Part shown: piece after piece, positions 1-64,000 of the stretch | Layout of the letters: the number at the start of each line of letters is the position of its first letter | How positions within the stretch are numbered: the stretch's first letter is position 1 | Assembly: GCF_048403405.1 (NCBI RefSeq) | Contig: NZ_CP183129.1 | Direction: 5' to 3' (one strand) | DNA length: 64,000 nt | DNA from: Escherichia coli | GTDB taxonomy: Bacteria; Pseudomonadota; Gammaproteobacteria; Enterobacterales; Enterobacteriaceae | Translations under genes and position numbers: made by a program | Notes under the pieces: generated by a model | The model's database searches: none | What the model saw: the letters and a program-made list of their open reading frames with translations, nothing else | What the model was told of the DNA's origin: nothing

Positions 1-570
1 CCTGGCAGTACAGGCTTCCCCTCTGACGGGATAGCCTGAAAAAATAACACAGAAAATTATTTGTTATAATTAATATAACTTACTCAAAAAAAAGCGACGA
101 GAAAATCAGCATCAACGAACAATAAGCGCCAATACGTGATAACAAATGGCAGCCATATTTATCTGCAGTATAAGCAATGGACAGGATAACCACTCCAGAA
201 ACCGTCAGCATAAAATCCATTTGAACTTCCCCGGACAAAATCGACTCATCTAAAGATTTACAGCTCTTTTTATTATCAATATGTTAAAAGTAAAATAAAC
301 AGATGTTCAATAACACGAATACAAAAACGTGCTGAAATTCAATGAATCCATTTCTGTGTCATCAATTAATAGTGATAAACATCCGGCTTCTTCCACCATC
401 GCACCGGACAGGCGACTATGAGGGGACAACGCCGCGCTCCGTTAACGCGGTAAACCCCGGTGTGTGTCGTTTTTGATTATCCCCGCACACTCGCGCAGAG
501 GAGTCTCCCTGTCGGGCTGCGGTCTCTGTTAATGCGGGGATACGGCGACAATACCGCGCATCAGCAAAAC

Positions 571-1044
571 CTATTTCAGGCACTGAGTGCGGATATAGTC
601 CTGCGCCCCTTCCAGCTGCTTCTGCATCAGCATCAACCGTTCTCTGAGAGTGAAATAATCCCGTTCAGCGGTGTCTGCCAGTTGGGGGCCGGTTGTATTA
701 TCCACGCGGGCGGTGCCGGTGGCTTCACGCACGGGACCTGGACAGGTGGCGTTGATACGCAGGCGCTTACGACCAGCGGCAACGTCAGCGCGAAGAGTTT
801 CATTTTCAGCTCTCGCATCGGCTAATTCCCTCGAGTATTTTGCATCGAGCGCAGCAACATCGCGCTGGCGCACCTGCATATCAGTAATGGTTGCGTTCGC
901 CAGCTTCAGTTCACTGGCTTTGTTATCGCGCTGCGCTTTGTAGGTAATCGCGTTATCACGGTAATGGTCTGTTGCCATCCACAGCGCTCCACAGGCCACC
1001 AGCAGAATAACGATAAACGCGGAAAGCATTCGGTTTATGTTCAC
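571..1044 (-). CDS. Rz-like i-spanin, last gene of the lysis cassette
   Basis: 157-aa ORF with N-terminal hydrophobic segment and charged/coiled-coil-like periplasmic part; fully contains an out-of-frame lipoprotein ORF (Rz1), the embedded spanin arrangement of lambdoid phages. Confidence 0.8.
633..818 (-). CDS. Rz1-like o-spanin lipoprotein, embedded in Rz in another frame
   Basis: Signal peptide ending in lipobox VSAC followed by proline-rich mature region ([14 protein letters not shown]); lies entirely inside 571..1044. Confidence 0.7.
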
Positions 1045-1172
1045 CCCAGCAGCCCCGACGAAGACAACATCATCCAGGCCATGGAAAGAAAAAGAGCAAC
1101 CAGCATTAGTGAAAATGAAATGCCGACAATTACACAGAGGATCTTCGCCAGCGTTATGAGTTTGTCTGACAT
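1041..1172 (-). CDS. small hydrophobic membrane peptide (43 aa), function unknown
   Basis: Internal ATG of the 73-aa ORF ([10 protein letters not shown]...); single TM helix; start of Rz overlaps its stop; no recognisable family. Confidence 0.35.
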
Positions 1173-1186
1173 GCTTAATCCTCCCT

Positions 1187-1369
1187 TCACGATTTCAACG
1201 CAATGACCAGTTTTGCCAGCCCATACAGCATCGGGGACACAGCAACACCGACCGCCACCCACTTAATGGCAAAAGCCAGTGCTCTGCTGATGTCATCAGT
1301 TACAGGCGCTTTCAGTTCAAGGCCGTTTTTCATAGTCAACCTCAACAGAATTCGTTTATACTTTTCCAT
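1187..1369 (-). CDS. small membrane-anchored protein (60 aa), possible lysis accessory
   Basis: ATG at 1369 preceded by AGGGAG Shine-Dalgarno; C-terminal hydrophobic helix; sits between endolysin and Rz. Confidence 0.4.
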
Positions 1370-1403
1370 GTTCTCCCTTGCCTTATCCAAGGTCAGAAAC
1401 ACA

Positions 1404-1436
1404 AAACCCCGCTTGCAGCCAACAAACGGGGTTTTT
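1404..1436. terminator. hairpin with flanking T/A runs between endolysin and downstream small gene
   Basis: aaccccg...cggggtt stem with ttttt on plus strand and T-rich tract on minus strand; large loop, so weak. Confidence 0.3.
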
Positions 1437-1525
1437 ACTTTTATTCACTTAGGTTTTGCCAGTTCTCAGGATTTCGTGTTATCCGTCCGCATTAGCCAAC
1501 GTCATTTTTCAACAAAATATTCTGC

Positions 1526-2059
1526 TTATTTGTCAATTCCCCAGCACGCCAGCGCGCTCTCCTGGTCACGCCGTGAGACCTGTCCATAGCAGTTATTTGA
1601 ACGAATACGGCAGTCTCTGCCACCGTCCTTAATCCACCAGCGAATCGCCTCACATGCTCCCCTGCGATCGCCAGCATTAATTCGTCTGTAAAACGTCGAC
1701 GGGAAACACTTACCGGGACCAATGTTGTACGGACAGAATGACGCGATCCCCGCTTTCTGGGGTTCGGTCAATGGCACTTTGATGTTTTTCTCCACCCATG
1801 CCAGCGCCTTATCACGCTCAATGGCGTTAACCCGGTCGCATTTTTCCTTCGACAACTTCATGCCCGGAACGACAGGTTTGCCATCCACCAGGATGGCACC
1901 GCGGCAGATGGTCCAGATACCCGCGCCATCACGGTATGCCGTGGTGTGGTTACCTTCCTTTTCATCCAGAAACTGGTCGAGAATGTCAGGCGCAGGCGCA
2001 CCAGCGGCAATCAGCGCCAGAACGGCAGCCGACAGGCCGTATCTGATTTTTGCGTTCAT
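1526..2059 (-). CDS. SAR-type phage endolysin (T4-lysozyme-like, GH24)
   Basis: N-terminal weakly hydrophobic Ala/Gly-rich signal-anchor-release segment (LSAAVLALIAAGAPAP) then E-x8-D-x5-T catalytic motif (EGNHTTAYRDGAGIWT); paired with a pinholin upstream. Confidence 0.85.
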   Translation of the reverse strand: MNAKIRYGLSAAVLALIAAGAPAPDILDQFLDEKEGNHTTAYRDGAGIWTICRGAILVDGKPVVPGMKLSKEKCDRVNAIERDKALAWVEKNIKVPLTEPQKAGIASFCPYNIGPGKCFPSTFYRRINAGDRRGACEAIRWWIKDGGRDCRIRSNNCYGQVSRRDQESALACWGIDK

Positions 2060-2164
2060 GGATATTTATCAGGATTTATCGGTTTCTGAGCCCTGGATAT
2101 GTTTATCAGTTCCAGCCTGTTGCCTCAGGCTGCTAACAGGTCAATACAATCATGAGGATTATTT

Positions 2165-2437
2165 ATGGACAATAACACCATTTCTCTACAGGAGTTGCTC
2201 GACAGCATTTCCAGGCTTCGGGAAGACGTGAATACCCTTACCGTCGCCTTCTCATATCTGGCATTCTCAATTCCAAGGGAACAGATGCAATCAACGCTGG
2301 CATCAATCCAGTTTGAATCATGCAATCCCAAATGGTCTCAGGAACAACAAGACTCTTTCAGGCGGCTTGCTGTATTACTGGATGAAAAATATGCTGGTAA
2401 AATTACCATTTCGGCGGACTCTTCAGAGAACCCGTAA
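2165..2437 (+). CDS. hypothetical 90-aa protein encoded antisense to the late operon
   Basis: ATG at 2165 with GAGGA Shine-Dalgarno 6 nt upstream; no TM or signal peptide; 3' end overlaps the convergent 114-aa gene by 35 bp. Confidence 0.45.
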   Translation: MDNNTISLQELLDSISRLREDVNTLTVAFSYLAFSIPREQMQSTLASIQFESCNPKWSQEQQDSFRRLAVLLDEKYAGKITISADSSENP

Positions 2438-2747
2438 TTATTCCCGGTAGTTTTCCTCTGTAGGTTATCAACACATCCTGCGCCTCTAAAATTACGGGGC
2501 GCTTTTCCGGCGACTGCTCATCCCCTTCACATAACCCGGCAGCAACATCCAGGAAGACCTGTCTGATGCTCCTTCTGGCTGCTGCCTCATAAAACTCCAG
2601 CGCGGCACCTTCAACACGGTCCAGCGAGATGTCCAGGTCAAAAATTTCACCGTCAAAGCGTTTTTTGTCCCGTAACGCTAAAGTTACCGTAACTTTATTC
2701 TCAAAATTGCGGATCCCTTTCACAATCAGTTTATAGTTTTGAGTCAT
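2403..2747 (-). CDS. hypothetical 114-aa protein between holin and endolysin
   Basis: ATG 4 nt after the holin stop with GGAGAG Shine-Dalgarno; no recognisable domain. Confidence 0.55.
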   Translation of the reverse strand: MTQNYKLIVKGIRNFENKVTVTLALRDKKRFDGEIFDLDISLDRVEGAALEFYEAAARRSIRQVFLDVAAGLCEGDEQSPEKRPVILEAQDVLITYRGKLPGIITGSLKSPPKW

Positions 2748-2751
2748 TGAA

Positions 2752-2967
2752 TTACTCTCCCCGTGCAGCCTTACGACGGTCCTCTCTGATTTTGAAATAC
2801 AGGTTAGTCAGATATGTCAGCAGCCCAAACAGCAGACTCCCCAGCACGCCTATTGCCGCCCACTGAGACGGGGAAACCCTGTCCAGCAACTGCAGGAACC
2901 AGTAGCCCGTTCCCACCGCTGACGTGGTGTATGACACACCTGTTGTGATTTTTTCCATCTGGTACAT
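2752..2967 (-). CDS. class II pinholin (phage 21 S21-like), dual-start motif
   Basis: [10 protein letters not shown]... two closely spaced Met starts; two TM segments; C-terminus ...[22 protein letters not shown] matches S21 as recalled. Confidence 0.8.
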
Positions 2968-3117
2968 ACCCCGTCTCCCGTTATCCGGAAGCTGACAACA
3001 ATAAAAAAAGCCACCAGTTAAGTACTGATGGCTCTGATAACTCATGCAGGCATCTCAGACGACCCACTGACACTACCGGTGAGTTTAACGATACCTTCCA
3101 TTTGGCTGGCTCACTTT

Positions 3118-4971
3118 TTATGATGATGCCGGTGCATTTATCTCCAGCACCAGACTTTCTATCTCAACGCCATACGCTGCATTTTTGGTAATATCCGTCA
3201 GCGTCAGCGCATTCAGCCCCAGTGTCAGACTGTCTTTTATGACCTGGAATGCCGGGCCAGCCACTCCATTCAGTTTCGGAGTAACCGTGGCACTGCCGGC
3301 GGTGAACACCAGCTCCAGCGTCTGCCAGTCGTTACTGTAATTCCCGAACTCGCCCAACTTTGTGTTTCCTGCTTTCTTGTGATGCATCAGATTCAGTTTG
3401 CCGTCTGTGGTCTGGGTGAAGAACGACATCAGGAACGGGTTACCAGTCCCGGTCATCGCCACGACGTCAGGTAACGCTACATCGGTATACAGATAAATTC
3501 CCAGACCGAACTGATTGTTGGTCAGTGCGCCTGACAGTCGAAACTTACAGCTCAGTCTGCCACCCCGTGTCAGCAGGGAGACTGCGTCATCCACCGGGCG
3601 CGTCAGGGACCAGGCTTTATTGCTCTGCTTGGTGATCTTAAATACACCATCTGACAACTGAATTCCGCCATTCTTAATGCTCCAGCCCTGCGCAGCAGCG
3701 TCTCCGGCTGTCGGCAACAGGGAGATTGTGCGTATGGATGCATCTTCAGACGGCCCCGATGGCGTGTCGCCGCCGGGCGAGAGTTTGATTTCCGGTGCCT
3801 TACCACTAATGAAGGCTAAGGTGCGACCGGCTACGTTCAGAATAGCAGTTGCCATACGATCGGGAATAATGCCACGACGCGCCCATGAGCTGAAATGCGT
3901 CGGGCGATTTGATGATACCCAGTTTTTGTTCGTTCGGGATGCCGAACCGTAATAACCAGACCCGACAATATCAGGATCTTCTGACGGGTTGTTTGTCGGT
4001 GTATTAACTCCGCTACCATCGGTCATAAAGGGAACAAAATAAATCTGCTGGGATTCTTTACCTTTATATGCACCATATACCACTTCATATTGCGTACCGT
4101 GTTCTTGTTTCCACGCGTATGTCGTGTCGCCACAAATCCAGGGGACTGATGCCGGACTTCCACCGTGACACTGCGCTGCCAGCCCGGCAAGGTCAGCACG
4201 GAACTGCTGTACCATTGCAAGAAATGCTGCTGGCTGCTGGGCGTAACTGGCATTCGTCATATCGAATTCCCCCTGCATCCAGCATATCGCCAGCAAAACG
4301 TTTTTCGGGTTTTTCTGCAATGCTGCCTTCGTGCGGAAAAGCAGATCCTGATATAACGGCTTACCCACTCCCCAGCGAGCCGAATCCTGACTGGCTCCCG
4401 TGGACTCGCTGAATGTCCCCTCCGTGCCCTGGGTGAATGCCGAACCACCACGACAGCATGGTACCAGCAGGATCCCCGCATTATTAGGGATATACGGAAG
4501 CAGTTTTTTGGCAATATGTAAGCCCTGTCCGACACAGCCGTACTGCCCTTTGCTCAGGTCAGCCCGGGGATGGTTAATCGTACTCATATCCTGAACATCA
4601 TGCAGACAATGGTCAGCAGGAATGATGTCGTTAAATACGCATACTTCACCACCGGGAGTCACTGTGTTACGACGGGCCAGTTGCTTAATGCGCGGATGGG
4701 GCGCATCGTATGAATCCGGAAGCGGAAGCCCTTCACCGTAAGCCATGGCATTGGATTGCCCGGCCAGTACGATGACGTAGTACCACTCCGGCTCAGTTGC
4801 ACCACTGACGACCACATCACCTTCTGCTGCAATCGCCTGCATCAGGGTATAAGGGGTTATGGCCACCGGACTACCAAACGGCTGCCAGCCCTCCTTCAGT
4901 TTTTGTGTCAGTCGTTTCGCAAGGTCTGACGGCGATGCCGCCCTGACCACGTCATAGTGTTTAAATGCCAT
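3118..4971 (-). CDS. nanS: prophage sialate O-acetylesterase (NanS-p-like, SGNH hydrolase)
   Basis: 617-aa protein with GQSN motif (VLAGQSNAMAYG) near N-terminus and long C-terminal beta-rich region; sits between the tRNA cluster and holin as in Stx phages. Confidence 0.75.
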   Translation of the reverse strand: MAFKHYDVVRAASPSDLAKRLTQKLKEGWQPFGSPVAITPYTLMQAIAAEGDVVVSGATEPEWYYVIVLAGQSNAMAYGEGLPLPDSYDAPHPRIKQLARRNTVTPGGEVCVFNDIIPADHCLHDVQDMSTINHPRADLSKGQYGCVGQGLHIAKKLLPYIPNNAGILLVPCCRGGSAFTQGTEGTFSESTGASQDSARWGVGKPLYQDLLFRTKAALQKNPKNVLLAICWMQGEFDMTNASYAQQPAAFLAMVQQFRADLAGLAAQCHGGSPASVPWICGDTTYAWKQEHGTQYEVVYGAYKGKESQQIYFVPFMTDGSGVNTPTNNPSEDPDIVGSGYYGSASRTNKNWVSSNRPTHFSSWARRGIIPDRMATAILNVAGRTLAFISGKAPEIKLSPGGDTPSGPSEDASIRTISLLPTAGDAAAQGWSIKNGGIQLSDGVFKITKQSNKAWSLTRPVDDAVSLLTRGGRLSCKFRLSGALTNNQFGLGIYLYTDVALPDVVAMTGTGNPFLMSFFTQTTDGKLNLMHHKKAGNTKLGEFGNYSNDWQTLELVFTAGSATVTPKLNGVAGPAFQVIKDSLTLGLNALTLTDITKNAAYGVEIESLVLEINAPASS

Positions 4972-5164
4972 GAATCCTCCCGGGCGGGATAATGTTGTGA
5001 GTCAGATAAGGAGCAGGCTGAAGTCCGGAAGTTACAGGACAATGGCAGAAGGGAGACTACAGCCCGCAATTCGAAAAAGACCGCGCAGTTGCGCAGAGTG
5101 ATTACTATGGGGTATTATTCGCCAGCTGAAATATTACTTCACGTTTTATTGTTTATTCCTTGCC

Positions 5165-5193
5165 GCCCGCGTCTCCCAGCGCGGGCTTTTTTT
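5165..5193 (+). terminator. intrinsic terminator oriented for the plus strand
   Basis: gcccgcg / cgcgggc 7-bp stem, 8-nt loop, then ttttttt. Confidence 0.6.
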
Positions 5194-5202
5194 GTCCATA
5201 AG

Positions 5203-5436
5203 AAAGCCCCTCCGGAGAGGGGCTAAAGCCGCGTATCTGTATCATCATGCACATGGTGCCGGGTGCCTCCCGGTGAGTTCAGCCCGGTGCCACTAAACCC
5301 GCGTCATTCTCGTTTTGATAATCAGAGATTATACCGTCACCAGTCGCCCCTCCGCTCAGGGGGATTCACCATGCGAAATTTTTTTAACAAATGCCCAGTC
5401 TGACAGGCAACTGTCAACTTACTGAATTGTGAGCAA
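5203..5436 (-). repeat. copy 1 of a tandem ~220-bp structured element (candidate sRNA unit)
   Basis: Direct repeat of 5690..5904 (roughly three-quarters identity by eye); shares the hairpins agcccctc-cgga-gaggggct and ggtgccgggtgcctcccggtga; on the minus strand the unit ends in hairpin plus T-tract. Confidence 0.6.
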
Positions 5437-5689
5437 CATAGCATTTAACGGGGAACCTGTTTTCTGCAGTAAAAAGGCCCACCGGAGCGGATGGGCCTGG
5501 AAGGATAGCGGTCATGTGATGCCGGTTTCCCGGTAACTCAGCACCGGTATCTGAGTCAACGTTTTCTCTACTGGGTCATTTCCGATACGCCCTGCCTGCT
5601 GACAGGCTTTCATCACATCTGAAAATATAGCACCCTGACTGATACTGTAGTACCTAAGGTTCCAGAAACTGTGATGTATCCGGCACAGA

Positions 5690-5904
5690 AAAGCCCCTCC
5701 GGAGAGGGGCTGGAGAGTGGCGCTATGTGCCATTGCATGGTGCCGGGTGCCTCCCGGTGAATTCAGTACCAGCACCTGAATCCGCGATTATCCCATATAC
5801 CTACTCGCTGATTGCCCCTCCGCACAGGGGGATTCACCATGCCAGTTTCTTTTAACAAACTCCCCGCAAACCAGACAACAGTCAACCGCCTGAATTGTGA
5901 GACA
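5690..5904 (-). repeat. copy 2 of the tandem structured element
   Basis: Same hairpin set and shared segments (gggggattcaccatgc, tgaattgtgag) as copy 1. Confidence 0.6.
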
Positions 5905-5945
5905 TTTAAAAAAAAGCCCGCAAAAGCGAGCCAGGGAAAATAAGT

Positions 5946-6022
5946 GTGGCGCGTTGTACTGGATTCGAACCAGTGACCGATTGCTTAGAAGGCAATTGCT
6001 CTGTCCGGCTGAGCTAACAACG
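5946..6022 (-). tRNA. argO: tRNA-Arg (anticodon UCU), phage argO-like
   Basis: Reverse complement folds as canonical cloverleaf: acceptor GCGTTGT/ACAACGC, anticodon loop CTTCTAA, T-loop TTCGAAT, 3' CCA. Confidence 0.85.
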
Positions 6023-6035
6023 CAGGATACAGATA

Positions 6036-6113
6036 ATGGACCGCCTTCGGGGACCCGAACTCCGCGCAACCAGCTTCGAAGGCTGGCGCTCTTTCCTGAT
6101 GAGCTAATGGCGG
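6036..6113 (-). tRNA. argN: tRNA-Arg-like (anticodon UCG inferred), phage argN-like, possibly degenerate
   Basis: Cloverleaf with anticodon stem CCAGC/GCTGG and loop CTTCGAA, but one acceptor mismatch, one T-stem mismatch and atypical T-loop TTCGGGT. Confidence 0.6.
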
Positions 6114-6120
6114 TATGTGA

Positions 6121-6196
6121 TGGTGGCCCTTGCTGGATTTGAACCAGCGACCTGGCGATTATGAGTCGCTCGCTCTCACCACTGAGCTAAAGGGCC
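6121..6196 (-). tRNA. ileZ: tRNA-Ile2-like (anticodon CAU), phage ileZ-like
   Basis: Reverse complement GGCCCTTTAGCTCAGTGGTGAGAGCG...CTCATAA...TTCAAATCCAGCAAGGGCCACCA closely resembles E. coli ileX as recalled. Confidence 0.85.
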
Positions 6197-6245
6197 GGAA
6201 GCAGAATAATAATGGTGCGTAATTAATTCTGCAATCTCATCCGTT

Positions 6246-6572
6246 TCAAACGATTAAATCCTGAACTTCCCTGACTGTCTGCTCAAAACGTCCGGTCTCC
6301 AGTTCAACGCCAATCGCACGACGCCCGAGCGCCAGTGCCGCTTTTACCGTTGAACCTGAGCCCATAAAAAAATCTGCAACCAGGTCTCCCGGACGACTGC
6401 TTGCGCTGATTATCTGCTGCAGCATTTCTGCCGGTTTTTCGCACGGATGTTTCCCGGGATAGAACTGCACCGGTTTATGCGTCCAGACATCGGTATACGG
6501 CACCTGCGCTGTCACGCCAAAATACCGCCGCAGTCGGCATTCACAACCACAAGCGTGTTTAACGTACTGCAC
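6246..6572 (-). pseudogene. 5'-truncated DNA methyltransferase remnant (C-terminal half only)
   Basis: Carries HPCEKP and FMGSGST motifs but no upstream DPPY-type catalytic motif; in-frame stop 2 codons upstream of the GTG; only ~110 bp to the next gene. Confidence 0.6.
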
Positions 6573-6585
6573 AGCTTTTCAGACA

Positions 6586-6612
6586 TAAAAAGGCCGCCTG
6601 ATAGCAGCCTTT
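6586..6612 (-). terminator. intrinsic terminator downstream of the PP2C gene
   Basis: On minus strand aggctgc-tatcag-gcggcct stem (one G-U pair) followed by ttttt. Confidence 0.5.
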
Positions 6613-6682
6613 TCACATTAAAATTAAGTTTTTCTTTACTCTGTAGTATGGGAAATTAGCATTCCCTACTGGGTTTATACAA

Positions 6683-7426
6683 CTAATCTGACGTCACACG
6701 CACCATTATACTTACTAAAGAAAAGTCATCATCAGGTCCGGCTCTCTCTATACGACGCAAAATACCATTAGAAAACTTCTGACTATTACTCATAGTATTT
6801 GATGTAAATCTGGGGCGTTTTTCCCAAACGTTATGAACTCCATCAGACATGATACACAGATGATACAACCCGTTAATACCAGGCAAATCTTTCCACGGGA
6901 TAAAATCACAGTCGTATTCCATATCAACATTTGAGGCTATGGCAGTCGTTAAGATATTTTTTCCCGGTTTATTCTTCAAATCTCTGGGTTTAAAAATATT
7001 CTGATCAATTAACATCTGATGTCTGGTATCGTCCTTCGTCAATTGATATGCTTTCTTTTCTCCAATGCAATACAAGCGACAATCACCAATATGACCAATA
7101 ATAATTCCGCTATCACAAACATAACAAAAGGTAAGTGTAGTAGCAGCTTTATCGAACTCATCATTAACTTCAGCTAACGACATAACTTTTCGCTTAACTT
7201 CAGCAAATACATTCGGAACTGCATCAAAAGATAAACTTGTCAATGCTGAAAGTTCAGCGATTGCCATGGATGAAGCATAACTGGCACCAGAGTATGAACC
7301 TACACCATCAGCTACGGCAAATAAGATGCCGTCTCCTACAATTTTTGGAGGAAGCAATGAATCTTCGTTGACCCTACCTGGTTCTTTTGGATACGAGAAT
7401 GATGAAGTCGCTATCAGCTGAATCAT
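6683..7426 (-). CDS. PP2C-family (PPM) Ser/Thr protein phosphatase
   Basis: Motifs NEDS, FAVADGVGS, GHIGDCR, MSDGV in PP2C order; ATG with AAGGAG Shine-Dalgarno; 103 bp downstream of the kinase gene. Confidence 0.8.
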   Translation of the reverse strand: MIQLIATSSFSYPKEPGRVNEDSLLPPKIVGDGILFAVADGVGSYSGASYASSMAIAELSALTSLSFDAVPNVFAEVKRKVMSLAEVNDEFDKAATTLTFCYVCDSGIIIGHIGDCRLYCIGEKKAYQLTKDDTRHQMLIDQNIFKPRDLKNKPGKNILTTAIASNVDMEYDCDFIPWKDLPGINGLYHLCIMSDGVHNVWEKRPRFTSNTMSNSQKFSNGILRRIERAGPDDDFSLVSIMVRVTSD

Positions 7427-7529
7427 GACTCACTCCTTAAAAAAGAATGCGCAAAATCAAACGCCACATCATCTATTGTCTGATATCTATCATCTTTATC
7501 CATCCTTGTGCACTTAGCTATGATAGGCT

Positions 7530-8186
7530 TTATTTTTTATCATCTAAATTTAAGTCTTCAATTAACCGTCCCACAGCATAAACATCAGTCTTAACTGAAT
7601 ACTCTGCATTATATAAAATCTCGGGAGCCATATATCTTGTACTTCCCATACGGGTACCGATCTCGGTCAATTTAGTGGTATCCCCTTCGGGATTCGTATC
7701 TTTTACCAGACCAAAATCAGACACCTTGTATGTTCCGTCGCTAAATCGCAAAACATTAAAGGGTTTTATATCTCTGTGTAAATAGCCTTTGGCATGGATG
7801 TAAGCTACACCATCTAATACCATTTTCACTATTGAAATTTTTTGATCTGTTGTAAGAAGGTTGTTCGTTATTTCGTGCTCAAGATCACATTCTGCTTTAT
7901 CCATAATGAACCATGGATTCTCAACAAACAAATCGCACAAATAAATAGGAACAATATTGCTATGTACGCAATGTGATTGATACACAACCTCCCTTTTAAA
8001 ACGCCTTCTAAACTGCTCTATTTGCGCCAAAAGCTCTGGTTTTTCGGGTGCTAAAACCTTTCTAGCATAATCCCCGCATTCACCTTTATTGAGGTTGTAA
8101 ACCTTAACGTGTTCAACAAAGCCAAATGCCCCTCTTCCAATCAACTGAATTCGTTTTATAAAGTAATTACCGTGCTGTTCTTCCAT
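7530..8186 (-). CDS. Hanks-type (eukaryotic-like) Ser/Thr protein kinase
   Basis: Gly-rich loop GRGAFGFV, catalytic loop HRDIKPFN, DFG (VSDFGLV) and APE (YMAPEIL) motifs; start taken at internal ATG 8186 because the ORF's TTG start lies inside the upstream terminator hairpin. Confidence 0.8.
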   Translation of the reverse strand: MEEQHGNYFIKRIQLIGRGAFGFVEHVKVYNLNKGECGDYARKVLAPEKPELLAQIEQFRRRFKREVVYQSHCVHSNIVPIYLCDLFVENPWFIMDKAECDLEHEITNNLLTTDQKISIVKMVLDGVAYIHAKGYLHRDIKPFNVLRFSDGTYKVSDFGLVKDTNPEGDTTKLTEIGTRMGSTRYMAPEILYNAEYSVKTDVYAVGRLIEDLNLDDKK

Positions 8187-8258
8187 TAAGCTCACCGACC
8201 TAAATTGTAACAATATCCATATATTACAACTACAGATAAAAAGGTCCACAGAGTTAAG

Positions 8259-8287
8259 CAAAAAACCCGCACATTTGAGCGGGTTTA
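8259..8287 (-). terminator. intrinsic terminator immediately after the Q-like gene (tR'-like)
   Basis: Minus strand aaacccgc-tcaaatgt-gcgggtttttt. Confidence 0.6.
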
Positions 8288-8332
8288 TACACTTTACAGC
8301 AATATATCACATTTACATAAAATATATGCTAT

Positions 8333-9028
8333 CTAATTGACTTTTGCAATATCTCGCTGCAAAAATGCCGCTTTTTGTTGAGATCTCCTTTTCACAGTGC
8401 AAATCAGAGATTCGGTATCGAGGTTCATAAAAATGTCGAGTATTTCACGCCAGTAGCTCACATAATTGTGGCTCCAGTTGTCAGGCTTAATCCCACACAG
8501 ACGGGCAAGCTCCTGTTGCTGGTAGATATCATGTCCTATAACCCATCTCCTGACATCCTGTGCAGCCAGCCAGATTAATTTTTTCAGGCGTTCCTGTGTC
8601 TTCCCTGCAATTTTCCTGGTACCAGAGTGAGTCTTAAATTCTGTCCATGCCCACTGCGTTATCGCGATCTGATACTCCCAGCAAGTATTTCCGCTGTAAC
8701 ACCACAACAACCAGGCTTTATGATGTTCTTCAAGAGACAAAACAGCCCGCCGCCATGATGATGTAGAAAAAGCAACCTGACTGACCAGAGGAATTGACGT
8801 CCCCTTCGCCAGCGATTGTTTTCCCGGGATTGGTGGATTATCCCGCGTTATCATTTTTCCGGTCACTTCATCGCGGTACCGGATTTTTTTACGCCTGTAA
8901 CGCCCTGTATCGAACATGGCATTCTCCTGCCAGGCTTCAAGCTGACCTTTTGTTGCCCCACTCAAATCAGCGGTGGCGATAATGAGCTGCTCACGCACAA
9001 ACTGTAAATACTGGTTATTCATGCGCAC
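8333..9028 (-). CDS. putative late-gene antiterminator (Q-like)
   Basis: 231-aa protein directly downstream of rusA and upstream of terminator, tRNAs and lysis genes; assignment by position, not by a recognised motif. Confidence 0.45.
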   Translation of the reverse strand: MRMNNQYLQFVREQLIIATADLSGATKGQLEAWQENAMFDTGRYRRKKIRYRDEVTGKMITRDNPPIPGKQSLAKGTSIPLVSQVAFSTSSWRRAVLSLEEHHKAWLLWCYSGNTCWEYQIAITQWAWTEFKTHSGTRKIAGKTQERLKKLIWLAAQDVRRWVIGHDIYQQQELARLCGIKPDNWSHNYVSYWREILDIFMNLDTESLICTVKRRSQQKAAFLQRDIAKVN

Positions 9029-9378
9029 TCCAGTTCTGTGATTTTTATCCCCAGCCGCCCACCAGGAACGAGCTGACCGCGCACAATATTGATTTCATCA
9101 AACTGCTCGTCGTCTATAAGTAGTCCGGCATGCGTCAGCGCATCCAGTGGTGCCTTCAGGATATTGTCCAGGTCGCGGCGGCGCTTATCCGGTGGCTCTG
9201 CAATCACCTTTATCGCCAGCCTTCCGGACAGGCTTAATTTCAGCCGCTGCTGGCGAACAATAAGCGCCACAGCCCGGCGATAACGCTTTCCCTCCTCCGA
9301 GATAAAATATGTGCTGCCACGGCGTCGCCAGTAAGTGTTCACCGTCGGCGGGTAAGGTAAAACCAAATCTATGAGCAT
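9019..9378 (-). CDS. rusA: RusA Holliday-junction resolvase
   Basis: 119 aa; conserved PDKRRRDLDN and GGRLGIKITE segments match RusA as recalled. Confidence 0.85.
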   Translation of the reverse strand: MLIDLVLPYPPTVNTYWRRRGSTYFISEEGKRYRRAVALIVRQQRLKLSLSGRLAIKVIAEPPDKRRRDLDNILKAPLDALTHAGLLIDDEQFDEINIVRGQLVPGGRLGIKITELECA

Positions 9379-9390
9379 CAGTCACCTCTT

Positions 9391-10437
9391 TTACCCAAGC
9401 ACGCCAGTTGCAAAGGCGTGATCAAGAAAACGAAAAATTAAATCAACCTGAGAACCATGCTTTTCTTCGAACGCCAGAGGATCCGCATGAAGCTCGTTGT
9501 GATGCTCCCGACACAGCGGTAGCGTGAAAATATCGTGAGATTTTGTCCCCATTCCGCCCTGACCATGACCAATCAGGTGATGGGGATCGTCGGCTGGCTT
9601 ACCACAACACGCACACGGCTGTGTCTTCACCCAGCGTGTGTATTTCTCGTTAACCCAGCGGCGACGTTTAGGTCGTTTCATGAAAGATTCCGGAGACTCA
9701 GGATCAACGGCAATGCTGACCACCGTCTCTTCCTGTGGCGGGTTTTGCTGGTGGGCGTGAGGCAGCGGCGCAAGATTTTTTGTGCGCTGCTTCAGTATGC
9801 TGGTGGCGGTCTGCTCTCCCGGTACGATGTCGCTTTCACGGTACATTGAGCGGATTTTTTCCGCACGCAACCCCAGCGAACGACGTAATACCGCTTCCGG
9901 TAGCGCGTCCGCCACCTGATTGCGGACCGCCCACCAGGATAATTCAGCCAGCGATAATTCCCGTTCCTGCGAGCCATTCATTGCATGGCGTATGACGTCA
10001 ATCATCCATGCAGACAGGTTTTGGTGAGCAAGTTGCCCGAGTGATTCGGAGGTCTGGTCGCGCAGCTGGTTGTCGCAGTGCCAGCACAACACCATTGCGC
10101 CGGTACCATAACGGTGAATGACGGTTTCACTGTGGTGATAATCGCCGTGTGGCCACTGGCAGGATTTAACATGGCGCAGTAACCAATCAGACAATGCGCC
10201 AGCGCCACCAGCAGCACGAATCACTCGTTCGTCGCTGAAAAATGGCAGTAATGATTTATCCTCCGCCAGCGGCTGGCGAACGGCAGGAACGACCCCGGAC
10301 GGCAGATTACGCATGCTTTTCGGTTCCGGCTCCACCAGTACCCGGGTATTGTGGAATACCGGCATGGATTCACGGCCCGGCTTAACGATCACCAGCCCGA
10401 GTTCCGGTACCAGAACAGGTCGAAGTAATACCCGCAC
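9391..10437 (-). CDS. YdfU-like prophage protein (DUF968 type) with C-terminal Cys/His-rich motif
   Basis: 348 aa; CACCG...HHLIGHGQGGMGTKSHD...CREHHNELH cluster; position equivalent to ydfU in Qin. Confidence 0.6.
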   Translation of the reverse strand: MRVLLRPVLVPELGLVIVKPGRESMPVFHNTRVLVEPEPKSMRNLPSGVVPAVRQPLAEDKSLLPFFSDERVIRAAGGAGALSDWLLRHVKSCQWPHGDYHHSETVIHRYGTGAMVLCWHCDNQLRDQTSESLGQLAHQNLSAWMIDVIRHAMNGSQERELSLAELSWWAVRNQVADALPEAVLRRSLGLRAEKIRSMYRESDIVPGEQTATSILKQRTKNLAPLPHAHQQNPPQEETVVSIAVDPESPESFMKRPKRRRWVNEKYTRWVKTQPCACCGKPADDPHHLIGHGQGGMGTKSHDIFTLPLCREHHNELHADPLAFEEKHGSQVDLIFRFLDHAFATGVLG

Positions 10438-10438
10438 G

Positions 10439-10723
10439 TTACCTCCAGATGCGTTGCTGGAATGTGCGGGACGGACGCGGTGGGCGTTCGGAATAAGGGA
10501 GTCTGACGTAGATTATCCAGTGACGATAATCGAGGGTGAGGGCTTTCCTAAACTCATATCCACGTCTGCGGTAGTTATGAATCAGCCATTCGGCCTGTTC
10601 TTCAGTACAGGGATCGTGCTGATACCAGTCATATTTGAATGCGTGAGAACGCCACCCGTGCCTGCTGGCAAAGGCAGAATCAGAATTGCGAAATTTGAAA
10701 TTATGCGCCATTGTCATCTCCAA
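10439..10723 (-). CDS. hypothetical nin-region protein (94 aa)
   Basis: ORF abutting the ydfU-like gene (2-nt gap); Trp/Tyr/His-rich; no recognised family. Confidence 0.4.
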   Translation of the reverse strand: MEMTMAHNFKFRNSDSAFASRHGWRSHAFKYDWYQHDPCTEEQAEWLIHNYRRRGYEFRKALTLDYRHWIIYVRLPYSERPPRPSRTFQQRIWR

Positions 10724-10770
10724 TGGCGCTGCAGGTTGCCAGTTGTTCAGGCTGGCTCACGTATTATAAC

Positions 10771-10992
10771 TTATTCCCGAACTACCTTGAAACCGAGTCT
10801 TTCCAAGTATTCAATGAATGCCTCAACAGATAACACTACATGATCATCAGGAATTAACGCTGTGTAGGTAATACCCCCATTCTCAACGCGCACAGCATAG
10901 AGGCCATCTTCACTAAAAATTTCACGTAATTCTTCGATTTTCATCAACAGAATCCTTCCAGATAAATAGCACTCCCCCTGTTCGGGGTCCAT
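10771..10992 (-). CDS. hypothetical small protein (57-73 aa, start ambiguous)
   Basis: Two candidate ATGs (10992, 10944), each with a purine-rich Shine-Dalgarno. Confidence 0.4.
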   Translation of the reverse strand: MDPEQGECYLSGRILLMKIEELREIFSEDGLYAVRVENGGITYTALIPDDHVVLSVEAFIEYLERLGFKVVRE

Positions 10993-11077
10993 CCCTCTTC
11001 TCCCTGCGCGCTACTTAAGTATTTTTGATTCTATTCTGGCACCGTCCAAAACTTCAAACACGTTGAAAATAAAAACA

Positions 11078-11100
11078 AAAAACCCGCCGAAGCGGGTATA
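11078..11100 (-). terminator. strong intrinsic terminator ending the two-gene cassette
   Basis: Minus strand acccgc-ttcg-gcgggt then ttttttgtttttatttt; same hairpin core as 12921..12938. Confidence 0.7.
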
Positions 11101-11101
11101 C

Positions 11102-12208
11102 TCAAACAATCTGGAAAATATTTCTTGGATTTGTAATAGGTCTGTTGATGGAGAACAACTCACGAATTAAATCTTGGCTCAAGCCAGTTTTCATAAGAAT
11201 TCTTAGCCAGGTTGCATCATCCAGCATTTCAATCGCCTCGGCCAGCATGCCGGGTTCTTCAGGGCGCAAAAGTTCATCACCAGGTTCAACTCTCGTATAC
11301 CCTCTGGAATTAAGATGCATATAGCCAGTTCTTGCCTGTTCCTGGGTCAATAAGCCTAATGCGCTGGCTCGATAAATACACATTTTAAGGCTGATTTTCC
11401 ATCTAAGTTTAAATTCAACCAGAGCATTCCAGTCGAATTGCTTACCTCGTATTCGTGGAAATTCTTTAATGAAAGATAACCTGGGAACTAATAAGGCGCT
11501 CGAAAAGTGATCGGCTTGTGATTCCGTAAGTTTATCACCTGTCGTTATGCCCTCATGCATTACTAAATGCCCTAATTCATGACCTAAATCAGAGCGAAAT
11601 CTACATATGCTTTTTTTAACATTGTTCCTGATGATAACAGGCCTGTTATTGTGAACAGTAAAAGCATCAACACGATCATCGACTCCCGTAACATGCGCAA
11701 CGATTACCCCTAAACTCTCCGCCAATTTAACCATTGATGATATAGGGCCAAGACCTAAATTCCAGGCACGGCGACAATCTTCTGCCACTCGCTCAATATC
11801 ATTCGGAGTAAGTAATTCAGCCCCTGGGTGCTCCGGTATGTTAACGTCAGGAAATTCGATTTCACCTTCAACAGCAGAAATTATAATATTAAGAATCTCA
11901 GCCCTGGCCAATACACTATTAGTCAGCGTTTGAGTCCTGGACTTCTTACTCCGAAAATGGCAGACATCACTTTCCAGAGCGTATTTTCGTTCAGTAAAAA
12001 GAAAACTGGACTTAATCATAAGCGCTGAAGATATTAACTCAAGACATTGCTCCGATGGCCTGCACCCCTTCTCCAGTTTGCTAACGAATTGCTTTGTCTT
12101 GCCAATTTTTTCGGCTAACTCTTCACAAGAAAGCCCAACAGCCATTCTCGCTAGTTTGAGCTTATCACCCCGATACTCAGTGAAGTTATTCACCTGATGT
12201 TCCATCAC
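11102..12208 (-). CDS. HTH (XRE-family) + ImmA/IrrE-type M78 zinc metallopeptidase fusion protein
   Basis: N-terminal helix-turn-helix (LKLARMAVGLSCEELAEKIGKTKQFVSKLEKG); C-terminal HExxH (HELGHLVMHE); start overlaps the upstream gene by 23 bp. Confidence 0.8.
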   Translation of the reverse strand: MMEHQVNNFTEYRGDKLKLARMAVGLSCEELAEKIGKTKQFVSKLEKGCRPSEQCLELISSALMIKSSFLFTERKYALESDVCHFRSKKSRTQTLTNSVLARAEILNIIISAVEGEIEFPDVNIPEHPGAELLTPNDIERVAEDCRRAWNLGLGPISSMVKLAESLGVIVAHVTGVDDRVDAFTVHNNRPVIIRNNVKKSICRFRSDLGHELGHLVMHEGITTGDKLTESQADHFSSALLVPRLSFIKEFPRIRGKQFDWNALVEFKLRWKISLKMCIYRASALGLLTQEQARTGYMHLNSRGYTRVEPGDELLRPEEPGMLAEAIEMLDDATWLRILMKTGLSQDLIRELFSINRPITNPRNIFQIV

Positions 12209-12836
12209 TGCTCACATCCAAATCTTTATCCTTCGTACGCCGACGAAGAGGCACCTTATTAATCTCCGCTTCGTCAGGGAGTGTGTTATAATCAAGAGGC
12301 ATAAGCGGCATCGATGCTGTAGATTGATGAGAAACTATACTAATCTGAGCACCATAAGTATTAAATCCAACAAGAGCTACCTCCCAACGAGGCAGTGTGG
12401 ACTCTAATTCACCATCGCCCTCTTCGGATAAAAAAGGCTCAGCTATGACTCGCCATGTAATATCTTGCTCAGCCTCAACATCACCAAACAATGAGAGCTG
12501 CTCATACTCTACTTTATTTCGACGCAGACGATGTTTCTTTTTGGGGTTATTAATGCAATCTTTGGTAAATTGTAGCGGAACTTTATTTAAAGCAACTACA
12601 TAGTCCAACCCCTTGGAAATCATCTCAAGGCCAGGAATTGCATCTTCATTTTGAATAAGATGATTTCTGACCCAATCATAAGCCCTTACACCTTCAGACC
12701 AGTTGCTGTCTAATGCGTGCTTATGATAGTACAGCTGCTCAAGTACGTTAGCGATCTCCGCCAACAAGTGGCGAACATAGTTTTCAGCAAGATAAGGTTG
12801 AAATTCCCAACAAGGAGCTAACTGATTTTCATTCAT
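12186..12836 (-). CDS. hypothetical 216-aa protein with no recognisable domain, first gene of the cassette
   Basis: ATG at 12836; basic patch NPKKKHRLRRNK, acidic C-terminus; translationally coupled to the HTH-peptidase gene. Confidence 0.6.
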   Translation of the reverse strand: MNENQLAPCWEFQPYLAENYVRHLLAEIANVLEQLYYHKHALDSNWSEGVRAYDWVRNHLIQNEDAIPGLEMISKGLDYVVALNKVPLQFTKDCINNPKKKHRLRRNKVEYEQLSLFGDVEAEQDITWRVIAEPFLSEEGDGELESTLPRWEVALVGFNTYGAQISIVSHQSTASMPLMPLDYNTLPDEAEINKVPLRRRTKDKDLDVSSDGTSGE

Positions 12837-12861
12837 TTCAAGTTTCGCTTTTTTTAGAATT

Positions 12862-12890
12862 CGTAAACCACATATTTTCGCATTTTTCTA
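12862..12890 (-). promoter_or_regulatory. candidate sigma70 promoter for the two-gene cassette
   Basis: Minus strand TTGACA, 17-bp spacer, AAATAT, about 25 bp upstream of the ATG. Confidence 0.4.
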
Positions 12891-12914
12891 TTTTTGTCAA
12901 CCAGACTAATGCAA

Positions 12915-12942
12915 AAACCCGCCGAAGCGGGTTAAGTGCGGG
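12915..12942 (-). terminator. intrinsic terminator downstream of hokD
   Basis: Minus strand aacccgc-ttcg-gcgggtt then tttgc; same hairpin core as 11081..11096. Confidence 0.55.
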
Positions 12943-13001
12943 TGCGTTGAGGATGCCTGGCACATCAGAGGTGGCGGGAGATTACTCCCCCGCCGGGTCT
13001 C

Positions 13002-13157
13002 TTACTCCTCAGGTTCGTAAGCTGTGAAGACAGCGACCTCCGTCTGGCCGGTTCGGATTCGTACCTCGCAGAGGTCTTTCCTCGTTACCAGTGCCGTCAC
13101 AATGACGGTTAAACAGATGACGATCAGGGCGATTAACATCGCCTTTTGCTGCTTCAT
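13002..13157 (-). CDS. hokD: Hok/Gef-family type I toxin (HokD/RelF-like), with overlapping mok-like leader ORF to 13214
   Basis: MKQQKAMLIALIVICLTVIVTALVTRKDLCEVRIRTGQTEVAVFTAYEPEE matches HokD as recalled. Confidence 0.85.
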   Translation of the reverse strand: MKQQKAMLIALIVICLTVIVTALVTRKDLCEVRIRTGQTEVAVFTAYEPEE

Positions 13158-13394
13158 AGCCTGCTTCCCCTTGCCTTTCGGCACGTAAGAGGCTAACCTA
13201 CATTTGTGAGACATAGATTGGGCCTCAGATTAATGTTAAGCGTCTTGCAGGACGCGAAATGTTAACTGGGGCTTTTCTCTATCTGCCTTTCAGTGTTCAT
13301 GCCTGAGACAGATAGCCTCAAGCACCCGCAGCCATTCTACTTAACTCACGTCACCTCGCCAATATGAAATCAATCAGAAAGGTGATCCATAAAA

Positions 13395-14081
13395 TCACTC
13401 CTTCTCTTCTTTTCCGTAGTGGAGTTGGCCAATTTTGATAAGAGGGCGTCCCTGAGATTTGCGGTGTAGATTGGTATCGCGCAGAGAATACACACAGCCA
13501 CAATATTCCTGCTGATAGAATTTTTCGCGCTTGCTGATTTCAATCATACGGGACGAGCCGCCCTGCTTGCGCCAGTTATAATCCCAGTACACCATACCCG
13601 GATAATGCGCAACAGCTCGCCGCCCACACTCGTTAACCTGCTGCATATTTTTCCAGCGTGAAATGCCCAGTGAACTGCTGATCACACTGAAACCATTTTC
13701 AGCAGCGTACAACGCTGTCCGCTCAAAACGCATGTCAAAACACATGGTACAACGGATCCCCCTCTCAGGCTCCCATTCCATTCCTTTGGCACGTTCAAAC
13801 CAGTTGTCGGTGTCGTAATCAGCATCGATAAACGGCACGCCGTGTTGTTCAGCAAAGCGAATATTTTCATCCTTACGAATTAAATACTCTTTCTGAGGAT
13901 GAATGTTCGGGTTGTAGAAAAAGATGGTGTAGTCGATTCCCGAGGCCTGAAGCGCCTCCATCACTTCACCGGAACATGGAGCACAGCAAGAGTGCAGTAG
14001 TAGTTTGTTTGCCCCGTTTGGGAGCTCCAATTTAGGCCGTTTGAAATCAGCAATAGTCATAAATATTTTTATTGGGGTCAT
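13395..14081 (-). CDS. QueH-like (DUF208) epoxyqueuosine reductase homologue
   Basis: HSCCAPCS motif plus additional conserved Cys; 228 aa from ATG 14081; the ORF-track start at 14123 is a TTG inside the IS150 inverted repeat and is rejected. Confidence 0.7.
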
Positions 14082-14135
14082 GAAAATAGCACAGAGTGTA
14101 GCATCAGAGTGTACTGACCCCAAAAAGTTGGACAG

Positions 14136-14987
14136 TTAAACACGAGGCATATAGGTCTGATTCCGATATTCAATTGGAGTCAGACCTTTTAATTTCAGGC
14201 TAATTCTTCTGCTGTTGTAGTATTCAATATATTCCGTAACAGCATCCTTCAGTTCGCTTATATTACTGAACTCATCAAGATAAAAACACTCCGACTTTAA
14301 GGTTCCAAAGAAACACTCCACCACAGCATTATCCAGACAATTGCCTTTTCTGGACATGCTTTGTTTAATACCATGTTCTTTAAGGATATTTTGATATCTT
14401 CTCATACGATACTGCCATCCCTGGTCAGAGTGCAGAACAGGATGCTCGTGAGGATTAAGCTTTTTGAATGCCTGATCGAGCATATTCTCAACCATGTTCA
14501 TCACTGGTCTTTCCGAAAGGCTGTAAGAAATAACTTCGTTGTTGAAGAGATCTATTACTGGAGACAAATACAGCTTGCGCCCATTGACTGCAAATTCAGT
14601 AACATCGGTAACCCACTTCTCGTTTGGCCGCGTAGCCTTGAAATCTCTTTGGAGAACATTAGGGGCGGTTTGCCCTACCTCTCCTCTGTAAGAGCGGTAT
14701 CGCTTGACCTTAATCGCTGCTTTAAGTGAGAGGGTTCCCATCAGGCGCTGAACAGCTTTATGGTTAATCTGTTTCCCTTCTCGATGAAGAGACAGCGTTA
14801 CCCTACGGTATCCGTATCGGCCTCTATTCTCGTGATAAATCTCACTAATACGCTTTTTAACGTCCGCATACTTGTCAGGCTTGCTGAGAGCCTTTAGATG
14901 ATAATAAAACGTACTGCGCGGTATCTCCGCAGCCCTGAGAAGCTCATCAAGAGGATAAAACTGCCTTAGCTCGTTGAGTACTTTCAC
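14136..14987 (-). CDS. insK: IS150 transposase OrfB (integrase/DDE domain)
   Basis: 283 aa; matches InsK as recalled; overlaps OrfA in the -1 frame. Confidence 0.9.
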
Positions 14988-15505
14988 TTTTTCGTGGGAT
15001 GAGCTAAGGCTTTCAGCTTTTTTAGATACATAAGCCGCGTTTCAAGAAATCGAACTTGCCTTTCAAGATCCTCAATGCGTCGGTCTTTTGACAGCTCCAA
15101 TGCTGATGCCGCTTTTTCTGGATCAACTGATATTGCAATGTTTCTTTTGGTGCCAATCTTGAGCGCGCGTAAACCAGCTTCTCCGCGCTCTTCATAGACC
15201 TTCAGCCACCTGGCTACAGAACCACTACCAGCAAGCATAAAGTGAGCAGCAGCCTGATTAAGGGACATGTGCTGCTCGATCACAGCTTTCACGACCTTAA
15301 TACGCAACTCTGGATCAGCACTAACGCCTTTAGGTTTGGGAATTAAACCTTTTTCTCCATGTTTTTCATAGAGGGCAACCCATGTCCTGACCTGGGTTCG
15401 GGGGACACCAAAACGTGCCGAGATGATCCTGTAACCATCATCAGTTGTGAAGTAGTGATTCACGACTTCAAGGCGCTTTTCAAAAGGGTATTTTGGCTTT
15501 GACAT
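14984..15505 (-). CDS. insJ: IS150 transposase OrfA (HTH)
   Basis: 173 aa; MSKPKYPFEKRLEVVNHYF... matches InsJ as recalled. Confidence 0.9.
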   Translation of the reverse strand: MSKPKYPFEKRLEVVNHYFTTDDGYRIISARFGVPRTQVRTWVALYEKHGEKGLIPKPKGVSADPELRIKVVKAVIEQHMSLNQAAAHFMLAGSGSVARWLKVYEERGEAGLRALKIGTKRNIAISVDPEKAASALELSKDRRIEDLERQVRFLETRLMYLKKLKALAHPTKK

Positions 15506-15680
15506 ATTAGGGGCTATTCCATTTCATCGTCCAACAAAATGGGTGCAGTACAGAGCAGGGCTATCGGGAATATATGTCTAAATCTGGTAATATCTGGTTT
15601 TGACGCAAAGCGGACAACCACGCTGGCTCTACCCTGCGCCATGAAAATGTCAATTCACATCTGAACTAATGCTCTTTAAT

Positions 15681-16121
15681 CTAGTAACGTCTAAAATACC
15701 TAACATTTCCTTGATAAAATGCCAGTACACGCTGCATAGCTTCGCTCTTCCGGCACTCGCGACAGATTATATTCAGGCGCCTGTCGTAGCGGCGTATTTC
15801 GCCGTCTGGTAACGACCAGATAAGGTCCGGATCAACCACTGCAGGTTTCTTCACCTTTGCCCTTGAGAGTTTTTTGCGAGCATTTTGCCAGTCCTTACGC
15901 GCCTGTTCAGACGGGAATAACCCGTAACCAGAGTTGTATACATCGCCACTGGCAACCAGCTCTCTGGCGAGAACACTCATCAGATATCTTGTCGCACCTG
16001 TCTTGGCTTCCAGTTGCCGCAACGTCTCGCGACCGCTCAGACGTACAAGTTCAACAACCTGCCCTTTAATTTTTTCCCGCTCTTCTTGTGTAAATACTTT
16101 TGCCATAAGCGCCTCCGGCAA
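15681..16121 (-). CDS. hypothetical prophage protein (146 aa)
   Basis: ORF abutting the 262-aa gene; Cys pair ICRECRK; no confident family. Confidence 0.45.
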   Translation of the reverse strand: MPEALMAKVFTQEEREKIKGQVVELVRLSGRETLRQLEAKTGATRYLMSVLARELVASGDVYNSGYGLFPSEQARKDWQNARKKLSRAKVKKPAVVDPDLIWSLPDGEIRRYDRRLNIICRECRKSEAMQRVLAFYQGNVRYFRRY

Positions 16122-16910
16122 TCACTTTTCCGATACAACACGGCGGGAAGAATCAGTAATCTGTCGAACAATATCCCGGTGCTTGTTCAGCTCCCGCAGC
16201 GCGGCGCAGACTCGCTCCCACTTCTGAACATCACTTTTCGCCCTGCGCAGCGCCAGGTTTGCCCTGCGAAGGGACGGAAAAATCAGCTCATCTGCTTGCG
16301 TTTCGGTAAACGATGGCAACGGCTGCACAATGTCCGCCACAGTTTCTGTTTTAATTTCTTCCTGTGTTGCGGCTTCCCGGACTGGTAACGCAGCACCTGC
16401 TGGCTGAGGAAAGGCCTTACCATCACTTTCCGTTACCAGCGCGGCTTTCGGCTCTGCTGGTAAATTATCGCCCGGCATGCAGTAACGAAATTTACCGTTC
16501 TGATTAACGCGTGCCAGCCGCCCCGTTGCGGTTACCACCGCCAGCGTGGAAGCAACCTTGCGAGTACTGACACCGAACTTACCCGCCAGTTCCTCACACG
16601 TTTTAGCCCCATCCTGACCGATAAACTCAATCATCATGTCTGCGGTAACTTTTTGTTCGACCTCCCCGGTCAGCATATCCTGTGCTTCAGATTTTACTGG
16701 CCGCTCTTCGGTTACCCGGGATTCACCTTCGCCAGCCAGAAACCAGGTGTGACCAGTTTTATCAACGACGCCTTTTCTTTTGAGTTCCCACAGCTCGTTG
16801 AGAACCTCTTCACGACTGATATCAAGTCGCGCGGCCAGTTCTACCGATGTGGCTTTTCCCATTGCTTTCAGTGCGTCAAATACGGTTTCCATTAAAATTT
16901 CCTCCGACAA
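16122..16910 (-). CDS. hypothetical replication-region protein (262 aa), possible winged-helix regions
   Basis: ORF downstream of the P-like gene; no P-loop. Confidence 0.45.
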
Positions 16911-16925
16911 AATCGTTTCTCAGAT

Positions 16926-17591
16926 TCAAATAAAACCAGCTGCCTTCCGGCGTTCGTATTCCTGTTTCAGCCGTTCAATTGGCGTTGGCCCTTGCGGGTG
17001 TTTCGCCCCTTCCAGTTGTCGTCGCACTGGCGGAACACTCATCCCGTTACCAACATGCTTTGCCCATTTCGTCAGTTGCCGTTCCGCAAGTCGTTTTAAC
17101 TCACCCTGCGTCATCTGGCGCTCAATCCCTCTGGTACGCATTTCGAGGCAGATGTGGTACAGCACAGGCTGAGGCCACGGATATTTGTCGCTTCCGTCAT
17201 ATCGCCAGGACTCATCACGCCAGCGGCGGTACTCCTCCATCACAGCATCCACCGTCAGGCCAAATGGATTGGCCCCGCTTTCTGAAATCAGCGCCACAAA
17301 CTCAGCCAGGTCCGGAGGCCATGTTTCACCCGCCCGGCAGCGGTCCATGCACTGGCGGCAGACCTGTCGGATTTGCTGCTCAGTCATCGCGCCAATCTGT
17401 GCAATCCAGAGCTTCGAAGGTGCGGCCCCGTTCTTCTGGGTCCAGCGGTTCGAATAAACCTCCCCCATGAGTTCCCACAGCTTCCAGACCGTTTCCGTCG
17501 CTGATAAATCCGTTTTCACGTTCCCACTGCTCACGTGCTGCCCGAATTTCCTGAACTGCCCGTGATGCGGTGCCACCTGGTGCTGCTGCAT
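16926..17591 (-). CDS. replication protein P-like (helicase loader)
   Basis: Segments ETWPPDLAEFVALI and YPWPQPVLYHICLEM parallel lambda P (RPFLPSPGQFVAWC, YPWKSNAHYWLV) as recalled; 5' 212 bp overlaps the O-like ORF in another frame, so start uncertain. Confidence 0.6.
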   Translation of the reverse strand: MQQHQVAPHHGQFRKFGQHVSSGNVKTDLSATETVWKLWELMGEVYSNRWTQKNGAAPSKLWIAQIGAMTEQQIRQVCRQCMDRCRAGETWPPDLAEFVALISESGANPFGLTVDAVMEEYRRWRDESWRYDGSDKYPWPQPVLYHICLEMRTRGIERQMTQGELKRLAERQLTKWAKHVGNGMSVPPVRRQLEGAKHPQGPTPIERLKQEYERRKAAGFI

Positions 17592-18426
17592 GGTTTACCC
17601 CCTTGCTGACTGGCTTAACCTGCGCCCTGACGTGATTTACGTGACGGGCGAATTTCTGCTCCCACTGAACCTGCGTGAAAACTTTCCCCTCCGCTGCCCA
17701 GTAGTCCCGGAAAGCGGCAAGTTCAGCAGGTGTAAATTCCGGCTCCGGCAAAGCCATCCCCCACAACGCAGCCCGTCGTCGAAAATCCGGCGACGGATGC
17801 CAGTCATCGACCATCGGAAATTTCCCGATGGGTTCGCTCAGTCCATCCAGGGATGCAGGTTCTGCTGCCTGCAACGGCGTACCACTCGACTCACTGGTCG
17901 GAGCACTCTCGCGCACGTGCGCGTTATGTGTGGGGTTTAATTCTTTATCTGTATCTTTATCTGTCGTGACTCGTCGTGACATGTCGTGACATATGCGTGA
18001 CTCGTCGTGACACCCCTCATTCTGTTTTCGTAATTTTTCCCTCTCGCGCTGCGCTCTCTTGCGCTCTGCCGGGGATTTCGCGGTTTGTGAAACGTTGCCA
18101 TTGTCCTCTTTCAGTACCTGGCGTTTTTCCCATCCGGTGATTAAATCTCCATCAAGTACCCGCCCCTGCATTGCCTGTAAAATTGAATCAATTACTTCTT
18201 CCGTCACATCAAGCGCACTTGCTAAATCTTCCGTCGTGACATCAATGTGACCACGTAGTGACACGCCGTGACATGTCGTGACATTTCGTGACGCGCTCAC
18301 CAGAAGGTGGATATACACTGCCATCACTGTTGCAATTGGCTGCCCTGACACCCTGGCAATTGTTCGCCACTTAGGGTCATTTGGCATGTCATGCCATAAT
18401 CTGAGCCAGGCGTTAGCCATACTCAC
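17380..18426 (-). CDS. replication initiator O-like protein containing the origin iterons
   Basis: 348-aa ORF upstream of P-like gene; two clusters of tandem ~10-bp GTCGTGAC repeats lie inside it. Confidence 0.6.
   Translation of the reverse strand: MSMANAWLRLWHDMPNDPKWRTIARVSGQPIATVMAVYIHLLVSASRNVTTCHGVSLRGHIDVTTEDLASALDVTEEVIDSILQAMQGRVLDGDLITGWEKRQVLKEDNGNVSQTAKSPAERKRAQREREKLRKQNEGCHDESRICHDMSRRVTTDKDTDKELNPTHNAHVRESAPTSESSGTPLQAAEPASLDGLSEPIGKFPMVDDWHPSPDFRRRAALWGMALPEPEFTPAELAAFRDYWAAEGKVFTQVQWEQKFARHVNHVRAQVKPVSKGVNHAAAPGGTASRAVQEIRAAREQWERENGFISDGNGLEAVGTHGGGLFEPLDPEERGRTFEALDCTDWRDD
17961..18011. repeat. iteron cluster A (5 tandem ~10-bp NNGTCGTGAC repeats), candidate ori
   Basis: Head-to-tail repeats at one helical-turn spacing, preceded by AT-rich tract 17935..17960. 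Confidence 0.65.
18231..18292. repeat. iteron cluster B (6 tandem ~10-11-bp repeats ending GTGAC)
   Basis: ccgtcgtgac, atcaatgtgac, cacgtagtgac, acgccgtgac, atgtcgtgac, atttcgtgac. Confidence 0.6.
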
Positions 18427-18491
18427 CTCTTCTGATACCGAATCTTTTTACTCACAAATTGCCGGAAGTGATCCGGTATGAATATTGCGAG

Positions 18492-18917
18492 TCAATGCAC
18501 AGCCACAATATTTCCTGCAGGGCCACCACGATTCATCTGGTTGAAACCAGCGATCGCCACTGCGACAAAATCATCAGCGTCTCTCACCAGTCGTTCCCGC
18601 GTCTCCACCAGCTCCCGAAAATAAGCTGAACTGTGGCTGCGCATTCGGGCCACCAGCAGAGGCGGCATTGCTTTTTCGATCGCTGGTAACAACGCCTGAA
18701 TTTTTTTAACCGCATCAGGAGTGTCTTTCTCCACCCAGCGGAAAATTTTCTGGGTATTGCGAGCCAGGGCTTCCGGATGGCTGTCGTCATATAATTCCGG
18801 GAACGTCATACCAAGCTCAAAATAAGCCCGGGTTATTTCAGCTGCCGGAACTTTTTCACCGTCCGGATGCGCCCAGGCATTCATCGCCATGCGGATGTGC
18901 TCATGCCTGATTTTCAT
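18492..18917 (-). CDS. YdaT-like protein (CII-position regulator)
   Basis: 141 aa; N-terminus MKIRHEHI and C-terminus ...VAVH resemble Rac YdaT as recalled; follows the YdaS-like gene. Confidence 0.55.
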   Translation of the reverse strand: MKIRHEHIRMAMNAWAHPDGEKVPAAEITRAYFELGMTFPELYDDSHPEALARNTQKIFRWVEKDTPDAVKKIQALLPAIEKAMPPLLVARMRSHSSAYFRELVETRERLVRDADDFVAVAIAGFNQMNRGGPAGNIVAVH

Positions 18918-19182
18918 GAATCAACTCCGATGCATTTGGTGTGTTAGCCTTGAATCCAACAGGTAAGCCGTCGGTTGGATTCGGGTAAATATCAGGCCGG
19001 AGTTCATGAGGTGTAACCTCGAAATTCGTTACTTCAGCAACACGTAATGCTTTTTCAGGGCTGAATCTTTCATAGCCCCCCAGCACTCGACTTACATGCA
19101 CCTGAGATAAACCCGTTAGCTTCCCAAACTGTAGCTGGGTGATATGTTTCTCTTTTAAATAGTCTCTTAAGTTCATAGCCAA
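18901..19182 (-). CDS. YdaS-like Cro-type HTH protein
   Basis: 93 aa; HTH (QLQFGKLTGLSQVHVSRVLGG) and HELRPDIYP segment; divergent from the repressor gene. Confidence 0.6.
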   Translation of the reverse strand: MAMNLRDYLKEKHITQLQFGKLTGLSQVHVSRVLGGYERFSPEKALRVAEVTNFEVTPHELRPDIYPNPTDGLPVGFKANTPNASELIHENQA

Positions 19183-19208
19183 CCTTCTACGTTATGCCTC
19201 GAGCAAAT

Positions 19209-19223
19209 ATTAGCCCCGCTAAT
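19209..19223. promoter_or_regulatory. perfect 15-bp palindrome ATTAGCcccGCTAAT in the divergent immunity promoter region (candidate operator)
   Basis: Lies between divergent YdaS-like and DicA-like genes. Confidence 0.4.
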
Positions 19224-19283
19224 TTTAAAGATCAATAGCCAGACTATCTTTGATAATATTGGTAAAACAAATAAACTCTATGT

Positions 19284-19745
19284 ATGAAAAAAACACGCGA
19301 AGTGATTGCAACTCCAGAAGCGAGCAAGAATTTAAAAGCCGCATGGAATGCAAGAAAAAAAGAGCTGAAGCTGACTCAAGAGCTGGCGGCTGAGTTGTTG
19401 GGATTCGAATCTCAAGGCACCGTTAGCCAGTATCTGAACGGCAAGATACCGGTAAATACCGACGCTGCGCTAAAATTTGCGGCTCTGTTAAAGGTAAAAC
19501 CAGAGGACATTCGAGAAGACCTTAAAGACTTAATGAATTATGTAAGATCATCAGATACTTATGATGATAACTTTTCAGGCAAAGGATGGAGGCTGGTCAA
19601 TGAAGAACAGGCAGAGTTACTTAACCTCTTCGAGATTCTACCTGCGTCAGAAAAAGCCAAACTCCTTAACCAGCTACGTGGACTAAACAAGCTCTACGAG
19701 GAAGCCTTCGAGAACATGCTGGCACTAAAGAAACGTAACCAGTAG
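19284..19745 (+). CDS. DicA-like prophage repressor (XRE HTH)
   Basis: 153 aa; HTH (LTQELAAELLGFESQGTVSQYLNG); C-terminal LLNLFEILPASEKAKLLNQL resembles DicA as recalled. Confidence 0.7.
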   Translation: MKKTREVIATPEASKNLKAAWNARKKELKLTQELAAELLGFESQGTVSQYLNGKIPVNTDAALKFAALLKVKPEDIREDLKDLMNYVRSSDTYDDNFSGKGWRLVNEEQAELLNLFEILPASEKAKLLNQLRGLNKLYEEAFENMLALKKRNQ

Positions 19746-19777
19746 CCACCGCTCACTACCCCATCCACAACAAAAAA

Positions 19778-19801
19778 ACCGACGTCTTAGTCGGTTTTTT
19801 T
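19778..19801 (+). terminator. intrinsic terminator after the repressor gene
   Basis: accgac-gtctta-gtcggt then ttttttt. Confidence 0.7.
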
Positions 19802-19998
19802 GTGCCATAACTTCTGCAAATCAGCTGTATAACTAATATTTTTCCCTTGAAAAAACATTTACATAGTTACCAAATCAAAAATATCATACGCCATACTGTT
19901 GACTTAAAATATCCGCGTTACTAATATTTCTATCAAGAACAGCACGGCGCTGTAGGTTTTAGTTCCGCCACCCGGCGTTAAGGGGAAATGAGGTCAGC

Positions 19999-20154
19999 AT
20001 GGATACTATCGAGCTTGGCAACAACGAATCTCTGGTGTACGGCGTGTTTCCCAACCAGGACGGCACATTCACCGCGATGACGTATACCAAAAGCAAAACG
20101 TTTAAAACCGAAAATGGTGCCCGTCGCTGGCTGGAAAGAAACTCAGGTGAGTGA
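19999..20154 (+). CDS. ydfA: YdfA-like small protein (51 aa)
   Basis: ATG with GAGG Shine-Dalgarno; MDTIELGNNESLVYGVFPNQDG... matches Qin YdfA as recalled. Confidence 0.6.
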   Translation: MDTIELGNNESLVYGVFPNQDGTFTAMTYTKSKTFKTENGARRWLERNSGE

Positions 20155-20155
20155 T

Positions 20156-20284
20156 ATGGATTTCGACACAATCATGGAAAAGGCTTACGAAGAATACTTC
20201 GATGGTCTTGCCGAAGGCGAAGAAGCTCTCAGCTTCAGTGAATTTAAACAGGCGCTTTCCAGTTCGGGAAAATCTAACGGCTGA
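20156..20284 (+). CDS. ydfB: YdfB-like small protein (42 aa)
   Basis: ATG 1 nt after ydfA stop with AGGTGAG Shine-Dalgarno. Confidence 0.55.
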   Translation: MDFDTIMEKAYEEYFDGLAEGEEALSFSEFKQALSSSGKSNG

Positions 20285-20313
20285 TAAGCGAAACAGCACC
20301 GCGAGGAATCAGT

Positions 20314-20532
20314 ATGCAGAAACGAGAACCCGTCATCATCGCGCCAGACTATACCGATGATGAACTTTATGAGTGGATGCGCCAGAAAATTAATGCAGTG
20401 CAGGATCTGAAATGGGCCAATGAAGCCAGGACTAAGCAGGCTGAAAATCTGTCCGCTCTGGAGCAGGATATCACCAGGCTGGAAAAAGCAGCGGCATTAA
20501 GCATTGCCAGAATGGTTACATACCCACGTTAA
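20314..20532 (+). CDS. ydfC: YdfC-like protein (72 aa)
   Basis: ORF in the dicB-operon position of ydfC. Confidence 0.55.
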   Translation: MQKREPVIIAPDYTDDELYEWMRQKINAVQDLKWANEARTKQAENLSALEQDITRLEKAAALSIARMVTYPR

Positions 20533-20554
20533 TAGCTAACCAACGAGGCTAATA

Positions 20555-20956
20555 ATGGAATTTAAAGATTTACCAATGCCATTCCAGGAAATGGCAGCGA
20601 ATGTGGTTCGCTCTCAACTGGCGACTCTTGACCTGAGTACTGTAGAAAAGGAAACCATCGATACTATATCCGGTAACGTGCGTCGTGCCTTTATAGGTCT
20701 GTATGAAGAGAAGCGCCTATTCGGCGGACAGAATTCGCCTGAAAACAAGAATCAAGCAAATGATGAGAAGCTGAAACACATTATCGCCTTACTTTTGGAA
20801 GACGCAAAACGTCTACAGCAACTGGAACCAAATGCAGGCACAGAGGCCCGCATTTGGATTGCCATGAAATCACTCAAATGTGAAAGCAGTGATTATTTCA
20901 AAACAACAATTAAAACTACTCAACTTTCGGGAGAGCTACTGAAGAAATTGCCATAA
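20555..20956 (+). CDS. hypothetical 133-aa protein, insertion between ydfC and dicF
   Basis: ATG with GAGG Shine-Dalgarno; no recognised domain. Confidence 0.5.
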   Translation: MEFKDLPMPFQEMAANVVRSQLATLDLSTVEKETIDTISGNVRRAFIGLYEEKRLFGGQNSPENKNQANDEKLKHIIALLLEDAKRLQQLEPNAGTEARIWIAMKSLKCESSDYFKTTIKTTQLSGELLKKLP

Positions 20957-21194
20957 GAGCATGGTCTTTCTCTTGTTCTGCAAGATGAGCATTAATACCT
21001 GGTATGGTTTTTTCAAATTTATCTATCTGTTGAATAACAACTTCGCGGTATACGTTTGTTTTTGTACCACCAAGCGCAGCCGTTAATGCAGAAAGCATAT
21101 TTAGTATCATATCAGTGCGATATGAAAGAATCCTGATAGCTTCATCTTGTTCTTCAATAATAGATTGCAGGGCCTCAATTTGCTTTTTATCCAT
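20916..21194 (-). CDS. hypothetical 92-aa protein antisense to the dicB operon
   Basis: ATG 21194 preceded by AGGAGG at ideal spacing; predicted helical; 3' end overlaps the 133-aa gene by 41 bp. Confidence 0.5.
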   Translation of the reverse strand: MDKKQIEALQSIIEEQDEAIRILSYRTDMILNMLSALTAALGGTKTNVYREVVIQQIDKFEKTIPGINAHLAEQEKDHALMAISSVALPKVE

Positions 21195-21529
21195 TTCACC
21201 CTCCTGAGGGTTGGTAATTAAGGAGTTCTCCACTGGTCAGGTGGAGTGCGTGCGCCGGACACGGGTGAGCATCCGGCACTGACAGTTTACTGAAAGGATA
21301 TGTCCCTGAAAAGTCAGGGCATAACGCGAAAGCGCACGGCGAAATTGGTCTCTCTGTACGGTGTCGTTAAATTTAGTTCGACCGTGCGCTTCCGGTTGTG
21401 GCACTCCGCGAAATGGCGCGGCGGTAAGTATGGCTGGGGTTTCCTCCATTGCTCCAGAAAATGCACCGGGTTGTCAGGTTGACCATACGCTTAAGTGACA
21501 ACCCCGCTACAACGCCCTCTGTTATCAAT

Positions 21530-21587
21530 TTTCTGGTGACATTTGGCGGTATCAGTTTTACTCCGTGACTGCTCTGCCGCCCTTTTT
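21530..21587 (+). ncRNA. dicF: DicF small RNA
   Basis: tttctggtgacatttggcggtatcagttttactccgtgactgctctgccgcccttttt is near-identical to K-12 DicF as recalled, including terminator hairpin. Confidence 0.85.
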
Positions 21588-21765
21588 AAAGTGAATTTTG
21601 TGATGCGGTGAATGCGGCTATGCGCACGCGGAACAGTTAAAGCAGTAAGGCGGTATTTTACGGGCGTAACGAGCATCAACTAACCCGGCGTTAATTGTTA
21701 ACTGGTTAACGTCACCTGGAGGCACCAGGCACTGCATCACAAAATTCATTGTTGAGGACGCGATA

Positions 21766-21954
21766 ATGGAAACGTTATTACCAAACGTTAATACGTCTGA
21801 AGGTTGTTTTGAAATTGGTGTCACTATCAGTAACCCTGTATTTACTGAAGATGCCATTAACAAGAGAAAACACGAACGGGAGTTATTAAATAAAATATGC
21901 ATTCTTTCAATGCTGGCCCGTTTACGTCCGATACAAAAAGGATGTGCACAATGA
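21766..21954 (+). CDS. dicB: DicB cell-division inhibitor
   Basis: 62 aa; METLLPNVNTSEGCFEIGVTISNPVFTEDAINKRK... matches DicB as recalled. Confidence 0.85.
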   Translation: METLLPNVNTSEGCFEIGVTISNPVFTEDAINKRKHERELLNKICILSMLARLRPIQKGCAQ

Positions 21955-22142
21955 ATACAGCATTTGCACTTGTTCTGACAGTTTTTCTTGTTTCCGGAGA
22001 GCCAGTTGATATTGCAGTCAGTGTTCACAGGACAATGCAGGAGTGTGTGACTGCAGCAACCGAACAGAAAATTCCCGGTAACTGTTACCCGGTCGATAAA
22101 GTTATTCACCAGGATAATAACGAAATCCCGGCAGGTCTTTAA
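21951..22142 (+). CDS. ydfD: YdfD-like small membrane protein
   Basis: 63 aa from ATG 21951 (overlaps dicB stop); N-terminal hydrophobic helix. Confidence 0.75.
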   Translation: MNTAFALVLTVFLVSGEPVDIAVSVHRTMQECVTAATEQKIPGNCYPVDKVIHQDNNEIPAGL

Positions 22143-22234
22143 AACAGTTCCGTAATAAATATCCGGTTTCATTCTTATATGCCAGCAATGGCAGGGATTT
22201 GTTCACCCTTAAATCTGTAATGAGGTAAAACAAA

Positions 22235-24706
22235 ATGAGTAAAGTCTTTATTTGCGCCGCCATTCCGGACGAACAGGCAATAAAGGAAGAAGGTGCAGTC
22301 GCTGTAGCCACTGCCATTGAAGCCGGTGATGAACGTCGCGCCCGCGCAAAATTTCACTGGCAATTCCTGGAACATTATCCGGCTGCTCAGGACTGCGCTT
22401 ATAAATTTCTTGTCTGCGAGGATAAACCCGGTATACCCCGCCCTGCCCTAGATTCCTGGGATGCTGAATATATGCAGGAAAACCGCTGGGATGAGGCGTC
22501 TGCTTCCTTTGTCCCGGTTGAGACTGAATCAGATCCGATGAACGTCACTTTTGACAAGCTGGCCCCTGAAGTACAGAACGCTGTCATGGTTAAGTTCGAC
22601 ACATGTGAAAACATCACCGTTGATATGGTGATTAGCGCGCAGGAACTGTTGCAGGAAGACATGGCAACATTCGACGGACATATCGTTGAAGCGTTGATGA
22701 AAATGCCAGAAGTTAACGCCATGTATCCGGAGCTTAAGCTGCATGCCATCGGGTGGGTTAAGCATAAATGTAAGCCTGGTGCCAAATGGCCCGAAATTCA
22801 GGCAGAGATGCGCATCTGGAAAAAACGTCGCGAAGGTGAACGCAAGGAAGCCGGAAAATACACGTCTGTTGTTGATCTCGCCCGCGCCAGAGCCAATCAA
22901 CAGCACACTGAAAATTCAACAGGAAAAATCAACCCGGTCATTGCTGCCATTCATCGCGAATACAAGCAGACATGGAAAACACTGGATGACGAACTGGCCT
23001 ACGCTCTCTGGCCTGGTGATGTGGATGCCGGAAACATTGACGGCAGCATCCATCGCTGGGCAAAAAATGAAGTTATCGACAACGACCGCGAAGACTGGAA
23101 GCGTATCTCGGCATCAATGCGCAAACAGCCTGATGCCCTTCGCTACGACCGCCAGACTATTTTTGGCCTTGTCCGTGAACGTCCGATCGACATTCACAAA
23201 GACCCTGTGGCACTGAACAAATACATTACTGAATACCTGACTACAAAGGGCGTGTTTGAAGATGAAGGAACAAATCAGAGCGCAACTGATACTCTCTCGT
23301 CGCCAGTACCAGAAACTGATGCAGTGGAAACGGCAATTCCGGACAACGAAAAAACCGAATGCAAAGTGGAAGTCGAACCATCTGTAGAACGTGAGGGGCC
23401 GTTCTACTTCCTCTTCACCGACAAGGATGGCGAAAAATACGGTCGCGCAAACAAACTTTCTGGTCTGGATAAGGCGCTGTCTGCTGGGGCTACTGAAATC
23501 ACGAAAGAAGAATATTTCGCCCGCAAAAACGGTACATACTCAGGTTCACAACAAAATACTGGTGCATCTGACACGACCGCACAACCAGGGTCAGTAAAAG
23601 TTACCGCTGACGAAGTAAACAAAATTATGCAGGCAGCCAATATCAGCCAGCCTGACGCCGATGAACTGCTTGCAGTATCACGTGGTGAATTTGTTGAAGG
23701 GATTAGCGACCCGAATGATCCGAAATGGGTTAAGGGGAACCAGACCCGCGATTCTGTGAACCAGAACCAGCAAGAAACGGAACAGAACGACCAGAAAGCG
23801 GAACAAAACAGCCCAAATGCGTTACAAAACGAGCCAGAAACGAAACAGCCTGAATCAGTGGCGCAACAGGAAGTGGAAAAAGTCTGCACCGCCTGCGGTC
23901 AGACCGGCGGCGGCAACTGCCCTGATTGTGGCGCGGTAATGGGCGACGCAACATACCAGGAAACATTCGATGAAGAGTATCAGCCTGAAGTTCAGGAAGA
24001 TGATCCGGAGGAAATGGAAGGCGCTGAACATCCACACAAGGAGAACACTGGCGGCAATCAGCATCACGATAGCGATAATGAAACTGGCGAGACGGCAGAT
24101 CACTCAATTAAGGTGAACGGTCATCAAGAAATCACATCCACCAGCAGGACGTGTGACCATCTAATGATCGACCTTGAAACCATGGGAAAAAATCCTGATG
24201 CCCCGATCATCTCAATAGGTGCAATATTTTTCGATCCGCAAACCGGAGATATGGGACCGGAATTTAGTAAGACTATCGATCTGGAAACTGCTGGCGGAGT
24301 CATTGATCGGGACACCATTAAATGGTGGCTTAAGCAATCACGCGAAGCGCAATCTGCCATTATGACCGATGAAATCCCGTTAGATGATGCACTGTTACAA
24401 TTGCGGGAATTTATCGACGAAAACTCCGGTGAATTTTTTGTTCAGGTTTGGGGAAATGGAGCCAACTTCGACAACACGATTTTGCGCCGTTCATACGAAC
24501 GGCAGGGGATCCCCTGCCCGTGGCGTTACTACAACGATCGCGATGTACGCACAATCGTTGAGCTGGGGAAAGCCATAGACTTCGATGCCAGAACGGCTAT
24601 TCCATTCGAAGGTGAGCGCCATAATGCACTTGATGACGCCCGTTACCAGGCAAAATACGTTTCAGCTATCTGGCAAAACCTGATCCCAAATCAGGCTGAT
24701 TTTTAA
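22235..24706 (+). CDS. YdfE-like prophage exonuclease, full length (C-terminal DnaQ-like DEDDh 3'-5' exonuclease domain)
   Basis: 823 aa; C-terminal MIDLETMG and HNALDDARYQ motifs; central acidic/Gln-rich linker with C-x2-C-x8-C-x2-C zinc ribbon (CTACGQTGGGNCPDCG). Confidence 0.7.
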   Translation: MSKVFICAAIPDEQAIKEEGAVAVATAIEAGDERRARAKFHWQFLEHYPAAQDCAYKFLVCEDKPGIPRPALDSWDAEYMQENRWDEASASFVPVETESDPMNVTFDKLAPEVQNAVMVKFDTCENITVDMVISAQELLQEDMATFDGHIVEALMKMPEVNAMYPELKLHAIGWVKHKCKPGAKWPEIQAEMRIWKKRREGERKEAGKYTSVVDLARARANQQHTENSTGKINPVIAAIHREYKQTWKTLDDELAYALWPGDVDAGNIDGSIHRWAKNEVIDNDREDWKRISASMRKQPDALRYDRQTIFGLVRERPIDIHKDPVALNKYITEYLTTKGVFEDEGTNQSATDTLSSPVPETDAVETAIPDNEKTECKVEVEPSVEREGPFYFLFTDKDGEKYGRANKLSGLDKALSAGATEITKEEYFARKNGTYSGSQQNTGASDTTAQPGSVKVTADEVNKIMQAANISQPDADELLAVSRGEFVEGISDPNDPKWVKGNQTRDSVNQNQQETEQNDQKAEQNSPNALQNEPETKQPESVAQQEVEKVCTACGQTGGGNCPDCGAVMGDATYQETFDEEYQPEVQEDDPEEMEGAEHPHKENTGGNQHHDSDNETGETADHSIKVNGHQEITSTSRTCDHLMIDLETMGKNPDAPIISIGAIFFDPQTGDMGPEFSKTIDLETAGGVIDRDTIKWWLKQSREAQSAIMTDEIPLDDALLQLREFIDENSGEFFVQVWGNGANFDNTILRRSYERQGIPCPWRYYNDRDVRTIVELGKAIDFDARTAIPFEGERHNALDDARYQAKYVSAIWQNLIPNQADF

Positions 24707-24770
24707 TGTTCAACCCCGGTCGTTGCCCACCAGCTATAGTGGCGGCGACCATGATTAGCGAACGACGCTC

Positions 24771-25019
24771 ATGGCAAGACTTATTCTGCTCACTGAGTGG
24801 GCAAAAGAGGAATTCAGTGAACCGGTCCCTACTCCGAGTACGTTAAGTAAATACGCTAAAGCCGGAATGATATTTCCTCTCCCCAAAAAAGTTGGAAGAC
24901 GCTGGCGAGTGGATCCGCAAGCTCGCTTTGTCGGAATGGTAAACAAGCCGGAGGTGATCGCCACAGATCACCCTGCTTTGAAGAGGATACTGGAAGATGG
25001 CGCGCCCGCGAAAATATAA
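24771..25019 (+). CDS. excisionase (Xis/AlpA-like)
   Basis: 82 aa; MIFPLPKKVGRRWRVDPQARF resembles lambda Xis; 3' end overlaps int start. Confidence 0.7.
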   Translation: MARLILLTEWAKEEFSEPVPTPSTLSKYAKAGMIFPLPKKVGRRWRVDPQARFVGMVNKPEVIATDHPALKRILEDGAPAKI

Positions 25020-26127
25020 AACCGATGTTCCGGGATTATCTCCGTATTTTGACAAAAGAAATAACAAAGTTTACTGGCGTTACAGGCATCCCATAACAGG
25101 CAAAAATCACGGTCTCGGCAGTATTGACCAGAAACTGGCAGAAACTATTGCAGCAGAAGCGAACAGCCGTCTTGCCCGGCAGCAAATGGAACAAATGCTC
25201 AGTCTGCAGGAGAAAATTATTAGTGATACCGGCGGTTCATCAACCGTTACCATTTTTCTGAATAATTACAGAAAAATTCAACAGGAAAGATATGAAAACG
25301 GCGAGATCAAACTCAACACGCTGAAACAGAAAGCGGCCCCTCTCAGGGTATTTGATGAACGTTTTGGCACCAGACCGTTAGATGCCATAACCGTAAAAGA
25401 TGTGGTATCAGTACTGGAAGAGTACAAGGCCAGAGGACATAACAGAATGGGACAAATTTTCAGGAAAGTACTGATCGATGTTTTCCGGGAAGCTCAGCAA
25501 ACGGGCGATGTCCCGCCAGGCTTTAACCCTGCAGAATCGGCAAAAAAACCGCAGGTGCGGATATCAAGACAGCGACTGACTTTTGATGAGTGGATGATGA
25601 TTTATAACGCAGCGGAAAAGAATGGTTACTTTTTACAGCGCGGTATGCTGCTGGCACTGATGACAGGCCAGCGCCTTTCAGATATTTGCAAAATGCAATT
25701 TTCGGATATCCGGGATGGTTATCTTCATGTCGAACAGCAAAAAACAGGAACCCGGATTGCCATCCCTCTGGCTCTGCGTTGCGATAAATTAAATCTCACC
25801 CTGGATGATGTAGTGTCATCCTGCCGCGATTGCGTTCTTAGTCCGTGGCTATTGCACCACCATCACGCGAAAGGGACAGCTAAGCGCGGCGGGATGGTTA
25901 AGCCAGCAACATTAACCGTTGCATTTAAAAAAGCCCGGGATTCTGTGGATTACAACTGGCGTGCTAATGGCACCCCACCCTCTTTCCATGAGCAGAGATC
26001 TTTATCAGAGCGATTGTTCAGAGAGCAGGGGGTTGATACCAAAATTTTGCTAGGCCATTCGAATCAAAAAATGACCGATATTTACAACGATGTACGCGGT
26101 AAGGAGTGGAAAAAACTGGTCATTTGA
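24997..26127 (+). CDS. phage integrase (tyrosine recombinase)
   Basis: 376 aa; C-terminal catalytic region ...LLGHSNQKMTDIYNDVRG; ends 45 bp from the ompW stop. Confidence 0.9.
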   Translation: MARPRKYKTDVPGLSPYFDKRNNKVYWRYRHPITGKNHGLGSIDQKLAETIAAEANSRLARQQMEQMLSLQEKIISDTGGSSTVTIFLNNYRKIQQERYENGEIKLNTLKQKAAPLRVFDERFGTRPLDAITVKDVVSVLEEYKARGHNRMGQIFRKVLIDVFREAQQTGDVPPGFNPAESAKKPQVRISRQRLTFDEWMMIYNAAEKNGYFLQRGMLLALMTGQRLSDICKMQFSDIRDGYLHVEQQKTGTRIAIPLALRCDKLNLTLDDVVSSCRDCVLSPWLLHHHHAKGTAKRGGMVKPATLTVAFKKARDSVDYNWRANGTPPSFHEQRSLSERLFREQGVDTKILLGHSNQKMTDIYNDVRGKEWKKLVI

Positions 26128-26133
26128 TGACCA

Positions 26134-26169
26134 GTTTTGCAGAAGAGTTTTGCAGAGGTTTTGCAGAGA
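26134..26169. repeat. three tandem ~12-bp repeats (GTTTTGCAGAG) at the prophage-chromosome junction
   Basis: gttttgcagaag / agttttgcagag / gttttgcagaga between int stop and ompW stop. Confidence 0.6.
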
Positions 26170-26172
26170 AAA

Positions 26173-26826
26173 TTAAAAACGATATCCTGCCGAGAACATA
26201 AACACCCACGGGTCAAGGCGTACATTGTCGCTATAACTGCCTTTAGCCAGTTTACGACCATCAGATTTATACTTCGCGGTGGTATCGATATCCATGTACC
26301 AGACTGACATGTTAACCAACCAGTCACGGTTAATCAGATAATCAACCCCCACCTGCCCGGCAGCTCCCCAGGAATCTTTCAGACTGAGATCGGAAAGCCC
26401 CGCCTCTTTGCCATGATCGTTAAATCCATTATCAAAGAAGGTGGTGTAGTTAATACCTGCCCCAACGTAAGGACGGAATTTGCTGCTGGCATCACCAAAA
26501 TACCACTGCGCCATCAGTGTTGGCGGCAGATGATGAACGGTTGCAATATCGCCGGTCGCCCGGGTGCCGATTTTATGGCGGAACGGCGTCGCTGCCAGCA
26601 ATTCCACACCAATGTTATCGGTCGCCATATAAGTAAACGTCAGGCCCAGTTGCGTGTTATTGGTCACGCTGAATCCACCCAGACTTCCTAACGTACCACC
26701 AGCACCTTCTGTTGGACGTACGGTTGCAGACCCTGCACGCATAAAAAATTCGCCTGCTTCATGCGCATAGGCACTGCCAGAGAGAAGAGTTGTTACTGCC
26801 AAAGCCGCCACTGTTAACTTTTTCAT
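26173..26826 (-). CDS. ompW: outer membrane protein OmpW (variant C-terminal loop)
   Basis: Signal peptide MKKLTVAALAVTTLLSGSAYA and body match OmpW; residues ~183-200 differ from the K-12 sequence as recalled. Confidence 0.9.
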   Translation of the reverse strand: MKKLTVAALAVTTLLSGSAYAHEAGEFFMRAGSATVRPTEGAGGTLGSLGGFSVTNNTQLGLTFTYMATDNIGVELLAATPFRHKIGTRATGDIATVHHLPPTLMAQWYFGDASSKFRPYVGAGINYTTFFDNGFNDHGKEAGLSDLSLKDSWGAAGQVGVDYLINRDWLVNMSVWYMDIDTTAKYKSDGRKLAKGSYSDNVRLDPWVFMFSAGYRF

Positions 26827-27182
26827 ATCCGCTCCGTCGTTATGGTTATAAAAACGTGACGAATATACCTACATTGGAGTAACAAATGATCCTACATAGG
26901 TCACATTACATATGATAATTCACCATTTATTGATCTGGATTAATTTAGAAGTTGCATTGAGAATCCTGGTTAATGTGATTTAAATCAATTTTTAAATATT
27001 TTCGCTACGCAAATATTAACTCGACCGCCACTTGCCGCGATTTGCCCACGTCTGAAGGCCAGCAATTACCTCCGCTTTACAAAGATATGCTTTTCCATAC
27101 AAGACCTGATGCTGCCACCCGAGGCTTAACCAGGGTACAATTGCCCGCTAATTAACACCTGCATAAAACTCAAGGAGAGTGC

Positions 27183-27926
27183 ATGTCTATCACGGCGCAG
27201 TCCGTATACCGTGACACCGGAAATTTCTTCCGTAATCAATTTATGACCATTCTGTTGGTATCGTTGCTATGTGCGTTTATCACAGTGGTGTTAGGGCATG
27301 TTTTCTCACCCAGTGATGCACAGCTTGCGCAGCTCAATGACGGCGTGCCCGTTAGCGGCAGTAGTGGGTTGTTCGACCTGGTTCAGAATATGTCACCGGA
27401 ACAGCAACAAATTTTGCTGCAGGCTTCAGCGGCGTCCACTTTTTCAGGATTAATCGGTAACGCCATTCTCGCCGGAGGCGTAATATTAATTATCCAGCTG
27501 GTGTCTGCGGGTCAGAGAGTCAGTGCGCTGCGAGCTATTGGTGCCAGTGCGCCGATATTGCCAAAGTTATTTATTCTGATTTTTCTGACTACCCTTTTAG
27601 TACAGATTGGCATCATGCTGGTGGTCGTTCCGGGAATTATCATGGCCATTTTACTGGCCCTGGCACCGGTGATGTTGGTACAGGACAAAATGGGCGTTTT
27701 TGCCTCGATGCGTAGCAGTATGCGGCTGACTTGGGCGAATATGCGTCTGGTGGCACCCGCAGTACTGAGCTGGTTGCTGGCAAAAACACTGTTGCTGCTT
27801 TTTGCCTCTTCTTTTGCCGCATTAACCCCGGAAATTGGTGCCGTACTGGCGAACACCTTGAGCAACCTGATTTCAGCCGTACTGCTCATCTATCTGTTCC
27901 GCCTGTATATGTTGATTCGCCAATAA
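27183..27926 (+). CDS. yciC: inner membrane protein YciC (UPF0259)
   Basis: 247-aa multi-TM protein; K-12 synteny. Confidence 0.9.
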
Positions 27927-27955
27927 CCTTAAGCATTTGATTACGGAATCGTAAA

Positions 27956-28495
27956 ATGAAGCAGTTTCTTGATTTTTTACCGCTGGTTGTCTTTTTCGCG
28001 TTTTACAAGATTTATGACATCTATGCGGCTACTGCGGCGCTGATCGTCGCCACGGCGATTGTGCTTATATATAGCTGGGTTCGCTTTCGTAAGGTTGAGA
28101 AGATGGCCCTGATCACTTTTGTTCTGGTGGTCGTCTTCGGTGGCTTGACCCTGTTCTTCCACAATGATGAGTTTATTAAATGGAAGGTTACTGTCATTTA
28201 TGCCCTGTTTGCGGGTGCCCTGTTAGTCAGCCAATGGGTGATGAAAAAGCCGCTAATTCAGCGGATGCTGGGTAAAGAACTCACGCTGCCGCAACCGGTA
28301 TGGTCGAAGCTGAATCTGGCCTGGGCTGTTTTCTTTATCCTTTGCGGTCTTGCAAACATCTACATCGCATTCTGGCTGCCGCAAAATATTTGGGTCAACT
28401 TTAAAGTCTTTGGCCTGACCGCCCTTACCTTAATCTTCACATTGTTAAGCGGTATCTATATCTACCGCCACATGCCGCAGGAAGATAAATCCTAA
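27956..28495 (+). CDS. yciB: intracellular septation protein YciB
   Basis: 179-aa membrane protein; K-12 synteny. Confidence 0.9.
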
Positions 28496-28599
28496 CCAGA
28501 CTGCCAGTCCTTCGGGGCTGGCGCTGTATCTCCTCTGTTCTCCTCAGGAAAATCATAGTAGCATCGCGCCTGTGATTTTCCTTTTAAGTCGGTTTTACC

Positions 28600-28998
28600 A
28601 TGTCTACAACACATAACGTCCCTCAGGGCGATCTTGTTTTACGTACTTTAGCCATGCCCGCCGATACCAATGCCAATGGTGACATCTTTGGTGGTTGGTT
28701 AATGTCACAAATGGATATTGGCGGCGCTATTCTGGCGAAAGAAATTGCCCACGGTCGCGTAGTGACTGTGCGGGTTGAAGGAATGACTTTCTTACGGCCG
28801 GTTGCGGTCGGCGATGTGGTGTGCTGCTATGCACGCTGTGTCCAGAAAGGGACGACATCGGTCAGCATTAATATTGAAGTGTGGGTGAAAAAAGTAGCGT
28901 CTGAACCCATCGGGCAACGCTATAAAGCGACAGAAGCATTATTTAAGTATGTCGCGGTTGATCCTGAAGGAAAACCTCGCGCCTTACCTGTTGAGTAA
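28600..28998 (+). CDS. yciA: acyl-CoA thioesterase YciA
   Basis: 132 aa hotdog-fold thioesterase; K-12 synteny. Confidence 0.9.
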   Translation: MSTTHNVPQGDLVLRTLAMPADTNANGDIFGGWLMSQMDIGGAILAKEIAHGRVVTVRVEGMTFLRPVAVGDVVCCYARCVQKGTTSVSINIEVWVKKVASEPIGQRYKATEALFKYVAVDPEGKPRALPVE

Positions 28999-29037
28999 TA
29001 ATCAAAAGCCTCCGGTCGGAGGCTTTTGACTTTCTGC

Positions 29038-29757
29038 TTACTGAATTTCGGTGGTGCCGTTAATTTTAAACAGGATATTCACCACAATCCCACTGCCTGG
29101 CTTACCCGGCTCATAACGCCATCTGCGCATCGCATTTTTCACCTCACGCTCAAACATATTCGCAGGCTTGGCTGAGAGGATTTGTACGTTATCCACGCGA
29201 CCATCCGGCGTGACGTCAAATTTAACTTTAACCTGCCCTTCAATGCGCAATGCCTGTGCTCGTGCCGGATACTGCGGCTGATTACGGCTTAATGCGCGTG
29301 GTCCTGAAGCCACACTGGTAACCGGCTTGCTGGTTGCAGCCGTCGCCGTACTTGATGTCGGGCGTGCCGGTGCCGTATTTTCAAACGGTGATGCCGGACG
29401 CGACTCTACGGGTTTGACATCGCGTTTTGGCTGTTCCTGTACCTTTTTCACCGGCTTCGGTTTTGGCTTAGGTTTCGGCTTCGGCTTTTCAATGACCACC
29501 GGTGCTTCTTTTGGCGGTTCGGGGATCGGCTCAGGTTCCGGTTCTGGCTCTACCACCGGCTCCGGTGGCGGCTGAACGGCTTGTGGCGGTTCGAGATCCG
29601 CAGGCGCAACCATCGTGACAGAAATTGGCTGCGCAGGCGCAGGTAGTTCAATAACCTGATGTACCGAGGTATAGAGCAGACCCGCCACAACAGCACCATG
29701 AATGCAGACCGAAAGTAACGTCGGCCAGGGGAAGCGGCGAGGTAAATCAAGGGTCAT
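29038..29757 (-). CDS. tonB: TonB energy transducer
   Basis: Start at MTLDLPRR; Pro-Glu and Pro-Lys repeats ([16 protein letters not shown]). Confidence 0.95.
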
Positions 29758-29980
29758 TGAAGTCATAATCATTTCAGTAGAAAAACCAGGCCTCGATTTT
29801 AAATGCAAATAGCAATCATATTCAATAAGGCAAGACGATCAGGATCAGTGAAAATGTCATTTTTGGCGTAATTGACCTTACTTTATGCATGGTCTTAACA
29901 AAGACATCATCTTTCCGTTGCAGATCTTCGCCCTTTCAAATAACGTACTTTACAACTTTCCCGAACAAGGAGTTGTGCCC

Positions 29981-30277
29981 GTGTTGTATGTTATTTACGC
30001 TCAAGACAAAGCTGATAGCCTCGAAAAACGCCTTTCCGTTCGTCCGGCACATTTAGCACGTTTACAGTTACTGCATGATGAAGGTCGTTTGTTGACAGCT
30101 GGTCCAATGCCAGCGGTAGACAGTAACGATCCAGGGGCTGCGGGATTTACTGGCTCAACCGTTATTGCTGAATTTGAATCGCTGGAAGCAGCTCAGGCCT
30201 GGGCCGATGCTGACCCGTACGTAGCGGCAGGAGTCTATGAACACGTTTCAGTGAAACCATTTAAGAAAGTGTTCTGA
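29981..30277 (+). CDS. yciI: YciI-like protein
   Basis: GTG start at 29981 with AAGGAG Shine-Dalgarno; 98 aa. Confidence 0.85.
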
Positions 30278-30577
30278 ATAGAGATTCAATATTTAAGGGC
30301 ACGGTTTTTGCAACCGTGTTCTTGTTTGGCCTTTCCTTATAGGTCGGTCAGTGCATTCCCCCCCACAAGCAGATAATAACTTTATCTGTATTTCTTTATA
30401 TGATGTGAGCATATTCAGGAAAAATGCCCTTTCCTGACGCAGAGTTGCTCACTCAAAACCTTTGATTACTGCGGATAAAGTCATCTACTATTGTTTAACA
30501 CATTCACGCGCTGCATGTATGTTCAGAAAATGTGCACGCTAAGATAATTAAACAAAATTGTGGTTACAGAGGTATCA

Positions 30578-31831
30578 GTGAGTCACTGGGCTACATTCAA
30601 ACAAACAGCAACTAATTTATGGGTGACCCTACGGCACGACATTCTCGCGCTGGCCGTCTTTTTAAATGGATTGCTTATTTTTAAAACAATCTATGGTATG
30701 TCGGTCAATTTGCTAGATATTTTCCATATCAAAGCATTTTCAGAGTTGGATCTCTCATTGCTGGCAAACGCCCCACTCTTTATGCTCGGCGTCTTTCTTG
30801 TCCTGAACTCCATTGGCTTACTGTTCCGGGCAAAGCTCGCATGGGCAATCAGTATCATTTTGTTGTTGATAGCGCTAATTTACACCCTGCATTTTTATCC
30901 CTGGCTGAAATTTAGTATTGGATTTTGCATTTTTACGCTGGTGTTTTTGCTGATACTGCGCAAAGACTTCTCCCACAGTAGCGCCGCAGCCGGGACAATT
31001 TTCGCATTTATTAGTTTCACGACGTTACTGTTTTACTCCACCTACGGTGCGCTTTATTTAAGCGAAGGTTTTAATCCGCGAATAGAAAGTTTGATGACCG
31101 CGTTCTATTTTTCGATAGAAACCATGTCAACCGTCGGCTATGGCGATATTGTCCCTGTTTCTGAATCAGCACGATTGTTCACTATTTCGGTCATTATTTC
31201 CGGCATTACCGTTTTTGCCACCTCCATGACTTCAATTTTTGGTCCGCTTATCCGCGGGGGATTCAACAAACTTGTAAAAGGAAACAATCATACAATGCAT
31301 CGTAAAGATCATTTTATTGTTTGCGGACATTCGATTCTCGCCATCAATACGATTCTGCAACTGAATCAACGCGGACAAAACGTAACGGTTATCAGCAATT
31401 TGCCTGAAGATGATATCAAGCAACTTGAGCAACGCTTAGGTGATAACGCTGATGTTATCCCCGGTGACAGTAATGACAGTTCAGTATTAAAGAAAGCAGG
31501 AATCGATCGATGCCGGGCCATTCTGGCGCTGAGTGATAACGATGCAGATAACGCGTTTGTTGTACTCTCGGCAAAAGATATGAGCAGTGATGTCAAAACA
31601 GTTCTCGCCGTCAGTGATAGCAAAAACCTGAATAAGATTAAGATGGTACATCCGGATATCATTCTCTCACCGCAACTGTTTGGCAGCGAAATTCTGGCGC
31701 GAGTTTTAAATGGTGAAGAGATTAATAATGATATGCTCGTTTCAATGTTGTTGAACTCCGGTCATGGTATTTTCAGCGATAACGATGAACAAAAAACGAA
31801 AGCTGACAATAAAGAATTGGCGCAAAAATAG
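30578..31831 (+). CDS. kch: voltage-gated potassium channel Kch
   Basis: Selectivity filter TVGYGD; C-terminal RCK/TrkA domain; start at MSHWATFK (GTG). Confidence 0.9.
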   Translation: MSHWATFKQTATNLWVTLRHDILALAVFLNGLLIFKTIYGMSVNLLDIFHIKAFSELDLSLLANAPLFMLGVFLVLNSIGLLFRAKLAWAISIILLLIALIYTLHFYPWLKFSIGFCIFTLVFLLILRKDFSHSSAAAGTIFAFISFTTLLFYSTYGALYLSEGFNPRIESLMTAFYFSIETMSTVGYGDIVPVSESARLFTISVIISGITVFATSMTSIFGPLIRGGFNKLVKGNNHTMHRKDHFIVCGHSILAINTILQLNQRGQNVTVISNLPEDDIKQLEQRLGDNADVIPGDSNDSSVLKKAGIDRCRAILALSDNDADNAFVVLSAKDMSSDVKTVLAVSDSKNLNKIKMVHPDIILSPQLFGSEILARVLNGEEINNDMLVSMLLNSGHGIFSDNDEQKTKADNKELAQK

Positions 31832-31885
31832 ACTTTAAAGACGGAAGAGTAAACTTATTGGGCACCGCAATGGTGCCCAGTACAT

Positions 31886-32059
31886 TTAGATATTGTAGAT
31901 CGCAAACAATAACGAGTTACGCTGTTTGTTTAGAATGCACTTCCTGATGCTGTGGATACGCATATTTCGGCGCGACTGCCCCTCAAGCCAACGCGATTTA
32001 CGTCGGCTAGCCTGACGCTGCATGCGCCAGCGCCCCACTTCCGTTCTACTCCGCTTCAT
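31886..32059 (-). CDS. yciY: small protein YciY
   Basis: 57-aa Arg-rich ORF between kch and clsA. Confidence 0.5.
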   Translation of the reverse strand: MKRSRTEVGRWRMQRQASRRKSRWLEGQSRRNMRIHSIRKCILNKQRNSLLFAIYNI

Positions 32060-32201
32060 GTTAACTACTCTATGCAATAACAGAATGGTCATTATACCCC
32101 CGCCCCCGACGCTGACCAGTGCTTTTCCCGCGTTTTTATTTGCCAGATGAATCCATATGCGTAAACTCATAACAATGCGCTTTCAAAAGGATTTCTAATC
32201 T

Positions 32202-34026
<1,825 letters not shown>

Positions 34027-34077
34027 ATAATCGCTTTCGGCGTAATAAATATCCTCCGGCATAGCCGGAGGTTTTTC

Positions 34078-34762
34078 AAATGCGCCTATAAGGCTCTCTT
34101 ACCAGCCGCGCCCTAACAGGCGCACACGATCTGACATTTGCATCCAACTTCGTTACTTACGGCCCGTAAACGGGCTGCCCGGATAGGGAATCGATAACTG
34201 CTCTCCCATTTTATCCTCTTCAAGCTGGTGCTTTATGTAATCCTGTATCTTCGCCGTGTTCTTACCCACCGTATCGACGTAGTACCCTCTGCACCAGAAC
34301 TCCCTGTTCCTGTATTTGAATTTCAAATCACCAAACTGCTCGTAAAGCATCAGACTGCTTTTCCCTTTCAGATATCCCATAAAGCCGGATACGCTCATTT
34401 TGGGCGGGATCTCCACAAGCATATGGATATGATCTGCACAGCATTCAGCTTCCAGAATCCGTACACTTTTCCACTCACACAGCTTTCTCAAAATACTGCC
34501 TATTGCTCTACGCTTCTCTCTGTAGAACACCTGTCTTCGGTATTTTGGCGCAAAAACTATGTGATATTTACAGTTCCATCGGGTGTGCGCTAAGCTCTTT
34601 TCGTTCCCCATTGGGACCCCCTTTTGATTTCTTGTTTGACACTTGCAGTTGCCAGACCGCAAGGTGTTTTAACAAATCAAAAGGGGTTTTAATAACTGGC
34701 TTAAAGCTGAAAGCTTTCCGGAACCCCCAGCCTAGCTGGGGGTTTTCTGTGCACAAAAAAGG
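34078..34762 (-). mobile_element. IS200-like insertion sequence (IS200/IS605 family), boundaries approximate
   Basis: Single Y1 transposase ORF; hairpin ccccagc-cta-gctgggg near the tnpA-upstream end; occupies a short intergenic in K-12. Confidence 0.65.
34153..34611 (-). CDS. tnpA: IS200-type TnpA (HUH/Y1 transposase)
   Basis: 152 aa from MGNEKSLAHTRW; HxH motif (ADHIHMLVEIPP) and conserved Tyr region. Confidence 0.85.
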   Translation of the reverse strand: MGNEKSLAHTRWNCKYHIVFAPKYRRQVFYREKRRAIGSILRKLCEWKSVRILEAECCADHIHMLVEIPPKMSVSGFMGYLKGKSSLMLYEQFGDLKFKYRNREFWCRGYYVDTVGKNTAKIQDYIKHQLEEDKMGEQLSIPYPGSPFTGRK

Positions 34763-34789
34763 GCTGACAACTGTCAGCCCTTATTTTGT

Positions 34790-35794
34790 TTAAAGCGGAT
34801 CGACTTTCAGGCAAGAAACGGCGTGTCTGAAACTCCCCTCCAGCACAGGACGTGTTTTGGCACACTCCGGACCGGCAATCGGACAACGGGTACGGAAAAC
34901 ACAACCGGAAGGCGGGTTGATCGGCGACGGTAATTCCCCTTCCAGTAACTGGATGGTTTTGTTCTTCTCCAGATCCGGATCAGGTATGGGAACTGCCGAC
35001 ATCAATGCCCGGGTGTAAGGATGTAGTGGATTGTGGTAGACCTCATCATAGGTCCCCAGTTCTACCGCATGGCCGAGATACATCACCAGCACACGATCGG
35101 AAATGTGTTTTACCACGGCCAGGTCGTGAGCGATAAAAATTAATGACAATCCCATCTCGCGTTGCAGCTGCTGGAGCAAGTTGACCACCTGCGCCTGAAT
35201 TGACACGTCCAGCGCCGACACCGGCTCATCACAGATAATCAGCTTCGGTTCAAGAATAAGAGCACGAGCAATCCCGATACGCTGGCACTGCCCACCAGAG
35301 AACTCATGCGGATAGCGGTTAATCAGGTTAGGCAATAACCCGACTTTCAGCATCATCGCCTTCACGCGCTCGCGAACTTCCTGGCGTGACATTTTCGGAT
35401 GATAAGTACGCAGTGGTTCAGCGATGATCTCGCCGATGGTCATACGCGGGTTAAGCGATGCCAACGGATCCTGGAAAATCATCTGAATATCACTGCGAAC
35501 GGCACGCCATTCATCGGGCTTCATGCCCAGCAACTCTTTACCTAACCAGGCAACATGACCGTCGGTCGCCTTGACCAAACCGATGATGGCGCGAGCAAAG
35601 GTGGACTTACCGCATCCCGATTCCCCTACCACACCTAATGTTTCCCCTTCATACAGACGAAGAGTGACACCATCGACGGCTTTGAGCGTTTTCGGCGGTT
35701 GCCAGAACCACTGTTTGCCATCTTTGATTTCAAAGTGCACTTTCAGATCGGCGATTTCAAGGAGGACTTTTCTTCCTTCAGTTACAGCATTCAT
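34790..35794 (-). CDS. oppF: oligopeptide ABC transporter ATPase OppF
   Basis: Walker A GESGCGKST, ABC signature LSGGQ. Confidence 0.95.
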   Translation of the reverse strand: MNAVTEGRKVLLEIADLKVHFEIKDGKQWFWQPPKTLKAVDGVTLRLYEGETLGVVGESGCGKSTFARAIIGLVKATDGHVAWLGKELLGMKPDEWRAVRSDIQMIFQDPLASLNPRMTIGEIIAEPLRTYHPKMSRQEVRERVKAMMLKVGLLPNLINRYPHEFSGGQCQRIGIARALILEPKLIICDEPVSALDVSIQAQVVNLLQQLQREMGLSLIFIAHDLAVVKHISDRVLVMYLGHAVELGTYDEVYHNPLHPYTRALMSAVPIPDPDLEKNKTIQLLEGELPSPINPPSGCVFRTRCPIAGPECAKTRPVLEGSFRHAVSCLKVDPL

Positions 35795-36804
35795 AACAGT
35801 TCCTCCACCGGTTTAAAGCAAGCACGCAGACGGCCAGGCGTAAACTCTTCCAGCGGCGGTGCGCTACTACAAATTTCCATCGCATGTGGACAACGTGGCT
35901 GGAACGGGCAACCTTTCGGTAATCGCAGCAAGTTTGGCGGATTACCCGGGATGGTCAACATTGTTTCACCTTCCGCATCAAGACGCGGCACCGCGTTGAG
36001 CAAACCGATAGAATAAGGATGAACGGGTTGATAAAAGACATCGCGCGCATTGCCATATTCCATCGTGCGCCCGGCGTACATTACCAGCACTTTGTCGCAG
36101 ATCCCTGCCACCACGCCAAGATCGTGGGTGATCATAATGATGGCGGTATTAAATTCCCGCTTCAGTTCATTTAATAGCGTCATGATCTGTGCCTGTACGG
36201 TGACGTCCAGCGCAGTAGTGGGTTCATCCGCAATCAGCAGCTTAGGTCGACATAGCAATGCCATCGCAATCATGACTCGCTGACGCATGCCGCCAGAAAA
36301 TTCGTGCGGGTACATTTTCATGCGTTTACGCGCTTCCGGCATTTTTACCGCATCGAGCATCCGCACCGACTCTTCAAACGCCTCAGCTTTGCTCATGTTC
36401 TTATGCAGCATCAGCACTTCCATCAACTGCTCACCGACACGCATATAGGGATTCAACGAAGTCATTGGGTCCTGAAAAATCATTGAGATTTGTTCAGCGC
36501 GCAGTTTATTGAGTTCACGCTCTGGCAAATTGAGGATTTCACGCCCATTGAAGGTTGCCGATCCGCCAATACGTCCGTTGGCAGCCAACAGGCCCATCAA
36601 CGCAAATGCAGTTTGCGATTTACCCGAACCAGACTCACCTACAATGCCCAGCGTTTCTCCGGCACGTAGGGAAAAATTCAAATCATTGACCGCCGTGACG
36701 TCGCCGTCCGGGGTACTAAAGGTGACACGCAAATCTTTCACGTTCAGCAGTGCGTCAGCCTGTTGTTGTGCGAGCGGCACAGTTGCAGTTTCAATTACGC
36801 TCAT
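35791..36804 (-). CDS. oppD: oligopeptide ABC transporter ATPase OppD
   Basis: Walker A GESGSGKSQ; ABC signature. Confidence 0.95.
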   Translation of the reverse strand: MSVIETATVPLAQQQADALLNVKDLRVTFSTPDGDVTAVNDLNFSLRAGETLGIVGESGSGKSQTAFALMGLLAANGRIGGSATFNGREILNLPERELNKLRAEQISMIFQDPMTSLNPYMRVGEQLMEVLMLHKNMSKAEAFEESVRMLDAVKMPEARKRMKMYPHEFSGGMRQRVMIAMALLCRPKLLIADEPTTALDVTVQAQIMTLLNELKREFNTAIIMITHDLGVVAGICDKVLVMYAGRTMEYGNARDVFYQPVHPYSIGLLNAVPRLDAEGETMLTIPGNPPNLLRLPKGCPFQPRCPHAMEICSSAPPLEEFTPGRLRACFKPVEELL

Positions 36805-36815
36805 GGCTGCACTCC

Positions 36816-37724
36816 TTAACGATCTTTCGGGTCGAGGGCATCACGCAAGCCATCGCCGATAAAGTTGAAACAAAACAGCGTCACCACGAGGAATCCCGCT
36901 GGGAACAACAGTAACCATGGAGAGACTTCCATCGAGTTCGCGCCATCACTCAGCAATGCACCCCAGCTGCTTAACGGCTCTTGCGTACCCAACCCCAGGA
37001 AGCTAAGGAAAGATTCAAAGAGGATCATGCTGGGCACCAGAAGTGATGCGTAGACCACCACCACACCGAGTACATTCGGCACAATGTGGCGAATAACAAT
37101 GCCCGACGTCGATACACCGCCAACTTGTGCCGCCTCAATAAACTCCTTGCGCTTCAGACTCAGGGTTTGCCCACGCACAATACGAGCCATATCCAGCCAG
37201 GAAACCATGCCTATCGCCACGAAAATCAGCAGGATGTTTTGACCGAAAAAGGTCACCAGCAAAATGACGAAGAACATGAATGGGAAGGAGTTGAGGATTT
37301 CCAGCAGACGCATCATTACCGAATCCACTTTACCGCCCAGATAACCGGAAAGCGAACCATAAAGTGTCCCGACGACCACAGCCACCAGTGCCGCAGCAAC
37401 ACCGACCATGAGTGAGATACGCCCGCCAATCGCAACGCGTACAAGCAGGTCGCGACCGGATGAGTCAGTACCAAAGTAGTGACCGGACTCCATATCCGGG
37501 GCGCTGGACATCATCGCCCAGTCAGTATCGTCATAGGCAAACTGCGAAAGCATCGGTGCCAGGATTACAAATAACGCGATCAGCACCAGCACTATCAGAC
37601 TGGCAACCGCCGCACGGTTATGCATAAAACGTCGACGTGCGTCCTGCCACAAGCTGCGCCCTTCGACCTCCAGCTTTTCACTGAAATTTTCCAGCGTCTC
37701 GCTGTTTTTCTTACTTAACATCAT
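36816..37724 (-). CDS. oppC: oligopeptide ABC transporter permease OppC
   Basis: 302-aa multi-TM permease; synteny. Confidence 0.95.
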   Translation of the reverse strand: MMLSKKNSETLENFSEKLEVEGRSLWQDARRRFMHNRAAVASLIVLVLIALFVILAPMLSQFAYDDTDWAMMSSAPDMESGHYFGTDSSGRDLLVRVAIGGRISLMVGVAAALVAVVVGTLYGSLSGYLGGKVDSVMMRLLEILNSFPFMFFVILLVTFFGQNILLIFVAIGMVSWLDMARIVRGQTLSLKRKEFIEAAQVGGVSTSGIVIRHIVPNVLGVVVVYASLLVPSMILFESFLSFLGLGTQEPLSSWGALLSDGANSMEVSPWLLLFPAGFLVVTLFCFNFIGDGLRDALDPKDR

Positions 37725-37738
37725 CGCGAGCTCCAGTA

Positions 37739-38659
37739 TCAGTAACGGATTTTCGGGTCGATAACCGCATATAGCACATCGACAATGGCATTAAACAAAA
37801 TGGTTAACGCACCAACCAGAATGGTCAGACTTAACACTAAGGAATAGTCACGGTTCAATGCGCCATTAACGAACAATTGCCCAATCCCCGGTAAACCATA
37901 AATGGTTTCGATGACCATAGAACCGGTAATAATGCCGACAAATGCAGGGCCCATATAGGAGAGCACGGGTAACAGAGCTGGTTTTAATGCGTGGCGTAAA
38001 ATGATCCGCCGCATAGGTAACCCTTTCGCCCGGGCAGTACGAATAAAGTTGGAGTGTAAAACCTCAATCATAGAGCCACGGGTAATACGCGCAATACTGG
38101 CGATATAGGCGAGTGACAACGCCACCATCGGCAATATCATGAATTTAAGCGCCCCACCATTCCAGCCACCGCCCGGCAGCCAATGCAAAATGATCGCAAA
38201 TATCATGACTAATAATGGCGCAACCACAAAACTGGGGATAACAACCCCGGTCATTGCCAGCCCCATCACGGTATAGTCCCATTTGGTGTTTTGTTTTAAT
38301 GCGGCAATAACGCCAGCACTAACACCCAGTATTACCGCAAGGAAAAATGCTGCGGCTCCCAGTTTGGCAGAAACGGGAAAACTGGATGCAACCAGGTCGT
38401 TGACCGAATAATCTTTATATTTAAACGATGGACCGAAATCGCCATGCGCCAGTTGTTTCAGGTAGCTGAAATACTGTGTCATGATCGGATCATTTAGATG
38501 ATATTTCGCTTCGATATTGGCCATCACTTCTGGCGGTAAAGTACGTTCGCCGGTAAAAGGGCTTCCCGGCGCGAGGCGCATCATGAAGAACGAAATAGTA
38601 ATAAGAATAAATAGCGTCGGAATCGCTTCCAGACAGCGACGTAGAATAAATTTTAACAT
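37739..38659 (-). CDS. oppB: oligopeptide ABC transporter permease OppB
   Basis: 306-aa multi-TM permease; synteny. Confidence 0.95.
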   Translation of the reverse strand: MLKFILRRCLEAIPTLFILITISFFMMRLAPGSPFTGERTLPPEVMANIEAKYHLNDPIMTQYFSYLKQLAHGDFGPSFKYKDYSVNDLVASSFPVSAKLGAAAFFLAVILGVSAGVIAALKQNTKWDYTVMGLAMTGVVIPSFVVAPLLVMIFAIILHWLPGGGWNGGALKFMILPMVALSLAYIASIARITRGSMIEVLHSNFIRTARAKGLPMRRIILRHALKPALLPVLSYMGPAFVGIITGSMVIETIYGLPGIGQLFVNGALNRDYSLVLSLTILVGALTILFNAIVDVLYAVIDPKIRY

Positions 38660-38744
38660 TGCCCTACCTTCTGGCCTGTGCCTTCTGTAATGCGATAAAA
38701 ATCAGACACCGTGGAGCAGGACACGCCTGCCCCACGTATTGCCA

Positions 38745-40376
38745 TTAGTGCTTCACAATGTACATATTCCGGGTGTAGGTATTATCCAGCGGATCTTTGC
38801 CGGTATAGCCACCAACCCACGGTTTCACCAGACGCGCATTCACGTAGTAATAAACAGGAACAATGGCCGAATCCTTATCCAGCTGTTGTTCTGCTTTAGT
38901 GTACAGAGCTGTGCGCTGCGCCTCGTCAGTCGCTTTCAGCGTTTCCGCCATAATGCTGTCAAAGGCCGGGCTCTTATAATGCGCGGTATTCATCGAGCTG
39001 TTCGACAGCATGGTGTTCAGGAAGGAAGTTGGTTCGTTGTAGTCTGCACACCAGCCTGCACGGGCCACATCAAAAGTGCCCTGGTGACGGGTGTCGAGGA
39101 ATGTTTTCCACTCCTGGTTAACCAGTTTGACGTTTACACCAATGTTTTTCTTCCACAATGAAGAGGCAGCAATCGCCAGCTTTTTATGCAGATCGGAGGT
39201 GTTATACAACAGGTTGATGGTTAACGGTTTGTCTGCGGTATAACCCGCTTCAGCCAGCAGTTTTTTCGCTTCTTCGTTACGTTTTTCCTGGCTCCAGCCA
39301 AACCATTCCGGCTGAGTCAATTTTGCGCCATCAGTATACGGTGGAGTGTAACTATAGGCGGGCATGTCGCCCTGCGCTTTCACTTTATTAACAATGATAT
39401 CGCGGTCCATACCCAGTTTCAGTGCGGTACGCACACGTACATCGTTAAATGGCGGTTTCTGGTTGTTAATTTCGTAATAATAAGTGCACAGGTATGGATC
39501 AACGTGAACTTCGTCCGGGATCTCTTTTTTCAGCTTCTGGAACAATTCGATCGGCATGTTGTTATAAGTCATGTCGATTTCACCACTACGGTAGCGATTG
39601 ACATCGGTAACTTCAGAAGCAATAGGCAAATAGGTTACCTGGTTAATAACGGTTTTCGCGTTGTTCCAGTAGGTCGGGCTGCGTTCAAGAACGATTCGTT
39701 CGTTTACGACCCAATCTTTTAAGGTATAGGCACCGTTGGTGACGATATTACCAGGCTGGGTCCATTTTTCGCCGAATTTCTCGATAGCGGCTTTTGGCAC
39801 CGGTGAAGTTGACGGGTGAACAAGTAATTTATAGAAGTACGGAACGGGTTCACTTAAGGTGACTTCTAATGTGTGATCATCAATAGCTTTCACGCCGAGA
39901 TCGGTAATCGGTTTTTTCCCTTCAAGAATTTCATCAATACCGGCGATATGCCCATATTGCAGATAACTGGCATACGGAGAAGCGGTGTTCGGATCAACAG
40001 AACGTTGCCAGCTATACACAAAGTCTTGGGCTGTGACTGGCGTGCCATCAGACCATTTCGCATCTTTACGCAAATGGAAGGTCCAGACTTTCGCGTCTTT
40101 ATTATCCCAGGATTCAGCGACGCCAGGTGCCGGATGGCCGTCAAGATCGCTGACCAGTAAGCCTTCAAACAGGTCTCGGCTGATATTAGACTCCGGAACA
40201 CCTTCAATTTTGTGCGGATCTAATGACTGAACTTCTGAACCATTGTTACGTACCAGCGTTTGTTTTTCCGCCAGTGTGACGCCTGCGGGTACATCAGCTG
40301 CCAGCGCGACATTCCCTGCCATAAGCGCAGCCAGAACGCCAGCTGCTACTAAACTTCTCTTGGTGATGTTGGTCAT
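38745..40376 (-). CDS. oppA: periplasmic oligopeptide-binding protein OppA
   Basis: 543 aa from MTNITKRS with signal peptide. Confidence 0.95.
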   Translation of the reverse strand: MTNITKRSLVAAGVLAALMAGNVALAADVPAGVTLAEKQTLVRNNGSEVQSLDPHKIEGVPESNISRDLFEGLLVSDLDGHPAPGVAESWDNKDAKVWTFHLRKDAKWSDGTPVTAQDFVYSWQRSVDPNTASPYASYLQYGHIAGIDEILEGKKPITDLGVKAIDDHTLEVTLSEPVPYFYKLLVHPSTSPVPKAAIEKFGEKWTQPGNIVTNGAYTLKDWVVNERIVLERSPTYWNNAKTVINQVTYLPIASEVTDVNRYRSGEIDMTYNNMPIELFQKLKKEIPDEVHVDPYLCTYYYEINNQKPPFNDVRVRTALKLGMDRDIIVNKVKAQGDMPAYSYTPPYTDGAKLTQPEWFGWSQEKRNEEAKKLLAEAGYTADKPLTINLLYNTSDLHKKLAIAASSLWKKNIGVNVKLVNQEWKTFLDTRHQGTFDVARAGWCADYNEPTSFLNTMLSNSSMNTAHYKSPAFDSIMAETLKATDEAQRTALYTKAEQQLDKDSAIVPVYYYVNARLVKPWVGGYTGKDPLDNTYTRNMYIVKH

Positions 40377-41113
40377 TGTTTTTTGGACTCCCTCATTATA
40401 ATTACTGGTATTAACCAGCATGTGTAATCCCGGATTGGGACCCTGCACAGGCTCGGAGACTTTCTGCTGTCAGGTTACTTTATCGTTACGTATTACTATC
40501 ACCGACTTTATTTATTCTGGTGATTCAGACGATCACCTTATGTCGATTCGTACTGTGTCTCCCCTGTCGAGACACATTATTCTTTCGCGACGCTCTTTAA
40601 TTGTTAATTATTCTCATTACCAATAAAGAATCGTCTGGCGGTTGCCCGGAAAGTACCAAATGCGCTTCTTACTCGCCAATACATTTTGCAAAATTGTTAA
40701 GCAATTCTCTTTTATTGACCGTATCAGAATCTATAGCTTGCATCCATGTCTTAACAAACATCTTTTAATTCAATCAAATAGAGATTGGTTAAGCATGTCT
40801 CTCTTTTCTGATTACAGTTCCAGTAGTGAAATGCACAATAATTTAACAATTGATTATTATTTAGCACTTTCCTCTACCAAAGGCAGTGGAATTACTAATA
40901 TCATTTCAATTATTCTTCAGCAAGCCCAGGATTATGATGTGGCGAAAATAACATGATGGTGAGGAGAAGCAGTTACGGAAATCCTTATAACTAACTGTAA
41001 TTTGAGAAGAATATTTTTACCTATTCCTTTTGCTTTTGATAACTGCACCGGAACAAAGTAAAAATAATGACGAAGTAAACGGAGCATGGCAGCTCCGTTT
41101 CATTTGAAAGGAA

Positions 41114-41761
41114 TTAATTAAGCAGGCCGGGGAAAATCCCCTTAATACCAGTAACGATAAATTCAATCCCCAATGCCATCAGCAATAGCCCCATAATACG
41201 CGTGATCACGTTGATGCCGGTTTGGCGTAAAACCCGTACCAGCCACGGTGCCATGCGGAACAATCCCCAGCAACATAAAGCGAACAATGCAATAGCCACA
41301 AAGAAACCAAACAGATAGCTAATGCTGTGATAACGCGTACCCCAGACGATGGTAGAACTGATCGCCCCTGGCCCCGCCATCAACGGCAACGCCAGTGGCA
41401 CCACACCAATGCTTTCACGTACCGCGGTTTCTGATTTTTCTTGCTTGTTCTGTTTATCCTCGCCAAGCTTGCCGCTGATCATCGACATCGCTATCGTCAC
41501 CACCAGGATGCCCCCGGCGATACGGAACGAATCAATTGATATACCAAAAAGTTGCAGAATCGTGTCGCCGAGAAAAAGCGAGATCCACAAGATAATGGCC
41601 ACAGACAGGTTGGCTGTAAGGTTAGTTTTGTTTCGCGCTGCCGCTGTCTGATAACTGGTCATGCTGATAAAGACGGGAATAATCCCTACCGGGTTGACCA
41701 GCGCAAATAACCCGATGAAAAATTTGAAGTAAACGGGAAAATCAAAAAGGGTCTGAATCAC
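41114..41761 (-). CDS. ychE: MarC-family inner membrane protein YchE
   Basis: 215-aa multi-TM protein; synteny. Confidence 0.9.
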   Translation of the reverse strand: MIQTLFDFPVYFKFFIGLFALVNPVGIIPVFISMTSYQTAAARNKTNLTANLSVAIILWISLFLGDTILQLFGISIDSFRIAGGILVVTIAMSMISGKLGEDKQNKQEKSETAVRESIGVVPLALPLMAGPGAISSTIVWGTRYHSISYLFGFFVAIALFALCCWGLFRMAPWLVRVLRQTGINVITRIMGLLLMALGIEFIVTGIKGIFPGLLN

Positions 41762-42237
41762 GGTTAGCTCCGAAGCAAAAGCCGGATAATGTTAGCCATA
41801 AATAAGGTTAAAAAGACGCGCTGACAATACGCCTTTTGACAGCATTTTTCACCTCCTAACTACTTAAAATTGCTATCATTCGTTATTGTTATCTGGTTGT
41901 GCAAAACATGATAATGTAGCCAACAAATCATACTACAATTTATTAACTGTTAGCTATAATGGCGAAAAGCGATGCTGAAAGGTGTCAGCTTTGCAAAAAT
42001 TTGATTTGGATCACGTAATCAGTACCCAGAAGTGAGTAATCTTGCTTACGCCACCTGGAAGTGACGCATTAGAGATAATAACTCTAATGTTTAAACTCTT
42101 TTAGTAAATCACAGTGAGTGTGAGCGCGAGTAAGCTTTTGATTTTCATCGGTTAAGCAAATCATCACCGCACTGACTATACTCTCGTATTCGAGCAGATG
42201 ATTTACTAAAAAAGTTTAACATTATCAGGAGAGCATT

Positions 42238-44913
42238 ATGGCTGTTACTAATGTCGCTGAACTTAACGCACTCGTAGAGCGTGTAAAAAAAGCCCAGCGT
42301 GAATATGCCAGTTTCACTCAAGAGCAAGTAGACAAAATCTTCCGCGCCGCCGCTCTGGCTGCTGCAGATGCTCGAATCCCACTCGCGAAAATGGCCGTTG
42401 CCGAATCCGGCATGGGTATCGTCGAAGATAAAGTGATCAAAAACCACTTTGCTTCTGAATATATCTACAACGCCTATAAAGATGAAAAAACCTGTGGTGT
42501 TCTGTCTGAAGACGACACTTTTGGTACCATCACTATCGCTGAACCAATCGGTATTATTTGCGGTATCGTTCCGACCACTAACCCGACTTCAACTGCTATC
42601 TTCAAATCGCTGATCAGCCTGAAGACCCGTAACGCCATTATCTTCTCCCCGCACCCGCGTGCAAAAGATGCAACCAACAAAGCAGCTGATATCGTTCTGC
42701 AGGCTGCTATCGCTGCCGGTGCTCCGAAAGATCTGATCGGCTGGATCGATCAACCTTCTGTTGAACTGTCTAACGCACTGATGCACCACCCAGACATCAA
42801 CCTGATCCTCGCGACTGGTGGTCCGGGCATGGTTAAAGCCGCATACAGCTCCGGTAAACCAGCTATCGGCGTAGGCGCGGGCAACACTCCAGTTGTTATC
42901 GATGAAACTGCTGATATCAAACGTGCAGTTGCATCTGTACTGATGTCCAAAACCTTCGACAACGGCGTAATCTGTGCTTCTGAACAGTCTGTTGTTGTTG
43001 TTGACTCTGTTTATGACGCAGTACGTGAACGTTTCGCAACCCACGGCGGCTATCTGTTGCAGGGTAAAGAGCTGAAAGCTGTTCAGGACGTTATCCTGAA
43101 AAACGGTGAGCTGAACGCGGCTATCGTTGGTCAGCCAGCCTATAAAATTGCTGAACTGGCAGGCTTCTCTGTACCAGAAAACACCAAGATTCTGATCGGT
43201 GAAGTGACCGTTGTTGATGAAAGCGAACCGTTCGCACATGAAAAACTGTCCCCGACTCTGGCAATGTACCGCGCTAAAGATTTCGAAGACGCGGTAGAAA
43301 AAGCAGAGAAACTGGTTGCTATGGGCGGTATCGGTCATACCTCTTGCCTGTACACTGACCAGGATAACCAACCGGCTCGCGTTTCTTACTTCGGTCAGAA
43401 AATGAAAACGGCTCGTATCCTGATTAACACCCCGGCTTCTCAGGGTGGTATCGGTGACCTGTATAACTTCAAACTCGCACCTTCCCTGACTCTGGGTTGT
43501 GGTTCCTGGGGTGGTAACTCCATCTCTGAAAACGTTGGTCCGAAACACCTGATCAACAAGAAAACCGTTGCTAAGCGAGCTGAAAACATGTTGTGGCACA
43601 AACTTCCGAAATCTATCTACTTCCGCCGTGGCTCCCTGCCAATCGCGCTGGATGAAGTGATTACTGATGGCCACAAACGTGCGCTCATCGTGACTGACCG
43701 CTTCCTGTTCAACAATGGTTATGCTGATCAGATCACTTCCGTACTGAAAGCAGCAGGCGTTGAAACTGAAGTCTTCTTCGAAGTAGAAGCTGACCCGACC
43801 CTGAGCATCGTTCGTAAAGGTGCAGAACTGGCAAACTCCTTCAAACCAGACGTGATTATCGCGCTGGGTGGTGGTTCCCCGATGGACGCCGCGAAGATCA
43901 TGTGGGTCATGTACGAACATCCGGAAACTCACTTCGAAGAACTGGCGCTGCGCTTTATGGATATCCGTAAACGTATCTACAAGTTCCCGAAAATGGGCGT
44001 GAAAGCGAAAATGATCGCTGTCACCACCACTTCTGGTACAGGTTCTGAAGTCACTCCGTTTGCGGTTGTAACTGACGACGCTACTGGTCAGAAATATCCG
44101 CTGGCAGACTATGCGCTGACCCCGGATATGGCGATTGTCGATGCCAACCTGGTTATGGACATGCCGAAGTCCCTGTGTGCTTTCGGTGGTCTGGACGCAG
44201 TAACTCACGCCATGGAAGCTTATGTTTCTGTACTGGCATCTGAGTTCTCTGATGGTCAGGCTCTGCAGGCGCTGAAACTGCTGAAAGAATATCTGCCAGC
44301 GTCCTACCACGAAGGATCTAAAAATCCGGTAGCGCGTGAACGTGTTCACAGTGCAGCAACTATCGCGGGTATCGCGTTTGCGAACGCCTTCCTGGGTGTA
44401 TGTCACTCAATGGCGCACAAACTGGGTTCCCAGTTCCATATTCCGCACGGTCTGGCAAACGCCCTGCTGATTTGTAACGTTATTCGCTACAACGCGAACG
44501 ACAACCCGACCAAGCAGACTGCATTCAGCCAGTATGACCGTCCGCAAGCTCGCCGTCGTTATGCTGAAATTGCTGACCACCTGGGTCTGAGCGCACCGGG
44601 CGACCGTACTGCTGCTAAGATCGAGAAACTGCTGGCATGGCTGGAAACGCTGAAAGCTGAACTGGGTATTCCGAAATCTATCCGTGAAGCTGGCGTTCAG
44701 GAAGCAGACTTCCTGGCGAATGTGGATAAACTGTCTGAAGATGCATTCGATGACCAGTGCACCGGCGCTAACCCGCGTTACCCACTGATCTCCGAGCTGA
44801 AACAGATTCTGCTGGATACCTACTACGGTCGTGATTATGTAGAAGGTGAAACTGCAGCGAAAAAAGAAGCCGCTCCGGCTAAAGCTGAGAAAAAAGCGAA
44901 GAAATCCGCTTAA
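42238..44913 (+). CDS. adhE: bifunctional aldehyde/alcohol dehydrogenase AdhE
   Basis: 891 aa; N-terminal aldehyde DH and C-terminal iron-type alcohol DH domains. Confidence 0.97.
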
Positions 44914-45215
44914 TCAGTAGCGCTGTCTGGCAACATAAACGGTCCCTTCTGGGGCCGTTTTTTTGTTTTACCCAAAGCAACTTTCCCATAAACCGACAGC
45001 ATTTGCCTTCATCATATTTACGGCGATGTATAACGCCTACACACAGCGATATTGTACTTTACAGGTCACAAGTCAACGTCACTGTAAAAGCGCTCTGTGA
45101 GGGGTATAGTGGCGTTAAAGAACTGTCGAGAAGGGTATATACACCGGATGAAGTGAGTAAAACGAACTGACAGGATAAAAGCGCCCTGCTCACCCTGTCA
45201 GTAAAGAAATTCTTA

Positions 45216-45833
45216 TTAATCGTGGCGATGCCTTTCCTGAATAGCCGTTAATGAACCGACTTCTAACGCCTCTTTATAGTGTTTACGGCATACAGAAACG
45301 TAGCGTTCATTACCACCAATAACCACCTGCTCACCTTCGTTATAAGGTCTGCCTGCTTGATCAAGACGCAGCACCATGCTTGCTTTGCGGCCACAAAAAC
45401 AGATGGTTTTTAATTCAACCAGTTTGTCGGACCATGCCAGTAAGTATTGGCTGCCAATAAATAACTCACCTCGAAAATCGGTACGTAAACCATAACAAAG
45501 TACGGGTATATCGAGTTGATCGACAACCTCCGATAATTCATATACTTGTTGTCTGGTTAAAAACTGGCATTCATCAACCAGTACGCAATGAATTGCCTGC
45601 TGTTCATGTTCCGCACGAATCTCATCAAATAATGATGAATTTTGGTTAAATAATTTTGCAGGCGATGACAAACCTATACGCGAGCTGACTTTCCCGGCAC
45701 CAAAGCGATCATCAATTTCTGCCGTATATACGACAGTGCGCATGCCGCGTTCCTGGTAATTGTATGAAGATTGCAACAATGCTGTAGACTTACCCGCATT
45801 CATTGCGGAATAGTAGAAATATAGCTGTGCCAT
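45216..45833 (-). CDS. tdk: thymidine kinase
   Basis: 205 aa; P-loop MNAGKST. Confidence 0.95.
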
Positions 45834-46436
45834 CAGCCACAGGCCCTCAATGATATGAATTAAAGTTGGCTGGAGTTTATCATAATTCGTCAGTTTTTCA
45901 GCTCAACAGTATGCACAGAAGTGGTATATGCGTTCTCCCTTACGAAGCCTTGCATAATCCTTCTGAGCTATCATTACAACTGCCTCGCTTGTTATAAGCG
46001 GGTAAATGACTGCTGGTAACTATTCACAATCTTTAACCTGTTGCGCAAGTAATAGCCCTCTGTTGACCTCCAGGAGATAGTGCAATACTAAGTCCCTGCT
46101 CTTATTGCGACTGTTCTACTTTTCATCATTCGCTTAATAGGGAATTCTCGTAAACACGACTAATACAGAAGACTGAAAGGTCGTCAGCCTACGATAATCT
46201 CCCCATAAAATGTGACATGAATCAGGAAGTTTTAACCTCACGTGCTGCGAAATCATCGGCGCAAATAGGGCTATATGCCGCGTCTTTTCTGGCTAATTTT
46301 ATGAAAAGATATTTATTGGCGGCACAAAATAAAGAACAATTTTGAATTCCTTACATTCCTGGCTATTGCACAACTGAATTTAAGGCTCTATTATTACCTC
46401 AACAAACCACCCCAATATAAGTTTGAGATTACTACA

Positions 46437-46850
46437 ATGAGCGAAGCACTTAAAATTCTGAACAACATCCGTACTCTTCGTGCGCAGGCAAGAGAATGTA
46501 CACTTGAAACGCTGGAAGAAATGCTGGAAAAATTAGAAGTTGTTGTTAACGAACGTCGCGAAGAAGAAAGCGCGGCTGCTGCTGAAGTTGAAGAGCGCAC
46601 TCGTAAACTGCAGCAATATCGCGAAATGCTGATCGCTGACGGTATTGACCCGAACGAACTGCTGAATAGCCTTGCTGCCGTTAAATCTGGCACCAAAGCT
46701 AAACGTGCTCAGCGTCCGGCAAAATATAGCTACGTTGACGAAAACGGCGAAACTAAAACCTGGACTGGTCAGGGCCGTACTCCAGCTGTAATCAAAAAAG
46801 CAATGGATGAGCAAGGTAAATCCCTCGACGATTTCCTGATCAAGCAATAA
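46437..46850 (+). CDS. hns: nucleoid protein H-NS
   Basis: 137 aa; [20 protein letters not shown]...TWTGQGRTP. Confidence 0.97.
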
Positions 46851-46994
46851 TCTTTTGTAGATTGCACTTGCTTAAAAATCCCGCCATCGGCGGGATTTTT
46901 TATTGTCCGGTTTAAGACAATTTAATAAGAATAAGCTATAAAAAAACGGCGTCGATTGCTCAACGCCGTTTCGTGGATAACACCGATACGGATG

Positions 46995-47903
46995 TTACTT
47001 CTTAATGCCCATCTCTTCTTCAAGCCAGGCTTTAAATTCCGTGCCAAGGGTGTTATGACGAATACCGTATTCAACGAAGGCCTGCATGTAACCTAATTTA
47101 TTACCGCAGTCATGGCTCTTCCCTTTCATATGATAGGCTTCCACCGTTTCTTTTTCGATCAGCATATCAATTGCGTCGGTGAGCTGAATTTCATCACCAG
47201 CTCCCGGAGGAGTTTTTGCCAGCAACGGCCAAATATCCGCGCTAAGTACGTAACGACCCACAATAGCGAGATTAGACGGCGCAACATCCGCTTTCGGTTT
47301 TTCTACCACACCAACCATCGGTACGCTTTCACCCGGCGCTAATTCAACGCCTTTGCAATCCACAACGCCATATGCGGTAACATCAGCAACCGGTTCAACC
47401 ATGATCTGGCTATGACCCGTTTCATCAAAGCAGCGGATCATCTCTGCCAGGTTATCCTGTGACAAATCGGATTCATATTCATCCAGAATAACGTCAGGCA
47501 AAATAACAGCCACAGGTTCATCACCCACTACCGGGTGAGCACACAATACCGCATGTCCCAGGCCTTTCGCCAGCCCCTGACGAACTTGCATAATAGTCAC
47601 GTGCGGCGGACAAATAGACTGCACTTCATCAAGCAGTTGACGTTTTACACGTTTTTCCAGCATTGCTTCCAGTTCAAAACTGGTATCAAAGTGGTTTTCA
47701 ATCGAGTTTTTAGATGAGTGAGTAACCAGCACAATTTCAGTAATGCCAGCCGCAATACATTCATTCACGACGTATTGAATTAATGGCTTATCGACAAGTG
47801 GCAGCATCTCTTTCGGGATGGCTTTCGTCGCCGGCAACATCCTGGTTCCTAATCCCGCAACGGGGATAACGGCTTTTTTGACTTTCGTATTAATGGCAGC
47901 CAT
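46995..47903 (-). CDS. galU: UTP-glucose-1-phosphate uridylyltransferase GalU
   Basis: 302 aa; nucleotidyltransferase motif [16 protein letters not shown]. Confidence 0.95.
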
Positions 47904-48104
47904 TTAAATTCTCCTGGACTGTTCGTGTTTTGAACGTGTTCATATTTCTGTATCGCATCCCAGTATATCAGCACCCCGAAGGGGCTAAGTTCTGAAAAGG
48001 AGGCGAGTTAGCATAATTAAGACAATTACTTATACGAATGGCGACGATAGTAACACCAGCCGACATTAGCAGGTAATGCAAATTTAGCCCGCGTTATCGT
48101 TTGC

Positions 48105-49118
48105 TCATTCTGCAGACAACATCAAGCGAAGCCGACCACCGGTTCCCCATATTTGGCATTGCCAGGCATCGCATCGCTGGCTCAATTGATTCAAATAAGC
48201 GTTACCTAAAGTGCCTAACGGAACACCATTACTGATTTGCACCTGGTGTTCGCCAGTATTTAATGTCGCATTCAGACCCGCAGAAACCAGAATGAGATTT
48301 TTCAGTTCGCGATGATAATAGCCAACTAATAGCGGAAACTGCCCCGGTAGATTGGCCTGACGGAGTAAATGGTTTACCTGCTTCAATAACGCGCCCAACT
48401 CTGGCAACCGTTGATTTTGATGTGCAAGCTGTTCCTGTAATAATCCGTTAAACAATGCGCGTAATAACAAGGCAGCAAGTACGCCATTATGTCCAGCTCG
48501 GGTGACATCAAGGCAATAAAATGCCAGATCGTTTTCCGAAAGTGCGGCAATATCAAGCACCAGGCCGGGTTTGTCCGCGGCAACCAATTGACGATAATTA
48601 ACCCGGCAATGGGAAATCACCTGCTGAACCGGCGGTTGCAATTCCTGTAATAATTTCGCCGCTGCGGCAGGGTTATCAACCATTGCATCCCAGTCGCGAA
48701 AAAGCCTCTCCTCTTCCTCAACGCGGGAATTAAACATGCTGGGATAGAGACAGGCAAAAACCATCTCGCGCAAGCGATTCAGATCTTTAACTGGTTTCAG
48801 CAAAACATCTTCAACGCCCAGACGTAACGCTTTGGCAATATCTGCCATATTTTCAGTGGCAGATATCACCAGAACAGGTGTCTGGTCGCCTCTGTTACGT
48901 ATATGCTCCAGCAGTTTAAGCCCGTTCATTCGTGGCATCGCGATATCACATATCATCAGGTCTGGAGTGAAACCTCCCAGCAACTCAAGGGCATCCACCC
49001 CATCAGCCGCCAGTACCGTTGTCGCTCCCAATGAGGAAAACCACGAATCCAGAAGCGAGCGAAATACCTGCTCATCTTCAACAATGAGAATCTGTTTTCC
49101 GACCAATGGCTGCGTCAT
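48105..49118 (-). CDS. rssB: RpoS proteolysis adaptor RssB (response regulator)
   Basis: 337 aa; receiver domain N-terminus. Confidence 0.95.
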   Translation of the reverse strand: MTQPLVGKQILIVEDEQVFRSLLDSWFSSLGATTVLAADGVDALELLGGFTPDLMICDIAMPRMNGLKLLEHIRNRGDQTPVLVISATENMADIAKALRLGVEDVLLKPVKDLNRLREMVFACLYPSMFNSRVEEEERLFRDWDAMVDNPAAAAKLLQELQPPVQQVISHCRVNYRQLVAADKPGLVLDIAALSENDLAFYCLDVTRAGHNGVLAALLLRALFNGLLQEQLAHQNQRLPELGALLKQVNHLLRQANLPGQFPLLVGYYHRELKNLILVSAGLNATLNTGEHQVQISNGVPLGTLGNAYLNQLSQRCDAWQCQIWGTGGRLRLMLSAE

Positions 49119-49209
49119 GTTCTCTCCCCTGACTGGCTTTACTCAATAGTGGCATGCTATTGCCACCTGCGCCTGTCAGAATTAACTTAAGTGTAGATAA
49201 AAATTCTGG

Positions 49210-50115
49210 TCAAATGTTGGTGCGTACCAACGGCAAAAGTTCATCCATTTTCTTTTCCACTGCCAGCTGCCCAGCCGCAATGGCAGCGTGCGCGCGATGG
49301 AAATCAAGCGTAGATATTTGCGGGCAAACAGGTTGAATCAGAATATCGGGCGGATCACCTGCCATGCGGTTCCTTTTAAGGCGGTTCTCCAGCACCTGGA
49401 TAGAAGTGGTCATAATCTCTGTTGCCGTTGGCGCTGTCACCGCCCGACGTGTCGTTATGCTGCCCAACCTTTCTTTCAGACGCGCATGCCACGGCAGAGA
49501 ATCACCATTCTCGCTATTTTCTTCACTAACATTAAAGGAGAGCAGATCTTGTTGCATCAAATGAGCATCGTGCTGCAGGTCGACCGCTATCACAATATCA
49601 GCACCCAATGCACGCGTGAGCGAAATAGGAATTGGGTTAACTACAGCGCCATCAACCAGCCAGTAGCCGTTATGCGCAACGGGTGCCATTAGTCCTGGAA
49701 TACTGCATGATGCACGAATAGCAAGATGGAGATCGCCTTCAGTAAACCATAATTCGCGCCCAGTACTTAAATTGGTGGCAACAGCCGCGAAGCGACGGGA
49801 ACAATTTTCGATCTCTGTTTCCGGCATTATTTCGCGATATTGATTGAAGACACGCTCGCCGCGCAGTAACCCACCGCGCTGCCAGGAGAGATCCATCAGG
49901 CGTAAAACATCCCAATAACTGAAAGAGGTCACCCAATCTTCCAGCGCAGATAGTCGATCGCATGCATAGGCAGCGCCCACCAGCGAACCAATTGAACATC
50001 CTGCAACGATATCAATTTCAATACCCACTTTTTTTAGCGCATTAATAACGCCAATATGCGACCAACCTCTCGCCGCGCCAGATCCCAGCGCCAGCCCTAT
50101 TTTTATCTTTCTCAT
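49210..50115 (-). CDS. rssA: patatin-like phospholipase RssA
   Basis: GxSxG (GCSIGS) and oxyanion motif. Confidence 0.9.
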   Translation of the reverse strand: MRKIKIGLALGSGAARGWSHIGVINALKKVGIEIDIVAGCSIGSLVGAAYACDRLSALEDWVTSFSYWDVLRLMDLSWQRGGLLRGERVFNQYREIMPETEIENCSRRFAAVATNLSTGRELWFTEGDLHLAIRASCSIPGLMAPVAHNGYWLVDGAVVNPIPISLTRALGADIVIAVDLQHDAHLMQQDLLSFNVSEENSENGDSLPWHARLKERLGSITTRRAVTAPTATEIMTTSIQVLENRLKRNRMAGDPPDILIQPVCPQISTLDFHRAHAAIAAGQLAVEKKMDELLPLVRTNI

Positions 50116-50227
50116 TATTCCCGCAAGATTCCCCTGGAATGCAATCGTAGCAACATCGCTACTGCTCGGTTAACATAGTGCTACTCAGGCGGTTAATACG
50201 CCGTTATTGTTTCCAGGGAGATTATTT

Positions 50228-50686
50228 GTGTCTCAGCTTTGTCCCTGTGGTAGTGCTGTCGAGTATAGCCTATGTTGCCACCCTTATGTGTCTGGTGAAA
50301 AGGTTGCACCTGATCCAGAACATCTCATGCGTTCGCGTTACTGCGCTTTTGTGATGAAAGACGCAGATTATTTAATAAAGACCTGGCATCCATCTTGTGG
50401 AGCGGCGGCGTTACGTGCCGAATTGATTGCCGGATTTGCGCATACTGAATGGTTAGGATTGACCGTATTTGAACATTGTTGGCAGGACGTCGACAATATC
50501 GGATTTGTCAGTTTTGTTGCGCGATATACCGAAGGTGGCAAAACAGGTGCAATCATTGAACGTTCGCGATTTTTGAAAGAAAACGGTCAATGGTACTATA
50601 TTGACGGTACACGTCCGCAGTTTGGCCGCAACGATCCCTGCCCTTGTGGTTCAGGTAAAAAATTTAAAAAGTGCTGCGGCCAATAA
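50228..50686 (+). CDS. ychJ: YchJ (SEC-C motif protein)
   Basis: GTG start; CPCGS motifs at both termini. Confidence 0.85.
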
Positions 50687-50735
50687 TGGTTGACGGTACG
50701 GTTTAGCAAACACTCTCAACAAGGTTTTTCCAGCA

Positions 50736-51578
50736 ATGCATTCACTCCAACGTAAAGTTCTGCGTACTATTTGTCCGGACCAAAAAGGTCTGATCGCACG
50801 TATTACCAATATTTGCTACAAGCACGAGTTAAATATCGTGCAGAACAATGAATTTGTTGATCACCGTACCGGGCGCTTTTTTATGCGCACGGAACTGGAA
50901 GGAATTTTTAATGATTCCACCCTGCTGGCGGATCTCGATAGCGCATTGCCAGAAGGCTCCGTACGTGAGCTGAATCCTGCCGGTCGTCGCCGGATAGTGA
51001 TTCTGGTCACTAAAGAGGCGCATTGCCTCGGCGATTTGTTGATGAAAGCCAATTATGGCGGCCTGGATGTCGAAATCGCGGCAGTTATTGGTAACCACGA
51101 TACTTTACGTTCTCTGGTTGAGCGTTTTGATATTCCATTTGAGCTGGTAAGCCATGAAGGGTTAAGCCGCAACGAGCACGATCAAAAGATGGCGGATGCC
51201 ATTGATGCTTATCAACCTGACTATGTGGTACTGGCGAAGTATATGCGGGTATTAACGCCGGAATTTGTGGCACGCTTCCCGAATAAGATCATCAATATTC
51301 ACCATTCATTCCTGCCAGCGTTTATCGGCGCACGTCCTTATCACCAGGCCTATGAACGTGGCGTGAAGATTATTGGCGCAACCGCTCACTATGTGAATGA
51401 CAATCTGGACGAAGGTCCAATCATCATGCAGGACGTTATTCATGTCGATCATACCTACACAGCTGAAGATATGATGCGCGCAGGTCGTGACGTCGAGAAA
51501 AACGTCTTAAGTCGCGCACTCTACAAAGTACTGGCGCAGCGCGTCTTTGTTTACGGTAATCGGACGATTATTCTTTAA
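50736..51578 (+). CDS. purU: formyltetrahydrofolate deformylase PurU
   Basis: 280 aa; ACT domain then formyltransferase domain. Confidence 0.95.
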   Translation: MHSLQRKVLRTICPDQKGLIARITNICYKHELNIVQNNEFVDHRTGRFFMRTELEGIFNDSTLLADLDSALPEGSVRELNPAGRRRIVILVTKEAHCLGDLLMKANYGGLDVEIAAVIGNHDTLRSLVERFDIPFELVSHEGLSRNEHDQKMADAIDAYQPDYVVLAKYMRVLTPEFVARFPNKIINIHHSFLPAFIGARPYHQAYERGVKIIGATAHYVNDNLDEGPIIMQDVIHVDHTYTAEDMMRAGRDVEKNVLSRALYKVLAQRVFVYGNRTIIL

Positions 51579-51737
51579 TCGCCAGCAAAAATAACTGGTT
51601 ACCTTTAATCCGTTACGGATGAAAATTACGCAACCAGTTCATTTTTCTCAACGTAACACTTTACAGCGGCGCGTCATTTGATATGATGCGCCCCGCTTCC
51701 CGATAAGGGAGCAGGCCAGTAAAAAGCATTACCCCGT

Positions 51738-51822
<85 letters not shown>

Positions 51823-51856
51823 TCTCAAGCATTACCTCAAAATTTGAATTACCCTT

Positions 51857-51941
<85 letters not shown>

Positions 51942-52007
51942 TCACTTTCAAAAGTCCCTGAACTCTCAAACGAATCCGTAATTAAATATTCTGCCCAAGC
52001 GGGGAAG

Positions 52008-52097
52008 GATGAGAAGCTTCGACCAAGGTTCGACTCGAGCGCCAGCGAGAGAGCGTTGCCGCAGGCAACGACCCGAAGGGCGAAGCGCGCAGCGCTG
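52008..52097 (+). CDS. tpr: protamine-like protein Tpr in the tyrT operon 3' region
   Basis: 29-aa [32 protein letters not shown] followed by partial tRNA 3'-end repeat. Confidence 0.6.
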
Positions 52098-52303
52098 AGT
52101 AATCCTTCCCCCACCACCATCACTTCCTGTAAATACTCAAAACCTGTTACTCCGAGCTAATTCTGCCCAATGGCACCGCGTTTACCGGACCTACAATATC
52201 CTCCCCTGAAGTTCGGATAAGCGAAGCGCATCCGACAACTCACCCCGTACCGTGCCCATAAAAAAACCCCGCCGAAGCGGGGTCTATGCAAACTAAAATT
52301 CGC

Positions 52304-52981
52304 TTAGTGACGAGCGCGCACCAGCTGATACTTACGTGTCAAATACTCCACCGGTACGCTCCAGATGTGCACCAGACGTGAGAACGGGAACAGCAAGAAT
52401 AACGTCATCCCCAGCACCAGGTGCAGACGGAAGATAAACGCCACACCATCAAGGTGTTGAGAAGCGCCACCGTGGAAGGTCACTACCGACTGCGCCCAGC
52501 CAACCAGTTTCATCATCTCGCTACCGTCCATATGCTGGGCTGAGAACGGAATGGTCAGCAAGCCCAGCGCGCACTGGATAACGAGCAGCGACAGGATCAG
52601 GATATCCGCTCCGGTAGTCGTTGCACGCACGCGTGGGCTGAACAGACGACGTTTCAGCAACAGCACGCCGCCAATCAGACACAGCACGCCGCTGGCACCA
52701 CCAGCAAACATCGCCATTTTTTGTTTCACTTCAATCGGCAGCCAGGCTTCATACATCCAGTGCGGCGTCAGCATACCGAAGAAGTGACCGACAAAAATCC
52801 CCAGAATACCGATATGGAACAGGTTCGACGCCAGGTTCATCCCTTTGCGATCCAGCATCTGGCTGGACGCCGCGCGCCAGGTGTACTGCCCGTAGTCATA
52901 ACGCAGCCAGCTACCAATCAGGAAGACCGCCCCGGCTATGTACGGGTAGATATCAAAGAAGAACATATTCAGGAATTGCAT
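52304..52981 (-). CDS. narI: nitrate reductase A gamma subunit NarI
   Basis: 225-aa haem b membrane subunit; synteny. Confidence 0.95.
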
Positions 52982-53691
52982 TAGTGCTGTCCTCCGGTGG
53001 TGATATTCAGATATTGCGGCGCGACGGCACCAGCAAAGCGACGCTGATGAGCAGTGATTGCTGAATCACCGCAGCCTTTGTCAGCAAAAAACTTAACCTG
53101 CTCTTCTTCCCAGACGGCATCCAGCGCCTGCGGCGTATCGTCGCGCGCTTCGTCGGCAATTTTTTCCGCCACTTTGTCGCTGTCGATTGCGGTATTCGCC
53201 AGTTTCAGCAGCAGATCAAACAGCACGGCATAACGGCTTTCACGCTGTTGCAGACGCGCACTCAGCAATGCCAGAATCGGCGCAATATCTTTCAAACCCT
53301 CCACGGCTTCGATTTGCGGCAGCTGCGCCAGGTACTCCAGATACAGCGGCAGATGGTCGGGCAATTCGCGGCTGTTTAACTGCAAGCCGTGCTGCTCGTA
53401 CTGTGCCAGCAGGTCAACCATTGCCTGACCACGGTCGCGGGATTCCCCGTGAACATGTTCAAACAGCAACAGCGACGTGGCACGACCACGGTCGAACAGT
53501 TCGCTGTACTGCGCCTGAGCATCGAGCGGATCCATCGCCGTTAAATCGCGCAGGAAAATGCCCAGCGCATGGGCATCTTCTTTCGACAGATTTTTCGACG
53601 CGGCAATCGCCTCAAACATCTCTTGTTGATGCTGCCATAAGGCAGCATCCGGATATTCAAGGAGACGCGATACAATCACGAGTTCGATCAT
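52981..53691 (-). CDS. narJ: nitrate reductase chaperone NarJ
   Basis: 236 aa; synteny. Confidence 0.95.
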
Positions 53692-55226
53692 GGGTGCGGC
53701 TCCGTTTTGCTCGTTACGTCAATGGCATCGATACGGCGGCTGTTGAACAGATTGAATTTGGTATCTGAACCGTGGCAGCCATCACCAAAGGTAAAGCCGC
53801 AGCCATTTTTCTCCGGGAAGGCTTCCCGCGCCAATTCACGATGACTGCTCGGGACCACAAAGCGATCTTCGTAGTTAGCAATCGCCAGATAACGGTACAT
53901 CTCCTGTGCCTGGGCTTCGGTCAGACCGACCTCTTCCAGCGCACGGGTATCGACTTTACCGTCAACGGTTTCAGCACGTTTGTAATGACGCATCGCCAGC
54001 ATACGTTTCAGCGCGCGCAGTACTGGTTTGGTATCACCGGCGGTCAGCAGATTCGCCAGATACTGTACCGGAATACGCAGACTTTCGACGTCTGGCAGAA
54101 TGCCATTGCTGCCCAGTTCACCCGCATCTGCCGCAGACTGAATCGGCGACAGAGGCGGCACGTACCAGACCATCGGCAGTGTGCGATATTCCGGATGCAG
54201 CGGCAGCGCCAGTTTCCATTCCATCGCCATTTTATAAACCGGCGACTGCTGTGCGGCTTCAATAACGCTCAGCGGAATACCGTCTTTAATTGCCTGCTCG
54301 ATGACTTTCGGATCGTTCGGATCGAGGAACACCTCCAGCTGACGCTGGTAGAGATCTTTCTCGTTCTCGGTGCTGGCTGCACGTTCAATGGCGTCCGCAT
54401 CGTACAGCAGCACGCCGAGATAACGGATACGACCGACACAGGTTTCAGAGCACACCGTCGGCTGACCGGCTTCAATACGCGGATAGCAGAAGATGCACTT
54501 CTCAGACTTACCGCTCTTCCAGTTGAAGTAGATTTTTTTGTACGGGCATCCGGTGATGCACATACGCCAGCCACGGCATTTATCCTGGTCGATCAGGACG
54601 ATGCCATCTTCTTCACGCTTGTAAATCGCACCGCTCGGGCAGGTCGCCACACATGCCGGGTTCAGGCAGTGTTCGCACAGGCGCGGCAAATACATCATGA
54701 AGGTGTTTTCGAACTGGCTATACATCGCCTTCTGGATGTTGTCGAAGTTCTTGTCTTTCGCCAGCTTGTCAAACTCACCGCCCAGGTCATCTTCCCAGTT
54801 CGGCCCTTTTTCGATTTTCGCCATCCGTTCGCCGGTAATCAGCGAACGCGGACGGGCAATCGGCTGCGATTTGCTGCCTTCCGGCGCGGTATGCAGGTTC
54901 TGATAATCAAAATCGAACGGCTCGTAATAATCGTCGATACCCGGCAGATGCGGGTTAGCAAAGATTTTACCCAGCAGCATGGCGCGGTTACCCATGCGCG
55001 GCTGCAGTTTGCCGTTGATTTTACGAATCCAGCCGCCTTTGTATTTTTCCTGGTTTTCCCAGTCAGTCGGGAAGCCCTGGCCCGGCTTGGTTTCCACGTT
55101 GTTGAACCACGCGTATTCCACGCCTTCGCGGCTGGTCCAGACGTTTTTACAGGTAACTGAACAGGTGTGGCAGCCGATGCACTTATCGAGATTCAGCACC
55201 ATGCCGACTTGTGAACGAATTTTCAT
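53688..55226 (-). CDS. narH: nitrate reductase A beta subunit NarH
   Basis: 512 aa; multiple Cys ferredoxin-like clusters. Confidence 0.95.
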   Translation of the reverse strand: MKIRSQVGMVLNLDKCIGCHTCSVTCKNVWTSREGVEYAWFNNVETKPGQGFPTDWENQEKYKGGWIRKINGKLQPRMGNRAMLLGKIFANPHLPGIDDYYEPFDFDYQNLHTAPEGSKSQPIARPRSLITGERMAKIEKGPNWEDDLGGEFDKLAKDKNFDNIQKAMYSQFENTFMMYLPRLCEHCLNPACVATCPSGAIYKREEDGIVLIDQDKCRGWRMCITGCPYKKIYFNWKSGKSEKCIFCYPRIEAGQPTVCSETCVGRIRYLGVLLYDADAIERAASTENEKDLYQRQLEVFLDPNDPKVIEQAIKDGIPLSVIEAAQQSPVYKMAMEWKLALPLHPEYRTLPMVWYVPPLSPIQSAADAGELGSNGILPDVESLRIPVQYLANLLTAGDTKPVLRALKRMLAMRHYKRAETVDGKVDTRALEEVGLTEAQAQEMYRYLAIANYEDRFVVPSSHRELAREAFPEKNGCGFTFGDGCHGSDTKFNLFNSRRIDAIDVTSKTEPHP

Positions 55227-58200
55227 TTTACGCTCTCCTGTACCTGGTCATTGCCTTCGCCATCTAACCAGTCAATGTTCTTCATCTTACGCACTACAAC
55301 AAACTCATCGCGGTTAGAACCTACGGTGCCGTAGTAGTTAAAGCCGTATGCCAGATGGGCATAGCCGCCAATCATATGCGTCGGTTTCGGCGTGATACGG
55401 GTGACCGAGTTATGGATACCACCACGCTGTTGGGTAATTTCCGAACCCGGCAGGTTAACGATACGTTCCTGCGCGTGGTACATCATGGTCATCCCTGCCG
55501 GAACACGCTGGCTGACAACCGCACGGGCAGTCAGAGCACCGTTGCTGTTGAAGACTTCAATCCAGTCGTTATCGGCAATGCCCAGATCTTTGGCATCGGC
55601 TTCACTCAGCCAGACCACCGGACCACCGCGACCTAAAGTCAGCATCAGCAGGTTGTCGCTGTAGGTGGAGTGGATACCCCACTTCTGGTGCGGCGTCAGG
55701 AAGTTGAGCGCTTTTTCCGGGTTGCCGTTGGATTTCTGGCCTATCACTTCTTTCACCGAACGGGTGTCGATCGGCGGACGATAAACCAGCAGGCTTTCAC
55801 CGAAATCACGCATCCACTGGTGATCCTGATACAGCTGCTGACGGCCAGAGAGCGTACGCCACGGGATCAGCTCGTGAACGTTGGTGTAACCGGCGTTGTA
55901 AGAAACGTGTTCATCTTCAAGGCCAGACCAGGTCGGGCTGGAGATGATTTTGCGCGGCTGTGCCTGAATATCGCGGAAGCGAATCTTCTCGTCTTCTTTA
56001 TTCAGCGCCAGATGCGTATGGTCACGACCGGTAAACTCGCTCAGGGCAGCCCAGGCTTTCACGGCTACCTGACCGTTGGTTTCCGGTGCCAGCGTCAGGA
56101 TCATCTCTGCCGCATCAATGGCGGTGTTCAGCATCGGCTGACCTTTCGCCGGACCTTCCGCTTTGGTGTAGTTGAGCTTACGCAGCAGATCCATCTCGCT
56201 CTGGGTGTTCCAGGCAATCCCTTTACCGCCATTACCGATTTTCTCCATCAGCGGGCCGATAGAGGTAAAGCGTTCGTAAGTTGCCGGATAATCGCGCTCT
56301 ACGACCATAATGTGCGGTGCAGTTTTACCTGGGATCAGGTCGCATTCGCCTTTTTTCCAGTCTTTCACATCCAGCGGCTGCGCCAGTTCAGCGGCAGAGT
56401 CGTGCTGGATAGGCAGCGTGACGATGTCAGTTTCTTTACCCAGATGACCAACGCACACTTCGGAGAATTTCTTCGCGATGGCTTTGTAGATTTCCCAGTC
56501 GCTTTTCGCTTCCCAGGCCGGATCGACCGCCGCAGACAGCGGGTGAATAAACGGATGCATATCCGAAGTATTCATGTCGTCTTTTTCGTACCAGGTCGCC
56601 GTCGGCAAAATGATGTCGGAATAGAGACAGGTGCTCGACAGACGGAAGTCCAGCGTCACCACCAGATCCAGCTTGCCTTCCAGACCGTTGTCCTGCCAGT
56701 CCACTTCTTCCGGCTTCACGCCGCCCTGCTGCCCCAGGTCTTTGCCCTGGATACCGTGCTCCGTCCCCAGCAGGTACTTGAGCATAAACTCATGACCTTT
56801 ACCGGAAGAACCGAGCAGGTTAGAACGCCAGATGAACAGGTTACGCGGGTGGTTTTTACCGTTTTCCGGCTGTTCTGCCGCAAAACGGATAGAACCCTCT
56901 TTCAGGGATTTCACGGTGTAATCCACCGGATTCATGCCCGCTTTTTCCGCTTCGCGAGCGATAGTTAGCGGGTTAGTGCCTAACTGCGGCGCAGACGGCA
57001 GCCAGCCCATACGTTCTGCACGGACGTTAAAGTCGATCAGATGTCCGGTATAACGGGATTTATCCGCCATCGGCGACAACAACTCTTCTGCGGTCACGGT
57101 TTCATAACGCCACTGGCTGGAGTGGTTATAGAAGTACGAGGTGCTGTTCATGTGACGCGCCGGACGCTGCCAGTCAAGAGCAAACGCCAGCGGCTGCCAG
57201 CCAGTTTGCGGACGCAGTTTTTCCTGACCTACATAGTGCGCCCAGCCACCACCGCTCTGACCGACACAGCCGCAGAAAATCAGCATGTTGATCAGACCAC
57301 GATAGTTCATATCGAGGTGATACCAGTGGTTCAGCCCCGCACCGACGATAATCATCGAACGACCGTGCGTTTTATCCGCGTTATCGGCAAATTCACGGGC
57401 GATGCGAATAATCTGGCTGCGAGAAACGCCGGTAATCTGCTCGGCCCACGCAGGGGTGTAAGCTTTCACGTCGTCATAACTGGTTGCACAATTAACGTCG
57501 TTCAGGCCACGTTCCAGACCGTAGTTTGCCAGCGTCAGATCATAAACGGTGGTCACCAGGGCGGTGCTGCCATCAGCCAGTTGCAGGCGTTTCACCGGCA
57601 GCTTGTGCAGCAGCACGTTTTCCAGTTCCACTTTGTTGAAGTGTTCCGTGCCGTCGCCACCAAAGTACGGGAAGCCCACCTCAGCGATCTCATCCTGGCT
57701 ACCCAGCAGACTCAGTTGCAGCTCGGTTTCTTCGCCAGTTTTGCCGTCGCGCTGCTCAAGATTCCATTTGCCCTTCTCGCCCCAGCGGAAGCCAATAGAA
57801 CCGTTCGGCGCAACCATTTCGCCATTGGTATTAAAGGCGACAGTTTTCCATTCCGGATTGTTTTCCTGGCCCAGCGCATCCACCAGATCGGCAGCGCGCA
57901 GCATACGACCTGCGGCGTAGTAACCGTCGCGTTCTTCCAGCATCACCAGCATCGGCATGTCGGTGTAGCGACGCACATAGTCGGTGAAATACTGGCTTGG
58001 GTTGTCGAGGTGGAATTCACGCAGCATTACGTGGCCCATCGCCAGCGCCATTGCCGCATCGGTGCCCTGTTTCGGTGCCAGCCACAGATCGCACAGTTTG
58101 GCGATTTCAGCGTAGTCTGGTGTGACGGCAACAGTTTTGGTGCCTTTGTAACGCACTTCAGTAAAGAAGTGAGCATCCGGGGTACGCGTCTGCGGCACGT

Positions 58201-58966
58201 TTGAACCCCAGGCGATGATGTAGCTGGAGTTGTACCAGTCAGCAGATTCCGGTACGTCAGTTTGCTCGCCCCAGGTTTGCGGAGACGCAGGAGGCAGGTC
58301 GCAGTACCAGTCGTAGAAGCTTAAGCAAGTACCGCCAAGCAGCGAGAGATAGCGCGCCCCCGATGCGTAAGAAACCATCGACATTGCCGGAATTGGCGAG
58401 AAACCAGCGACACGGTCCGGGCCGTAGTTTTTGATGGTGTAAACGTTAGATGCGGCGATCAGTTCGTTCACTTCCTGCCAGGAAGAACGAACAAAACCAC
58501 CGCGTCCACGCGCCTGCTTAAAGCTTTTCGCTTTATCGGCGTCTTCAATGATAGAAGCCCATGCCTCAACCGGATCGCTATGCAGCGCCTTCGCTTCACG
58601 CCACATTTTCATCAGGCGTTTGCGCATCATCGGGTATTTCAGGCGGTTGGCACTGTAAAGATACCAGGAGTAGCTGGCACCGCGCGGGCAGCCGCGAGGT
58701 TCATGGTTTGGCAGATCCGGACGGGTACGCGGATAGTCAGTCTGCTGGGTTTCCCAGGTGACCAGACCGTTTTTGACGTAGATTTTCCAGCTGCAGGAGC
58801 CGGTGCAGTTTACCCCGTGGGTAGAGCGGACGATTTTGTCATGCTGCCAACGCTGGCGATATCCATCCTCCCAGTCGCGGTTGGTATTGAGAAGCTGGCC
58901 ATGCCCATCGGCAAAGGTTTCACCCTTCTGTTTGAAGTAGCGAAACCGGTCCAGGAATTTACTCAT
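55223..58966 (-). CDS. narG: nitrate reductase A alpha subunit NarG
   Basis: 1247-aa molybdopterin enzyme. Confidence 0.97.
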   Translation of the reverse strand: MSKFLDRFRYFKQKGETFADGHGQLLNTNRDWEDGYRQRWQHDKIVRSTHGVNCTGSCSWKIYVKNGLVTWETQQTDYPRTRPDLPNHEPRGCPRGASYSWYLYSANRLKYPMMRKRLMKMWREAKALHSDPVEAWASIIEDADKAKSFKQARGRGGFVRSSWQEVNELIAASNVYTIKNYGPDRVAGFSPIPAMSMVSYASGARYLSLLGGTCLSFYDWYCDLPPASPQTWGEQTDVPESADWYNSSYIIAWGSNVPQTRTPDAHFFTEVRYKGTKTVAVTPDYAEIAKLCDLWLAPKQGTDAAMALAMGHVMLREFHLDNPSQYFTDYVRRYTDMPMLVMLEERDGYYAAGRMLRAADLVDALGQENNPEWKTVAFNTNGEMVAPNGSIGFRWGEKGKWNLEQRDGKTGEETELQLSLLGSQDEIAEVGFPYFGGDGTEHFNKVELENVLLHKLPVKRLQLADGSTALVTTVYDLTLANYGLERGLNDVNCATSYDDVKAYTPAWAEQITGVSRSQIIRIAREFADNADKTHGRSMIIVGAGLNHWYHLDMNYRGLINMLIFCGCVGQSGGGWAHYVGQEKLRPQTGWQPLAFALDWQRPARHMNSTSYFYNHSSQWRYETVTAEELLSPMADKSRYTGHLIDFNVRAERMGWLPSAPQLGTNPLTIAREAEKAGMNPVDYTVKSLKEGSIRFAAEQPENGKNHPRNLFIWRSNLLGSSGKGHEFMLKYLLGTEHGIQGKDLGQQGGVKPEEVDWQDNGLEGKLDLVVTLDFRLSSTCLYSDIILPTATWYEKDDMNTSDMHPFIHPLSAAVDPAWEAKSDWEIYKAIAKKFSEVCVGHLGKETDIVTLPIQHDSAAELAQPLDVKDWKKGECDLIPGKTAPHIMVVERDYPATYERFTSIGPLMEKIGNGGKGIAWNTQSEMDLLRKLNYTKAEGPAKGQPMLNTAIDAAEMILTLAPETNGQVAVKAWAALSEFTGRDHTHLALNKEDEKIRFRDIQAQPRKIISSPTWSGLEDEHVSYNAGYTNVHELIPWRTLSGRQQLYQDHQWMRDFGESLLVYRPPIDTRSVKEVIGQKSNGNPEKALNFLTPHQKWGIHSTYSDNLLMLTLGRGGPVVWLSEADAKDLGIADNDWIEVFNSNGALTARAVVSQRVPAGMTMMYHAQERIVNLPGSEITQQRGGIHNSVTRITPKPTHMIGGYAHLAYGFNYYGTVGSNRDEFVVVRKMKNIDWLDGEGNDQVQESVK

Positions 58967-59057
58967 CGGTTTTCTCCTGTGGGAGCCTGTCGGCCCTCTG
59001 ATAAATCGACATTGCTAATGTTTAAGGGCAAGGTAACGCTCTGAAACAGCGTGGGAA

Positions 59058-59071
59058 TTGATAACGATCAA
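59058..59071 (-). promoter_or_regulatory. FNR-box-like palindrome TTGATaacgATCAA upstream of narG
   Basis: Perfect TTGAT-N4-ATCAA about 95 bp upstream of the narG start; narG is FNR-activated. Confidence 0.55.
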
Positions 59072-59359
59072 GAGTGATGGGGATGAAAAATAAAGTAAAT
59101 TCCTAAGATACCCCTTTAGGATAATTAACAGCCACCACATAACAGACTGTAAATTAAGACGTTTTATACCTGTAGTTATTTAAACTATTAAGATTTTTAT
59201 GCAGATGGGTATTAAGGAGTATTCCCCATGGGTAACATATTAATGGCTCTTAATGAAATCCGGCGAAATAAGCCACTCACACATAAGTATGTTGTAACTA
59301 AAAGACAGATAAAAAAAGCGCGACATCATGCCGCGCAAAGGATAATCAAATATTAAGAT

Positions 59360-60751
59360 TTATTTTTTAGAATGCCGACCATATACCGCCCAGGTAATCA
59401 CTACGCAGGCGATATAGAAAATCAAAAATACTTTCATTGCGCCGACTGGAGAACCCGTTAATGCCAGCGAGCTACCGAACGCTTTCGGGATAAAGAAGCC
59501 ACCAATCGCGCCAATCGCAGAGATGAAACCCAGCGCCGCCGCCGTGTCGGTTGCCGCTTCACGCATCGCACGTTCGTCAGAACCCCCTTCTGCTTTCACG
59601 CGATCCATTGTCAGTTTACGGAAGATCACGGAAATCATCTGGAAAGTGGAACCACTACCCAGCCCAGCTGTCAGGAACAGCGCCAGGAAGACTGCGAAGA
59701 ACGCCATGAAGCTTCCGCCCTGCCCGTCAGTCGGTAAGGTCAGGAACAGCAGGCCGCTGAAAATCGCCATCAGGATAAAGTTCACCAGTGTAACACGAGT
59801 TCCGCCCAGACGGTCAGATAATGCACCACCTGCAGAACGCGCCAGCGCACCAATAAACGGCCCGAAGAAAGCGTATTGCAGAATCTGAACATCCGGGAAC
59901 TGCGTTTTTGACAGCATCGCAAAGCCCGCGGAGAAGCCGATGAAGGAGCCGAAGGTTGCCAGATACAGCAGGCTCATAATCCACAGATGACCCCGTTTGA
60001 GTACCGGCAACTGCTCCTTGATGGAGGCTTTCGAGGTAGCAAGATCGTTCATGCCAAACCACGCCGCAATGGTGAAGATGGCAAGGAACGGCACCCATAC
60101 CCAGGACGCATTCGCCAGATACAGCTCACTCCCATCCGGCTGTTTGACACCCTGGCTACCAAATACTGCGAAAATCGACAGTGATACCACCAGCGGAGCA
60201 ACCAACTGCATGACGCTGACGCCCATGTTGCCCAGACCACCATTCAGGCCCAGCGCGCCACCCTGCTTCTGTTTCGGAAAGAAGAAGCTGATGTTTGCCA
60301 TACTGGATGCGAAGTTCGCGCCAGCAAAGCCGCACAGCAGAGAGATGATGATGAAGACGCTATAAGGCGTGGAGGTATCCTGCACGGCAAAACCCAGCCA
60401 GACGCAAGGAATAATCAGAATACCGGTGCTGAACGCCGTCCAGCGACGACCACCGAAGATAGGAACCATAAAGGAGTATGGAACACGTAATAACGCGCCA
60501 GAAACCGAAGGCAGCGCAGTCAACATAAATAGCTGATCTGTCGTAAAATTAAAACCAACTTTTGGTAAGTTCACCGCAACAGCGCTGAACAACATCCATA
60601 CGCAAAACGCCAGCAGCAGACAGGGAACGGAAATCCACAGGTTGCGGCTGGCAATACGTTGACCGCGTTGTTGCCAGAACGCAGGATCTTCCGGTCGCCA
60701 ATCTGTAATGACAGCTCCAGTAGCCCTTTCGGGGGCGGATGAGTGACTCAT
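59360..60751 (-). CDS. narK: nitrate/nitrite transporter NarK (MFS)
   Basis: 463 aa from MSHSSAPERATG; 12-TM MFS. Confidence 0.95.
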   Translation of the reverse strand: MSHSSAPERATGAVITDWRPEDPAFWQQRGQRIASRNLWISVPCLLLAFCVWMLFSAVAVNLPKVGFNFTTDQLFMLTALPSVSGALLRVPYSFMVPIFGGRRWTAFSTGILIIPCVWLGFAVQDTSTPYSVFIIISLLCGFAGANFASSMANISFFFPKQKQGGALGLNGGLGNMGVSVMQLVAPLVVSLSIFAVFGSQGVKQPDGSELYLANASWVWVPFLAIFTIAAWFGMNDLATSKASIKEQLPVLKRGHLWIMSLLYLATFGSFIGFSAGFAMLSKTQFPDVQILQYAFFGPFIGALARSAGGALSDRLGGTRVTLVNFILMAIFSGLLFLTLPTDGQGGSFMAFFAVFLALFLTAGLGSGSTFQMISVIFRKLTMDRVKAEGGSDERAMREAATDTAAALGFISAIGAIGGFFIPKAFGSSLALTGSPVGAMKVFLIFYIACVVITWAVYGRHSKK

Positions 60752-61089
60752 AGACACCTCTGATACTCGTTTCGATGTCTGCCACCTTAGTGTCTGTAGC
60801 TAAAGGCAATTTGATGTAAATCAAACGATAAGATAACTTTATCTATCATTGATATTTATCATTACCCATAGTGAGTACAGTGATTTCATAAAAATTATGA
60901 GATTTTTCACGGTGCTGTAGAATCCCTACCCTTACCGATGTAAAGCGACTAACCACACGGCAAATAAGGAGTAACTCTTTCCGGGTATGGGTATACTTCA
61001 GCCAATAGCCGAGAATACTGCCATTCCAGAATGTATCGTCACATTCATTAAGGTTATTGCTCATTTAAAGCCTGAAGGAAGAGGTTTAC

Positions 61090-62886
61090 ATGCTTAAACG
61101 TTGTCTCTCTCCGCTCACCCTGGTTAATCAGGTTGCGCTTATTGTGTTGCTTTCTACTGCTATTGGACTGGCAGGGATGGCAGTTTCTGGCTGGCTGGTG
61201 CAAGGCGTTCAGGGCAGCGCCCATGCGATCAACAAAGCGGGATCGCTGCGCATGCAAAGTTACCGTCTGTTGGCAGCAGTGCCATTAAGCGAGAAAGACA
61301 AGCCCTTAATTAAAGAAATGGAACAAACGGCATTTAGCGCCGAGTTAACCCGAGCAGCAGAACGAGACGGACAACTGGCGCAATTACAGGGTTTACAAGA
61401 TTACTGGCGTAATGAACTGATCCCTACGCTGATGCGTGCACAAAACCGCGAAACGGTGTCAGCGGATGTCAGCCAGTTTGTTGCCGGGCTTGATCAGCTG
61501 GTGTCTGGTTTTGACCGCACCACGGAAATGCGTATTGAGACAGTGGTGCTGGTCCATCGGGTAATGGCGGTATTTATGGCACTTTTACTGGTGTTCACTA
61601 TTATCTGGTTGCGGGCGCGATTGCTACAACCGTGGCGGCAACTGCTGGCAATGGCGAGTGCCGTCAGCCATCGCGATTTTACCCAACGCGCGAACATCAG
61701 CGGGCGCAACGAAATGGCGATGCTTGGAACTGCGTTGAACAATATGTCTGCAGAACTGGCCGAAAGTTATGCCATACTTGAGCAGCGGGTTCAGGAGAAA
61801 ACCGCCGGGCTGGAGCATAAAAATCAGATCCTCTCTTTTTTATGGCAGGCCAACCGCCGATTGCATTCCCGCGCCCCGCTGTGTGAACGCCTGTCACCTG
61901 TACTCAACGGCTTACAGAATTTGACCCTGCTACGTGATATTGAACTGCGGGTGTATGACACTGATGATGAAGAGAATCATCAGGAGTTTACCTGCCAGCC
62001 AGATATGACTTGTGATGATAAAGGCTGCCAGCTCTGCCCGCGCGGCGTATTACCCGTTGGCGATCGCGGCACAACCCTGAAGTGGCGGCTGGCTGACTCT
62101 CATACGCAGTACGGTATTTTGCTGGCGACCCTGCCGCAGGGGCGTCATCTTAGCCATGATCAACAACAACTGGTGGATACCCTGGTTGAACAACTCACCG
62201 CCACGCTGGCGTTGGATCGCCATCAGGAACGTCAGCAACAGTTGATCGTGATGGAAGAGCGTGCCACCATTGCGCGCGAACTGCATGATTCTATTGCCCA
62301 ATCTCTCTCTTGCATGAAGATGCAGGTGAGTTGTTTACAGATGCAGGGCGATGCGCTGCCAGAAAGCAGTCGCGAACTGTTAAGTCAGATCCGTAACGAA
62401 CTGAATGCATCCTGGGCGCAGTTGCGTGAATTGCTCACCACATTCCGTTTGCAGCTCACCGAGCCTGGATTACGTCCGGCGCTGGAGGCGAGTTGCGAAG
62501 AGTACAGCGCCAAATTTGGCTTCCCGGTGAAGCTGAATTATCAATTGCCGCCTCGTCTGGTGCCTTCGCATCAGGCAATCCACTTGTTGCAAATTGCCCG
62601 TGAGGCATTAAGTAACGCCCTCAAACATTCGCAAGCGAGTGAAGTCGTGGTGACGGTGGCGCAAAACGATAATCAGGTCAAACTGACCGTCCAGGATAAC
62701 GGCTGCGGCGTGCCTGAAAATGCCATCCGCAGCAATCACTACGGCATGATAATAATGCGCGACCGTGCGCAAAGTTTACGAGGCGATTGCCGCGTCCGCC
62801 GTCGTGAATCAGGTGGCACCGAAGTGGTGGTCACCTTTATTCCCGAAAAAACTTTCACAGACGTCCAAGGAGATACCCATGAGTAA
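61090..62886 (+). CDS. narX: nitrate sensor histidine kinase NarX
   Basis: 598 aa; two TM segments, HAMP, H-box ([10 protein letters not shown]) and ATPase domain. Confidence 0.95.
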
Positions 62887-63529
62887 TCAGGAACCGGCTA
62901 CTATCCTGCTGATCGACGATCACCCGATGCTGCGAACTGGCGTAAAACAGCTTATCAGTATGGCACCAGATATCACCGTGGTTGGCGAAGCGAGTAATGG
63001 CGAACAGGGTATTGAACTGGCGGAATCTCTTGATCCCGATTTGATCCTGTTAGATCTCAATATGCCCGGCATGAACGGTCTGGAAACGCTGGATAAACTG
63101 CGCGAAAAGTCCCTCTCCGGGCGCATTGTGGTATTCAGCGTTTCTAACCATGAAGAAGATGTGGTCACCGCACTGAAACGCGGCGCGGATGGCTATCTGT
63201 TAAAAGATATGGAACCGGAAGATCTGCTGAAAGCGTTACATCAGGCAGCTGCTGGCGAAATGGTATTAAGCGAAGCATTAACGCCTGTTCTGGCCGCCAG
63301 CTTGCGTGCTAACCGTGCCACTACTGAGCGCGATGTTAACCAGTTAACCCCACGCGAGCGCGATATTCTCAAGCTGATTGCCCAGGGTTTGCCGAACAAG
63401 ATGATTGCCCGCCGCCTGGACATCACCGAAAGCACAGTAAAAGTGCACGTCAAGCACATGCTGAAGAAAATGAAGCTCAAGTCTCGCGTGGAAGCAGCGG
63501 TATGGGTGCATCAGGAGCGCATTTTCTGA
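62879..63529 (+). CDS. narL: nitrate response regulator NarL
   Basis: 216 aa from [19 protein letters not shown]; receiver plus LuxR-type HTH. Confidence 0.95.
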
Positions 63530-64000
63530 TTACGGTTCCCAGCGCAGTTCGTCGTTTGACAATGCATCGAACGGTTCGACAAGCGTTAGCGTGATCTCAT
63601 TGGAGGAGACACGCTGCCCCTGGTTATCTTCCACCACCACCGACAATCGCCAGTGATTGCTCGCCCCTTCCCCGTTCTGCCAGTCAGGCATGATCAGCGT
63701 CCAGCCCTCCACGCTGTTGGCTTGTGCGCCCGGCGTCAAACTTAATATCTGCGTATCGCCCTGCCAAATCAGTTGCCGAATACCGTAACGACTGCGGATT
63801 TGTAATTTCAGCGGCACTGTTTCGCCAGGTTTTAGATCCCACGGAGGTGTCGCCAGAAACACCGTTAACGTTTTTCGCTGTCGGTACTCAAGAGTCGGTA
63901 GATTATTTCGCTGCGGATTGTCATAGCGACTACCACGTAACGACTGACTTTCGGCAACCTCGCCCGCAGAAAGTTGTTTTTTGAGCGGTACACCAAAGCG
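63530..64000 (-). CDS. ychO: ychO-like invasin-family protein, 3' portion only (gene continues beyond window)
   Basis: Open frame running off the window end, convergent with narL; K-12 synteny. Confidence 0.5.
   Translation of the reverse strand, partial: RFGVPLKKQLSAGEVAESQSLRGSRYDNPQRNNLPTLEYRQRKTLTVFLATPPWDLKPGETVPLKLQIRSRYGIRQLIWQGDTQILSLTPGAQANSVEGWTLIMPDWQNGEGASNHWRLSVVVEDNQGQRVSSNEITLTLVEPFDALSNDELRWEP

Follow-up and report, generated by a model that had tools for sequence, protein, structure and literature searches.

The O/P junction and its two reading frames

We analysed the replication module of a prophage in which an O-like replication initiator gene and a downstream P-like gene, predicted to encode a helicase loader, share part of their coding sequence. 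All coordinates refer to the window, i.e. the whole 64-kb stretch of DNA that was analysed, and all features lie on its minus strand. The two genes and the segment common to both are located as follows.

17380..18420, minus strand: O-like replication initiator gene, 346 aa from its ATG
16926..17591, minus strand: P-like helicase-loader gene (predicted) in its full-length reading, 221 aa from the ATG of M1
17380..17591, minus strand: two-frame segment of 212 nt, comprising O codons ~277–346 plus the stop and P codons 1–70 plus 2 nt
17380..17382, minus strand: O stop codon TGA, made from P codons T70 (ACT) and E71 (GAG)

In the ORF list the O-like open frame extends to a GTG at 18426 (348 aa), while the ATG at 18420 is the start which RefSeq gives to the O-like gene in an identical sequence; the protein goes by the names "phage replisome organizer" or DnaT-like ssDNA-binding-domain protein. 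A first-pass annotation had reported O- and P-like ORFs overlapping by 212 bp in different frames at 17380–17591, and both ORFs could be confirmed. P codon position 1 corresponds to O position 2 throughout the overlap, P being in the +1 frame relative to O.

The initiator gene and its iterons

Upstream of the overlap, the O-like gene contains a DnaT-like domain and two groups of iterons.

17620..17820, minus strand: region of the DnaT-like three-helix domain (Pfam PF17948, aa 203–269 of the 348-aa ORF), pLDDT about 90
17963..18011, minus strand: iteron cluster 1, four exact GTCACGAC copies at ~10-nt spacing inside the O gene
18233..18292, minus strand: iteron cluster 2, GTCACGAC and one-mismatch variants at ~10-nt spacing, in the part of the O gene coding for the N-terminal domain

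The Pfam match to the DnaT DNA-binding domain scores 64 bits, and the NCBIfam DnaT match to the O-like protein covers positions 80–166. DnaT is the only domain that Pfam returned for the window's initiator, with no PF04492 (Phage_rep_O) match; a relative with the same O tail (L021) does carry PF04492. In the AF2 model of O, a helix spans residues 287–302 and residues 306–346 have a pLDDT below 50. This tail is acidic, predicted to be disordered and ends ..LDCTDWRDD*, and no similarity to the C-termini of lambda O and phi80 gp15 was found for it.

Of the eight exact GTCACGAC copies in the window, six fall at 17963–18282 with ~10-nt spacing. Cluster 1 is probably the replication origin. The mosaic junction of the O gene coincides with cluster 1, at about which phage matches split the query: over its first 151 aa, O shares 87% identity with the initiator of phage vB_EcoS-689R5, while the C-terminal halves are unrelated. 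Since the mosaic junction lies at the iterons, the N-terminal domain of O travels with the iterons and the C-terminal part with P. Iterons within its own gene and a mosaic junction that separates a DNA-binding from a partner-binding half are features of iteron-binding phage initiators ("replisome organizers"), and the O-like protein can be regarded as putatively iteron-binding.

Family and predicted fold of the loader

The P-like ORF matches Pfam PF06992 (Phage_lambda_P) with 59.3 bits at a cut-off of 26, aa 55–188 aligning to positions 27–161 of the 162 in the profile. BLASTP to lambda P aligns aa 86–193 only, and a family profile, built without lambda P since its inclusion would be circular, matches the lambda P chains 8v9t and 8v9s at 1.7e-6 over aa 85–189. 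The first-pass statement of an alignment to lambda P that starts near the first Met of P is thus not borne out by sequence, where the alignments begin at aa 55, 85 or 86; it holds in so far as P is collinear with lambda P in length, and the structural alignment of its model to full-length lambda P extends over 220 columns.

In the AF2 model of P, residues 1–27 have a pLDDT below 50 and are followed by helices at 29–104, 114–181 and 204–217, with pLDDT values of 82–88 for the helices 29–46, 48–54 and 60–67. The best Foldseek matches of the model are the lambda P chains of the DnaB complex 9oa1 (194–220 columns, E 2.5e-5). Owing to the flexible links between domains, the TM score against lambda P reaches only 0.40. 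Lambda P consists of four parts, a disordered N-terminal lasso, two helical domains with defined limits and a C-terminal lasso (PMC12661323), and the model of P shows the same four-part architecture. The P-like gene is therefore predicted, from sequence and model, to encode a lambda-P-type helicase loader. Conserved in P is the motif W.LWE.MGEIYSNRWT.KNG..PS.LWIAQIG (aa 36–68), and W39, W50, K53, N54, G55, P58 and W62 are invariant in 48 sequences. When the AF2 models of both proteins are compared across the overlap, the structured part of each faces the disordered part of the other.

Distribution of the overlap

In 19 diverse homologous loci from Enterobacterales (Escherichia, Citrobacter, Klebsiella, Pluralibacter, Phytobacter, Kluyvera, Pectobacterium, Prodigiosinella, Serratia, Rouxiella and Samsonia), O and P overlap in the same relative frame (2 mod 3) by 149–242 nt. 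The overlap amounts to 212, 200 and 191 nt in the Vibrio phages D62, D68 and 1.214.O, respectively, and to 95–251 nt in six of seven distant metagenomic relatives; the distant relative L042 has none. Among complete E. coli genomes, the O/P junction was found in 1252 of 5426. The same overlap with both ORFs intact is present in Rac-SA53, in Stx2a phage/PPompW records, in Klebsiella phage Kp4865-4 and in the Vibrio phages. Different initiator bodies (DnaT-like, DUF1376, Phage_rep_O, HTH_36) are joined to the same overlap segment, and so are different loader C-termini, lambda-P-like in enterobacteria and VdhL-like in Vibrio phages. Isolated P remnants without an initiator (P0109) were also encountered but told nothing about the overlap. 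The N-terminal domain of P occurs in 771 clusters.

The first-pass annotation had left the choice between a genuine overlapping arrangement and a defective module, in which a frameshift or lost stop in the prophage extended O into P. It had called so long an O/P overlap unusual for lambdoids, which holds for lambda and phi80 with their overlap of 4 nt, and a defect would also fit the O-P fusion entries in databases (P0119, P0103, P0141, P0162). However, these entries stem from assemblies with several frameshifts, for example L031, and homologues in many genera and in isolated phages share the overlap with both ORFs intact and both proteins full length. The comparative data thus refute the defect, to which we assign next to no probability. 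We therefore treat the overlap, which is real and whose conservation extends from E. coli relatives as far as Vibrio phages, as a two-frame coding segment instead.

Coding signatures in the two frames

The two halves of the overlap differ in their mode of evolution.

17487..17591, minus strand: 5' half, O-type evolution; codes for the O linker and a predicted helix (..TASRAVQEIRAAREQWERENG..), with P residues 1–35 opposite
17380..17486, minus strand: 3' half, P-type evolution; codes for the motif AW.LWE.MGEIYSNRWT.KNG..PS.LWIAQIG, with the acidic tail of O opposite

We compared the overlap in the 19 loci with six 33-codon control blocks of non-overlapping P, since O-frame identity set against random synonymous recoding alone is confounded by shared ancestry. 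Over P codons 36–68 the O frame is closed in one locus out of 19, whereas the same frame is closed in 13–18 of the 19 in the control blocks. With synonymous recoding of P, the O frame stays open with a probability of 0.034 per locus over the whole overlap and 0.21 over the 3' half, values that cannot simply be multiplied across phylogenetically related loci. T is absent from the at-risk third positions before the O stop, compared to 21% expected. By control blocks and by recoding, the openness of the O frame through the first 70 P codons, which the first-pass annotation had pointed out, is more than chance. Given the sequence of O, the P frame over residues 1–35 would stay open by chance in ~69% of cases. 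The double openness of the overlap exceeds chance, and both frames stay open beyond expectation in diverged homologues, as in a dual-coding gene pair.

Purifying selection is detectable in each frame, with the O signature in P codons 1–35 and the P signature in codons 36–70; codon by codon, joint constraint on the two frames is weak. Diversity at the three codon positions of the 5' half is 0.46/0.59/0.53 overall, highest at O position 3, and is 0.14/0.54/0.21 for codons 11–20 in the close group. The 3' half, at 0.34/0.27/0.52, resembles non-overlapping P (0.33/0.26/0.62). The excess of O-frame identity in the overlap is modest (+0.064 vs +0.003 to +0.045 in the control blocks), and P3 identity is 0.48 vs 0.34–0.43. 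Synonymous differences in P codons 36–70 are not significantly reduced over all loci (0.549 vs 0.574), and p = 0.04 is reached in the close group only. Because sequence constraint on the last ~35 residues of O is weak, the case for the O tail is built on its openness together with the controls. For P residues 1–35, no amino-acid constraint of their own was detected.

Near mid-overlap, the P frame takes over from the O frame as the conserved one, which could also arise from a programmed +1 ribosomal frameshift at this point, yielding an O-P fusion of which the conserved O-frame and P-frame halves are the two parts. P does lie in the required +1 frame, and the SD-like AAGGGGG upstream can be likened to prfB, where an SD-like sequence precedes a +1 frameshift. 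The switch region (P codons 21–30) is, however, the most variable part of the overlap at all three codon positions (0.59/0.66/0.61) and contains indels, so that no conserved shift site is present. The conservation of an ATG at the proper distance from an SD is a mark of independent initiation, and frameshifting would require neither an O frame that stays open ~35 codons past the switch nor a P frame that, as in L037, opens exactly at the ATG. We consider such a frameshift very improbable. A genuine overlapping arrangement, in turn, is supported by the conserved ATG and SD, the codon signatures of each frame, the openness and the predicted helices of P within the overlap.

Start of the loader

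P gene calls in databases begin at three sites and give products of 153, 180 or 221 aa; P homologues of 212–223 aa cover 96–100% of the 221-aa reading. The signals and candidate start codons are listed below.

17598..17604, minus strand: Shine-Dalgarno site AAGGGGG for P, 6 nt 5' of the ATG, within the O coding sequence (O residues K-G)
17589..17591, minus strand: P start codon ATG (M1), made from O codons CAT-GCA
17466..17468, minus strand: M42 ATG, start of the 180–181-aa calls in Salmonella, Citrobacter and Klebsiella; possible secondary start
17385..17387, minus strand: M69 ATG, RefSeq/GenBank start of a 153-aa "replication protein P"; ATGACTGA, 8-nt overlap with the O stop

In 19 of 19 loci, the O codon at M1 has the form NAT, coding for His, Asn, Tyr or Asp (NAC is never used), and the next O codon begins with G. 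An SD of the form GGAGG, GAGGT or AAGGGG is likewise kept in these loci, the O dipeptide "GG" being coded GGA GGT, which is the SD. Anti-SD pairing at M1 amounts to −11.8 kcal/mol here, against a background of −2.95 ± 2.3, and ranges from −6.6 to −11.8 kcal/mol across loci; SD scores at the P starts of the Vibrio phages are weaker. The SD 6 nt upstream and this unvarying pair of O codon forms thus indicate that selection maintains the P start at 17591. With P residues 1–35 being unconstrained, the case for M1 is founded on the helix from aa 29 and on the conservation of the ATG and SD.

Unconstrained and predicted to be disordered, these same residues would fit a loader that starts at M42, with the first 41 codons untranslated and an overlap of 89 nt, long and conserved even on this reading. 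M42 is nearly invariant and is chosen by annotation pipelines, which call a 180–181-aa "replication protein P" from it in Salmonella, Citrobacter and Klebsiella. On the other hand, the conserved W36, the invariant W39 and the start of helix 29–46 lie upstream of M42, and its SD pairing is weak (−4.2 here, about −4 to −6 across loci) in a context that is not conserved, compared to −7 to −12 at M1, where the ATG is held by synonymous choice in O. We therefore regard M42 as an unlikely principal start.

The RefSeq/PGAP and GenBank annotations place the start at M69, from which a 153-aa P would be coupled to the O stop by ATGACTGA, in keeping with the ATGA-type junctions typical of lambda, and the upstream frame would be a by-product of O. 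This position is, however, L, F or C in six of the 19 loci, and anti-SD pairing is weak (−3.1). The family's strongest conserved motif sits upstream of it, as do three helices predicted with confidence, the P-type codon signature covers codons 36–70 and the Pfam match begins at aa 55. By the domain limits given in PMC12661323, the 153-aa product would miss the equivalents of lambda P domain I and of about half of domain II. M69 is thus probably not the true start, and we see hardly any chance that the reference annotation is right. From the conservation of the M1 start site and the P-coding 3' half upstream of M69, the 153-aa P of RefSeq therefore appears truncated, lacking 68 residues.

Proposed model of the overlapping module

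We consider it likely that the two genes of this lambdoid-type replication module overlap out of frame, and that the arrangement is genuine and has been conserved since ancient times. We propose a model in which the upstream gene would encode an origin-binding initiator, composed of an N-terminal domain, an iteron-coded linker, the DnaT-like domain, a short helix and a disordered acidic tail. The 221-aa loader would be translated from its own SD and ATG, 70 codons ahead of the initiator stop, so that 17380–17591 would be read in two frames. In the 5' half, the initiator sequence would be the constrained one, while the loader would have a variable, disordered leader, positioned like lambda P domain I. 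In the 3' half, constraint would act on the domain-II helices of the loader, to which the initiator would contribute its disordered tail opposite; the sequence of this tail would mostly follow from that of P, yet the O frame would be kept open. The signatures of both frames suggest that both are translated, and we infer that initiation at P may be influenced by ribosomes translating O.

In lambda, O and P interact through the C-terminal part of the former and the N-terminal part of the latter. By analogy, the overlap segment may carry surfaces for the mutual recognition of O and P. As a more tentative extension, which we think possible but doubtful, the overlap could constitute an indivisible specificity cassette, ~200 nt encoding the initiator tail and the N-terminal domain of the loader as the mutually recognizing parts. 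Recombination could then not separate the recognition surfaces, because both would be the same DNA, and the cassette could be joined to unrelated initiator bodies or loader C-termini with the match between initiator and loader unbroken. Such a cassette would offer a testable mechanism by which initiators and loaders could keep their matched specificity even though phage genomes are highly mosaic.

In practical terms, about one in four complete E. coli genomes carries a gene whose reference annotation appears 68 residues too short, which affects structural and functional work on the loader. More generally, the locus would be a deeply conserved case in which two essential, interacting replication proteins share ~70 codons in different frames, and its tidy partition of order and disorder renders it a good test case for the maintenance of long overlaps. 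The overlap also marks a module common to enterobacterial lambda-P-type loaders and the P-like loaders of Vibrio phages, and bears on the relationship between these loader families.

Comparison with known systems

An earlier description of the O/P overlap was not found in the literature searched, the coverage of which was incomplete and does not prove absence. DopC/DopE, a domesticated lambda-like pair of Cellvibrionales and Oceanospirillales (Brezellec et al. 2017, PMC5509034), has the same make-up, an HTH initiator-like protein with a DnaT C-terminal motif beside a lambda P-domain protein. Unlike the prophage module described here, DopCE is chromosomal and no iterons were found there (PMC5509034); the text on DopCE makes no mention of an overlap.

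VdhL proteins are helicase loaders of Vibrio phages and Vibrionaceae, with homologues about 30% identical to some PF06992 proteins (PMC11087808). The Vibrio phage genes that match P residues 1–132 adjoin lambda-O-like genes, have no PF06992 match and fit the account of VdhL homologues given there, to which we liken them by description only. The three Vibrio phage types overlap by 191–212 nt, whereas PMC11087808 mentions no overlap with the O-like gene.

Lambda O-P and genes 15-14 of phi80 have the same order of an initiator gene containing internal iterons and a helicase loader gene. P shares PF06992 and the predicted fold with lambda P, and the O gene is, as in lambda, mosaic at the iterons. 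The initiator differs from that of lambda in having a DnaT-like domain in place of Phage_rep_O, and the similarity of phi80 gp14 to P is confined to the C-terminal half (aa 93–221, 45% identity). While lambda and phi80 join the two genes by a few bases (4-nt ATGA junction), 212 nt are used in two frames here, and a junction of this short type (8 nt, ATGACTGA) exists only for the unsupported M69 start.

In overprinted viral genes, the structured part of one protein typically lies opposite a disordered part of the other. The O/P overlap shares with them the two frames over ~70 codons and the pairing of order with disorder. It differs in that no small accessory gene is nested in a larger one; instead, the ends of two essential, interacting replication proteins are joined, and the overlap is conserved across two bacterial orders.

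Arrangement of the initiator and loader genes

The early-right region of the lambdoid prophage holds O and P, both on the minus strand, in the gene order YdaS-like Cro, YdaT, initiator (O), loader (P), a DUF1627 gene and a further ORF, which is DUF977 in the RefSeq annotation of an identical E. coli sequence. The features concerned are:

17380..18426, minus strand: initiator ORF, 348 aa from GTG
18420, minus strand: ATG taken as initiator start by RefSeq in the identical E. coli sequence, 346 aa
16926..17591, minus strand: loader ORF, 221 aa
17380-17591, minus strand: segment common to O and P, 212 nt

The initiator matches primosomal protein DnaT (C-terminal half), with the Pfam DnaT DNA-binding domain at aa 203-269, and loader aa 55-188 align with positions 27-161 of the 162 in the Phage_lambda_P profile. 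The first-pass annotation was correct that both ORFs share the 212 bp in different frames, O codon position 2 being P codon position 1. Just downstream of the replication-region genes, a 173-aa ORF (14984-15505, minus strand) resembles IS3-family transposase OrfA and is presumably similar to IS150 InsJ. An E. coli prophage that is otherwise identical has queH and hokD in place of this ORF, which suggests that an IS element inserted here or that the region was rearranged.

Conservation of the overlap

Of 5426 complete E. coli genomes, 1252 contain the O/P junction, and Escherichia albertii carries an identical P, so the overlap is clearly not a private lesion of the window sequence. Scanning one genome per species yielded 24 loci, of which 17 intact loci were combined with the window and the E. 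coli O157 EDL933 copy into a 19-locus set from Escherichia, Citrobacter, Klebsiella, Pluralibacter, Phytobacter, Kluyvera, Pectobacterium, Prodigiosinella, Serratia, Rouxiella and Samsonia. Counted from the first ATG of the loader ORF, initiator and loader overlap by 149-242 nt, mostly 200-215 nt, in all 19 loci, and the length is congruent to 2 mod 3 in every one, so that the relative frame is always the same. Three types of Vibrio phages show the same arrangement (212, 200 and 191 nt). A profile search with the N-terminal region of P returned 771 clusters (50% identity); among seven distant metagenomic contigs from these clusters, overlaps of 212, 245, 251, 110, 134 and 95 nt were found, and one contig displays no O/P overlap. 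The overlap had been suggested to reflect a frameshift or lost stop in a defective module, or else a genuine overlapping arrangement. With the same overlap and intact ORFs in Enterobacterales loci and Vibrio phages, the former reading is contradicted by the homologues, and we regard the chance of a defective module as close to negligible. In one contig (L041), the plus-strand ORF 238-1029 contains the conserved O-like motif YLNQQRWTDE and shares 110 nt with the P-like gene; a 199-aa gene called there on the minus strand (262-861) is probably spurious.

Start site of the loader

Three methionines, numbered in the 221-aa P, are used in gene calls of the loader family, varying with pipeline and genus: M1 (17589-17591), M42 (17466-17468) and M69 (17385-17387). 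GenBank phage records and RefSeq genomes give a loader of 153 aa from ATG 17387 (M69), overlapping the initiator stop by 8 nt (ATGACTGA); in other pipelines the call is either 180-181 aa, starting at M42, or 221-223 aa. Database entries of these lengths are, respectively, P0021/P0023/P0028, P0020/P0025/P0030 and P0002/P0004/P0008. The truncated calls are systematic, since for many representatives of the 50%-identity library the first residue coincides exactly with profile position 40 or 67.

The loader has a conserved internal Shine-Dalgarno (SD) site and ATG at M1. In 19 of 19 loci, the O-frame codon carrying the A and T of the P ATG is NAT, never NAC, encoding His, Asn, Tyr or Asp, and the following O codon starts with G, whereby the P ATG is preserved while the O residue changes. 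A GGAGG, GAGGT or AAGGGG site lies 5-9 nt 5' of this ATG in the 19 loci, and the O Gly-Gly at the SD position, where present, is coded GGA GGT.

Predicted anti-SD pairing energies (kcal/mol)
M1, 19 enterobacterial loci: -6.6 to -11.8
M1, window: -11.8
M42: about -4 to -6
M69: -3.1
Background positions in P: -2.95 +/- 2.3

Conservation within the family is highest in the motif W.LWE.MGEIYSNRWT.KNG..PS.LWIAQIG (aa 36-68), all of which precedes M69 and part of which precedes M42; across 48 sequences, W39, W50, K53, N54, G55, P58 and W62 never vary. Leu, Phe or Cys stands in place of M69 at 6 of the 19 loci. A start at this annotated position is very improbable despite its use in public records, and a start at M42, called by some pipelines and shortening the overlap to 89 nt, is unlikely. 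The practical consequence of initiation at M1 is widespread misannotation of loader start codons. Both products, initiator and loader, would be made, and ribosomes translating the initiator would pass the loader start site and could influence its initiation.

Constraint on the two reading frames

From a codon alignment of the 19 loci, we calculated the mean pairwise nucleotide difference per P codon position, where P positions 1, 2, 3 are O positions 2, 3, 1.

Mean pairwise nucleotide difference at P positions 1/2/3
P codons 1-35: 0.46/0.59/0.53, O-coding signature, peak at O third position
P codons 11-20, closer relatives: 0.14/0.54/0.21, very clear O-coding signature
P codons 36-70: 0.34/0.27/0.52, P-coding signature
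Non-overlapping P: 0.33/0.26/0.62, P-coding signature

Constraint is therefore partitioned between the frames: across the overlap's 5' half it acts on the initiator, across its 3' half on the loader. For about 70 codons, the DNA retains two reading frames. Under random synonymous recoding with the P protein fixed, the O frame is open with a probability of ~0.21 per locus in the 3' half and 0.034 over the whole overlap. T is absent at third positions where it would create a stop before O's own stop, and makes up 21% at equivalent positions in the rest of P. Most directly, in six 33-codon control blocks of non-overlapping P the same alternative frame has a stop in 13-18 of 19 loci, compared with one of 19 in the overlap block (L025, whose initiator ends ~12 codons earlier).

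Sequence constraint on the O tail is weak. Synonymous differences in the tail region are 0.549 vs 0.574 over all loci (not significant) and 0.40 vs 0.50 among closer relatives (p=0.04), and O-frame identity exceeds the recoding expectation by +0.064 in the overlap vs +0.003 to +0.045 in control blocks. Much of the tail motifs EPLDPEERG and D.DW.DD follows from the invariant SNRWTQKNG and AQIG of P. The reverse test is also weak: given the O sequence, chance alone would leave P codons 1-35 open in ~69% of cases, and the argument for translation of this leader consequently rests on the conserved start signals.

A +1 frameshift producing an O-P fusion is highly unlikely, since the switch of conservation from one frame to the other falls in the stretch of the overlap that varies most and contains indels. 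Fusion entries in databases stem from assemblies with several frameshifts, such as L031 (ENA tig00000098). The apparent fusions P0103, P0119, P0141 and P0162 were rejected, as they trace to contigs with several frameshifts, due either to long-read errors or to a decaying Serratia-type prophage. Surveys of domain architecture could be led astray by entries of this kind.

Predicted structures

In the P model (63 aligned sequences, mean pLDDT 78.8), residues 1-27 are predicted to be disordered, followed by helices 29-46, 48-54 and 60-67 (pLDDT 82-88) and a helical remainder. [quoted passage not shown] Lambda P comprises domain I, a disordered N-terminal lasso (residues 1-29), domain II (~30-119), domain III (~120-192) and domain IV, a C-terminal lasso (193-233) (PMC12661323). 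According to the model, the part of P encoded by the overlap corresponds to domain I and the N-terminal half of domain II, and a product from M69 would lack it.

Predicted initiator structure (37 sequences; 346-aa numbering)
1-96: folded N-terminal domain
135-185: disordered linker, coded by the iteron region
200-268: DnaT-like domain, pLDDT about 90
270-285: disordered linker containing the SD and ATG of P
287-302: helix, pLDDT 55-75
306-346: disordered tail

Taken together, the two models show a reciprocal pattern, in which the structured stretch of either protein faces a disordered stretch of its partner.

Mosaicism and comparison with known systems

The overlap segment is inherited as one module: the O tail plus P N-terminus is joined to several different initiator bodies, namely DnaT-like only (window), DUF1376 plus DnaT, Phage_rep_O (locus L021), HTH_36 (Vibrio phages) and others without Pfam match, and the attached loader C-termini also differ. 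It is possible, albeit tentative, that the segment carries mutual recognition surfaces of O and P. Enterobacterial loaders match PF06992; Vibrio phage P-like proteins match P residues 1-132 only, gave no Pfam match and, judged by description only, may belong to the VdhL loader family (PMC11087808). The P-like ORFs of Vibrio phages D62 (L034, 2001-2660), D68 (L035, 1893-2534) and 1.214.O (L037, 1890-2522) are annotated as short hypothetical proteins starting at 2334, 2013 and 2070; their open frames start 120-333 nt further upstream, within the O-like gene.

Within the initiator gene, the 8-mer GTCACGAC recurs every ~10 nt in two clusters, as exact copies or with one mismatch:

17963-18011, minus strand: cluster 1
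18233-18292, minus strand: cluster 2

Of eight exact copies across the 64-kb window, six fall in these clusters, which are probably origin iterons and yield, on translation, the unusual peptide stretches CHDESRICHDMSRRVTT and VTTCHGVSLRGH. The N-terminal 151 aa of the initiator are 87% identical to that of phage vB_EcoS-689R5, whose C-terminal half is unrelated and which has no P gene after it. Relative to this protein, aa 49-55 (TCHGVSL, ~18256-18276) are a 7-aa insertion inside cluster 2, which looks like an iteron-copy gain or loss altering the protein.

The components are known, namely a lambda-P-type loader, a DnaT-like/replisome-organizer initiator and overlapping phage genes in general. 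In the literature searched we found no account of the long O/P overlap, and papers on DopCE, the Stx-phage replication region and VdhL (PMC5509034, PMC11087808 among them) do not mention it. Lambda and phi80 differ from the window in an O/P overlap of 4 nt instead of 212 nt, and phi80 gp14, without the long overlap, has only the C-terminal half of P in common (aa 93-221, 45% identity). Under the classical lambdoid rule, the iterons travel with the N-terminal half of O, and P travels with its C-terminal half. The window initiator matches this rule, its mosaic junction (~17950) falling at iteron cluster 1, with one set of phage matches covering only YdaT and the initiator N-terminal half and another only the C-terminal half and P. 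What the present system adds to this rule is that a single piece of DNA forms both the end of O nearest P and the end of P nearest O.

Follow-up and report, generated by a model that had tools for sequence, protein, structure and literature searches.

Genetic organization of the locus

The window, meaning here the whole 64,000-nt stretch of Escherichia coli DNA that was analyzed, contains a prophage whose early replication genes are encoded on the minus strand:

16926–17387, minus strand: P-like helicase loader gene, 153 aa (RefSeq), whose start overlaps the stop of the initiator gene
17380–18426, minus strand: initiator (O-like) gene, an open reading frame (ORF) of 348 aa (RefSeq start at 18420, 346 aa)
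18492–19182, minus strand: YdaT-family gene (at the CII position) and YdaS-family gene (at the Cro position), upstream of the initiator gene in the same operon

The identical locus in E. coli 118UI is annotated by RefSeq, which records the initiator ORF as a "DnaT-like ssDNA-binding domain-containing protein" followed by "replication protein P". Upstream lie YdaT- and YdaS-family genes and a divergent repressor-like gene, and the prophage is located beside ompW. Existing records of the initiator gene name only a DnaT-like or hypothetical protein and leave the origin unmarked. The product of the downstream gene, called replication protein P in RefSeq, matches PHROG 109 ("P-like helicase loader") with an E-value of 2e-63.

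The integrase gene of the prophage (24997–26127) abuts ompW (26173–26826), which identifies the ompW-integrated type; phage-database matches named PPompW share the C-terminal half of the initiator. A tyrosine tRNA pair (51738–51941) marks the rest of the window as chromosome. An IS3-family element, which we take to be IS150-like, occupies approximately 14124–15570, flanked by the QueH-like and DUF977 genes of the prophage, with ORFs at 14136–14987 and 14984–15505 (minus strand; 283 and 173 aa). Strain 118UI has an otherwise matching prophage that is shorter by 1446 bp at this site. Genes for a PP2C-family Ser/Thr phosphatase and a Ser/Thr kinase (6683–8261, minus strand; named as such in the matching RefSeq locus) are found just downstream of the Q antiterminator gene, and tRNA genes for Arg, Arg, and Met at 5947–6196.

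The initiator comprises an N-terminal winged-helix domain (N-domain), a basic helix with a disordered linker, and a DnaT-like C-terminal domain. Searches against PHROG profiles identified it as a replication initiation protein (E-values of 1e-117 to 1e-93), with weak matches to "replisome organizer" (4e-5) and "DnaD-like helicase loader" (2e-7). A Pfam scan (E ≤ 10) returned a DnaT domain at residues 203–269 and a chance HTH_Crp_2 match only; no lambda-O domain was found by Pfam at this threshold, NCBIfam gave DnaT only, and Pfam reported no replisome-organizer domain. The NCBIfam DnaT model scored 97 bits against a cut-off of 201 and covered residues 194–280 only. Full-length equivalence to the host DnaT was rejected because the match is partial and below this cut-off. 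The description of the gene as O-like in the earlier note is thus justified by its position and its P-like partner, but not by homology. The fold of the N-domain is predicted to be a winged helix of the DnaD N-terminal-domain type. A PDB sequence search with a 65-sequence family profile produced no match, and residues 11–100 were mostly confident in the AlphaFold model (65 sequences).

The gene is a mosaic. Its C-terminal half (17380–17962) is 93% identical to ydaU of phage Rac-SA53, and its N-terminal half (17942–18426) is 88% identical to phages Evi and Tritos. These Evi-type and Rac-SA53-type similarities overlap only at 17942–17962, within the AT-rich tract described below, which constitutes the mosaic junction. 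Since the two halves match different phages and meet in this tract, the coding region of the N-domain and both repeat arrays form one exchangeable module. Of the two comparisons suggested in the earlier note, the one with lambda revealed the same order of iterons and AT-rich tract. The Rac origin was rejected as a counterpart because Rac-SA53 ydaU shares the C-terminal half only; its N-terminal half is unrelated to the N-domain and is devoid of a GTCAC array. Phage Evi has no P-like gene. By megablast, 2563 of the 5426 complete E. coli genomes searched contain sequence resembling the gene over at least a portion of its length, and 657 of those genomes have a match covering at least 80% of it, O157:H7 strains included.

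Architecture of the repeat arrays

Both repeat arrays lie inside the initiator ORF, together with three further sequence elements:

17910–17923, no strand assigned: G+C-rich perfect palindrome CGCGCACGTGCGCG, approximately 40 nt beyond the last iteron; third element of the origin-like layout
17936–17962, no strand assigned: AT-rich tract, purine-rich on the coding strand, immediately following cluster A when read in gene orientation; proposed DNA unwinding element
17963–18011, minus strand: cluster A (linker array), five head-to-tail repeats with the core GTCACG; proposed core initiator-binding array
18203–18207, plus strand: single inverted core (GTCAC), 33 nt past the last cluster B repeat in gene orientation
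18233–18292, minus strand: cluster B (promoter-proximal), six head-to-tail repeats with the coding-strand core GTCAC(G)

The five and six head-to-tail repeats of about 10 bp described in the earlier note were recovered at these positions. All units of both arrays are 10 or 11 bp long and end in (C)GTGAC on the plus strand. In cluster A, CGTGAC occurs at plus-strand positions 17965, 17975, 17985, 17996, and 18006, corresponding to spacings of 10, 11, 10, and 10 bp in gene orientation, and the array encodes CHDESRICHDMSRRVTT. In cluster B, which encodes SRNVTTCHGVSLRGHIDVT, the plus-strand GTGAC ends at 18240, 18251, 18262, 18272, 18282, and 18292, with spacings of 10, 10, 10, 11, and 11 bp in gene orientation; two of the six units are degenerate (aaTGTGAC and gtAGTGAC). 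The spacing therefore equals one helical turn throughout, and the gap of 221 bp between the clusters agrees with the approximately 220 bp given before.

Tandem Repeats Finder detected period-10 arrays at 17963–18011 and 18258–18292, and a repeat-family search placed the copies from clusters A and B in one family. Nine of the 29 CGTGAC/GTCACG hexamers in the window fall within 360 bp, all on the same strand, whereas any other 360-bp stretch of the window contains two at most (Poisson P of about 2e-13). The longest chain of the same 5-mer at helical spacing within the gene comprises six copies, compared with a maximum of four among 2000 codon shuffles. No further array of the core was present elsewhere in the window or in the whole genome of phage Evi.

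Selection on the repeats at the DNA level

The peptides encoded by the arrays look repetitive (CHD..SR..CHD and VT..VT), and a DNA periodicity arising as a by-product of such a peptide motif was the case against an origin named in the earlier note. The core GTCAC, however, starts at nucleotides 135, 145, 155, 165, 176, and 187 of the gene in cluster B and at nucleotides 416, 426, 437, 447, and 457 in cluster A. The 10/11-bp period thereby places it in all three reading frames in each array, so a peptide repeat cannot be its source. Furthermore, synonymous sites were compared between the window and 11 homologues (55–87% protein identity), using codons that specify the same amino acid. Among the distant homologues, such codons were identical in 158 of 174 cases over the cores versus 440 of 904 elsewhere, with a Fisher p ≤ 0.005 for each of the 10 distant pairs; the close relative Evi was not informative. 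Synonymous codons are thus fixed over the cores only, and the same DNA core is kept among homologues while the encoded peptide differs. The repeats are selected as DNA and are not a by-product of the peptide, and the probability left to a peptide origin is vanishingly small.

On the AlphaFold model, the residues encoded by cluster B span the end of helix 2 and the hairpin/loop that comes after it, which is the least confident part of the N-domain and differs in length among relatives. Cluster A encodes the low-confidence linker after the basic helix. Both arrays are therefore placed where the protein tolerates them.

Comparison of 42 distinct close relatives revealed that substitutions are mostly located in the spacers and that the copy number changes in 21-bp steps, corresponding to two repeats, seven codons, and two helical turns. 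Cluster B is present in six or four copies and cluster A in five or three (L064, L065, and L070 versus 17963–18292 of the window; L001, 3280–3330). The core of the promoter-proximal repeat of cluster A (18004–18011) is lost in L031, L041, L042, L047, L049, and L053–L062, as exemplified by GGCGCGCGAC, and the four repeats nearer the AT-rich tract are kept in the same loci. The 21-bp steps, together with the mosaic junction in the adjacent AT-rich tract, would also fit repeats that arose neutrally, through replication slippage at a module junction prone to recombination, and that have no binding function. Against this explanation, the cores are kept at synonymous sites across phages of E. coli, Pseudomonas, and Aeromonas, most substitutions separating close relatives lie in the spacers, and both arrays switch their core together in other clades, as described below. 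We consider neutral slippage highly improbable.

The AT-rich tract and the palindrome

The earlier note had also described an AT-rich tract with short repeats beside cluster A. The tract was verified at 17936–17962, where only five of 27 nucleotides are G or C (18% G+C) and TCTTTATCTGT occurs twice. The statement that it precedes the cluster does not hold for the direction of transcription, in which the tract follows cluster A, as in lambda. Tandem Repeats Finder further reported two copies of the 12-bp sequence TCTTTATCTGTA at 17942–17964. The lowest G+C contents of any 40-bp window in the gene, 0.35 and 0.375 (windows from 17920 and 17940), are both located over the tract; a third window, from 18180, also has a value of 0.375. 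In a promoter and terminator scan of 17300–19400, only the palindrome at 17910–17923 exceeded the shuffled expectation. In lambda, a palindrome likewise lies beyond the AT-rich tract. The neighborhood of cluster B is weakly enriched in AT (0.48 versus 0.41), and a second unwinding element at that site was rejected on account of this weak enrichment.

Conservation of the layout among related phages

By tblastn, the N-domain was found in phages of Pseudomonas, Aeromonas, Ralstonia, and Microcystis. Pseudomonas phage P7869 (63% amino acid identity) and Aeromonas phage pAEv1818 carry GTCAC arrays at nucleotides 129–160 and 388–418 of the gene, and Ralstonia phage Hennie (37% identity) carries arrays at 130–182 and 393–432 with the core GCAACG in both. 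The family set comprised 84 loci; a scan of viral contigs with the family alignment supplied 80 further diverse loci. A linker array, defined as at least three repeats of 10 or 11 bp, is present in 81 of the 84 loci, far above codon-shuffled controls. The cores fit the pattern G-N-N-A-C-G, comprising GTCACG, GCAACG, GTGACG, GAAACG, GTAACG, and a few variants; they are clade-specific and vary across the family mainly at two positions.

An N-terminal array is additionally present in 36 of the 84 loci, at the same gene position in the Pseudomonas, Aeromonas, and many metagenomic phage homologues. The judgment of the earlier note that two separated clusters are unusual is therefore valid relative to lambda but not within the family, where they are a conserved trait of several clades. 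The 5-mer is identical in the N-terminal and linker arrays in 31 of these 36 loci, and the other five mostly reflect register or orientation effects of the script. The GTGACG and GAAACG clades possess their own core in both arrays. This joint change of core is the strongest sign that a single protein reads both arrays. The inverted core 5-mer is found at the exact +33 offset in all loci of the GTCACG clade, and the GCAACG and most GTGACG clade loci have their own inverted core, positioned 5 nt past a cluster B repeat.

The sequence beyond the linker array is also shared. The 40 nt past the array have an AT content of 0.57 versus 0.40 for the gene, with higher values in 79 of 81 loci, and a purine content of 0.75 versus 0.56; this bias holds in high-G+C hosts too. 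A perfect hairpin with a stem of at least 6, centered 25–75 nt past the last iteron, was detected in 35 of 77 loci (45%, counting loci regardless of relatedness) compared with 12% in control bins drawn from the same genes. The stems differ in sequence by locus (L089–L168) while remaining complementary, and many enclose a 4-nt loop, as in GC-TAAC-GC or C6...G6. This recurrent layout at the domain linker of the 81 loci, with an A-rich tract after the iterons, supports the origin reading proposed in the earlier note. Several individual loci display modified arrangements: the linker array is duplicated in L122 (gene nucleotides 369–572), an array lies near the 5' end in L125 (64–84), the N-terminal array is inverted in L143 (201–259), and an array has grown to about ten copies in L110 (158–295).

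The gene downstream of the initiator gene varies: it is P-like in the window and dnaB in Hennie; P7869 has a primase/helicase at this place and pAEv1818 a replicative helicase. No protein part other than the N-domain is thus conserved together with the repeats. The N-domain and iteron module is also joined to varied C-terminal regions (L001, 2388–3458; L003, 1501–2400; L004, 1435–2352). As the repeats are embedded in the DNA encoding the N-domain, their co-inheritance is automatic and is by itself no proof that this domain binds them, which leaves room for recognition of the G-N-N-A-C-G cores by a host factor or another phage protein. For a host factor, one would have to reconcile a core that differs between clades infecting related hosts with one that is common to phages of unrelated hosts (E. 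coli, Pseudomonas, and Aeromonas); as for another phage protein, the neighboring phage genes are not conserved with the repeats. Recognition by a reader other than the N-domain is accordingly regarded as improbable.

Proposed function of the element

These findings suggest that the element is probably the replication origin of the lambdoid prophage beside ompW, located inside the gene of its own initiator. By analogy with lambda, SPP1 oriL, and pSK41, we infer a pathway of N-domain binding, unwinding at the AT-rich tract, and helicase loading. The winged-helix N-domain would bind one GTCACG core per helical turn, and binding of this kind would align the initiator monomers on one face of the DNA over cluster A. 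The resulting nucleoprotein array may then destabilize the adjacent tract at 17936–17962, and the DnaT-like C-terminal domain and the P-like protein would bring the host DnaB helicase to the opened DNA. Cluster B would serve as a second, auxiliary array for the same protein. Its role is most likely to strengthen or regulate origin assembly, which could occur through cooperative binding, looping, or blocking of transcription of the initiator operon. Several points weigh against this reading. Cluster B is without a marked AT-rich neighbor, and its lack in more than half of the family indicates that this array is no general requirement. The inter-array distance was 229 bp in the window and many relatives and 227, 238, or 247 bp in others; such an unfixed distance (227–247 bp) speaks against strict helical phasing between the arrays, and this notion was dropped. 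The decay of the promoter-proximal repeat of cluster A in several close relatives is a further point against it.

A more elaborate form of this origin reading envisages a bipartite origin that requires both arrays in cis. Initiator filaments on the two arrays, approximately 220 bp apart and one of them with an inverted terminal copy, would loop or wrap the coding DNA between them, thereby opening the A-rich tract or linking initiation to transcription of the initiator gene. It further holds that a two-base code within G-N-N-A-C-G sets origin specificity and incompatibility and can be reprogrammed. We regard the bipartite origin with its reprogrammable code as possible, albeit doubtful.

The arrays might alternatively bind the initiator or another early protein and act mainly as operators or roadblocks that limit the expression of the initiator and the loader, with replication starting elsewhere. 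Both arrays are situated within the transcribed early operon, and transcription starting at the YdaT/YdaS genes crosses both of them. Cluster B, moreover, lies early in the gene, has an operator-like inverted copy, and is without a strong AT-rich neighbor. The linker array, however, adjoins the A-rich tract (79 of 81 loci), frequently with a hairpin as well; this layout is that of an origin rather than of an operator, and the core forms no other array in the window or the Evi genome. In lambda, SPP1, and pSK41, repeats embedded in an analogous way are origins (PMC3349717, PMC5737612, PMC5703833). For the element as a whole, an operator function appears unlikely; for cluster B taken by itself, it is more plausible.

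Origins inside initiator genes are well known, and the general origin reading is therefore not surprising. No published account of these repeats or of the iterons of this family was found in the literature searched, within which the single-turn repeats, the core variable at two positions, the recurrent second array in the coding region of the DNA-binding domain, and the conserved hairpin are unreported. Locating the origin tells where such prophages begin replication after induction. A DNA-binding domain and its sites that travel together as a specificity module would explain why the mosaic join falls exactly at the AT-rich tract. The two-position variation of the core provides a compact natural data set on the joint change of specificity in an initiator and its sites, and the optional second array offers a testable case of auxiliary initiator sites evolving inside coding DNA.

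Comparison with known replication origins

The lambda origin consists of four 18-bp iterons joined to a 38-bp AT-rich sequence inside gene O (PMC3349717; see also PMC7466680), and the number of iterons is four in lambda and six in Stx phages (PMC3349717, PMC7466680). As in lambda, the putative origin described here is located inside the initiator gene, where the DNA-binding domain is linked to the partner-binding domain; along the direction of transcription, an AT-rich tract comes after the iterons, and a P-type loader gene lies downstream. The iteron number also varies in frame among relatives, as it does in lambda and Stx phages. In contrast to lambda, the initiator has a DnaT-like C-terminal domain and no lambda-O domain detectable by Pfam, the units are direct repeats of a single turn (10 or 11 bp) with a 6-bp core instead of 18-bp iterons, and a second array is present 221 bp upstream, in the coding region of the DNA-binding domain.

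In phage P4, two sets of the same iteron (ori and crr) are recognized by one initiator. In PICI/SaPI origins, one initiator likewise recognizes two iteron sets, which in PICIs flank an AT-rich region (PMC6092414). The AT-rich tract of the present element differs from that of the PICIs in lying outside the array pair and adjoining cluster A only. Both arrays here are coding DNA, unlike those of PICIs and P4, and the initiators are unrelated, those of PICIs and P4 being of the primase-helicase type.

In Bacillus phage SPP1, oriL lies inside gene 38 and contains repeats (AB boxes) beside an AT-rich unwinding element; the product of this gene, the replisome organizer G38P, has two separate binding regions (PMC5737612). 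The second of them, oriR, maps to a different part of the SPP1 genome, whereas both arrays here reside in one gene. The homology of G38P to the present initiator is remote, and Pfam detected no replisome-organizer domain. In the staphylococcal RepA_N-type initiator pSK41 Rep, a winged-helix, DnaD-like N-domain binds Rep boxes in the central part of its own gene, the protein segment encoded by the origin is a linker, and the C-domain is host- or partner-specific; natural RepA_N chimeras, such as pPR9, swap the N-domain together with the origin (PMC5703833). The element in the window resembles both RepA_N and SPP1 G38P in that the putative binding repeats are placed in the initiator's own gene, next to the proposed unwinding element. 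As in the RepA_N chimeras, the N-domain and its putative sites are swapped as a unit, here between Evi-type and Rac-type modules.

Follow-up and report, generated by a model that had tools for sequence, protein, structure and literature searches.

The sequence analysed here, referred to below as the window, is a stretch of 64,000 nucleotides of Escherichia coli lambdoid prophage DNA. E. coli chromosomes match it at 100% identity, for example that of strain 042 (NC_017626, 1404016-1404966), in which the matching region lies inside a lambdoid prophage that adjoins ompW. The immunity type encoded in the window is found in 179 of the 5426 complete genomes of E. coli, among them those of the strains 042 and ABU 83972 and of some O157 and O103 isolates. 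In the phage database a single record, Rac-SA53 (KU052037), was retrieved at 98% identity, in which the genes are annotated as dicA/dicC, and a search of the literature returned no paper that describes the switch of Rac-SA53. The following genes make up the regulatory and replication part of the prophage:

16926-17591, minus strand: lambda-P-like gene
17380-18426, minus strand: DnaT/O-like gene
18492-18917, minus strand: gene of the YdaT family (CII analogue), PF06254
18901-19176, minus strand: gene of a 91-residue YdaS/Cro-like HTH protein, Pfam YdaS_toxin and HTH_3
19284-19745, plus strand: gene of a 153-residue CI/DicA-like HTH_3 repressor

The true intergenic region between the minus-strand YdaS/Cro-like gene and the plus-strand repressor gene is 19177-19283, which is 107 bp. 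The original prediction had placed a palindrome between divergently transcribed YdaS-like and DicA-like genes, and this position is correct. The YdaS-like label is appropriate as well, as the 91-residue protein matches the YdaS_toxin family of Pfam and is 32% identical to YdaS of the Rac prophage; similarity to DicC was also sought and none was found. The DicA-like label holds for the architecture and the C-terminal domain of the repressor only. Its sole NCBIfam match is the DicA subfamily NF007257, and this match extends over the full length of the protein, but with 35.1 bits it stays far below the cut-off of 101, and the repressor is not a member of that subfamily. A BLASTP comparison with K-12 DicA matches nothing but the C-terminal 42 residues, which are 38% identical (E = 8e-6). 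The N-terminal HTH_3 domain resembles the DNA-binding domain of lambda cI (E = 3e-4 to 7e-3), and it is followed by a DicA-like helical domain at the C-terminus, without an S24 peptidase domain.

The palindrome ATTAGCcccGCTAAT, perfect over 15 bp, is found at 19209-19223, exactly where ATTAGCCCCGCTAAT had been reported, and it extends into an imperfect 9-3-9 dyad at 19206-19226. As a sequence feature it is not exceptional. Perfect palindromes of the 6-n3-6 type occur 24 times in the window, compared with 17.9 +/- 4.5 in first-order Markov simulations, and a random 107-bp gap of equal composition contains one in 4.6% of the trials, or in 27% when all spacers of 0-8 nt are counted. With up to two mismatches the pattern of this palindrome has three sites in the window, and 2.9 are expected. 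A significance of the palindrome by itself was therefore rejected as lying within chance expectation, and the case for an operator has to rest on its context.

This context is formed by two further dyads and by two promoters that stand back to back in the gap, all of them predicted:

19209-19223: O1, PR-proximal operator, ATTAGC-ccc-GCTAAT, in the spacer and -10 of the PR-like promoter
19234-19248: O2, middle operator, AATAGC-cag-ACTATC, between the two -35 hexamers
19258-19272: O3, PRM-proximal operator, ATTGGT-aaa-ACAAAT, in the spacer and -10 of the PRM-like promoter
19207-19235, minus strand: PR-like promoter of the ydaS/ydaT-like operon, -35 TTGATC (19235-19230), 17-nt spacer, -10 TAATAT (19212-19207)
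19250-19277, plus strand: PRM-like promoter of the repressor gene, -35 TTGATA (19250-55), 16-nt spacer, -10 TAAACT (19272-77)

The centres of the dyads lie at 19216, 19241 and 19265, which are steps of 25 and 24 bp. Scored against the consensus ATTAGY-N3-RCTAAT, which was derived from the natural variants of O1 alone, O1 reaches 12/12, O2 9/12 and O3 10/12. The window holds 88 sites with at least 9/12, and 7 of these 88 fall within about 240 bp of gap plus the PL-like region described below. The chance probability of two extra sites of at least 9/12 at steps of 23-26 bp from O1 is 2.5e-4 per side. Several related dyads at a spacing of roughly 23-25 bp, situated between divergent repressor and cro-like genes, are among the features of the tripartite right operator of lambdoid phages, and this arrangement is established for the gap.

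The PR-like promoter has 8/12 matches to the consensus, below the threshold of the promoter scanner, so that the scanner did not report it. Both of its hexamers are kept in relatives, and its layout and -10 are those of the PydaS promoter of Rac, which has been mapped by primer extension. The PRM-like promoter scores 9/12 in the scanner. Its -10 ends 6 nt before the ATG of the repressor gene, a distance that is gapless in all relatives, and the repressor transcript is therefore predicted to be leaderless. A second, imperfect pair, ATCAA and TTGAT, had also been noted nearby. Both sequences are present, at 19231-35 and 19250-54, but they coincide with the PR and PRM -35 hexamers, TTGATC and TTGATA, on either side of O2, and this explains the pair better than an operator does. 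Relatives keep GATCAA where a -35 hexamer would be expected, whereas its partner TTGAT is not kept.

Natural variation within the immunity type was followed in a population set that combined copies from IMG/VR and RefSeq (55-58 loci, 25-33 haplotypes). At the arm positions 1, 2, 4 and 5 of the operators only 1 of 24 columns is polymorphic (pi 0.0015), compared with 12 of 21 columns (pi 0.11) at the positions 3 and 6 and in the spacers (Fisher p = 1.3e-4). None of the 25 haplotypes varies at the arm positions 1, 2, 4 and 5 of O1. The outer ATTA of O1 and the outer AT of O3 overlap -10 hexamers, which confounds their conservation. O2 varies only in its spacer and at positions 3, 4 and 6. The centre of O1 (19214-19218) is polymorphic in all five columns (pi 0.25) and is more variable than the third codon positions of the flanking genes, of which 49 of 246 columns are polymorphic (pi 0.012-0.041; Fisher p = 4e-4). 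The commonest O1 allele among the 25 haplotypes is the imperfect ATTAGCcccACTAAT, and the perfect form in the window is a minority allele (8 of 25); a symmetric double variant, ATTAGTcccACTAAT, also occurs among natural copies. The perfect symmetry of O1 is incidental and not a conserved feature, with position 6 conserved only as Y/R and the spacer free. Natural copies carry ccc, tcc, cct or tat in the spacer and C or T at position 6. What is conserved is the unit ATTAG...CTAAT with a free centre, which has the appearance of a site for a dimeric HTH protein.

In the phage 434 operator, central bases that are not contacted tune the affinity of the repressor in vitro. The variable centres observed here could likewise be a product of diversifying or balancing selection that adjusts the affinity of the repressor, and through it prophage induction or the leakiness of dicBF, a possibility that we regard as doubtful. 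If it were true, affinity tuning would make a widespread E. coli prophage a natural experiment in switch tuning.

At larger distance, eight diverged loci from Enterobacter, Hafnia, Serratia and metagenomes, with repressor identities of 58-93%, were compared. All eight have the same order, ydaT, ydaS, a gap of 105-107 bp and then the repressor gene. In an alignment of the gaps, conservation remains at both PR hexamers (plus-strand readings ATATTA for the -10 and GATCAA for the -35), at the leftmost ATT of O3 and at the PRM -10 with its fixed distance from the ATG. The ATT of O3 is invariant in 9/9 diverged loci despite its location in a promoter spacer. A dyad ATTNNN-N3-NNNNAT is present at the O1 position in every locus except the most diverged one, from Serratia (L010), and at the O3 position in all of them.

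The inner bases of the operators differ between loci and agree within a locus (p = 0.001 in a label permutation that preserved the operator slots). The half-sites of L009, for example, read ..ACGTAT in O1, ..ACGGTT in O2 and ..ACGCAT in O3, and those of L008 ..GCGTAT, ..GCGTTT and ..GCTAAT. In L007, O1 is another perfect palindrome, ATTAATcatATTAAT, at the same place with altered arms. This variation runs in parallel with the repressors. Four loci combine the helix ..TVSQY.. with ATTAGC; the remaining loci, as well as another E. coli immunity type, combine ..VSHY.. with ATTA(A/C)N. This covariation rests on about two clades and is therefore not phylogenetically independent. The residue that varies is the sixth of the recognition helix. 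In the structures of 434 repressor-operator complexes, this sixth position contacts the inner operator bases. The relatives thus keep the layout but alter the half-sites together with the recognition helix of the repressor.

Downstream of the repressor gene, and at the start of ydaT, further elements were found:

18907-18924, minus strand: predicted YdaT box, TTGATT-CATGAA-AATCAG, with the ydaT ATG inside the spacer
19770-19803: bidirectional terminator-like hairpin 3' of the repressor gene, ACAAAAAAACCGAC...GTCGGTTTTTTTGT, with 14-nt arms that are 100% complementary
19823-19837: further operator-like site, AGCTGT-ata-ACTAAT, 9/12, carrying the third copy of CTAATATTT
19886-19900: OL2, a tentative candidate, ATACGC-cat-ACTGTT (ATACGCcatACTGTT), 8/12, 25 bp upstream of OL1
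19899-19927, plus strand: predicted PL-like promoter, homologue of dicBp of the Qin prophage, -35 TTGACT, 17-nt spacer, -10 TAATAT (scanner)
19911-19925: predicted OL1, ATCCGC-gtt-ACTAAT (ATCCGCgttACTAAT), 10/12, in the spacer and -10 of PL
21531-21582: DicF RNA, 77 bits
21766-21954: DicB, 90% identical to the K-12 protein

The PL-like promoter, situated about 166 bp beyond the stop codon of the repressor gene, aligns together with its leader to dicBp of K-12, and the operon behind it consists of ydfA/B/C-like genes followed by DicF RNA and DicB, so that a distal promoter in front of ydfABC-dicF-dicB, as known from the DicA system, is present here too. Candidate operators related to those of the gap, as expected for the PL promoter of a lambdoid phage, are also found at this place, with OL1 at 10/12 and OL2 weaker at 8/12. 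OL1 shows the same pattern of polymorphism as O1: its right arm is invariant, and its variable columns are those of the spacer and of positions 3 and 6. When each locus was probed with its own O1, the best downstream match fell in an equivalent PL-like promoter in 7 of the 8 relatives, the exception being L010. In these relatives, as in the window, the promoter that contains the dyad lies 117-166 bp past the repressor stop. At the locus-specific nucleotides OL1 agrees with the O1 of the same locus in 10/11 positions each in L008 and L005, in 6/11 in the window and in 5-8/11 in the others, a comparison that is biased as OL1 was chosen by its similarity to O1. One step further upstream, about 24-25 bp from OL2, the weight matrix and inspection by eye gave no convincing match for a third OL site. 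The assignment of the PL operators is softer than that of the gap dyads because they are degenerate: a weight matrix built from the OR half-sites gives OL1 only 5.5 bits, whereas chance matches at 21814, 22250, 28717 and 40692 score 13-14 bits. Locus-specific probes and the degenerate consensus were used in place of this uninformative scan.

Four characterised systems are the nearest known ones and guide the interpretation. In Rac, primer extension and mutagenesis have identified PydaS as TTGACA/TAATAT. The inverted repeats footprinted by RacR have the form (T/A)TAGGC-n3-GCCTA(T/A), and the main racR transcript is leaderless. O1 of Rac, TTAGGCgtcGCCTAA, runs into the TAATAT hexamer of PydaS. 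The window shares with Rac the 6-n3-6 dyads, multiple operators in a gap of about 107-123 bp, YdaS and YdaT, a YdaT box over the ydaT ATG and, as predictions here, an O1 inside a TTGAnn-17-TAATAT promoter of ydaS and a leaderless repressor mRNA. The geometry thus fits the RacR operator, but the sequence does not (half-site ATTAGC, or ATTAGY as consensus, compared with TTAGGC), and the window repressor is not a homologue of RacR, to which BLASTP detects no similarity (E = 26).

In Qin, DicA binds Oc, TTGTTAGTCATAACTAACAA, which adjoins dicC. The operators of its immunity region are named Oc, Om and Oa, and three operators each have been described for dicCp and dicBp; in the K-12 sequence of Qin, TTAGY-N4-RCTAA recurs over the dicA ATG and within dicBp. 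Like the window, Qin has a divergent pair of a short repressor and a cro-like gene, a repressor with an HTH at the N-terminus and without a RecA-cleavage domain, an operator core TTAGY/RCTAA in the cro-side promoter and a PL homologue that drives ydfA-ydfB-ydfC-dicF-dicB. It differs in the operator, which is TTGTTAGT-N4-ACTAACAA there and ATTAGY-N3-RCTAAT here, with different flanks, such that O1 is not an Oc-type operator. The partner gene here is of the YdaS type and unlike DicC, and it is accompanied by a YdaT gene that Qin does not have.

In CP-933P of E. coli O157:H7, the footprints of PaaR2 and YdaS overlap PR and PRM in a 97-bp gap and paaR2 is leaderless. PaaR2 and YdaS also regulate a PL promoter that shares the -35 and -10 of PR, and YdaT binds TTGATT-N6-AATCAA. 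The back-to-back PR and PRM, the leaderless repressor gene and the PL promoter are common to both, as predictions in the case of the window. The differences are the repeats, four inverted repeats of 18 bp with the consensus GTTTAGTAA in CP-933P, and a toxin-antitoxin pair that follows the repressor gene there and not here. Finally, OR1-OR2-OR3 of lambda resembles the predicted layout of the window in the tripartite operator, the similar spacing (25 and 24 bp here), the divergent overlapping promoters and the leaderless cI. Its sites differ in sequence and are of 17 bp, compared with dyads of 15 bp in the window, where the repressor lacks the S24 peptidase/RecA-cleavage domain and the unrelated YdaS and YdaT folds take the place of Cro and CII. 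The homology of layout to these mapped systems is established by this comparison.

Considering the position of the palindrome, the spacing of the three dyads, the conservation in the population, the covariation within loci, the dyads at PL, the characterised analogues and the fold of the repressor, we think that the palindrome is probably the PR-proximal site (O1) in a tripartite right operator of the lambda style, carried by an E. coli lambdoid prophage, and we would assign this reading a probability of about 80%. The original prediction of a candidate operator is borne out in this respect by comparative and positional evidence, but the palindrome is one of three such sites, and O2, O3 and the sites at PL, about 700 bp away, had been missed.

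An alternative that we consider unlikely is that CTAATATTT represents a shared -10/discriminator module of promoters, in which case the likeness of O1 and OL1 would be promoter homology, or that the proteins read direct repeats. Indeed, the 64 kb of the window contain three copies of CTAATATTT and no more, all in the PR and PL regions (one in PR, one in PL and one at 19833), and the PydaS promoter of Rac also reads CCTAATATTTCT, which supports the view of a promoter module. The authors of the CP-933P study found inverted as well as direct repeats and were undecided between them. However, O2 and O3 lack the module and yet fit the dyad, the conservation at arm positions 1, 2, 4 and 5 is symmetric about the spacer, and the covariation within loci extends to right arms that lie far from the -10, all of which argues against a promoter module.

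It is very unlikely that the palindrome arose by chance in an AT-rich promoter spacer, without a binding role, and that regulation proceeds via other sequences of the gap. The palindrome counts in the window and in random gaps as given above, together with the minority status of the perfect allele, agree with a chance origin, against which speak the periodicity of the three sites, the symmetric conservation, the locus-specific covariation and the copies at PL.

Similarly improbable is the proposal that elements of the gap, in particular GATCAA...TTGATA, are sites for a tetramer of the CII-like YdaT rather than CI/Cro sites. This proposal bears on the second pair and not on the palindrome. YdaT of Rac footprints over the -35 and -10 of PydaS within the racR-ydaS gap, and its half-sites TTGATT/AATCAA are each one mismatch away from the hexamers in the window. 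On the other hand, a search for TTGATT-N6-AATCAA with up to three mismatches gave no site in 19177-19283 and a single strong box at 18907-18924, and the pair in the gap is everted, has a spacing of 14 nt and, as described, loses its TTGAT in relatives. The box at 18907-18924 has one mismatch and is the only match with at most one mismatch in the 64-kb window. In sequence and position it corresponds to the footprinted boxes of Rac and CP-933P, and it is predicted to be a site for reverse (PRE-like) transcription activated by YdaT. The inverted repeat GAATCCAACAG-n9-CGGTTGGATTC (18952-18982) was also considered as a YdaT/PRE element and was rejected, as it is not kept in the same-immunity loci L012 and L013. 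This repeat overlies the conserved coding motif PNPTDGLP and is probably incidental.

Least probable is a nucleic-acid hairpin, that is a small terminator or a cruciform, for which O1 would offer a 6-bp stem and a 3-nt loop followed by TTTTAAA on the plus strand: such a structured-RNA or terminator reading is disfavoured by a minimum free energy of only -3.4 kcal/mol (z = -1.5 versus shuffles), by a commonest allele that breaks the innermost pair, by the absence of a plus-strand gene that reads into the site, and by a scanner that called no terminator and an Rfam search that gave no match here.

If the dyads are operators, the switch would work as follows, where we infer the binding proteins, the order of occupancy, the activation of PRM and the transcription start sites from the analogues. 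PR would drive the ydaS(cro)-ydaT(cII)-replication operon, and PRM the probably leaderless mRNA of the 153-residue CI/DicA-like repressor. Repressor dimers on O1, which covers the spacer and -10 of PR, and on O2 would shut PR, and the repressor on O2, beside the -35 of PRM, would probably stimulate PRM. O3, inside PRM, could serve for autorepression at high repressor levels, and it is likely the preferred target of the YdaS/Cro-like protein. The repressor may also bind the related PL/dicBp-like dyads (19886-19925) and thereby silence ydfABC-dicF-dicB. As the repressor has no peptidase domain, induction by an antirepressor or by a flip of the switch is more likely than RecA-dependent cleavage.

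The architecture described here is that of the textbook switches of lambda, Rac and Qin. It combines a lambda-like logic with the dyad geometry and the cro/cII partners of Rac and with the repressor architecture and PL operon of Qin. No concept is changed by it, and what is new is the sequence specificity alone. Knowing the operator ATTAGY-N3-RCTAAT would allow heteroimmunity between prophages to be predicted and would aid the design of reporters and of derepression experiments. [quoted passage not shown] Type A and type B, together with the relatives from Hafnia, Serratia and Enterobacter, form a compact natural series for the co-evolution of repressor and operator specificity.

Two genes for cell-division inhibition lie downstream of the PL-like promoter:

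21531-21582, plus strand: the DicF sRNA (Rfam RF00039, 77 bits)
21766-21954, plus strand: DicB, 90% identical to K-12 DicB

Since both are found there, the predicted switch would have cell-division inhibitors under its control, by analogy with Qin. The immunity region itself is identical to that of strain 042, whereas the PL operon differs from it further along (window 21700-24706); in strain 042, dicB is preceded by a Rha-family gene that is missing from the window. Mosaicism of this kind around a fixed immunity cassette is usual.

Several further elements surround the PL-like promoter:

19858-19887, plus strand: sigma-70-like promoter match TTTACA-18-TATCAT (10/12, the best in the region)
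within 19823-19841, plus strand: operator-like site AGCTGTataACTAAT (9/12), containing a third copy of ACTAATATTT
19807-19821: neighbouring operator-like site (9/12)
19939-19953, plus strand: hairpin ACAGC-acggc-GCTGT in the PL leader, shortly before the ydfA-like gene

The sigma-70-like match precedes the dicBp-homologous promoter by about 40 bp, and its -10 element is overlapped by the candidate operator OL2; a tandem PL promoter is one possible reading of it. Neither of the two operator-like sites contains a recognisable -35 element, and they may represent auxiliary operators, for example for looping. The hairpin in the leader may act as a nut/boxB-like element or in processing; at the aligned position K-12 Qin possesses ACACCG-ca-CGGTGT, in which the stem sequence is unlike that of the window but the pairing is retained.

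On the other side of the switch, two elements are associated with the ydaS- and ydaT-like genes:

18907-18924, minus strand: YdaT box TTGATT-CATGAA-AATCAG, with the start codon of the ydaT-like gene in its 6-nt spacer
18952-18982: inverted repeat GAATCCAACAG-n9-CGGTTGGATTC with 11-bp arms, in the 3'-terminal part of the ydaS-like gene

The YdaT box is the only match with at most one mismatch in the 64-kb window. In both sequence and position it matches the YdaT boxes footprinted in Rac and CP-933P, and this likeness implies a predicted YdaT-activated reverse (PRE-like) promoter that would be directed at the repressor gene. The inverted repeat sits over the conserved PNPTDGLP motif and is probably incidental, because two loci sharing the immunity type of the window do not conserve it.

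Polymorphism at the operator centres, meaning arm position 6 together with the spacer (window 19214-19218 and 19916-19919, with the equivalent columns of loci L012-L068), exceeds that at third codon positions in the genes on either side: pi is 0.25 at the O1 centre (19214-19218) versus 0.012-0.041. Most of the changes are transitions, and the neighbouring contacted positions are invariant. Either tuning of affinity or a hot spot for mutation may account for the excess variation.

In IMG/VR loci (L070-L096), a second, related immunity type occurs, with a repressor about 70% identical, a gap of 104 bp and shifted operators (O1 ATTAAYyatAYTAAT, O3 ATGARYtgtRTTCAT). The recognition helix of its repressor reads ..TQSTVSHY.., and together with the type of the window it forms a natural specificity pair.

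Follow-up and report, generated by a model that had tools for sequence, protein, structure and literature searches.

What are the two convergent genes that lie between ydfC and the dicF precursor in a Qin-like dicB operon, and do they act on dicF and dicB or travel as independent cargo? The question comes from an earlier note on a 64,000-nucleotide stretch of Escherichia coli DNA (hereafter the window), which reported a 133-aa ORF on the plus strand (ORF133) and a 92-aa ORF with an AGGAGG site on the minus strand (ORF92), overlapping by 41 bp at their 3′ ends. The ORF list and the sequence confirm both ORFs, the AGGAGG site and the overlap. The note also called the minus-strand gene antisense to the dicB operon transcript, which is true by geometry. 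Coordinates of all features are collected in Table 1.

The order in the window is a DicA-like repressor, ydfA, ydfB, ydfC, the ORF pair, dicF, dicB, a DUF1482 gene (ydfD), an exonuclease gene, xis and int. E. coli 118UI contains a 100%-identical stretch, in which RefSeq labels the pair as two hypothetical proteins; there (NZ_CP032515) this allele lies at 1491477-1492116. The 118UI annotation and the Rfam match of DicF bear out the Qin-like order claimed before, as both the gene order and a bona fide DicF of a Qin-type dicB operon are present. K-12 Qin shares this order, with near-identical ydfC, dicF precursor, dicF and dicB. On the other hand, its immunity genes differ, being DicA/DicC rather than the 153-aa repressor and YdaS/YdaT found here, and its slot between ydfC and the dicF precursor is empty.

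Alignment with K-12 Qin, which the earlier note had proposed as a check, shows that the pair is indeed extra at this position and delimits the insertion to 656 bp. The left junction reads ...GGCTAA/TAATGG... and the right junction ...CCTCCTGAG/GGTTGG..., while in K-12 Qin ...CAACAAAGCTAA is joined directly to GGTTAGTAATTAAGGAG.... The segment starts 2 nt 5′ of the ORF133 ATG and ends just beyond the Shine-Dalgarno (SD) sequence of ORF92, so that it contains two ORFs and one ribosome-binding site. Nothing within the 656 bp was found that could serve as a promoter for the minus-strand gene.

Table 1 Features of the locus in the window (positions in the window; aa, amino acids)
Feature	Position	Strand	Basis or remark
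DicA-like HTH repressor, 153 aa	19284..19745	+	ORF list; HTH annotation in the identical 118UI stretch; start of the immunity region
ydfA	19999-20154	+	Promoter-proximal small gene of the dicB operon; DUF1391 in the 118UI annotation
ydfB	20156-20284	+	Promoter-proximal small gene of the dicB operon
ydfC	20314-20532	+	Promoter-proximal small gene of the dicB operon
Segment missing from K-12 Qin (occupied slot state)	20553..21208		Alignment with K-12, strain 10153 and DS566-1
ORF133, 133 aa, ATG, in-frame fusion	20555..20956	+	PHROG split, representative search, L153, pN/pS
ORF133 module A, aa 1-~55	20555-20719	+	PHROG matches split at aa ~62/69
ORF133 YmfJ-type N-domain (module B), aa 69-113, after a linker	20759-20893	+	PHROG split; representative search
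ORF133 tail, aa 114-133			
41-bp 3′-end overlap of ORF133 and ORF92	20916..20956		Same 41 bp in Salmonella and P2-like homologous loci
ORF92, cargo gene, 92 aa	20916..21194	-	ORF list, homologue searches, dN/dS, AF2 model, hydropathy
ORF92 Shine-Dalgarno AGGAGG	21200..21205	-	5-nt spacer to the ATG; final element of the cassette; kept in unrelated alleles
Anti-SD CUCCU, predicted SD pairing	21221..21225	-	RNAalifold helix 4; in sequence shared with K-12
Conserved structured leader	21228..21335	-	Antisense to the 5′ part of the dicF precursor; fold z-scores, alignment
Hairpin 3	21228-21246	-	Leader fold
Hairpin 2	21250-21279	-	Leader fold; sequence GTGTCCGGCGCAC
Weak candidate promoter	21284..21312	-	-35 TTTTCA (21312-21307), 17 nt spacer, -10 TAAACT (21289-21284); inferred by eye only
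Hairpin 1	21304-21319	-	Leader fold
Helix 1	21324-21335	-	Leader fold
dicF sRNA	21531-21582	+	Rfam RF00039, 77 bits vs gathering score 48
dicB	21766-21954	+	ORF list and annotation of the identical 118UI stretch
ydfD-like DUF1482 gene	21951-22142	+	ORF list and annotation of the identical 118UI stretch

Rather than a one-off insertion, the 656-bp segment represents one of several states in which the slot between ydfC and the dicF precursor occurs. When 120 viral contigs with the exact DicF 40-mer were classified by what lies left of the conserved spacer, the slot was empty as in K-12 in ~44, held the plus-strand gene only (124 aa) in ~10, and held a minus-strand gene in ~40; a further 21 had other spacer types, several with yet other minus-strand genes. 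The minus-strand occupants belong to at least nine unrelated families, all with the same SD and ATG start behind the conserved structured leader. ORF92 was counted at 9 loci, ORF91 at 10, ORF77 at 6, a 69-aa and a 64-aa protein at 4 each, and a 73-aa protein at 3, besides an 84-aa protein, a YmfI/GhoS-like protein and others. The same flanks enclose a 135-aa/77-aa pair in strain 10153, in phage Evi and in the PPompW prophages, and a 106-aa/91-aa pair in DS566-1. In the alignment, only the first ~55 codons of the plus-strand ORF and the SD and ATG of the minus-strand ORF are common to the compared alleles. Of 5426 complete E. coli genomes, 126 contain ORF92 DNA itself, in every case on the chromosome and in 120 of them with at least 99% identity.

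Homology searches, also suggested earlier, succeeded in part. ORF92 and ORF133 both match PHROG families and ORF92 has homologues in E. coli and Salmonella, but for ORF92 no known family or fold was recovered. Searches of Pfam, NCBIfam and PADLOC brought up no significant match to ORF133, ORF92 or the other cargo proteins, and for ORF92 this covers defence and toxin-antitoxin families. The matches obtained were to YmfI_phage, under its cutoff, for some slot-mates and an ECs_2282-like Zn-binding one for another; some alternative occupants are annotated as GhoS-like antitoxins of the YmfI family. A literature search by protein accession returned no papers on the pair, and the dicF papers mention non-conserved genes near dicF without describing ORF133 and ORF92. 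The moron site of Tree et al. (2014) is a different one.

ORF92 is under purifying selection, with a dN/dS of ~0.23. The ratio is 0.245 and 0.22 against the Salmonella and P2-like homologues, respectively, and 0.23 when the overlap is excluded, over 29-56% amino-acid divergence. The family is small and confined to prophages of E. coli and Salmonella, with 71% identity in a Salmonella lambdoid prophage (L171), 44% in P2/Cox-type prophages (L174-176) and 28% in the DS566-1 91-aa protein, a distant member. AT skew changes sign at ~20950, where the coding strand switches. The AF2 model (pLDDT 80) is a three-helix bundle with no match of E < 0.3 in PDB or BFVD. With no TM segment, a maximum Kyte-Doolittle 19-residue mean of 0.93 and a pI of 5.1, ORF92 is predicted to be a small soluble three-helix protein. 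A minority of its copies are frameshifted, and tblastn against 50,697 phage records gave no match; both observations would also fit gene decay in cryptic prophages.

We take the ATG at 21194-21192 as the start of ORF92, whose stop lies at 20916-20918. The frame is open from a GTG at 21233, which would give 105 aa, and public annotations extend to 117-202 aa. These longer forms were rejected because it is the SD and ATG that unrelated alleles keep, and because a stop codon lies at 21237-21239 in the window.

ORF133 is composite. In HMMER searches against 1.8 billion representatives, module A (residues 1-~60) heads proteins of 60-208 aa with unrelated C-termini, while module B (residues 69-113) is elsewhere the N-terminus (residues 2-45) of ~70 clusters of small proteins with unrelated tails. 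The DNA of module B matches a gene annotated ymfJ in MG1655, identifying it as the N-domain of e14 YmfJ, and residues 69-113 contain the N-terminal ~40-aa hairpin of that family, ELKH(V/I)IALLLEDAKRLQQxEPNAGTEARI. YmfJ genes start with this domain, whereas in ORF133 it is internal and the module A ORF reads through into it, so that ORF133 counts as a fusion derivative rather than a canonical YmfJ member. An unfused counterpart exists at one locus (L153), where ydfC is followed by a 67-aa YmfJ-like gene and then ORF92, in DNA that equals the window from ~20770 on. A 7-nt difference between the two puts the ancestral ATG out of frame in the window and lets the module A ORF read through.

The fusion is maintained, as its pN/pS against an 88%-identical allele is 0.23. 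The YmfJ module shows protein-level evolution, its differences falling 996/246/2148 by codon position, and AF2 predicts a helical hairpin for it with pLDDT > 90. The tail is poorly predicted (pLDDT 52-68), and small counts give a mixed picture of its constraint: the ratio is ~2 against Salmonella but 0.31 between E. coli alleles. MAFFT stacking had suggested that modules A and B are paralogues, which hhalign rejected (probability 0.3%). The model of the 67-aa YmfJ-like protein found nothing with E < 2 in PDB, the top match, LUZ24 gp4, not being significant.

The two genes recombine apart. At one locus (L141), an ORF133-type gene continues exactly to its stop codon and is then followed by a different 61-aa cargo with a different type of leader. 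In the P2-like loci, the partner of the ORF92 homologue is a 171-aa HTH protein that is unrelated to ORF133 except for the overlapping tail (...ISEELLIQCN). The 124-aa allele of the plus-strand gene stands without cargo, and the YmfJ N-domain accompanies at least four unrelated cargo families (YmfI/GhoS-like, Zn-ribbon, ORF92-type and other). Judged by these rearrangements, ORF133 and ORF92 are adjacent, separable units, and an obligate toxin-antitoxin pair is therefore unlikely. The features of a type II toxin-antitoxin system are likewise missing, as the genes are convergent, lack toxin-antitoxin and PADLOC matches and also occur apart. Their layout is, on the other hand, that of an excludon: the coding regions are convergent and overlap by 41 bp, and therefore any two mRNAs from them must overlap. 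Taken together, it is highly probable that the locus is a polymorphic cargo slot with two separable, real genes, and the alternative of independent cargo, raised in the earlier note, gains support from the polymorphism of the slot and from the separate occurrence of the genes.

About 125 nt upstream of the cargo start are conserved in E. coli, Salmonella and P2-like loci, and are also present in K-12. As minus-strand RNA the leader folds into three hairpins with z = -4.4, compared with z = -1.7 for the plus strand, and 97% of cells are paired among 13 diverse leaders. Two G.U pairs are invariant in hairpin 2; on the plus strand they would become A.C mismatches. A 5-bp stem joins an anti-SD (CUCCU/CUCCA) with the SD (AGGAG/UGGAG), and a compensatory switch from A-U to U-A is seen in 5 of the 13 leaders. 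The covariation is limited, the leaders compared are related to one another, and their DNA doubles as the 5′ part of the dicF precursor. These patterns suggest that the leader is functional in the cargo mRNA, and the predicted stem may mask ORF92 translation. Because K-12 keeps the leader with an empty slot, the reason for its conservation may instead be processing of the dicF precursor.

A scan for sigma-70 promoters and terminators found no minus-strand promoter upstream of ORF92 and no terminator. The weak candidate in Table 1, which lies in backbone sequence, matches 8 of 12 consensus positions and went unreported because the scan requires 9 of 12. Reading of the minus strand from 21337 to 21620 by eye yielded nothing better. 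Because neither a promoter nor a terminator was found for ORF92, its independent transcription, a defining feature of a moron, is putative.

Similar arrangements are known in other lambdoid elements. In lambda, sieB (34482-35036, forward) abuts N (35037-35438, complement), so that the two are convergent. As in the window, an opposite-strand gene converges with the first small early-left gene or genes in both lambda (N/sieB) and P22 (24/sieB), and in lambda the convergent gene also lies between the immunity region and a cell-division inhibitor, kil in lambda and dicB here. sieB is a prophage-expressed gene that in P22 is under the control of an antisense RNA, and Esc spares P22 from SieB. ORF92 shares the position of sieB, upstream of kil/dicB on the opposite strand and converging on the first early-left genes, but not its protein. 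Rac SieB has 162 aa with hydrophobic N-terminal segments, whereas ORF92 is judged soluble by hydropathy and by its predicted bundle, and no match in Pfam, NCBIfam, the annotated PHROGs or PADLOC links it to the SieB family.

Closer to home, Rac has racR, then ydaG, ydaF (a YdfA homologue) and a convergent sieB with a 4-bp overlap, followed by kilR. The operon logic is the same, running from repressor to division inhibitor with a convergent gene in between. In Rac, however, the plus-strand partner is the YdfA homologue itself, whereas ydfA, ydfB and ydfC precede it here; the cargo belongs to a different family, and dicF follows the pair here. In e14, ymfJ comes directly after the repressor and converges with ymfI over a 63-bp overlap. 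ORF133 carries the N-domain of that YmfJ and likewise has a convergent overlapping partner, but e14 lacks dicF, and the YmfJ domain is here fused behind another module. The cargo here is not of the YmfI family, although YmfI-like occupants appear in other alleles of the same slot. K-12 RNA-seq places both ymfI-ymfJ and sieB-ydaF on a list of convergent excludons (PMC12288877), and ymfJ is induced late in SOS (PMC11002266).

ORF92 thus occupies the position equivalent to sieB and ymfI, a likeness that extends to location and likely regulatory logic but not to protein family. Prophage accessory loci, or morons, are described as typically lying antisense to lytic genes (PMC7067206). The segment resembles them in its presence/absence polymorphism at one site with conserved flanks, in its low GC content (0.37 in ORF92 vs 0.48 in ydfC and 0.53 in the spacer) and in its orientation antisense to a lytic operon. 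Unlike a classical moron, which has its own promoter and terminator, the cassette consists of an SD and an ORF only and appears to rely on the leader within the conserved backbone. The many occupants of the slot, the YmfJ-type fusion and the layout mirroring N/sieB go beyond what the earlier note had seen. On present evidence, the pair is an ordinary type of prophage accessory insert; what is new here is the uncharacterised occupant pair, while this kind of accessory position is already known.

We propose, with a probability of about 0.6 for the explanation as a whole, that the 656-bp segment represents an accessory (moron) slot in its filled state, swappable by recombination and situated in the pL-like early-left dicB operon of lambdoid prophages of the Qin/Rac/e14 type. 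ORF133 would be an early-operon gene, co-transcribed with ydfABC-dicF-dicB once the DicA-like repressor is lifted. ORF92 would be read in the opposite direction from the conserved structured leader with its anti-SD/SD stem. By analogy with sieB and other antisense morons, it would be expressed in the lysogen as long as repression of the operon lasts, and on induction its mRNA would be silenced, in an excludon-like manner, by the convergent and fully complementary operon transcription. Thus the best reading of ORF92 would be that of a lysogen-expressed accessory gene shut off by convergent transcription on induction. Its protein would then serve the prophage or the host in phage-phage conflict or host modulation rather than the function of dicF or dicB.

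More specific roles can be offered with less assurance. An exclusion- or defence-type role of ORF92 is a tentative suggestion, for which the odds are against us. Since ORF92 lacks a TM segment and resembles neither SieB nor any defence or toxin-antitoxin protein, it is the position that points to such a role. It is doubtful, although conceivable, that the leader is a dedicated plug-in expression platform for interchangeable small effector genes, with the slot-mates forming a reservoir of exclusion, defence or anti-defence functions that would be unmasked or destroyed according to dicB-operon transcription. The reservoir would comprise ORF92, ORF91, ORF77, the 69-, 64-, 73- and 61-aa proteins, and the Zn-ribbon and YmfI/GhoS-like proteins.

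The minus-strand unit could instead be mainly cis-regulatory, its protein being secondary, if antisense transcription damped leaky read-through into the toxic dicF and dicB or altered DicF processing. An influence of the minus-strand gene on dicF/dicB expression, raised in the earlier note as one possibility, is plausible by geometry, overlapping ORFs force the transcripts to overlap, and analogous K-12 pairs are scored as excludons (PMC12288877). The leader, moreover, is exactly antisense to the 5′ dicF precursor, folds better on the minus strand and is conserved while the identity of the cargo is very variable. Nevertheless, selection on ORF92 and its relatives acts at the protein level with a strong SD kept, and about half of the dicF loci, K-12 included, keep dicF and dicB without a cargo gene. 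The promoter scan found no start for such a transcript, which would miss dicF and dicB unless it began beyond 21582. We therefore consider a mainly regulatory unit improbable. The notion that the ORFs are chance or decayed frames of a cryptic prophage without functional product might draw on the annotation as "hypothetical protein" only, on the matchless searches for family, fold and promoter, on copies that are frameshifted or disrupted by IS elements, and on the visible fusion of ORF133 through a small indel. It is strongly disfavoured and hardly credible, given dN/dS values of 0.22-0.25 at such divergence, the pN/pS of the fusion, the codon-position pattern of the YmfJ module, an SD and ATG kept across unrelated alleles, AT skew right for each strand, confident predicted folds and the 135/77-aa allele in a sequenced phage, Evi.

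A cognate toxin-antitoxin or abortive-infection system, in which ORF92 would be a lysogen-expressed effector neutralised by the induced plus-strand protein, explains some regularities of the locus. Between E. coli and Salmonella, at ~70% identity, a 66-71-aa YmfJ-like gene and an ORF92 homologue stay joined by the 41-bp overlap, a convergent overlapping gene almost always lies behind YmfJ-type genes, and some alternative occupants bear the GhoS-like antitoxin annotation (YmfI family). The C-termini of the plus-strand proteins differ whenever the cargo differs, but this covariation is trivially explained by the physical overlap. An ORF133-type gene also occurs with other cargo or none, the ORF92 homologue occurs with an unrelated HTH protein, and at least four unrelated cargo families share the YmfJ N-domain. 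Neither the tail, with a dN/dS of ~2 between E. coli and Salmonella and low AF2 confidence, nor the family searches speak for matched partners, as PADLOC and toxin-antitoxin families gave no match and a RelB-like match (E = 0.014) is below its cutoff. On balance, a cognate system is quite improbable. In such a system, the neutralising part could be the YmfJ domain or the tail, sparing the prophage's own lytic growth as Esc spares P22.

If the proposed reading of ORF92 as a lysogen-expressed effector is true, a new family of small proteins in E. coli and Salmonella would join the prophage functions that shape phage susceptibility, the slot-mates would likewise add to them, and the slot would be a place to mine for more such genes. 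It is easy to find because of its flanks, with ydfC or a YmfJ-type gene on one side and the dicF-precursor hairpins on the other. At about half of the dicF loci, the operon transcript must cross a convergent gene before it reaches dicF. Such a gene could change the leakiness or inducibility of toxic division inhibitors in pathogenic strains compared with K-12.

The minus-strand leader of the cargo gene ORF92 contains a conserved structured region that lies opposite the 5′ portion of the dicF precursor, in antisense orientation. This region is predicted to fold into three hairpins and a stem pairing the Shine-Dalgarno (SD) sequence with an upstream anti-SD sequence. A compensatory change is present in the anti-SD/SD stem, and G·U pairs are invariant on the minus strand, on whose RNA the fold is far stronger (z of −4.4 versus −1.7). 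K-12 Qin retains this region, even though its slot between ydfC and the dicF precursor is empty.

A 70-aa ORF runs antisense to the spacer of the dicF precursor. In other alleles its frame has no stop codon ahead of the cargo ATG, which accounts for chimeric “proteins” of 117–202 aa in public annotation (P0133, P0134, P0141, and P0142), whose starts were probably mis-called. Inside ydfC, approximately 410 nt past the stop codon of ORF92, lies a minus-strand terminator-like hairpin with a T-run that could end an antisense transcript, although the scan that gave it found such sites to be no more numerous than expected by chance.

Features of the slot and of the comparison loci (positions are those of the window or of each locus)
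Feature	Location	Strand	Remark
Structured region	window 21209-21335	minus
Its counterparts	L002 3220-3382; L171 3357-3504; L175 3358-3505
70-aa ORF	window 21237-21449	minus
Terminator-like hairpin and T-run	window 20492-20509	minus
YmfJ N-domain coding segment	window 20766-20863; L006 3001-3096		also in Aeromonas phage pAEv1818
95-aa YmfI-family ORF	L006 3235-3522	minus	unannotated; Cronobacter phage phiES15, JQ780327
YmfI-family slot occupant	L170 2692-2976		E. coli E24377A; named GhoS by PGAP
Divergent DicF-like sRNA	L171 3234-3282	minus	Rfam, 36 bits, under the gathering score of 48; E = 2e-6
C4 antisense RNA	L175 2528-2615	minus	RF01695, 74.6 bits

In phiES15, the YmfI-family ORF is convergent with the YmfJ-type gene phiES15_010 with a 30-bp overlap, so a sequenced temperate phage from a different genus shares this architecture. 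The GhoS name of the E24377A occupant may be an over-annotation, because related slot occupants score 34–53 bits against the NCBIfam YmfI_phage model, below its cutoff of 140. No GhoT-like partner is adjacent to the E24377A occupant.

The YmfJ N-domain DNA of the window is 85% identical to that of the Cronobacter phage and 79% to that of the Aeromonas phage, while the flanks are unrelated among the three. The segment is a very widely shared mosaic block of ~100 bp at the start of early-left operons, and its codon-position pattern indicates selection at the protein level.

Other RNAs were found near ORF92 homologues. In the Salmonella lambdoid prophage (L171), the DicF-like sRNA occupies the equivalent place relative to the homologue, but the genes after it are those for YdaE and exonuclease VIII instead of dicB. 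In the P2-like prophage with Cox and integrase (L175), the C4 antisense RNA lies ~900 nt from the homologue and an Ash-family gene is also present; this element is of mixed immunity.

Follow-up and report, generated by a model that had tools for sequence, protein, structure and literature searches.

Sequence comparison of a lambda-like prophage junction in Escherichia coli ompW points to a phage-supplied gene end flanked by candidate arm-type integrase sites

The window analyzed here, a 64 kb stretch of Escherichia coli DNA, contains a site at which a phage integrase gene and ompW converge and nearly meet. The question raised by this locus is whether the short repeats between the two genes, and an OmpW C-terminus that differs from that of K-12, belong to the host or were brought in by the phage. 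The integrase gene int (24997–26127, plus strand, stop codon TGA at 26125–26127) encodes a 376-amino acid lambda-type tyrosine integrase with an N-terminal arm-binding domain, and its start is overlapped by the excisionase gene xis (24771–25019, plus strand, 82 amino acids). The ompW gene occupies 26173–26826 on the minus strand as an intact open reading frame of 217 amino acids, which in the account given below is a chimera. The open reading frame coordinates agree with the first-pass annotation that 45 bp (26128–26172) separate the two stop codons.

The protein products fit an integration module of the lambda type. The xis product matches Pfam Exc (PF07825, E 1.4e-7) and the PHROG 629 excisionase family (E 3.7e-35), and the identical gene in E. 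coli strain 118UI is annotated as an excisionase by RefSeq. In Int, the Pfam domains Arm-DNA-bind_1 (PF09003, residues 2–71, E 1.6e-21) and Phage_integrase (PF00589, residues 193–367, E 1.9e-16) were detected. Its likeness to lambda Int comes from a search of the PDB, in which the protein aligned near full length with the lambda Int structures 5J0N, 1Z1B and 1Z1G (E ~1e-55), and the TGQR, HE.RS, LLGH and Y motifs align between the two proteins.

An integrase gene adjoins ompW in 1,714 of 5,426 complete E. coli genomes, and elsewhere ompW is followed by yciE or trpA. Because the core of the putative attachment site occurs just once in the window, the second att site must lie outside it, and we therefore took this site from strain 118UI, which is 99.4–100% identical to the window by BLAST apart from three IS differences. 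The far boundary of the 118UI prophage, ~54 kb away from the integrase, coincides with an OmpW pseudogene that is annotated beside yciE. A three-way alignment of the window junction, the 118UI far end and K-12 showed that the ompW 3′ remnant at the far end is identical to K-12, that a 31-bp core, GCGGTGGTATCGATATCCATGTACCAGACTG, is common to the window attL and the 118UI attR, and that the window departs from K-12 exactly at the phage side of this core. A second att copy at the far prophage end, one of the checks put forward in the first-pass annotation, is thus present in 118UI as the core together with a K-12-type remnant.

Another proposed check, a comparison of this ompW with that of prophage-free strains, led to the same place: divergence from K-12 starts at the core, and from 26307 on ompW is near-identical to the K-12-type gene. 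In a second pair of strains the exchange is seen with another ompW background. The ompW body of strain MS20677 is divergent (88% protein identity to that of the window), yet it ends in a phage-type C-terminus, and the prophage-free strain 20595 has the ompW body of MS20677 with another, native C-terminus. The far end of the MS20677 prophage carries the native 3′ end as in 20595, damaged by an 11-bp deletion. This displaced end (MS20677 attR, L019 31609–31738) is annotated as frameshifted, and as a result of the deletion precise excision would no longer restore an intact ompW in this strain.

Taken together, the attL/attR pairs of 118UI and MS20677 confine strand exchange to the 26-bp sequence GGTATCGATATCCATGTACCAGAC(T/C)G at window positions 26281–26306. 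This core, which reads GGTATCGATATCCATGTACCAGACTG in the window and covers codons W176–T182 plus 5 bp, must hold the strand-exchange point. Its first 21 bp are invariant in nine of nine aligned junction and native sequences; the IMG/VR variants L088 and L093 differ at the first bases of the core. A core-type inverted repeat of 6 bp, GTGGTA(12 bp)TACCAC, is found in attP and in K-12 attB, and the window reads TACCAG in place of its second half, which leaves the repeat only suggestive.

From these alignments it is close to certain that 26128–26306 represents attL (B-O-P′) of a PPompW-family lambda-like prophage inserted in the 3′ end of ompW. With the same near certainty, the last 35 ompW codons (26176–26280), the stop codon and the candidate terminator beyond it are phage DNA. 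Recombination within the core joins the host-encoded ompW body (26307–26826, minus strand, residues 1–175 and part of codon 176) to a phage-borne 3′ end (26173–26280, minus strand) that comprises the stop codon and codons 183–217, that is, the end of strand 7, loop L4 and strand 8. The ompW reading frame stays intact but gains a phage-encoded L4, last strand, stop codon and hairpin, and the original 3′ end remains as a pseudogene at the far end beside yciE. The marks of integration into a gene 3′ end were all found, namely a reading frame restored by element DNA, the displaced end at the other junction, and a fragment of the gene within attP. The proposal in the first-pass annotation that integration had exchanged the end of ompW for a phage version is therefore borne out by the attL, attR and K-12 alignments as well as by the attP described below.

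It could be argued that the divergent C-terminus is a plain chromosomal ompW allele of this strain to which the prophage is unrelated, given that native 217-residue alleles exist, for instance in strain 20595 and E. albertii. We regard this explanation as extremely improbable. It would leave unaccounted for the K-12-type 3′ end that persists as a remnant at the far prophage end, the onset of divergence exactly at the core, the fact that attP forms have the allele in one piece with int and the P arm, and the exchange seen between MS20677 and 20595. Moreover, a search for this ompW allele apart from the phage junction returned no genome, as 105 genomes carry the allele at ≥99% and an equal number, 105, carry the allele plus the phage repeats at ≥99%. 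The same allele in strains lacking the prophage, which the first-pass annotation had named as one of two observations that together would speak against gene-end replacement, was thus not encountered.

The uninterrupted site is available in Escherichia phage 204576 (CP025907.1), in which the int stop, three repeats, the ompW-like 3′ end, the core, an A/T-rich arm and a fourth copy of the repeat motif GTTTTGCAGA are contiguous. The A/T-rich arm is the same as that at the 118UI far end. The 380-bp attP of this record contains exactly four zero-mismatch copies of GTTTTGCAGA, all in one orientation, and when up to three mismatches were allowed no independent fifth motif appeared within it, the sole extra match overlapping the fourth copy on the reverse strand. 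With the first and fourth copies as its limits, the minimal attP spans ~287 bp. Several IMG/VR contigs share this layout; the comparison with that collection comprised ten informative contigs, because most end exactly at the int stop. Read in order, the attP consists of the int stop inside a hairpin, three GTTTTGCAGA copies, the ompW-like 3′ end, a core of at most 26 bp that codes for WYMDIDT, and an A/T-rich P arm followed by the fourth GTTTTGCAGA, which is located ~120 bp past the core. One IMG/VR contig (IMGVR_UViG_643886067_000001, L039 2629–4128) has int, repeats, ompW-like end and core joined after ...CCAGACCG to a truncated fimbrial usher-like open reading frame rather than to ompW, which reflects either a rearrangement between elements or the use of a secondary site.

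The first-pass annotation had offered two readings of the repeats, as integrase arm sites or as an att-associated scar. Since they belong to the intact attP of a phage record, the scar is ruled out, and the comparisons that follow favor arm sites. The annotation was also right that there are three tandem repeats, as exact copies of GTTTTGCAGA lie on the plus strand at 26134–26143, 26147–26156 and 26158–26167 (repeats 1 to 3), but not that their unit is 12 bp. The spacing is 13 and 11 bp, so that the unit is 11 bp and the first one 13 bp, and Tandem Repeats Finder reports a period of 11 with 3.1 copies and a score of 58. At one mismatch or fewer, GTTTTGCAGA has no further occurrence in the 64 kb of the window. 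As for the other arm, a single exact copy is present in the 49 kb locus at the far end of 118UI, at 119 bp from the core and with the same orientation. Five P-arm variants that are ~80% identical all retain GTTTTGCAG at a fixed distance, and homology between them stops right after it. A repeated motif distinct from the core is thus present on both arms of attP, with three copies on P′ and one on P, all exact.

The motif is also better conserved than its surroundings. Across seven aligned junctions the repeat 10-mers are invariant, except in E. coli G8 in which the repeat 1 unit is deleted, and repeat 1 is unchanged in further junctions read from IMG/VR. Repeats 1 and 2 are separated by 3 bp of variable sequence (AGA, GGG or GGA), and the ompW fragment beside the repeats differs by up to ~20% among the aligned junctions. 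In variants L088 and L093 the first base of repeat 3 is an A. Kluyvera georgiana, Raoultella ornithinolytica and another enterobacterium have three copies with the 13/11 spacing after very different ompW ends. Only two of the repeats are present in E. coli G8 (L012, 595–628), a lysogen from which a 13-bp unit has been deleted, and in some metagenomic variants, among them the fragment P0017, in which the ompW stop codon is lost.

In lambda, attP has the arm-type sites P′1–P′3 beside int and P1 on the other arm. The module studied here resembles the lambda attP/Int/Xis system in having an Int with arm-binding and catalytic domains, an xis that overlaps int, and an int that ends beside the P′ arm, as well as three tandem candidate arm sites about one helical turn apart beside int and a far-arm site in the same orientation. 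There are also differences. The arm motif is C/AAGTCACTAT in lambda and GTTTTGCAGA here, and lambda attP has two P-arm sites whereas one P-arm copy was found here. The P′ sites lie ~110–145 bp from the core, compared with ~55–85 bp in lambda, a difference explained by the 105 nt of coding sequence in the arm. Furthermore, the core is located inside a protein-coding gene and the int stop in the loop of a candidate terminator. A consensus for IHF binding, YAANNNNTTGATW, is matched perfectly by three of the five variants of the P arm and with one mismatch by the arm of the 118UI type.

On the strength of these comparisons, the four GTTTTGCAGA copies are probably arm-type sites to which Int would bind through its N-terminal domain, with the C-terminal domains acting at the core. 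The repeats might instead have nothing to do with Int binding and represent slippage products without a role, part of a 3′ untranslated region or terminator that acts at the RNA level, or a site for Xis, Fis or IHF. Repeat 1 indeed overlaps the 3′ arm of a hairpin that forms the stem of a candidate terminator, so that its conservation could be partly due to the hairpin; the copy number ranges from two to three; and the repeats would lie on the ompW transcript just upstream of a U-tailed terminator, as in some small RNAs derived from 3′ untranslated regions. However, a fourth exact copy is present on the other arm, far from where the ompW transcript ends and at the very point where phage homology stops. 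The 10-mers stay constant while spacers and flanks vary, their number and position mirror the lambda P′ sites beside int, and Int carries an arm-binding domain. We therefore consider a function other than Int binding quite unlikely.

The hairpin in question, AAAACTGGTCAT-ttg-ATGACCAGTTTT, is located at 26112–26138 and spans the int stop codon. When folded on the ompW strand it forms a 12-bp stem followed by a U run, with a free energy of −17 kcal/mol and a z-score of −5.8, and none of 200 shuffled sequences was as stable. A simple terminator scan of the window did not list this hairpin, which was found by RNA folding. In variant junctions ETEC1732 and ETEC4067 the stem carries a compensatory pair of changes, C>T and G>A, the first of which is synonymous in int. 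The hairpin between ompW and yciE in K-12 is replaced by the phage hairpin. Most likely it serves as an intrinsic terminator in both directions, ending transcription of ompW as well as of the convergent int gene.

Similar hairpins after ompW in Klebsiella, Enterobacter and Kluyvera raised another possibility, namely that hairpin and repeats were an ancestral native 3′ untranslated region of ompW captured by the phage. This idea was rejected on finding that the hairpins of loci where trpA adjoins ompW are unrelated and that foreign DNA or remnants of int lie downstream at the loci that do have this hairpin. Just past the ompW stop codon, Citrobacter, Klebsiella indica, Kluyvera georgiana, Raoultella ornithinolytica and other enterobacteria have between one and three CTGCAAAAC units (loci L109, L113, L116, L117, L128–L130, L134, L139 and L172). 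These are followed by a CTGGTC...GACCAG hairpin, and an intact integrase is missing within 1.5 kb; L116 and L129 have int remnants only. More degenerate versions of unit and hairpin follow ompW in Klebsiella and Enterobacter. Judged by sequence, the CTGCAAAAC/hairpin loci in other genera look like old attL remnants, in which case the ompW terminator of many species may be element-derived.

What the prophage does to the OmpW protein can be read from the same alignments. The window protein is identical to K-12-type OmpW up to ...WYMDIDTTA and then has KYKSDGRKLAKGSYSDN in place of K-12 NYKLGGAQQHDS, which makes it five residues longer; the final VRLDPWVFMFSAGYRF is again identical to K-12. This matches the description in the first-pass annotation of a C-terminal region unlike K-12, five residues longer, with its final strand kept. 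OmpW matches PDB entries 2F1T and 2MHL (E ~1e-122), and the strand list of an AlphaFold model (mean pLDDT 81.4, pTM 0.72) reads as an eight-stranded barrel. In the model, strand 7 comprises residues 169–188, the loop residues 189–195 and strand 8 residues 196–216, and L4 caps the last hairpin, on the side of the barrel that also bears the helix of L3. Phage DNA thus encodes the outer portion of the last hairpin and the whole of strand 8, and it also contributes the stop codon and the candidate terminator.

At least seven phage-borne L4 versions were found, none of which equals the K-12 loop among the variants examined. The most frequent is KYKSGVTTVKDS (type A, in a 212-residue OmpW), present in O157, CE10, ST131 and others and in ~1,441 genomes at ≥95%. 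The version in this window, KYKSDGRKLAKGSYSDN (type B, in a 217-residue OmpW), is present in ~165 genomes out of ~1,714 lysogens. The remaining versions are NYKFNGTPVKDA in variant junction ETEC1732, SYKSNGTPVKDA in TW10690, SYKFNGTPVKDA in ETEC4067 and L088, KASYKLNGAPVKDS in L093, and SYKMGGVQQRDS in the metagenomic fragment P0017. Two more variants with single-residue changes in L4 came from a search with the OmpW C-terminus, both in short protein fragments only. Strand 8 behaves differently from the loop, as the intact alleles have 3–9 synonymous differences (at ~11 synonymous sites) and no nonsynonymous ones, which indicates that the phage-borne fragment has been kept functional.

The origin of the long loop is suggested by its distribution. 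In strand 8 of the window fragment, the first six codons agree with the long-loop class and the last ten with the K-12/O157-type class, so the fragment looks like a mosaic. At loci with trpA immediately next to ompW, namely those of E. albertii, Escherichia sp. E1V33 and strain 20595, the long-loop class is native, and long loops are also found in the Citrobacter amalonaticus/sedlakii group. Since long loops are native in those hosts, capture from an earlier host is the simplest reading. The 217-residue L4 allele would then be a passenger from an earlier host with a long-loop ompW of the E. albertii/Citrobacter amalonaticus class, kept functional by selection for a working OmpW, with no dedicated conversion function. 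Among 39 enterobacterial sequences, no 12-residue stretch of OmpW is more variable than L4 (1.39 bits compared with a protein mean of 0.46), and L4 starts exactly where the att core ends. Such variability is compatible with exchange driven by elements but falls short of proving it.

The loop swap could also be an adaptive lysogenic conversion, in which the new L4 alters a receptor or epitope and shields the lysogen from OmpW-dependent phages, bacteriocins or antibodies, and in which the many phage-borne L4 alleles would reflect diversifying selection. The number of phage-borne versions, their departure from the K-12 loop in the variants examined, and the coincidence of the most variable stretch of OmpW with the end of the core all fit this idea. 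So does the modeled position of L4 on the side of L3, which is described as extracellular in a study of colicin S4. OmpW was reported there as the receptor for this colicin, and recently also as that of E. coli phage RB68. The first-pass annotation had called OmpW a phage receptor; for E. coli phages this is based on one recent report, that on RB68. The contacts proposed for colicin S4, however, are D116, H117 and E120 in L3, which is still host-encoded after integration, and for this reason colicin S4 resistance is unlikely to be the purpose of the swap. In addition, the loops carried by phages do not exceed the natural range of L4 sequences in enterobacteria, as passive capture predicts. An adaptive role thus appears doubtful, and we prefer to view the allele as a captured passenger. 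As a whole, the account of an attL in ompW with a phage-supplied 3′ end, candidate arm sites, a terminator and a captured L4 allele is in our judgment very likely to be correct.

The insertion site, textbook knowledge in STEC genomics, and the PPompW system are already published and very common, and the novelty is therefore low. Integration in ompW was reported earlier (Creuzburg 2011, as cited in PMC3603311), and ompW is listed among the most occupied integration hot spots in a review (PMC3603311). The PPompW lambda-like prophages of E. coli were named by Nakamura et al. (2021, PLoS Pathog, PMC8112680), who required an integrase >90% identical to the PPompW integrase and a location at ompW, defined 121-bp attL/R sequences and verified attP by PCR. 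PPompW prophages were present in 44% of the 767 complete genomes of that study, in which every copy examined was judged to be defective for packaging. The int 3′ end and junction of the window have 98.1% nucleotide identity over 624 bp to eleven PPompW/Stx2 records, int adjoins ompW, and the deposited PPompW records annotate a ~121-bp ompW-like duplication. Integrase, target gene and duplication are thus the same, but the window has the minority 217-residue L4 allele, with ~165 genomes, rather than the 212-residue O157-type allele with ~1,441. The portion of PMC8112680 covered by a limited literature search treats the 121 bp as an att duplication and makes no mention of arm-type repeats, a terminator hairpin or an altered OmpW protein. 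What is added here is a map of attP that includes candidate arm sites, the candidate terminator, the catalogue of phage-borne L4 versions and the ompW junction remnants in other genera.

Supply of a gene 3′ end by the element, such that the gene stays intact, is shared with phage 21/e14 in icd and with phages in the 3′ ends of tRNA and tmRNA genes. In the icd case the displaced gene end stays at the other junction (PMC3603311). The ompW case differs from these in that the loop encoded by the replaced segment is surface-exposed and hypervariable, with altered amino acids and a length difference of five residues, and in that ompW phages carry differing versions of this segment.

Several other features were observed in and around the prophage. 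Between ompW and yciC, RefSeq annotates a YkgJ-family pseudogene fragment (window 27066–27155) that is also present in 118UI, K-12-type and every other genome checked, whether lysogenic or not, and an intact YkgJ-family gene lies just inside the far end of the MS20677 prophage (L019 30191–30523). One attB sequence inside a prophage has been traced to the ykgJ/ecpE region (Nakamura et al., PMC8112680). Relative to 118UI, the window lacks one IS3 copy and has two other IS insertions by BLAST. An IS3-family insertion within the prophage at 14110–15550, with open reading frames at 14136–14987 and 14984–15505 (NCBIfam IS3 transposase), is absent from 118UI, whose prophage has IS3 copies elsewhere. 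Also absent from 118UI is an insertion of ~710 bp between yciU and oppF (34044–34755) with a 169-amino acid open reading frame and an Rfam STnc490 match, which looks like IS200. Further Rfam matches were obtained at 5194–6196, 13152–13327, 21531–21582 and 51738–52119; those in the prophage are two STnc100, three tRNAs, sok (beside hokD) and DicF (beside dicB), and those in the chromosomal part of the window are two tRNAs and RtT.

An attP map for an integrase found in about one third of sequenced E. coli aids the calling of prophage boundaries and the design of integration tools. That ompW is rewritten rather than disrupted matters for OmpW as a receptor, a vaccine antigen and a typing target, and what appears to be a native ompW 3′ end and terminator may often be element-derived, given the remnants in many genera. 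A broader and tentative proposal, which we think unlikely at present, is that ompW-targeting elements exchange L4, along with the last strand and the terminator, among strains and even across genera, and that integration would alter sensitivity to phages, bacteriocins and antibodies. If so, much of the L4 diversity of the Enterobacteriaceae, and the OmpW displayed by about one third of E. coli, would be element-encoded.
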